Assembly: GCA_964499705.1 (NCBI GenBank)
Contig: CAZCME010000023.1
Span: 59,398 to 79,397 of the forward strand
Direction: 5' to 3'
Length of the DNA: 20,000 nucleotides
Source: an uncultured bacterium
GTDB taxonomy: Bacteria > UBA8481
The notes beneath the pieces are model-generated. The model saw nothing but the letters and a program-made list of their open reading frames with translations. It was not told the DNA's origin and did not search any database. This document shows, piece after piece, positions 1 to 20,000 of the stretch. Made by a program: the position numbers and the translations under genes. Positions within the stretch are counted from its first letter, which is position 1. Each line of letters opens with the position of its first letter.

Positions 1-291
1 GACATCCTCGGGATTGTCCGTGCCTTCAAGAAATGTGAGTTTCGGGAGTGCGGACGTCACCGGAAGAACGGCCGGCGCTTCCGCCAGTGAACCGGCGGTT
101 TGCGGAGTCCCGGCCCGGGTTCCGGCGGGCTGTTGCTGCGCGAGAATCGGAGCAACGGTAGCCAGATACAGGAGTGCGACCATCAGCGCGCGCGCGCAGG
201 AATAGCGCACACGGCACAGGCTGGCCTTGCACAGGCATGCCCGTCCCCACCGGATCGCTCCGGTTATGATCGCGGTATTCCCGCCTCCCAT
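1..291 (-). CDS. fliP: Flagellar export protein FliP, N-terminal part (truncated by window edge)
   Basis: Not in the ORF track because it is open-ended. Manual translation from ATG 291 (RBS GGAGA at 300-296) gives MGGGNTAI...ALMVALLYLATVAPILAQQQPAG...LPKLTFLEGTDNPEDV: a signal-peptide-like segment and then a linker typical of the region before the first FliP TM helix. It lies directly downstream of fliO in canonical order. Confidence 0.75.
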   Translation of the reverse strand, partial: MGGGNTAIITGAIRWGRACLCKASLCRVRYSCARALMVALLYLATVAPILAQQQPAGTRAGTPQTAGSLAEAPAVLPVTSALPKLTFLEGTDNPEDV

Positions 292-310
292 GTTGTCTCC
301 CACGTTCCTA

Positions 311-332
311 TCTGCGTTCAATCTGCGTTCAA
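311..332. repeat. Tandem 11-bp repeat (TCTGCGTTCAA)x2 in the fliO-fliP spacer
   Basis: Exact copies at 311-321 and 322-332; a third exact copy at 4047-4057. Confidence 0.9.
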
Positions 333-404
333 TGCCGGCGCCGCTTTTTTTCTCTCGGCGGCGCTCTCTATCTTTCTGAAATCATGTCTCTCACATCGTG
401 AATC

Positions 405-1079
405 CTACAGCGCCAGACCACGCAACCTTTCTCTTTCCTTCGCCAGGCTGTTCGCGCACGCCTCGCGTGGAGGCATGTATCCCGCGTCCGGATTTTCCGC
501 TTTCCCGCGGACGAGCGCGTTCATCGAATGCAGGATCGACGAAAAACCTTCCCGCACGCTTTCCGGGCGGAGCGGCCTCTGCGTCGATCGGGCCAGCCGT
601 ACCTGGTCGAGCGCGTCGCCGCTCAGTTCCGTGATCATCGTGATGTTCTTCTCGCTCGTCCCCAGGACAATGACGCGGCCGCCGATTTCCACGACATTGA
701 TGAACTGGTTCGGGCCGATCGGCTCCGTCGCGATCCTCTTGACGATTCCCTCTCCCCCGAAGAACGGCAGCTTCGCGCGCTTGCCGAACTTGAAGAGCAG
801 CACGATGAGGCCGACGACGAACGCGAGGGACCCCAGCATCTTGATGGCGGAGGAGGCGAGATCGAGCGAGGGAAGCGTGGAAGGCGTTTCCTTCGGAGCG
901 GGGCCGGCGGCTGCGGGAGCGCCCGGGACGGCGGTCTGATCCAGCGTGCCGCCGGGCTCGAAGAAGGTCTGATCGATGCCGGCGCCTTCCGCATGGGCAG
1001 GCGCGCACGCGAACACGAGGACCAGAACCATCGTTCCGATCGCCGCAAGCGTGATCTTCCCTTTTCCCCGTCCCAACAT
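405..1079 (-). CDS. fliO: Flagellar biosynthesis protein FliO (FliZ)
   Basis: N-terminal signal/TM segment, a second TM segment (IKMLGSLAFVVGLIVLLFKF) and the FliO beta domain (IVKRIATEPIGPNQFINVVEIGGRVIVLGTSEKNITMITEL). Lies between fliY and fliP. Start moved to ATG 1079, which follows GGGAGG. Confidence 0.85.
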   Translation of the reverse strand: MLGRGKGKITLAAIGTMVLVLVFACAPAHAEGAGIDQTFFEPGGTLDQTAVPGAPAAAGPAPKETPSTLPSLDLASSAIKMLGSLAFVVGLIVLLFKFGKRAKLPFFGGEGIVKRIATEPIGPNQFINVVEIGGRVIVLGTSEKNITMITELSGDALDQVRLARSTQRPLRPESVREGFSSILHSMNALVRGKAENPDAGYMPPREACANSLAKERERLRGLAL

Positions 1080-1116
1080 CTCTTTATTTCCTCCCGCACT
1101 GCCACCCACTAAGGGG

Positions 1117-2181
1117 TTATGACAACAGTTTCGATCTCTCGATCGGGCTCACGATATCCGTCACGCGGACGCCGAAGCTCTCGTCGATGACGACCACCTC
1201 GCCGCGCGCGATGAGCTTCTGGTTCACCAGCAGGTCGACAGGTTCGCCGGCCAGCTTGTCCAGTTCGATGATGGAGCCGGTTCCGAGATCCAGAACGTCG
1301 CGGATCATCATCGTCGCCCGGCCCAGTTCCACCGTCACCTGCATCGGCACGTCCATCAGGATATCGATATTCTTGGACTGGATATCCGTCAGCGTCGGCG
1401 TGAGCGTCGGAAACTGGACGGGCCGGATCGCGTCGGACGCGCGGCTCTCTTCCCGGCCCGCCGGTCTCGCCGTCGGCATCCGTACCGGCGCCTTCGTCCC
1501 CGCGATCGCCCGGCCCGCGGACGAATCCAGGACGAAATACATCGTGCCGTTTCTCAAGCCCTCGATCTCGAACCGGTATCTCGCGAAGACGCGATTTCCC
1601 CGGCCGGCCAGGGGCGGTTCATGACCGTTGTCGATCCGCACGTTCAGATTCCCCGCCGACAGGCTCATCCCCAGTTCACGCGACAGGGCGGTCGCCAGGC
1701 CGCTGACGAGCGAGGAGATCGCCTCCTTCGCGGCCGTCTGGTGCAGCTCGTCCATTTCCACCTGCGCGGAACCGTCGCCCCCCATCATGATGTCGGAAAT
1801 CATGGAGGCATCCGGCAGGGACATCGCGAGGGCGGCTGCTCCCATCGCCTGTCCTCCCATTTCAAAATCGAAGACGACACCATTGGAACCCGTTTCCGTC
1901 TCGATGGCCGCGTCATCGGCCATGTCGATTCCCAGAGGAGTCATCGTCAGCTTGCGGCCAATGAGCGTCGCGGTCACTTCGCATGCGCCGCCGAAACCGC
2001 CGCGGAGGCGATCGGCCAGCGCCTTGAGCTCGTTGGCACCAAGATCGCCATCCTGGATCATCGCGGGTGGAATCGATTGTGCCTGCGTCTTCTGCTGCGT
2101 CGGAGATTCAAACGATGCGCCCGACAGGAGCGCGTCGATTTCCTCCTGTGTCAACATTCCCTCAACCATACCGCGACTCAC
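1117..2181 (-). CDS. fliY: Flagellar motor switch protein FliY (CheC-like middle domain plus FliN/SpoA domain)
   Basis: N-terminal CheY-binding motif LTQEEIDALL; C-terminal FliN domain NIDILMDVPMQVTVELGR...GEVVVIDESFGVRVTDI; 354 aa, too long for plain FliN. The start may be a few codons downstream (MVEG or MLTQ). Confidence 0.88.
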   Translation of the reverse strand: MSRGMVEGMLTQEEIDALLSGASFESPTQQKTQAQSIPPAMIQDGDLGANELKALADRLRGGFGGACEVTATLIGRKLTMTPLGIDMADDAAIETETGSNGVVFDFEMGGQAMGAAALAMSLPDASMISDIMMGGDGSAQVEMDELHQTAAKEAISSLVSGLATALSRELGMSLSAGNLNVRIDNGHEPPLAGRGNRVFARYRFEIEGLRNGTMYFVLDSSAGRAIAGTKAPVRMPTARPAGREESRASDAIRPVQFPTLTPTLTDIQSKNIDILMDVPMQVTVELGRATMMIRDVLDLGTGSIIELDKLAGEPVDLLVNQKLIARGEVVVIDESFGVRVTDIVSPIERSKLLS

Positions 2182-3292
2182 CTCGCTTTCCTTTCGCCAG
2201 GACCAGGTCGTCCGAATAGATGTCCTCCACCTGGCGCGTCAACTGGACGCCCATCTTGGAGCCGCGCACGAGCCCGGGACGGCACTTGAATTTCGGACGG
2301 TTCTGGACAAAGAGCGTCGCTTCCGAGGAGATGGTCTCGTCCATGGGAAGAGTGTCCCCCTTCGAAAGCGTCAGCAGTTCCCGCATCGTGCACTGGGCAT
2401 AGCCCAGGACGGCCACGACCGGCACGGGCGTCTTGGCGAGCCGCCCTTTGATGGACTCGATGGCGTCGCCGGAGCTGCCGCGCCGGATGGCGGAGTACCA
2501 GAACTGCGCGGAGAGCTTGGAGATGATCGGTTCGAGCGTGATGTAGGGGATGCAGAAATTCGTGAGTCCCTCGACCTCTCCGACGCGGGTATCGAGCGTG
2601 ATGAGAACGGCCATGTCATTGGGCGGAACGATCTGGACGAACTGCGGATTCGATTCGAACTGCGACAGGCGCGGCCGGAGGTCAACGACATTCGCCCAGG
2701 CTTCCTTCAGGTCATTCAGGATCCTCAGGATGATCCGTTCGATGACGCCCCGCTCAATGTCGGTCATCTCCCGGGAGAGGCTGATCGGCTTGCCCTTTCC
2801 TCCGAAGAGCCTGTCGATCATGGAAAACGTGATCGCGGGATCCATTTCGAGAACGGCGTTGCCCTTCAGGGGGCTCATGTCGATGACGGCGAGCGTCGTC
2901 GGATTCGGAATCGACTTGATGAATTCCTCGTAGGTGAGCTGATCGACGGAGGAAACGTGGACGCCGACGAGCGTCCGGAGGCGCGCGGACAGCGCGGTCG
3001 TCGTCAGCCGCGCGAAAGTTTCGTGCATCATCTGGAGCGTGCGGATCTGGTCCTTGGAGAACTTGTCGGGGCGCTTGAAGTCGTAGATCTTGATCCGGCG
3101 GCGTTTCTCCGTCTTGGTGCTCGCCTTGATGGGAGCATGCACCTGGGATGTTTCGCCATCGGAATCGGCCATGAGGTCGCCCATGGAATCTCCGCCACCC
3201 CCCAGCGATGGCGCGCCTCCCTTGTCCGCCTCTCCGCTGGATATCGCGGTAAGAAGGGCGTCGATTTCCTCCTGGGAAAGAACCTCGGTCAC
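2162..3292 (-). CDS. fliM: Flagellar motor switch protein FliM
   Basis: Motifs MTEVLSQEEIDALL, IYDFKRPDKFSKDQIRTL, DQLTYEEFI, ESNPQFVQIVPPN and NFCIPY. Confidence 0.97.
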   Translation of the reverse strand: MTEVLSQEEIDALLTAISSGEADKGGAPSLGGGGDSMGDLMADSDGETSQVHAPIKASTKTEKRRRIKIYDFKRPDKFSKDQIRTLQMMHETFARLTTTALSARLRTLVGVHVSSVDQLTYEEFIKSIPNPTTLAVIDMSPLKGNAVLEMDPAITFSMIDRLFGGKGKPISLSREMTDIERGVIERIILRILNDLKEAWANVVDLRPRLSQFESNPQFVQIVPPNDMAVLITLDTRVGEVEGLTNFCIPYITLEPIISKLSAQFWYSAIRRGSSGDAIESIKGRLAKTPVPVVAVLGYAQCTMRELLTLSKGDTLPMDETISSEATLFVQNRPKFKCRPGLVRGSKMGVQLTRQVEDIYSDDLVLAKGKRGESRYG

Positions 3293-3837
3293 TGGAAGAT
3301 GAACTCCGGAATGAACACGCCGTCGAGCTGATTCTTCATGCGCGCGTTCACGGCGCGGATGATCGACGCCTTCAGTTCCGCGATGCCTTCGCTTCTCTGG
3401 GTCGGAGTCCCGACGAAATTCTGCGGGTCAAGTCCCCAGAGCACTTCGTTGATCCCATCGCGCAATTGATCTTTTCTCTCGTCAATCTCCTTCTTGACCT
3501 TGTCCAGGTCGCCGCGTTTCGAATCGACGGTCAGGATGATTTCCGCGCGAAGATTATAGCTGCGGCCCGACGCATCCGTGATGATGGAAGTGAATTGTCC
3601 CATGGGAACAACCACCGGCGGCTCAGAAAAGGAACGCGAGCGTTCCTGCGAAACACCGGGCTCCACGTTGACTTCACTGCTCCTCATGGTTTTTGTGAGG
3701 GCGACCGTCGTGTAGAAAACCATGGCGAAGAGACCGACCACGATCGCGAAACCCAGAAGAATCTTGACGATTGTGGATTTGCCGATGCGTTTCTTCGCCG
3801 GAGCAGCGTCCTTAACCTCGACATCCGGTTCAGCCAC
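3289..3837 (-). CDS. fliL: Flagellar basal body-associated protein FliL
   Basis: Single N-terminal TM helix and C-terminal GVFIPEFIFQ typical of FliL; 4-bp overlap with fliM; GTG start with GGAGGT RBS 5 nt upstream. Confidence 0.85.
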   Translation of the reverse strand: MAEPDVEVKDAAPAKKRIGKSTIVKILLGFAIVVGLFAMVFYTTVALTKTMRSSEVNVEPGVSQERSRSFSEPPVVVPMGQFTSIITDASGRSYNLRAEIILTVDSKRGDLDKVKKEIDERKDQLRDGINEVLWGLDPQNFVGTPTQRSEGIAELKASIIRAVNARMKNQLDGVFIPEFIFQ

Positions 3838-3846
3838 AATGCACCT

Positions 3847-3931
3847 CCGATCCCCACGGATGGGGTGAGTGCCGCGAGAGTCCAGGGACGGACGGAGCGG
3901 CCGATCCCCACGGATGGGGTGAGCGTCGCGA
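3847..3931. repeat. Two 31-bp direct repeats, each containing a CCCCA-CGGA-TGGGG hairpin
   Basis: CCGATCCCCACGGATGGGGTGAGtGcCGCGA (3847-3877) and CCGATCCCCACGGATGGGGTGAGcGtCGCGA (3901-3931): 2 mismatches, 23-bp spacer. Confidence 0.92.
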
Positions 3932-4177
3932 ATGCATTAAGAAATTATACAGGAATAGAATCCCGTGGCCGCGCCGAAACGCGCAACTCACCGTGGACGA
4001 ATCTACCACCTCGGCTGGCGAGGCCCCGAATCTCATATTGTCTCCGTCTGCGTTCAAGCTGCGTGCGTTGTCGTGTTGTCCCCGAGGCAATAACACCTCG
4101 AATTAGACACAGATAAGCCGACAGCCGCGCCAAGGTCAAGTCATTTGGCGTTAACGCAACAAGTTTCTTTCCCCTGC

Positions 4178-4186
4178 TTATCCACA
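4178..4186 (+). promoter_or_regulatory. Single consensus DnaA box
   Basis: Exact TTATCCACA in intergenic DNA. It is isolated, so function is uncertain. Confidence 0.35.
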
Positions 4187-4188
4187 AG

Positions 4189-4306
4189 AATTTCAGTCGC
4201 TCCTGCGCCTTTCTTGGCGAGCGCGACCATGCCCACAACCGATGGGCCGGGGACAGTCCCGGGGTCACGATATGATCATCGGAAGGGCGCAGACGGGACT
4301 GAAATT
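4189..4306. other. 118-bp element bounded by long inverted repeats (candidate structured RNA or MITE-like element)
   Basis: AATTTCAGTC (4189-4198) pairs with GACTGAAATT (4297-4306), and CTGCGCCTTTC (4203-4213) with GAAGGGCGCAG (4282-4292). Inner stem 4222-4228/4263-4269 encloses two small hairpins. Confidence 0.55.
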
Positions 4307-4308
4307 TA

Positions 4309-4590
4309 TTAAGGGATTTCCTTCGCCCGACAGCGATCTTTTTCCCGGTTTCTCGCATGCTCGATCCGCAGGCGTTCCTCGGCGAGCTCGGAAGTGAGCG
4401 CTTCCACCACGCCCGCATCACCCGCCAGGCGCGCCGCATGCAGGCGTTCGGCGAAAAGGATCTCTTTTTCGGCGACCTGAGCGAGATACTTCGCGTCGAT
4501 CTCCGCCAGCGCGGCTTTCTGTTCCTCGGACAGCCTCGGGCCCGCGTCGCCCAGTCGTTCCATGGCCAGCTCGTAGGATGATTTCAACAT
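4309..4590 (-). CDS. Small helical hypothetical protein (N-terminal KSSYELAMERL motif)
   Basis: 93-aa ORF with AAGGGG RBS and coiled-coil-like composition; co-directional with the upstream cluster. Confidence 0.75.
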   Translation of the reverse strand: MLKSSYELAMERLGDAGPRLSEEQKAALAEIDAKYLAQVAEKEILFAERLHAARLAGDAGVVEALTSELAEERLRIEHARNREKDRCRAKEIP

Positions 4591-4623
4591 GTCCCCTTAT
4601 TGTATGCGGCGTGCCATCAGGAA

Positions 4624-5403
4624 TCAATCCGCCCGCACGGCGCAAACGATCTTCCCCCTTCGGCTGATCCAGATCTTGTCGCCGGACTTCTCCACCCGCA
4701 TCCCTCCCATGTCCCTGCCCGCCATTTCCTCGAGCATGCTTCTTACGACTGGCCTGTTTCGATCGGGCGGAAAGACTCGAGTCATCCATTCGTCGTGATC
4801 GATCGTGGAAACGTAAGATTCCACGGCCGTCGTCCTCAGGCCGCAGGCAATGCAGAGCCTTTCCAGTTCGGAGCCCGTGAGGCATCTCGTGTGGGAAGGA
4901 TCTCTTAACCGCTCGATCCTCTCCGTGTAAGCGCTTTCTTCCTTATTTTCCGACGTCACGATGTCATTGATGACGACGCGTCCACCGGGGGCGACGACCC
5001 GGGCCATCTCCAGAACGACCTCCTCCGGCCGCTGGACATGATGGAGCGAGAGGCGCGAGACGGCGATGTCGAAGATCGAAATGGAGCCGGTCGATCGAGC
5101 GAAAGGAGCGCGCCCGGCATGGGATTCGACGAGCAACGCCTGCGGCGCGCGCTTCCGCGCCTCCAGGAGCATCTCGTGCGTCACATCGAGACAGACGACG
5201 CATCCGGCGCCGGCCAGCCGCGCGGCCACGATGCCGGGTCCCGAGCAGAAATCGACCACGCGCTCGCCGGGTTGCAACGCGATCAATCGAAGGTATTGGT
5301 TGAGGAGTTCGGGATCGTTCGCATGTAACGCGGTCGAAAACGGCACGGCCTGCAAGGCGAACTGCGCCCGCACCACTTCGTTGTGAGGATCCCTGTTTTT
5401 CAT
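4624..5403 (-). CDS. Class I SAM-dependent methyltransferase
   Basis: Motif I VVDFCSGPG, CLDVTHEML, FDIAVSRLSLHH, EMARVVAPGGRVVIND and ERLRDPSH; ATGA overlap with the upstream gene. Confidence 0.9.
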   Translation of the reverse strand: MKNRDPHNEVVRAQFALQAVPFSTALHANDPELLNQYLRLIALQPGERVVDFCSGPGIVAARLAGAGCVVCLDVTHEMLLEARKRAPQALLVESHAGRAPFARSTGSISIFDIAVSRLSLHHVQRPEEVVLEMARVVAPGGRVVINDIVTSENKEESAYTERIERLRDPSHTRCLTGSELERLCIACGLRTTAVESYVSTIDHDEWMTRVFPPDRNRPVVRSMLEEMAGRDMGGMRVEKSGDKIWISRRGKIVCAVRAD

Positions 5404-6197
5404 GCGGGAAGCTGAAAAACAGGAGAGCGCGACGCGGGATGAATCGAAAGAAATTTCAAGTTCATAAGGCCATCGTCGCCGATTTCGCCGAATATGCCGC
5501 CGCAGTCATAATCCCCGTCGCGGGAAAACGCGACGGAGGGAATCGAAATAACGCAGCGGCGGGGTGCGAGAAATTCGTCGCCGGGACGGGGCTTTACGAC
5601 CTTCAGGCTCGGCTGACCCACGATGGCATAGGCGGCATGATCGGAACCGATGAGATAGGGGCGGTCGATGCGGGAATAGCAGACTGCGGCCGTATTCTCA
5701 TCGGAACCGGACCCGACGTCCCAGCCATGCGACCTGCGGCGGCGCTTGCTCCGTTTGGCGTAGTAGGGCGGCGCCACGGATTCGTGCGTCACGCAGAAAA
5801 ACGGCGTCTCGATCTTCGCGGGAGCATTCCTCAGAAGGTCCCGGGCTTCGGGATTCAGGTTGCGAGCCGTCAGAATGGCGTGTTGTTCGACGGCTTCACT
5901 GTATTCATGCACGTGCTCATGACCGACGGCCAGCACGTCGTGGTTCCCCTGCACCGCATAATGGCCAGGGCTCATCGACTCCATTACGCACCAGGATGGA
6001 TCGGAGGCTTCGCCCGTGATGTCGCCGGCGTGAAAGAACCTGTTCGCGCCCATGGACCCCAGCAGATCCAGCATCTCGCGATAGGCGGCGGCGTCGCCGT
6101 GCGTGGAAGCGACCAGTCCGAAGCGATCGCCCTTCCCGAGCGCTACACGGACAACCTCGTGCGGCTCGCCGGGCTTAAAGTCAGGTTTGGCGACCAC
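5400..6197 (-). CDS. Calcineurin-like metallophosphoesterase family protein (partly degenerate metal ligands)
   Basis: Motifs in the expected order: VASTHGD, HAGDI, QGNHD, VTHES, IGSDH. Confidence 0.75.
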   Translation of the reverse strand: MVAKPDFKPGEPHEVVRVALGKGDRFGLVASTHGDAAAYREMLDLLGSMGANRFFHAGDITGEASDPSWCVMESMSPGHYAVQGNHDVLAVGHEHVHEYSEAVEQHAILTARNLNPEARDLLRNAPAKIETPFFCVTHESVAPPYYAKRSKRRRRSHGWDVGSGSDENTAAVCYSRIDRPYLIGSDHAAYAIVGQPSLKVVKPRPGDEFLAPRRCVISIPSVAFSRDGDYDCGGIFGEIGDDGLMNLKFLSIHPASRSPVFQLPA

Positions 6198-6273
6198 CGG
6201 TCAGAGGACGCCGTTTCCGATTCGGTCGCGTATCAACATCGCCGCGCGGGGCGAAGGGCGGCCCGGTACCGAA

Positions 6274-6528
6274 CTATTGCTGCTGCTGGCCAAGGCGGGA
6301 GAGAAACTGCGGGCAGAAGTAATCTTCGCGAACCGGCTCATTGGCCCTGCCCAGAAACTGTCCCGCGGCATCGAAAAGCGTCCTCGTGCAGAAGCCGGTA
6401 CCGGGTTCATGGCGCGAGGGACGATACCGGACGCAGTTGACGCAGCGCTGATGCTCGTCCGTGGCGATCGTGATATCCCCGAGTATCGTGCGGATCGTGT
6501 CTCCATCGGCAGCCTTACCTGATTTCAC
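6274..6528 (-). CDS. Small four-cysteine, putative metal-binding protein
   Basis: CVNC...GFC...YFC pattern; fills the gap after the alpha-E stop. GTG at 6528 lies just after that stop (alternative GTG at 6540). Confidence 0.6.
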   Translation of the reverse strand: MKSGKAADGDTIRTILGDITIATDEHQRCVNCVRYRPSRHEPGTGFCTRTLFDAAGQFLGRANEPVREDYFCPQFLSRLGQQQQ

Positions 6529-6530
6529 AT

Positions 6531-7025
6531 CTATGCCCACAGGCGATCAATCATTCCGCCGATGGTATGTATGGAACGGATGACGCCGGAAATGAATTCG
6601 TGAAGACCCTGTCGCCATATTTCCTCCGTGGCGGTGCTCTTTACCAAGAGATAGAGCCGGTTCAATTCGACGAAGATTTCGTCAGGAGCGGCGCCGTTCG
6701 CATTCTCTCGAGCCTGTTCGATGCACCGCAGAAGCGATGAACTGTTCGTTTCACCGCGCAGGAGATATTCCGCGACATGTCTGTCGGTAACCGGCAGTCC
6801 CGTTCTGACGAAAGCTTCCCAGAGCCCGAGCGATCGAAGAGCGCTTTCCCACGGCGCGGATGGCGTTCCGCCGGGACCCGCTTCAATGCCGCCATAATAG
6901 CGAACGTCGAGTAGGCGCGCATTTCCTTCGGCGCGCTCGATATACCTGCCGAGCCAGAAGATGCGGTAGGCCGCGCTGCGAGGGGTCGACTGGCCCATGG
7001 AAGGATCGTTATCGGAAGCGGGCAT
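6531..7025 (-). CDS. Alpha-E (DUF403-like) domain protein, single-repeat half-size form, 164 aa
   Basis: Signature AYRIFWLGRYIERAEGNARLLDV and NSSSLLRCIEQARENA; TGATG coupling to the ATP-grasp gene defines start 7025. Confidence 0.88.
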   Translation of the reverse strand: MPASDNDPSMGQSTPRSAAYRIFWLGRYIERAEGNARLLDVRYYGGIEAGPGGTPSAPWESALRSLGLWEAFVRTGLPVTDRHVAEYLLRGETNSSSLLRCIEQARENANGAAPDEIFVELNRLYLLVKSTATEEIWRQGLHEFISGVIRSIHTIGGMIDRLWA

Positions 7026-8422
7026 CACTCGGCCAGGACCCAGGTGTCCTTGATCATGCCGCCGGAGGAACTGTTCACGATGCGCGTGCCCTCCTGCGCC
7101 ACGCGCGTGATACCGCCCGGCATAACCCATGCTCCACCAGGCCGTGATACAACATACGTGCGGATATCGACAAAGGTATCCTTCAGCCGGATCCGATCGC
7201 CCTCGTATTTCGAAAGACAGTGCGTGGAAAAATCGAGGCATTCCTGCGCGATGAAGCGGCCGGGTTCCTCCTCCAGCCGTTTCCGGAACTGGTCGCGCAT
7301 CTCCGCTGTAGCCTCCGGACCGATCAAAAGGTCGTGGCCGCCGTATCCGTCGCGGGATTTCACGACGAGTTTCGCGATATTGTCGAGAATATAGCGCCGT
7401 GACTCCGGATCGAGCGGGGAATACGTCGTCGCGATCGGAAGTATCGGATCCTCTCCCGTGTAGTATTTGACGATCCGCTCCGTGTAGGGAAATGTTCCCT
7501 TGTCGTCGACGACACCGGAACCCCAGGAGTTGGCAAGATTGACCTGCCCCCTCACGTACGCCTGCGAAAGCCCGGGCACGAAGTAGTCCAGATCCTGGAT
7601 CCTGCGGTAAATCACATCGACGCGGCGGCGGGTGTTCGACGTCGAAAGCCAGACGACATGGTCGGAATCGACTTCCAGGTCGACAGGTTCCACAAGCGGA
7701 AGGCCCATGCGCTCCGCGAGTATCTTATGGTCATAGTATGCGGCGTTGTAGGATCCTTCCGTCAGAAGAACGACGAAGGGTTCTCCTTCCCGCGGCGAGA
7801 CGGCCTGCAGAGCTTCCCTCAGGCGCTGGGGATAATCGCCGACGGGGCGCACCGCATAGCCCGTGAAGCATTCCGTGAAGAGCCTCTTGGATATTTCGCG
7901 GTATTTGAGCGCGTACGATGCTCCGGATGGTATACGCGTGTTGTCTTCCAGAATGACGTATCGCCCTTCGCCCATGTGGACGAGATCGGGGCCGTAGATG
8001 TGAATATGAATATCGTGGGGAACGGAAAAGCCGGCGCAATCGGGATAATAATACAAGGAGCTCTTGACGATCTCGTCCGGCACGATCGTCTGCCTGCCGC
8101 GGTAGAGGTCGGCCAGCCATGCGTTCAGGGCCGTGACGCGCTGCGTGAGCCCGCGCTCGATGCGGTCCCAATCCTTCGCGGATATGATCCGGGGAACCCA
8201 GTCGACCGGAAGAATTCTTTCCTCACCGGGCTTCAGAAGAAATGTGACGCCCTCCTGGATGTTCAGTTCGTCAGCTCGCCTGTCCCTGTCCAGCATGGCA
8301 TCGCCGCCGATCGAAGCGAGCGTTGACAAGAGAGTGCGATACAAAGGACGCGGCGCTTCACCCTCGAACATTTCATTGGGGGAGGCGGAGATCGTGCGAG
8401 AATATTCAATCCTGCCTTGCAT
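7025..8422 (-). CDS. Circularly permuted type-2 ATP-grasp protein (DUF404/DUF407-like putative peptide ligase)
   Basis: Motifs PVDWVPRII, IERGLTQR, ILEDNTRIPSGASY, VDVIYRRI, GSGVVDDK, KSRDGYGG, PGGITRV and VNSSSGGMIKDTWV. Confidence 0.93.
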   Translation of the reverse strand: MQGRIEYSRTISASPNEMFEGEAPRPLYRTLLSTLASIGGDAMLDRDRRADELNIQEGVTFLLKPGEERILPVDWVPRIISAKDWDRIERGLTQRVTALNAWLADLYRGRQTIVPDEIVKSSLYYYPDCAGFSVPHDIHIHIYGPDLVHMGEGRYVILEDNTRIPSGASYALKYREISKRLFTECFTGYAVRPVGDYPQRLREALQAVSPREGEPFVVLLTEGSYNAAYYDHKILAERMGLPLVEPVDLEVDSDHVVWLSTSNTRRRVDVIYRRIQDLDYFVPGLSQAYVRGQVNLANSWGSGVVDDKGTFPYTERIVKYYTGEDPILPIATTYSPLDPESRRYILDNIAKLVVKSRDGYGGHDLLIGPEATAEMRDQFRKRLEEEPGRFIAQECLDFSTHCLSKYEGDRIRLKDTFVDIRTYVVSRPGGAWVMPGGITRVAQEGTRIVNSSSGGMIKDTWVLAE

Positions 8423-8475
8423 GTGTGTATTGAATCACAAGAGGGGCCGATCATCAACTGATTGGATGAGGATTG

Positions 8476-8817
8476 TTATTGCAGTGAATCTATGTACTGG
8501 GGATCCATCGGTCCGGAGCGAAGATAGGAATCGCGAAAGATGTGCGCCGCCGCGCCGGCGGACATGTCGGCGGCCGAAACTCCAAAGGGCGATCGCTCGG
8601 GTATCGGTTTCGTCACCTGGAAAAGACGCTTCGAGGGATATGTTCCCCTGAAATCATACGTCGCCGTCGTCTCGGAAATGCGAACGACCCGTATACGGGG
8701 AGGATCGATGATATTTTTTCGTGAGGAGGGTTGTACTCGATCGGCAGCGTCCGGTTCCGGTACGCCGCGGCTCCGCAATGTCCCGGACGCGACAGAGATG
8801 ATTCGGGTCCCGCTCAT
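8476..8817 (-). CDS. Hypothetical protein, 113 aa
   Basis: Strong GGAGG RBS upstream of the ATG; co-directional with the ATP-grasp cluster; no recognisable domain. Confidence 0.5.
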   Translation of the reverse strand: MSGTRIISVASGTLRSRGVPEPDAADRVQPSSRKNIIDPPRIRVVRISETTATYDFRGTYPSKRLFQVTKPIPERSPFGVSAADMSAGAAAHIFRDSYLRSGPMDPQYIDSLQ

Positions 8818-8926
8818 CCTTGTTTCCCTCCCGGGCCGATTGCCCGTTTCCCATCCGTGCTTCGTCGACGTTTTTTATCTGTGACGCGCCAACAAAGGAA
8901 TTTTACATCATGCGTCGGAGAAGAGG

Positions 8927-8952
8927 AAAAAAAAAGCCGCCTGAAAGGCGGC
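8927..8952 (-). terminator. Intrinsic terminator
   Basis: On the minus strand, GCCGCCT-TTC-AGGCGGC followed by T9. Confidence 0.8.
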
Positions 8953-8964
8953 CAAGAAGGCGGT

Positions 8965-9009
8965 GCTATTGAATTAATCATCGATTTCAGCATCGATAAT
9001 GTCAATAGC
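8965..9009 (-). other. 45-bp imperfect inverted repeat (RNA hairpin or operator)
   Basis: Minus strand GCTATTGA-C-ATTATCGAT-GCTGAA-ATCGATGAT-TAAT-TCAATAGC. Confidence 0.7.
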
Positions 9010-9016
9010 GGAAAAC

Positions 9017-9047
9017 ATTATAATGATGGGATCATCGCCGTATACAA
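9017..9047 (-). promoter_or_regulatory. Putative sigma70-type promoter
   Basis: TTGTAT (9047-9042)-N19-TATAAT (9022-9017); the spacer is long and contains the dyad ATGAT-CCC-ATCAT. Confidence 0.35.
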
Positions 9048-9205
9048 CTGATATATTACAATTTACATACAATATTCACACATTTTCAACCGCTCCTATG
9101 TAGTCATAATGGCATCAGCGCTGTATGACCTGCAACTACCGTATTTTTAGAAATTATACGCGAGATTATTGGAGTTATACGCTGGTATGATCATCGCAGG
9201 CTGCC

Positions 9206-10987
9206 ATGAACGCATCAGAAGAATGGGAACGGAATTTCAAGACTTTGCCCGTTTTGATCCGGCAATGCATTGAAAAAATCAAGACGAATCCAGTTCGCCT
9301 TCGCCAGCTGGAATTTCATCTCGATTCCACATCACGGGAAACTTCCGCATGGAGCATGCTGACTTCGGCCACGGTCATCCTTGGCGAAGCGGGATCTGGT
9401 AAAACACAATCGCTCTCAAAAACTTATGCTCTGCTGGTCGCCCTCGGCGTGGATCCTTCCCGGATCTTCGCTCCTCACGCGACGGCGCACGCCGCCGCCG
9501 CCATGACCATCCGCGTACAAAACCTGATCGACATTCCGTCCTTCTTTCCCGATGCCCGCACGTGGATCACAACCTTCAGGGCCGCGTCACTCCGAATCCT
9601 GCGGGATCATCCTGGTTTTCCATCGCGTCCTGACGTCCTGGTGTCCTTGCGGGATCTGCTGCTGACGGAACGCGGCCAGCGTCCGCGGTATGATGTCCTC
9701 CTGCTCGATGACGCCGAGGATCTGACGCCGATGCAGATTCAGCTCCTGGAACTTCTCCATCACGACACGGCGATCGTCCTTATCGCGGGAGACGCCGATG
9801 CGTCGATCGCCTCATGGCGCGGGGCCGACGGCGGGAGTCTCTCGCGTCTCGTCCGCCTGTTGCCGGGAGCAAGATCGGTGCGCATGGAGCGACGTGGAGG
9901 CAATGACAGGATCACGATGGCCGCGCGTCATCTGAGAAGCGCGAGCATCCAATATGAAGCGGAAAGCTCCCGTTGTCCCGCGACAGCGTTGCGGATCGTT
10001 CAATGCTCATCCCCGCGCTCGGAAGCATCCGCGATCTCCTGCGCCATCTCCGACCTTTTACGCGACGGAGTCGACGCTGCGCGCATCGCGATTCTGGGCC
10101 GGCTCCATTTCGTCCTGGACACCATCGCCGAGACGATGCGCGACATGGGGCTGCGCTGCTCCAAAACACCGCGGGCAGGCCTGCAAATGAACAGCTCCTG
10201 GATCGGCCCGATCGCTCTCCTGGAAGCCTGCGCGCTCGCCGCACGCTCCGAGAGCATTTTTTCTCCCGGCGACGATCTCGCCTTCAACGCCGCCATGCAT
10301 GCGTCGCTGCAATCGCTCGGCGTCGATCCCGGACCTGCCGCTCTTCCGAAGCAGCTTCGATCCGCGTTCCGGAATTTTCGATCCCGCCCGGAGATCTTTC
10401 CAAAGGCGGGCACTGCCTGCCTGCGCGCCCTTGAAAGGATCGCCGCCTTTTCGGACGATGCCGCGCACAGCAGGATCTGGGCTCCCTCCGTGATCCTGGA
10501 CAGAGCGCTCCTCTTCTTTGACGGCAACGACGACGCCGGAGCGCTCCGCGAGTTCGCCAGGTCCATCCGTATCGAAGGGATTGAGGACGGCGTCGAAACG
10601 ATCCTGGAGTTCACCCGCCGCGCACGGGAGCGCTTCGGTTCCTGGGACGAGGGCGCGGAGCCCGGCGGCTCCGGAGATACCGCTCATCTCAACGCCGTCA
10701 GGCTCCTCACTCTCCATGCCTCCAAAGGCCGCTCCTTCGATCACGTTTTCATCGCCGGCTGCGAGGAAACGTTGATCCCCTTTCTCGACGGCGACGACGG
10801 CCGGCCAGGAGCATCCGTAATGGCGGAGGAACAACGGCTGCTGTATGTCGGAGTGTCCACGGCGCGCCTCGGCCTGGTCTTCACATGGTCTTCGACCAGG
10901 AACCATGACGGCAGAATCCGGCGGAGGAACATTTCGCCTTTCCTCGCGGCGCTTCCCCGAGCGCTCGCTACGCGGGAGTCGATCTAG
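9206..10987 (+). CDS. UvrD/PcrA (SF1A) helicase-like protein with degenerate catalytic motifs
   Basis: GEAGSGKT (I), LLDDAED (II), GDADASIASWRGA (III), AILGR (IVa), LTLHASKGRSF (V), EEQRLLYVGVSTAR (VI). Confidence 0.85.
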   Translation: MNASEEWERNFKTLPVLIRQCIEKIKTNPVRLRQLEFHLDSTSRETSAWSMLTSATVILGEAGSGKTQSLSKTYALLVALGVDPSRIFAPHATAHAAAAMTIRVQNLIDIPSFFPDARTWITTFRAASLRILRDHPGFPSRPDVLVSLRDLLLTERGQRPRYDVLLLDDAEDLTPMQIQLLELLHHDTAIVLIAGDADASIASWRGADGGSLSRLVRLLPGARSVRMERRGGNDRITMAARHLRSASIQYEAESSRCPATALRIVQCSSPRSEASAISCAISDLLRDGVDAARIAILGRLHFVLDTIAETMRDMGLRCSKTPRAGLQMNSSWIGPIALLEACALAARSESIFSPGDDLAFNAAMHASLQSLGVDPGPAALPKQLRSAFRNFRSRPEIFPKAGTACLRALERIAAFSDDAAHSRIWAPSVILDRALLFFDGNDDAGALREFARSIRIEGIEDGVETILEFTRRARERFGSWDEGAEPGGSGDTAHLNAVRLLTLHASKGRSFDHVFIAGCEETLIPFLDGDDGRPGASVMAEEQRLLYVGVSTARLGLVFTWSSTRNHDGRIRRRNISPFLAALPRALATRESI

Positions 10988-12078
10988 GACCGGGAAGGCG
11001 CGCGAACGGCGCCAAGAATGATGGCGGCCGCGCCCGCGACACGGGCAATGATGAGAGCATTGGCCGAGAGCGACAGGACGGCCAGGGCCACGCCAAGCGC
11101 CGGCACGACATGTTTCGCGAGACCATACTCGTTCCGCGTGAAGATCATGGCCCCCATCAACGCCACATAGGCCGCGAGGCCGCACAAACCGGATTCCGCA
11201 TAAAACATCATGTAGCACGATTCGTACACCGAGGAGGGACGCGATCCCGGACCCGCTCCGGTTAATACAGGCGTTTCCCTCAATACAATGGTCCACGAAG
11301 TGAGCCGGTCCACATGAGGTCCGCTGTAATCGCGGCGCACCTGAAGGATATCCTTCCAACGGCTGATCGTGCCGTACGGGGCGAACACGAGAAGCGCGAG
11401 CCCGACTGCCGCCACGAGAAGGAGCTCCCGATAACGCCGCATGACGATGAGAATCCTGCCGTGCGACACGGCGGCGGCGGCAAACGAGGCGCGCGAGCCG
11501 GACAGGAGTATGGAAACAAAACTCGCGAGCGCGGGCCATGACGAGGCGCCGATGGAAGCCGTCGCGAAGACCGAAAGAATCACCAGCGCTCCCGCCACAT
11601 GATTCGCTTCGCCCGAAAACACTCCTGAGTTGAAAACCCTGTGATATTCCGTGACCGTGAAGAATTGGATGTACGCCATTTCGCCGAGCGACCAGGCCAG
11701 CAACAGGACGATGCAGGCCACGGCGCTCATCCTGAGCGTTCCTGCCGTTTCGGAGCAATGCGCCGTGATACAGTAGAGCACCGCCAGCTCCGCCAGCCTC
11801 CCCACCATGAGAGCGCATCCTGCTCCACGTTCGTTCATGCCCGTCGCCAGGGAAATCAGTGCGGCCACGGAGGAGATCATGAGAAGCGTCAGATAAATTT
11901 TCTCCATGGCGTTCAGCCGTATCGCGCGCGCTCGAATCCAGGAAGGGATGAACCAGGCGAGGACGGCGGCCGCGAGGAGGTCTCCCAGCCGCACCGGTCC
12001 CAGCACGGGCGGCGAAAAGACGAACGCCGGCAGAAGAAGAGACGGCAGATATTTTCGATTCTTCCAGTTCCATTCCAT
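10984..12078 (-). CDS. O-antigen ligase (WaaL/Wzy_C)-like polytopic membrane protein
   Basis: Many TM segments; GVFSGEANHVAG, LLSGSRAS, DRLTSW...PVLTGAGPG and YAESGLCG. Confidence 0.72.
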   Translation of the reverse strand: MEWNWKNRKYLPSLLLPAFVFSPPVLGPVRLGDLLAAAVLAWFIPSWIRARAIRLNAMEKIYLTLLMISSVAALISLATGMNERGAGCALMVGRLAELAVLYCITAHCSETAGTLRMSAVACIVLLLAWSLGEMAYIQFFTVTEYHRVFNSGVFSGEANHVAGALVILSVFATASIGASSWPALASFVSILLSGSRASFAAAAVSHGRILIVMRRYRELLLVAAVGLALLVFAPYGTISRWKDILQVRRDYSGPHVDRLTSWTIVLRETPVLTGAGPGSRPSSVYESCYMMFYAESGLCGLAAYVALMGAMIFTRNEYGLAKHVVPALGVALAVLSLSANALIIARVAGAAAIILGAVRAPSRS

Positions 12079-12086
12079 CGAATGAA

Positions 12087-12536
12087 TCAGGGTTCACCGC
12101 CATCCGGTTGAACGCTCAGGATGATGCCCTCCATCGCATACGTGGACGTGTGAAACATGAAGGAGGCTCCGGGCAGGACTCGCCCGTAGTTGTACCAGAT
12201 CGCTCCTTCGGGATCGACCCTGGCTGTCAATCGAAATACCGCCCTGGGCGAGTTCGTGTCGGTATCCGCCAGTGCGAGGCGCACGAATTCCGCCCTGTCC
12301 CGCCCTCCTTCCGGTTCTTCAAAATCTCCCGCGCAGGGCATTTCTGATAAGGGCGGCCGCCGCCATGGATAGGGCACGGCCAGTTCCACCATAAACGTCC
12401 GGCGAAGTGTCAAATCGGTGAGATGGCGGGAGACCGCGTCCGGATGGCGAATCCTGATGAACAAGCCGGCGAGGATGGCCAGGAGCGCGAGAAAAATCGC
12501 GGCATCCGTCAGACGAATCGATTTCAGTATCCGCAT
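12087..12536 (-). CDS. Membrane-anchored hypothetical protein, DUF4330-like
   Basis: N-terminal TM segment (DAAIFLALLAILAGLF); C-terminal beta motif GRVLPGASFMFHTSTYAMEGIILSV. Confidence 0.6.
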   Translation of the reverse strand: MRILKSIRLTDAAIFLALLAILAGLFIRIRHPDAVSRHLTDLTLRRTFMVELAVPYPWRRPPLSEMPCAGDFEEPEGGRDRAEFVRLALADTDTNSPRAVFRLTARVDPEGAIWYNYGRVLPGASFMFHTSTYAMEGIILSVQPDGGEP

Positions 12537-12607
12537 TAATCCAGTATAGTGGTCTCCGTCCTTCGCATCATCACTCGTTTTCCCGCGGGAAGAGGACGGA
12601 CACCACT

Positions 12608-13111
12608 ATGATTCGAGCCCTTCGATATCTCGGCGACCCGGTGCTCCGGAAGCACGCCGATCCCGTGAAGAAAATCGGACCCGAGATCCGCAAGCTCATC
12701 GACGACATGTTCGAGACGATGGACGCGGCCCACGGCATCGGCCTCGCGGCTCCCCAGGTCGGCGTGATGAAACGGGTGATCGTGACCAACGTTCCGGAGG
12801 AGGACGGCTCCTTCACGCGCGGAGCCCTGATCAATGCCGAGATTGTCTCCTTCGAGGAAGAGACGGAGCTGTTCGAGGAAGGATGCCTCTCCATCCCGCA
12901 TGTGCGCGCGGACGTGGACCGGCCGGTCGGCATCCGCGTGCGCGCGATCGACGGCAACGGCAGGAAAGTCGATTTTCTCGCGTCCGATCTCTATGCGCGC
13001 TGCATCCAGCACGAAGTCGACCACTTGAACGGCGTTCTCTTCATCGACCGCGCCGGCATATCGGAGAAGAAAGCCCTGAAGATGATGCAGACGGCCGAAG
13101 AGGACGAGTAA
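12608..13111 (+). CDS. def: Peptide deformylase
   Basis: Motifs GIGLAAPQ, EGCLS and QHEVDHLNG. Confidence 0.98.
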   Translation: MIRALRYLGDPVLRKHADPVKKIGPEIRKLIDDMFETMDAAHGIGLAAPQVGVMKRVIVTNVPEEDGSFTRGALINAEIVSFEEETELFEEGCLSIPHVRADVDRPVGIRVRAIDGNGRKVDFLASDLYARCIQHEVDHLNGVLFIDRAGISEKKALKMMQTAEEDE

Positions 13112-13120
13112 GCTTTTCGC

Positions 13121-14053
13121 ATGAAGATCGTCTTCGCGGGGACTCCCGAGTTCGCATCCGTCATTCTCCAGGAGCTTCTCGACCACGATGACGCCTTCGA
13201 GTTGACGGGCGTTCTCTCTCAGCCGGCGCGGCCGCGCGGCAGGGGGCTTCATGTCGAACCGTCCGAAGTGGAGCGGCTCGCGCGAGAACGAAGCCTGCCG
13301 CTCGCGACTCCCGCCGCCTGGAACCAGGACGCCTCGGACGCGCTCGCTTCGTGGGCTCCCGACATCCTGGTGACGGCCGCCTACGGCATGATCCTGCCCC
13401 GCGAAGCCTTCTCCGCGCCTCCCCTGGGCGCGATCAACGTGCATGCGTCGCTGCTGCCGCGATGGCGCGGAGCGGCGCCCATCCAGCGCGCCATCGAGGC
13501 GGGCGATCCCGCGACAGGCATCTCCATCTTTCAGATCGGCGAAGGGGTCGACACCGGGCCGGTCTACGCGCGCGCCTCGACACCGATCGAGCCGGACGAA
13601 ACGTCGGCAGATCTGTCCCGGAGGCTCGCGGCGCTCGGCGCGGAACTTCTGCCGGAAACGCTGAAGGGGATCTCATCGGGAGCGCTCCGTGCCGAAGCGC
13701 AATCCGCCGAAGGTGTGACGAGAGCGAGGAAGTTGCGAAAGGTGGAAGGGCACCTTTCATGGAGCGAACCGGCATCCGTCATTCATCGGAAATGGCGGGC
13801 GTATCATCCCTGGCCCGGAGTCACGATCGGAGACATCAAGCTGATCGAGATCGAACGCACGAGCCCCGAAAATGACGGGGAAGGCGGACACGAGGAACAT
13901 CCCGGCGAAATTCTCTCGGTCTCTCCTCTCCTTGTCGCCTCATCCCACGGGTCTCTGCGGCTCAACCTGGTCCAGCGCAGCGGAGGCCGCGTCATGAACG
14001 GCGCCGACTACGCGAACGGCCGAAGGCTCGCGGTGGGAGACATTCTCTCATGA
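13121..14053 (+). CDS. fmt: Methionyl-tRNA formyltransferase
   Basis: MKIVFAGTPEF, AAYG and NVHASLLPRWRGAAPIQRAI; follows def. Confidence 0.97.
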   Translation: MKIVFAGTPEFASVILQELLDHDDAFELTGVLSQPARPRGRGLHVEPSEVERLARERSLPLATPAAWNQDASDALASWAPDILVTAAYGMILPREAFSAPPLGAINVHASLLPRWRGAAPIQRAIEAGDPATGISIFQIGEGVDTGPVYARASTPIEPDETSADLSRRLAALGAELLPETLKGISSGALRAEAQSAEGVTRARKLRKVEGHLSWSEPASVIHRKWRAYHPWPGVTIGDIKLIEIERTSPENDGEGGHEEHPGEILSVSPLLVASSHGSLRLNLVQRSGGRVMNGADYANGRRLAVGDILS

Positions 14054-14853
14054 TCGACCTTCACTCACACATCATTCCCGGCGTGGACGACGGCTCTCCC
14101 GATTACGAGACCTCCCTGGCCATGCTGGAAATCGCCGCGGAGGACGGGATCAGGACGATCGCCGGAACGCCTCATTTCATTCCCGGCGCTTTCGCGCCGT
14201 CCGCCGCCGAGGTCCGCACAGCGGTCGGGCTGCTGAAGGAAAAGGTGAAGGCGGCGGGGATCGATATCGAGATCACGGGAGCCCACGAGGTGAGGACCGC
14301 CGCGGGACTCTTGCAAAAACTCCGGAATGATGAAATACTCACCTACGATAAGTCGAAACGGTATCTGCTCCTCGAAATGCCGGGTTCCAGCATCCCGGCC
14401 TGGATGGACAAGCTGATCTTCGAGCTCGAGGTGGGCGACATCATCCCTGTCATTGCGCATCCCGAACGCAACGCGGGCGTGATCAAGAATCCCATGCTCT
14501 TTTACGAGCTCGTTCAGAAGGGGTGCCGCTCGCAGATCACGGCGGGATCAATCACGGGCCGGTTCGGCGAGCGCGTCCGGGAAACGGCGCATCTGTTGCT
14601 GCGCCACCGGATGGCGCATATCGTCGCCTCCGACGCCCACGACGCGGAGGACCGGACTCCGGTGCTCTCGATGGCGCGAGCCACGGTCGCGGAGATGCTG
14701 GGGGAGCCCACGGCGAAAGCGCTCTTTGAAGTGAATCCCAGGAGGATTCTCGACGGCGATGAGTTTTACGCGCCGGATCCGAAGCCGATCGAGGAAGATG
14801 AAGAAAAGGACAGTGCTCTCTTCGGATTGTTCCGGCGGCTGTTCGAAAAGTAG
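14050..14853 (+). CDS. CpsB/CapC/YwqE-family PHP-domain tyrosine phosphatase
   Basis: MIDLHSHIIPGVDDG, TPH, IAHPERN and ASDAH. Confidence 0.92.
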   Translation: MIDLHSHIIPGVDDGSPDYETSLAMLEIAAEDGIRTIAGTPHFIPGAFAPSAAEVRTAVGLLKEKVKAAGIDIEITGAHEVRTAAGLLQKLRNDEILTYDKSKRYLLLEMPGSSIPAWMDKLIFELEVGDIIPVIAHPERNAGVIKNPMLFYELVQKGCRSQITAGSITGRFGERVRETAHLLLRHRMAHIVASDAHDAEDRTPVLSMARATVAEMLGEPTAKALFEVNPRRILDGDEFYAPDPKPIEEDEEKDSALFGLFRRLFEK

Positions 14854-14876
14854 GAAACGGAAGTGATTGATAGACC

Positions 14877-16706
14877 ATGTGCGGAATAGTCGGATACATC
14901 GGGGGGCGTGAAGCTCTGCCGATCCTCATCGAAGGCCTGAAGCGGCTCGAATACCGCGGATATGATTCCGCGGGCTGCGCCCTCATGGCGCCGGGCGGGA
15001 TGTGGATCCGCAAGTCCGTCGGCAAGATCCGCGAGCTGGAGATGCGCATCAACGGCGAAAGTCCCTCCAGCATGATCGGCATCGCGCACACGAGATGGGC
15101 GACGCACGGCGAGCCGAGCGACGCCAACGCTCATCCCCACGCGGACGAGGCCGGCATCATCTCGGTCGTTCACAACGGCATCATCGAGAATTACTCCACG
15201 CTGAAAACGCTCCTGCAGAAGGACGGCCACGTCTTCGCCTCCCAGACCGACACCGAGGTCCTCGTCCACCTCATCGAGAAATTCCACGAGGAGGACGATC
15301 TCCTGACATCCGTCCGGAAGGCCCTGGCCATGGTCCACGGCACATACGGCATCATCGTGGCTTCAGCCAAGGAACCGAACCTCCTGATCGCCGCGCGCCA
15401 TGGATCGCCGCTCGTCCTGGGGATCGGGGAGGGCGAATTCTTCCTCGCCTCCGATGTCGCACCGATCGTTCCCTACACCCGGAACGTGATCTACTTCGAA
15501 GACGACGAGATCGTCCTGGTGCGTCGCGAGGGATACAAGACGACCACGCTCTCCGCGGTGCCGGTCCTGAAATCCATCAGCACCGTCGACTGGAACATCG
15601 AGGAGATCGAGAAGGGCGGCTTCGCGCATTTCATGCTGAAGGAGATCTACGAGCAGCCCGAGACCGTCGCGAACGCGATGCGCGGAAGGATGAAGCTGTC
15701 CGAGGGGACGTCCCAGCTCTCCGGCCTCAACCTGAATCTCGAAGCGCTCCGCCAGATCAAGCGCGTCATCATCACGGGCTGCGGCACGTCGTGGCACGCG
15801 GGGCTCGTCGGGGAATATGTCATCGAGGAGATCGCGCGCATCCCCGTGGAGGTGGAGTACGCCTCGGAGTTCCGGTACCGCAATCCGATCATCGACGACT
15901 CGACCGTCGTCTTTCTCATCAGCCAGTCCGGCGAAACCGCCGACACGCTCGCCGCGCTCCGCGAGGCAAAGGGCAAGGGCGCGCTGCCGCTCGGCATCGT
16001 CAACGTCGTCGGATCCACGATCGCCCGCGAGTCATCCGGAGGCGTCTATATCCATGCCGGCCCGGAGATCGGCGTGGCGTCGACGAAAGCCTTCACGTCG
16101 CAGATCACGGTCCTCATGCTGATCGGACTCCTTCTCGGCCGACAGCGCGACCTTTCCGCCGCCGAGGGAAAGAAGATCCTCCGGGGGCTCCTGGACATCC
16201 CGCACAAGATCAAGAAGATCCTGGCGAAGTCGGAGCAGATCGAGGCGGTCGCGGAATGCTACGCCGACGCGGAGAATTTCCTCTACCTCGGCCGTGGTAT
16301 CAACTTTCCCGTCGCCCTGGAAGGCGCGTTGAAGCTGAAGGAGATCAGCTATATTCACGCGGAAGGGTATCCGGCCGCGGAAATGAAGCACGGCCCGATC
16401 GCGCTCATCGATCAGAACATGCCGTGCGTCGTCATCGCCATCAACGACAGCGCGTATGAGAAGGTGCTCTCGAACATCCAGGAGATCCGGGCTCGAAAAG
16501 GAAAAGTGATCGCCATCGCCTCGGAAGGCGACCGCGAAATCTCCAAGTTCGCCGATCATGTCATCGAGATCCCTCAGACGCATCATCTCCTGACGCCGCT
16601 CCTGACCGTCATCCCCCTCCAGCTCCTGGCCTACCACATTGCCGTCAAGCGCGGCTGCGATGTGGACCAGCCCCGCAACCTCGCCAAGTCCGTCACCGTC
16701 GAATGA
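14877..16706 (+). CDS. glmS: Glutamine--fructose-6-phosphate aminotransferase (isomerizing)
   Basis: MCGIVG, LEYRGYDSAG, HTRWATHG, SQSGETADT and [11 protein letters not shown]. Confidence 0.99.
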   Translation: MCGIVGYIGGREALPILIEGLKRLEYRGYDSAGCALMAPGGMWIRKSVGKIRELEMRINGESPSSMIGIAHTRWATHGEPSDANAHPHADEAGIISVVHNGIIENYSTLKTLLQKDGHVFASQTDTEVLVHLIEKFHEEDDLLTSVRKALAMVHGTYGIIVASAKEPNLLIAARHGSPLVLGIGEGEFFLASDVAPIVPYTRNVIYFEDDEIVLVRREGYKTTTLSAVPVLKSISTVDWNIEEIEKGGFAHFMLKEIYEQPETVANAMRGRMKLSEGTSQLSGLNLNLEALRQIKRVIITGCGTSWHAGLVGEYVIEEIARIPVEVEYASEFRYRNPIIDDSTVVFLISQSGETADTLAALREAKGKGALPLGIVNVVGSTIARESSGGVYIHAGPEIGVASTKAFTSQITVLMLIGLLLGRQRDLSAAEGKKILRGLLDIPHKIKKILAKSEQIEAVAECYADAENFLYLGRGINFPVALEGALKLKEISYIHAEGYPAAEMKHGPIALIDQNMPCVVIAINDSAYEKVLSNIQEIRARKGKVIAIASEGDREISKFADHVIEIPQTHHLLTPLLTVIPLQLLAYHIAVKRGCDVDQPRNLAKSVTVE

Positions 16707-18271
16707 ATTCCGGCGACACAGACGAGACGAGGGGCAACCGCTCCTTCAATGCTCAGCAGGGTGAAGGCGGCAGCAGAAGGGAACGGAACGGGAACATGGC
16801 CGATGAGATCCCGAGCATCGCGCGGGATCGGAATGGCAACATGGGGAATGCGGTACCGGAGGGCGAATCACGGGGCCGGGATTTCTCCGGAGGAGGACAG
16901 CGCACGGGTGCTCCCGGTTCCGGAGAAACGCGGCGCGATCGCGACCGCCACCAGCGGCATCGCCGCGGACGAGGAGGCCGGGATCAGCGCGGAGGCGGCA
17001 GGCCGAATCGCGGTCCGCAGCAGGGCGGCCCCCGCAACGACAACAATCCAAATCGGCAAAGCGGGCAGGGTGGGCAGGGCGGCCAGAGCGGCCAGAGCGG
17101 AATGCCCGGCGGACAACCGAGAGACAATCAGCAGTATCGGCAGAACCAGGGCCAGAATCGACAAGGGCGTGGAGACCGGCCGCATTACGGAGCGCGGCAT
17201 TCGAATCGAGACCGTTCCGGTCAAGACCGTTCGGGTCAAGATCGATCCGGTCAAGACCGTGGCGGGCGGGACCGATCCGGAGGACCGCGCCACCATTCGT
17301 TCGGCGGGCGCCATCAGGGTGGACCACGGCGATTCGACAGGCAGGGCGGAGGTGATCGAGCGCACCGCCGTCCCGATCGCAGAAAGGCGGACGTCATCCG
17401 CGAGCTGGAGAAGAAGTTCGATCAGCTCACCGCCATCGATCCGCTCCAGAGATTCCAGCTGGAGACCATCAAGACGGAGATGACGACACGCGTCGTCGAC
17501 CTCTTCGCTCCGATCGGCCGCGGTCAGCGCGCCATGATCGTCGCGCCGCCCAAGGCCGGCAAGACGCTTCTTCTCCAGAAAATGGCCCTGGCCATCCACA
17601 CCAATCATCCCGAAGTGCGCGTCATCTGTCTCCTCGTGGACGAACGTCCCGAAGAAGTGACGGATTTCCGGCGTAGCGTTCCCGCGGAAGTGATCGCCTC
17701 CTGTTCCGACCAGACCGTCGACGAACATGTCGCCGCGGTGGAGGACACGTTCCTGACGGCGCGCGAGTCCGTGCTGCAGGGCAAGGATGTCATCATCTTC
17801 CTCGATTCGCTGACGCGCCTCGCGCGCGCCTACAACCAGTACACGGAGAGCTCCGGCAAGACGCTCTCCGGCGGCCTCGATTCCGCCGCGATGCAGCGCC
17901 CGCGCAAGTTCTTCGGAGCCGCCAGGAACGTCGACCGTGGAGGCAGCCTCACGGTCGTCGCCACCGCGCTCATAGAAACCGGCAGCAGGATGGACGACAT
18001 CATCTTTCAGGAATTCAAGGGCACCGGAAATACGGAGATCGTTCTCTCCCGCAAGCTCGCAGAGCAGCGCATCTTTCCGGCCATCGATCTGAACGCGACC
18101 GGGACGCGACGGGAGGAGCGCCTCTTCCCGCCGGACCTCATGATGAAAGTGAGAATGCTCCGCCGCGCCCTGAATCCTCTCCCGCCCATCGAAGCCATGC
18201 ACCTGCTCCTCGACAAGCTTTCCAAGACCGAGACGAACGAGGATTTCCTCAAGAGCATCAACGTCAGTTGA
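16703..18271 (+). CDS. rho: Transcription termination factor Rho homolog with a low-complexity N-terminus and no recognisable OB-fold RNA-binding domain
   Basis: [51 protein letters not shown] and TGTRREE; ATGA overlap with glmS. Confidence 0.93.
17210..17284 (+). repeat. Five 15-bp in-frame tandem repeats encoding (DRSGQ)3[10 protein letters not shown] within rho
   Basis: gaccgttccggtcaa / gaccgttcgggtcaa / gatcgatccggtcaa / gaccgtggcgggcgg / gaccgatccggagga. Confidence 0.9.
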
Positions 18272-18274
18272 AAG

Positions 18275-18336
18275 GGATGAAGGAAAGACAAGGATGAAGG
18301 ATGAAGAAATTCATCCCTCATCCTTCATCCCTCATC
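18275..18336. repeat. Inverted heptamer tandem repeat (GGATGAA)n...(YTCATCC)n
   Basis: GGATGAA at 18275, 18292 and 18299; GAAA loop; then TTCATCC CTCATCC TTCATCC CTCATC at 18310-18336. Confidence 0.9.
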
Positions 18337-19853
18337 GTTATAAATCATGGCGCCTGAGAGGCCGAATTCTGGACGGCTCCGGCGCTCCGGAATTCCCGGG
18401 CGTCATCACGATCCACGGCGATGCGATCGAATCGGTCACCACTCAACAGGATGACCATGGGGATGTCGATTTGGACCTCCCGTCGGACCTTGTCATCACC
18501 CCCGGTTTCATCGACATCCACTCGCACGGCGATCACTTTCTCCTCGTCGATCCCTCGGCCGCGTCGAAACTGATGCAGGGCGTGACGACGGACGTCATCG
18601 GCAACTGCGGATATTCCGCGGCGCCTCTCTCCCCCGCCATGCGCGAGCGGAGAACGCGCGGCCTCTCGCGGTACGGACTGGTTCCCCGCTGGAGCTCCTT
18701 CGAAGATTACCTGCGCAGGGTGGAGGACGCGCAGCCCGCGGTGAACGTCGCCGCATTGGCCGGCCATGGCACGCTCCGCACATTCGCGGGAATCCCGGAG
18801 GATCGCGCCGCATCGCAATCGGAACGCCTGAGGCTGGCGCGCGAGGCGGCGAGAGCTTTGAAGGCCGGAGCCTTCGGGATCACGACCGGCCTCGTGTATG
18901 CGCCGGGAAAATTCGCGGACCAGGCGGAACTGAGCGAAATGCTGCGCCCCGTCTCGGAACGAAACGCGCTCTATGCGGCCCATCTCCGCGATGAAGGCGA
19001 TCTTGTCGTTGAGGCCCTGCAGGAAGCGCTGGACCTTGTTCGAACGGCCCGGGTGCGATTTCAGTATTCGCACATCAAGACCTGGGGACGGGCGAACTGG
19101 AAGAAGCGTCCGCGCCTTCTCCAGCTCCTGCGCGCCGCCCGCGCGGAAGGGCTCGACATCGCGACGGATCTCTATCCCTACACGTCCGCCGCCACCGAGC
19201 TTCTCGCCGGGCTCGGGCTCTCCGGCGAACGCGATCCTGAAGTCATTCGCAAGCGGGTCGCGGAGATGGCGGCGAAGGATTCCTCGTGGAGCAAGCGCAT
19301 TCGTTTTCTGACGGCGCGCGAAGGCGAATTGTCCGGCAGGAGATTATCGCATTGGAAAAAACCAGCGGAGTTCCTTGTCGGCATCCTCGAGAAGGACCCG
19401 CATATCTCGGCCGCGTTCACGGAAATGTCGGAAGCGAATGTCGTCGCTTTCATGAAGGAGCCCTATTCCGCCATTGGTTCCGACGCCTCCAACCGGAACG
19501 TGACCGGCCCATTCGCGAACGAAAAGCCGCACCCCCGGGCCTTCGGAACATTCCCCCGGTTCCTGGCTCGCTATGTCCGCGACAAGCACATACTGAGCCT
19601 CCCGGAGGCCGTCCGGAAAGTGACATTGCTCCCGGCATCTCGGCTCGGCTTGACCGACCGGGGCTTGATCCGTTCCGGCCGGAAGGCCGACATCGTCGTC
19701 TTCCATCCCGGCCGGATCGAGGACCGGTCCGATTTCAGAAATCCGCAGGTCTTCCCCACGGGAATGGAACATGTGTGGGTCAATGGCAGGCCATCCGTGC
19801 GCCATGGCGAACTGACGGCTGACCGATCAGGCAGGGTTCTGCGCGCCGGATAA
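18294..19853 (+). CDS. N-acyl-D-amino-acid deacylase (D-aminoacylase) family amidohydrolase
   Basis: ILDGSG, PGFIDIHSH, GVTTDVIGNCG, AHLRDEG, IGSD, PHPRAFGTFPR and VWVNG. Confidence 0.92.
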   Translation: MKDEEIHPSSFIPHRYKSWRLRGRILDGSGAPEFPGVITIHGDAIESVTTQQDDHGDVDLDLPSDLVITPGFIDIHSHGDHFLLVDPSAASKLMQGVTTDVIGNCGYSAAPLSPAMRERRTRGLSRYGLVPRWSSFEDYLRRVEDAQPAVNVAALAGHGTLRTFAGIPEDRAASQSERLRLAREAARALKAGAFGITTGLVYAPGKFADQAELSEMLRPVSERNALYAAHLRDEGDLVVEALQEALDLVRTARVRFQYSHIKTWGRANWKKRPRLLQLLRAARAEGLDIATDLYPYTSAATELLAGLGLSGERDPEVIRKRVAEMAAKDSSWSKRIRFLTAREGELSGRRLSHWKKPAEFLVGILEKDPHISAAFTEMSEANVVAFMKEPYSAIGSDASNRNVTGPFANEKPHPRAFGTFPRFLARYVRDKHILSLPEAVRKVTLLPASRLGLTDRGLIRSGRKADIVVFHPGRIEDRSDFRNPQVFPTGMEHVWVNGRPSVRHGELTADRSGRVLRAG

Positions 19854-19885
19854 GGGTTCGCGAAAGAATAACTTCCCAGTACCGA

Positions 19886-19988
19886 GGCCGAGCGAAACGG
19901 CGGATGGCAAGGCGCAACGACGACGACACCCTTGCAACAGCCGGGTGTCGAGGAGTAGGAACGCAGCCCGCCGCCGTTGCAGCCGGCC
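19886..19988. repeat. Nested inverted-repeat intergenic element (structured RNA or dispersed repeat)
   Basis: Nested pairs GGCCG/CGGCC (19886-19890/19984-19988), AACGGCGG/CCGCCGTT (19896-19903/19971-19978) and CGACACCC/GGGTGTCG (19924-19931/19943-19950), separated by purine-rich internal loops. Confidence 0.55.
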
Positions 19989-20000
19989 GACTGCCGGACG

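Follow-up and report, generated by a model that had tools for sequence, protein, structure and literature searches.

In the textbook account of Rho, RNA is loaded through the crown formed by the OB folds of the ring. Rho proteins with disordered insertions from Bacteroides thetaiotaomicron and Clostridium botulinum reportedly keep the OB fold. The Rho of Mycobacterium tuberculosis carries an Arg/Gly-rich disordered insertion without which, according to one study, RNA is not recruited productively: the full-length protein yielded 1759 Rut sites and the protein lacking the insertion 47, and the insertion is important for structured Rut sites (PMC13650167).

The Group A/B classes of Rho (D'Heygere 2013) are followed here as cited by Moreira et al. 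2024 (NAR 52:8979, PMC11347177). The supplement of the latter lists a "Rho-like ATPase domain" group of 28 sequences from cultivated Pseudomonadota/Myxococcota, Verrucomicrobiota and Chloroflexi, and labels them 'not functional Rho factors' without a test; in its Myxococcales members, the longest of 530 aa, the initial domain is 'D/G/R rich'. The motor-only architecture, including D/G/R-rich starts, is therefore already catalogued there, and the preliminary description of the present gene implied too much novelty. The word 'Hydrogenedent' has no occurrence in the supplement (PMC11347177). In searches of the literature, no experiment on any motor-only Rho was found, and a 2025 review does not mention such proteins. 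The present analysis addresses the conservation, selection, phylogeny and likely glmS coupling of a clade of motor-only Rhos.

Gene and genomic neighbourhood

The Rho paralog is encoded by an open reading frame of 522 aa with an ATG start (16703..18271, + strand) in a 20,000-nucleotide stretch of DNA (the window) from a groundwater bacterium, whose draft genome was assembled from metagenomic data and comprises 45 contigs. Directly upstream lies glmS, encoding glutamine--fructose-6-phosphate transaminase (14877..16706, + strand), which was identified by TIGR01135 (829.6 bits, cut-off 418) and by the SIS and GATase domains of its product (Pfam). The TGA stop of glmS and the ATG of the paralog share an ATGA overlap (16703..16706, + strand) in the context GAATGA, an arrangement found in all five genomes of the lineage examined. 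Since the paralog start overlaps the glmS stop, translation of the paralog is likely coupled to that of glmS.

The paralog stop codon (18269-18271, + strand) precedes a stable hairpin at 18273..18332 (+ strand; folding energy -31 kcal/mol, z -5.3, none of 200 shuffles as stable), which overlaps the start predicted for the following gene. This gene (18294..19853, + strand) belongs to the amidohydrolase family (Pfam Amidohydro_3/_1), and tblastn placed an amidohydrolase gene downstream of the paralog in three of four related loci, with no match in the fourth. The neighbourhood comprises fmt, a CpsB-like gene, glmS and the amidohydrolase gene. An Rfam search across the window for a glmS ribozyme or another known RNA returned no match, and no RNA sequencing run carrying the paralog gene appeared among the 9 runs listed. 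A role in a defence system was considered and rejected, PADLOC having given just a 20.6-bit P-loop match.

The disordered N-terminal tail

Residues 1-225 (16703..17377, + strand) form a basic, low-complexity, disordered tail, as indicated by composition, AlphaFold2 and the lack of any Pfam domain. The tail consists of 23% G, 20% R, 10.7% Q, 8.4% D, 7.6% N and 7.1% S, bears a net charge of +19 and has 13 residues with an aliphatic or aromatic side chain (I, L, M, F, V, W, Y). It had been called 'RGG/Gln-rich'; its low complexity and disorder stand, but the literal RGG motif occurs only three times, and 'G/R/Q/D/N/S-rich' fits better. Two tandem repeats were detected by TRF. The 9-bp repeat at 17060..17100 (+ strand; 4.6 copies, 84% matches) codes for a (S/G)GQ run, present four times at residues 120-131, and the 15/30-bp repeat at 17209..17280 (+ strand; score 83/93) codes for three DRSGQ units at residues 170-184 and two variants up to residue 194.

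Neither Rho_N (PF07498) nor Rho_RNA_bind, the OB fold (PF07497), was matched by the paralog in Pfam at E<=1, where only PF00006 (residues 262-464) and weak AAA-type matches appeared. AlphaFold2, run with a 14-row alignment, gave pLDDT <50 and no secondary structure over residues 1-223. Both results agree with the earlier proposal that a tail of ~230 aa stands in place of the OB fold.

The orthologous tails vary from 71 to 246 aa, carry net charges of +12 to +29 and are R/G-rich and not alignable, a pattern usually seen where selection acts on the composition of a disordered region. In each of the five orthologs, no stop codon interrupts the frame between the end of glmS and the motor (57-232 codons), and the chance of five such open frames jointly is ~10^-6.3 when the orthologs are treated as independent.

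The motor domain

AlphaFold2 placed a helix at residues 226-240 (17378..17422, + strand), leading through the Rho connector into a RecA-type domain. In an alignment of 14 clade sequences, R233 of this helix is nearly invariant and E236 invariant, and F239 corresponds to F133 in E. coli Rho (chain 1pv4_A), as expected from its earlier assignment to the canonical connector. Residues 239-522 (17417..18268, + strand) constitute the Rho C-terminal motor. NF006886 matched the paralog with 413.9 bits (cut-off 315), aligning residues 236-518 to model positions 130-412; the match of the motor to this Rho equivalog model begins exactly at the domain boundary. PDB Rho chains matched the motor with E ~1e-93, and Foldseek aligned ~271-292 columns, corresponding to the motor only, with solved Rho chains (E ~1e-27).

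Catalytic positions were mapped by alignment to 1pv4_A under the functional names of the E. coli residues. The Walker A motif or P-loop, PPKAGKT (residues 282-288; 17546..17566, + strand), contains the equivalents of K181, K184 and T185; P282, P283, K284, G286, K287 and T288 are invariant in the 14 clade members, and position 285 is A or T. The catalytic Glu, E314 (E. coli E211; 17642..17644, + strand), lies in an invariant D313-E314-R315 stretch. Walker B D368, aligned to D265, the Arg valve R456 (E. coli R353; 18068-18070, + strand) and the Arg finger R469 (E. coli R366; 18107..18109, + strand) are likewise invariant in the 14 members. Altogether, the alignment holds 122 invariant columns, which include all catalytic residues, and the equivalents of K181, K184, T185, E211, D265, R269, K283, R353 and R366 are all among the invariant positions. 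The motor motifs, earlier described as intact, are indeed all present.

Both pore loops are present, with substitutions. In the Q-loop (residues 381-391, E. coli 278-288; 17843..17875, + strand), K386 (K283) is kept and invariant, but three positions differ from E. coli (P279->E382, V284->T387 and T286->S389). In the R-loop (residues 425-429, E. coli 322-326; 17975..17989, + strand), K326 is conservatively replaced by R429, an Arg also found in the canonical Rho of the same genome and in chain 8hsj. By sequence, the secondary (pore) RNA-binding Q- and R-loops are present despite the changes at 279, 284 and 286.

Conservation, selection and phylogeny

The same genome encodes a canonical Rho with Rho_N (PF07498, 60.6 bits) and the OB fold (PF07497, 116.3 bits) on a separate contig, which bears out the proposal of an atypical paralog beside a second, canonical rho. 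Paralog and canonical motors are 57-59% identical, and the initial region of the canonical protein is mildly acidic (net -7), compared with +19 for the paralog tail. A predicted complex of the canonical motor (216-503) with the paralog motor (226-522) received a score of 0.09 (mark 0.32), a value that speaks neither for nor against association.

An OB-less ortholog in the glmS context was present in all five lineage genomes examined, so the gene is not a strain-specific lesion; canonical Rho accompanied it in each, whole in four and as pieces at contig ends in one. The same OB-less architecture occurred in four other genomes and nine metagenomic proteins. Motor dN/dS was 0.14-0.22 in the three pairs, out of four, that were measurable, compared with 0.03-0.05 for canonical Rho. 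Judged from these ratios, the paralog motor is under purifying selection, and it evolves ~3-5 times faster than the canonical motor.

In the trees, the paralog was separated from the lineage's own Rho, and its neighbours were further Rhos without an OB fold and the short Rhos of "Group B". The paralog clade and Group B were grouped against canonical Rho with 99 SH-aLRT, a topology joining the paralog with the lineage's canonical Rho was rejected (p-AU 0.027), and 20 positions are fixed differently between the paralog clade and canonical Rho. The separation from the lineage's own Rho looks like the result of an old duplication, and the phylogeny indicates that the paralog belongs to an old secondary-Rho lineage already diverged from canonical Rho. 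A recent exchange of the OB fold for a disordered tail is not consistent with these trees. Rooting with the genome's ATP synthase beta places the root inside canonical Rho, a position that is unreliable because the outgroup branch measures ~10 changes per site.

A profile search of 1.84 billion representatives recovered the clade as one 50% cluster (648.7 bits), the next match scoring 447 bits. Among the 150 matches listed, 25 gave no OB fold with a small OB model, and Pfam, applied to 23 of these 25, gave weak OB matches in 5; an R-rich tail joined to a motor was clear in ~7 of the 150 listed, the others having truncated or unrelated N-termini. No further OB-less locus was found among 80 loci from metagenome contigs, which were retrieved with patterns generic for Rho: a Rho ORF was present in 75, of which 74 had an OB match and 1 ended at a contig edge. 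The sole genome-contig match, a Lentisphaeraceae MAG locus of 49% identity, is an OB-bearing short Rho and was set aside as not relevant. In the ESM Atlas, neighbour clusters with PF00006 only were labelled Methylomirabilota, Myxococcota and Verrucomicrobiota when sought by features (scores 0.84-0.87), and one found by structure was labelled Eiseniibacteriota (TM 0.61); these are leads only.

Proposed function and alternatives

The explanation we favour, tentatively and at a little under an even chance, is that the paralog works as a second Rho, conserved and functional, in which the ATP-driven motor survives whole but the two N-terminal RNA-binding modules (helix bundle and OB fold) are gone. 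It would most likely form its own six-subunit ring, from which six long, flexible, strongly basic tails could capture RNA electrostatically with little sequence preference, substituting for the primary site that is absent. From the tails, the RNA would pass into the central pore, with its Q- and R-loops intact, and ATP would drive its movement 5'->3'; the ring might terminate transcription by dislodging RNA polymerase or act as a helicase on RNA-DNA hybrids. Such a ring would operate alongside canonical Rho with its preference for C; its targets would probably be transcripts rich in G+C or in structure, for which the OB-fold crown has little affinity, and its production would probably follow that of glmS through translational coupling. 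The Arg/Gly-rich insertion of M. tuberculosis Rho may serve as a precedent for tail-based RNA recruitment. Against this explanation, the M. tuberculosis region works with an OB fold and not in its place, the P279->E substitution and the two further Q-loop changes could alter or weaken pore function, the motor evolves faster than its canonical counterpart, and the sole printed statement on such proteins is that they are 'not functional Rho factors' (Moreira 2024).

The draft, metagenome-assembled state of the genome raises the question of whether a deletion near 17390, or a chimeric fusion between a low-complexity segment and part of a rho gene in assembly or binning, created the architecture. 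The tail/motor junction is spanned with 0 differences by two contigs (17094-18017 and 17157-17484), which derive from the sequencing runs of two studies, and the architecture recurs in the four other genomes and nine metagenomic proteins; an artefact is refuted for practical purposes. The motor might act outside termination, in R-loop removal, RNA turnover or RNP remodelling, with the tail as a nucleic-acid or condensate anchor. The N-terminal domain of canonical Rho, which is thought to mediate contacts in Rho-RNA polymerase pre-termination complexes, is absent from the paralog; tails rich in Arg and Gly are a typical feature of proteins that bind RNA generally or form condensates, and the pore-loop changes are fixed in the clade. 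The neighbourhood of fmt, the CpsB-like gene, glmS and the amidohydrolase gene offers no clue to RNA metabolism, however, and this role, which we consider rather unlikely, is computationally indistinguishable from that of the favoured tail-loaded ring.

An equally unlikely alternative is a modulatory subunit, in which mixed rings with canonical Rho would contain fewer OB folds and added basic tails that tune targets, activity or condensates. The constant company of canonical Rho, the 57-59% motor identity and the opposite charges of the two N-terminal regions accord with it, and hetero-hexamers have been raised for other short second Rhos in Moreira 2024 (PMC11347177). The two genes are unlinked and long diverged, as the rejected joining tree and the 20 differently fixed positions attest, and the paralog motor keeps every residue for autonomous catalysis. 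That the gene is a decaying, non-functional duplicate, as the supplement treats motor-only sequences in stating that they 'are not functional Rho factors' (Moreira 2024, PMC11347177), would suit the loss of a domain considered essential for Rho loading. The dN/dS values, the 122 invariant columns with all catalytic residues, the intact frames in five of five genomes and the conserved overlapping start make decay very improbable, and the conservation data argue against the published 'non-functional' label for motor-only Rhos.

On a wider scale, it is possible, though doubtful, that motor-only Rhos with basic tails are not scattered remnants but one old family derived from Group B through a single OB loss. 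Such a family would provide a second RNA-loading route, independent of the primary binding site. This route would coexist with canonical Rho in a large number of phyla, most of them uncultured (the present lineage, Elusimicrobiota and Eisenbacteria, with Myxococcota and others as probable additions), with its production in this lineage tied to glmS by the stop/start overlap. A crown-less Rho motor under selection beside a normal Rho constitutes a natural test of whether tails alone can load a ring and of what such a ring is for, and the clade, which is well defined, provides tails of naturally graded length (71-246 aa) on which experiments could draw.

Comparison with known Rho types

Compared with canonical Rho of the E. 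coli type, the paralog has a homologous motor from the F133 connector to the C-terminus, is ~50-57% identical to Rho chains of known structure across the motor columns that Foldseek aligned, and keeps all the catalytic, pore-loop and bicyclomycin-pocket residues checked. It differs in having neither the N-terminal helix bundle (PF07498) nor the OB fold (PF07497), and hence no primary binding site. The full-length canonical model TIGR00767 accordingly scored 409.9 bits, below its cut-off of 509.45, and was aligned over positions 131-414 only.

The Group B / Type 4 and 2d short second Rhos, as described in Moreira 2024, resemble the paralog as extra copies beside a full-length Rho with loss of the N-terminal domain, and Group B and the paralog clade have common derived motor residues at E. 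coli positions 231, 232, 294, 298, 333 and 385. The OB fold is kept in Group B but absent from the paralog. NF041509 (paralog_Rho2), the NCBIfam model of the short form, which includes the OB fold, scored 364.7 bits against a cut-off of 628 and was aligned to the paralog at positions 77-359 of 360; its first 76 positions align, from position 2, to the OB region of the genome's canonical Rho.

M. tuberculosis Rho likewise has an Arg/Gly-rich, poorly conserved, disordered N-terminal region (NID), but keeps the OB fold, as seen in the chain's domain architecture, with which the disordered region acts jointly. In the motor-only group from the supplement of Moreira 2024, no Rho domain other than the Rho ATPase/bicyclomycin-pocket domain can be detected and essential residues are retained; in the paralog too, the Rho ATPase is the sole Rho domain detected by Pfam and NCBIfam models. 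The D/G/R-rich initial region reported there is matched by the paralog tail (G 23%, R 20%, D 8.4%), a likeness by composition, and the Myxococcales members resemble the paralog in architecture and size.

An OB-less Rho with a disordered tail

A genuine ORF at 16703..18271 (+) codes for a second Rho of 522 aa, hereafter the paralog. The first 225 residues form a tail composed mainly of G (23%), R (20%), Q (10.7%), D (8.4%), N (7.6%) and S (7.1%). Aliphatic or aromatic residues (I, L, M, F, V, W, Y) number only 13 in this tail, and its net charge is +19. The DRSGQ and GQ-type repeats that the preliminary description placed in residues ~1-230 are both present, DRSGQ three times plus two variants at 170-194 and (S/G)GQ four times at 120-131, underlain by 15/30-bp and 9-bp DNA tandem repeats, respectively. 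A Pfam search of the whole protein (E≤1) returned the ATPase motor domain PF00006 at 262-464 and weak AAA-type matches, with no match to the helix bundle Rho_N (PF07498) or the primary RNA-binding domain Rho_RNA_bind (PF07497, the OB fold). AlphaFold2 with a 14-row alignment gave residues 1-223 a pLDDT below 50 and no secondary structure; beyond them lie a helix (226-240) and then a RecA-type domain. Neither approach found an OB fold in residues 1-240, confirming the original observation of a Rho motor in which a disordered tail stands without the OB fold.

The motor matched the NCBIfam Rho model NF006886 with 413.9 bits against a cut-off of 315 (residues 236-518 on model positions 130-412), and scored 409.9 bits with the full-length model TIGR00767, below its cut-off of 509.45. 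Foldseek aligned ~271-292 columns with solved Rho chains, covering the motor only. Residues were mapped by alignment to the E. coli Rho chain 1pv4_A (offset +103 past a 3-residue indel) and by a 14-sequence alignment of the paralog clade, with the functional names used for the E. coli residues. The P-loop K181/K184/T185 (K284/K287/T288 in the paralog), catalytic E211 (E314), Walker B D265 (D368), R269 (R372), Q-loop K283 (K386), Arg valve R353 (R456) and Arg finger R366 (R469) are all invariant in that alignment. The R-loop K326 is replaced by R429, an Arg likewise found in the canonical Rho of the same genome and in chain 8hsj; the bicyclomycin-pocket positions examined (L208, G337) are retained, and the Q-loop carries P279 to E382, V284 to T387 and T286 to S389. 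The Walker A, catalytic E, Q-loop, R-loop and Arg-finger regions had been described as intact, and their residues are indeed present with these substitutions. Judged from its sequence, the motor is intact.

Coexistence with canonical Rho and conservation in the lineage

A search for a second, canonical rho had been suggested, and PF07497 has exactly one match in the genome, on contig C13, apart from the window on contig C23, in a canonical Rho (Rho_N 60.6 bits, Rho_RNA_bind 116.3 bits) whose motor is 58% identical to that of the paralog. This canonical gene (locus L001, ORF 622-2130 (-)) has a 91-aa Ala/Asp/Glu-rich region before Rho_N with a net charge of -7, mildly acidic and thus opposite to the basic paralog tail; the corresponding regions in the related genomes G004 and G001 are 53 aa (net -1) and 90 aa (net -2).

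In the genome collection, the OB-less gene occurs in all five genomes of the phylum-level group with 76-100% motor identity. Four of them have a whole canonical Rho, and that of G003 is fragmented over contig ends. No paralog-type match was found in the 36 other bacterial genomes sampled. The tails across the lineage are 71-246 aa long and mutually unalignable, yet they share a basic charge (+12 to +29) and an R/G-rich composition, and the tail frame is open in 5/5 genomes, with a joint chance of ~10^-6.3 if the orthologs are treated as independent. An assembly deletion near 17390 or a strain-specific lesion had been considered as ways of losing the OB fold. The tail/motor junction is spanned without differences by public-run contigs from two studies (run X1 record 6, 17094-18017; run X3 record 19, 17157-17484), although the best holder run may be the source sample, so that only the second study is independent; the relatives carry the same OB-less gene. 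The architecture is neither an artefact nor a lesion.

Gene neighbourhood

The paralog ATG overlaps the glmS stop in an identical GAATGA context in 5/5 genomes, and the order glmS, paralog, amidohydrolase is retained in three of the four related loci. The ESM Atlas entry for this protein begins at M32 (window 16796 versus 16703), showing that some gene callers pick a downstream start; 16703 is favoured by conservation of the overlap and of the 'MN/MT' starts. Five same-strand genes with tiny gaps or overlaps occupy 13121-19853 (+), beginning with fmt (13121-14053) and a CpsB/CapC-like PHP phosphatase gene (14050-14853) whose start overlaps the fmt end, followed by glmS, the paralog and the amidohydrolase (to 19853). 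A search of 12800-20000 for sigma-70-like promoters returned none. A stable hairpin at 18273-18332 (+; GGATGAA / TTCATCC words, -31 kcal/mol, z -5.3) begins 2 bases past the paralog stop and spans the predicted amidohydrolase ATG (18294), with no clear U-tract on the + strand; its exact core pattern occurs once in the genome.

Elsewhere, the window encodes FliN-like (1117-2181, -) and FliM (2162-3292, -) flagellar switch proteins and a circularly permuted ATP-grasp protein (7025-8422, -) adjoining an Alpha-E domain protein (6531-7241, -). The calls for the latter two (6531-8422) share ~200 bases, probably because one of them has a wrongly assigned start. Part of a UvrD-like helicase ORF (9206-10987, +) is also covered by an opposite-strand ORF of 681 aa (10058-12103, -) that lacks Pfam matches; either frame may be the real one.

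Distribution, phylogeny and selection

Rho_RNA_bind was absent (Pfam, E≤0.1) in 36 of the 42 database matches scanned, and the N-termini of the OB-less ones are of three kinds, rich in G/Q/R, in P/R/A or in R/G; the few with a named source come from Elusimicrobia/Elusimicrobiota and Candidatus Eisenbacteria. In a 50%-identity representative library, the paralog clade forms a single cluster (648.7 bits; next match 447), and ~7 of the best 150 clusters combine a clear R-rich tail with the motor. Two library proteins carry unrelated domains ahead of a Rho motor: P0199 has Biotin_lipoyl and a 4HB_MCP sensor, and P0128 has a GFO/IDH/MocA C-terminal domain. Either true fusion or chimeric contigs could account for them.

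The motor tree drew on 135 sequences, 15 from loci and the 120 database matches listed, excluding locus L015, where the pattern retrieved no ORF, and the incomplete canonical copy of G003; thinning the database rows at 85% identity left 46 rows. IQ-TREE placed the Rho of this lineage in a canonical clade (100/100) and united the short Rhos that have the OB fold and no Rho_N (93/85). The 10 paralog rows formed a clade (99/95), nine other OB-less rows formed another (97/93), and P0015, a G/Q-rich OB-less sequence, stood alone on a long branch; its near-identical relatives, removed by thinning, include three matches labelled Elusimicrobia/Elusimicrobiota. A single branch (83/84) has every one of the 20 truly OB-less rows on the same side. 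Precomputed Pfam annotation marks six more rows as 'no OB' (P0037, P0045, P0073, P0083, P0084 and P0103), and these fall among the OB-bearing short forms; on rescanning, P0045 and P0084 gave weak sub-threshold OB matches and P0073 gave none, and P0037 is N-terminally truncated. Forcing the paralog clade together with the lineage's canonical Rho cost 46.2 log-likelihood units (p-AU 0.027), a prior hypothesis tested after the first tree was seen. A quick tree that omitted P0015 and was rooted on ATP synthase beta of this genome gave one clade of non-canonical rows (99 SH-aLRT) and, within it, one clade of OB-less rows (86), the outgroup branch being very long and the root weak. Independently of any tree, the paralog clade and canonical Rho have different fixed residues at 20 positions; six of the derived residues (E. 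coli 231, 232, 294, 298, 333, 385) recur both in the short forms with an OB fold and in the second OB-less clade, and at least two (255, 346) are confined to OB-less rows. From these comparisons we infer a secondary Rho lineage that would have lost Rho_N first and the OB fold later, long before the present hosts diverged. The paralog is a distinct, well-supported clade within a catalogued kind of Rho.

The gene could be regarded as a decaying remnant, which is unlikely because of the selection data. Nei-Gojobori dN/dS of the paralog motor against the reference genome G000 was 0.149 (G002), 0.215 (G003) and 0.144 (G004), compared with 0.050 (G002) and 0.027 (G004) for canonical Rho; the G001 pair was saturated at synonymous sites and gave no ratio. 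The paralog is under constraint, yet evolves ~3-5 times faster than canonical Rho.

Proposed function and comparison with known Rho proteins

The OB-less architecture, conserved and coexisting with canonical Rho, may represent a ring that acts autonomously, in which six basic tails would capture RNA with low specificity and pass it into the intact pore. Alternatively, the paralog could enter mixed rings with canonical Rho, or could serve as a helicase outside termination. A literature search for experiments with motor-only Rho proteins returned none, and 'Rho-like', 'atypical' and 'heterohexamer' do not occur in the 2025 review PMC12360218.

For the autonomous ring, the nearest experimental support is M. 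tuberculosis Rho, which retains the OB fold, unlike the paralog. PMC13650167 describes its Arg/Gly-rich disordered insertion as poorly conserved in sequence, still disordered once RNA is bound, and required for recruiting structured Rut sites (1759 versus 47 sites); the title of PMC4167861 likewise refers to an RNA-binding subdomain in this protein. The NCBIfam 'paralog_Rho2, short form' (NF041509) is a different thing, since its model includes the OB fold and the paralog falls below its cut-off. Moreira et al. 2024 (PMC11347177) defined a functional Rho by RNA-binding and ATPase domains, both required, and in their supplementary text 28 sequences from 28 organisms make up a 'Rho-like ATPase domain' group; the present lineage is absent from that data set ('Hydrogenedent', 0 occurrences in the supplement). 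The preliminary reading of an atypical Rho is partly supported, standing as regards an intact OB-less motor beside canonical Rho. The paralog's kind of Rho is already catalogued, the 'Rho-like ATPase domain' group having the same architecture as the paralog, and the function suggested here is a proposal.
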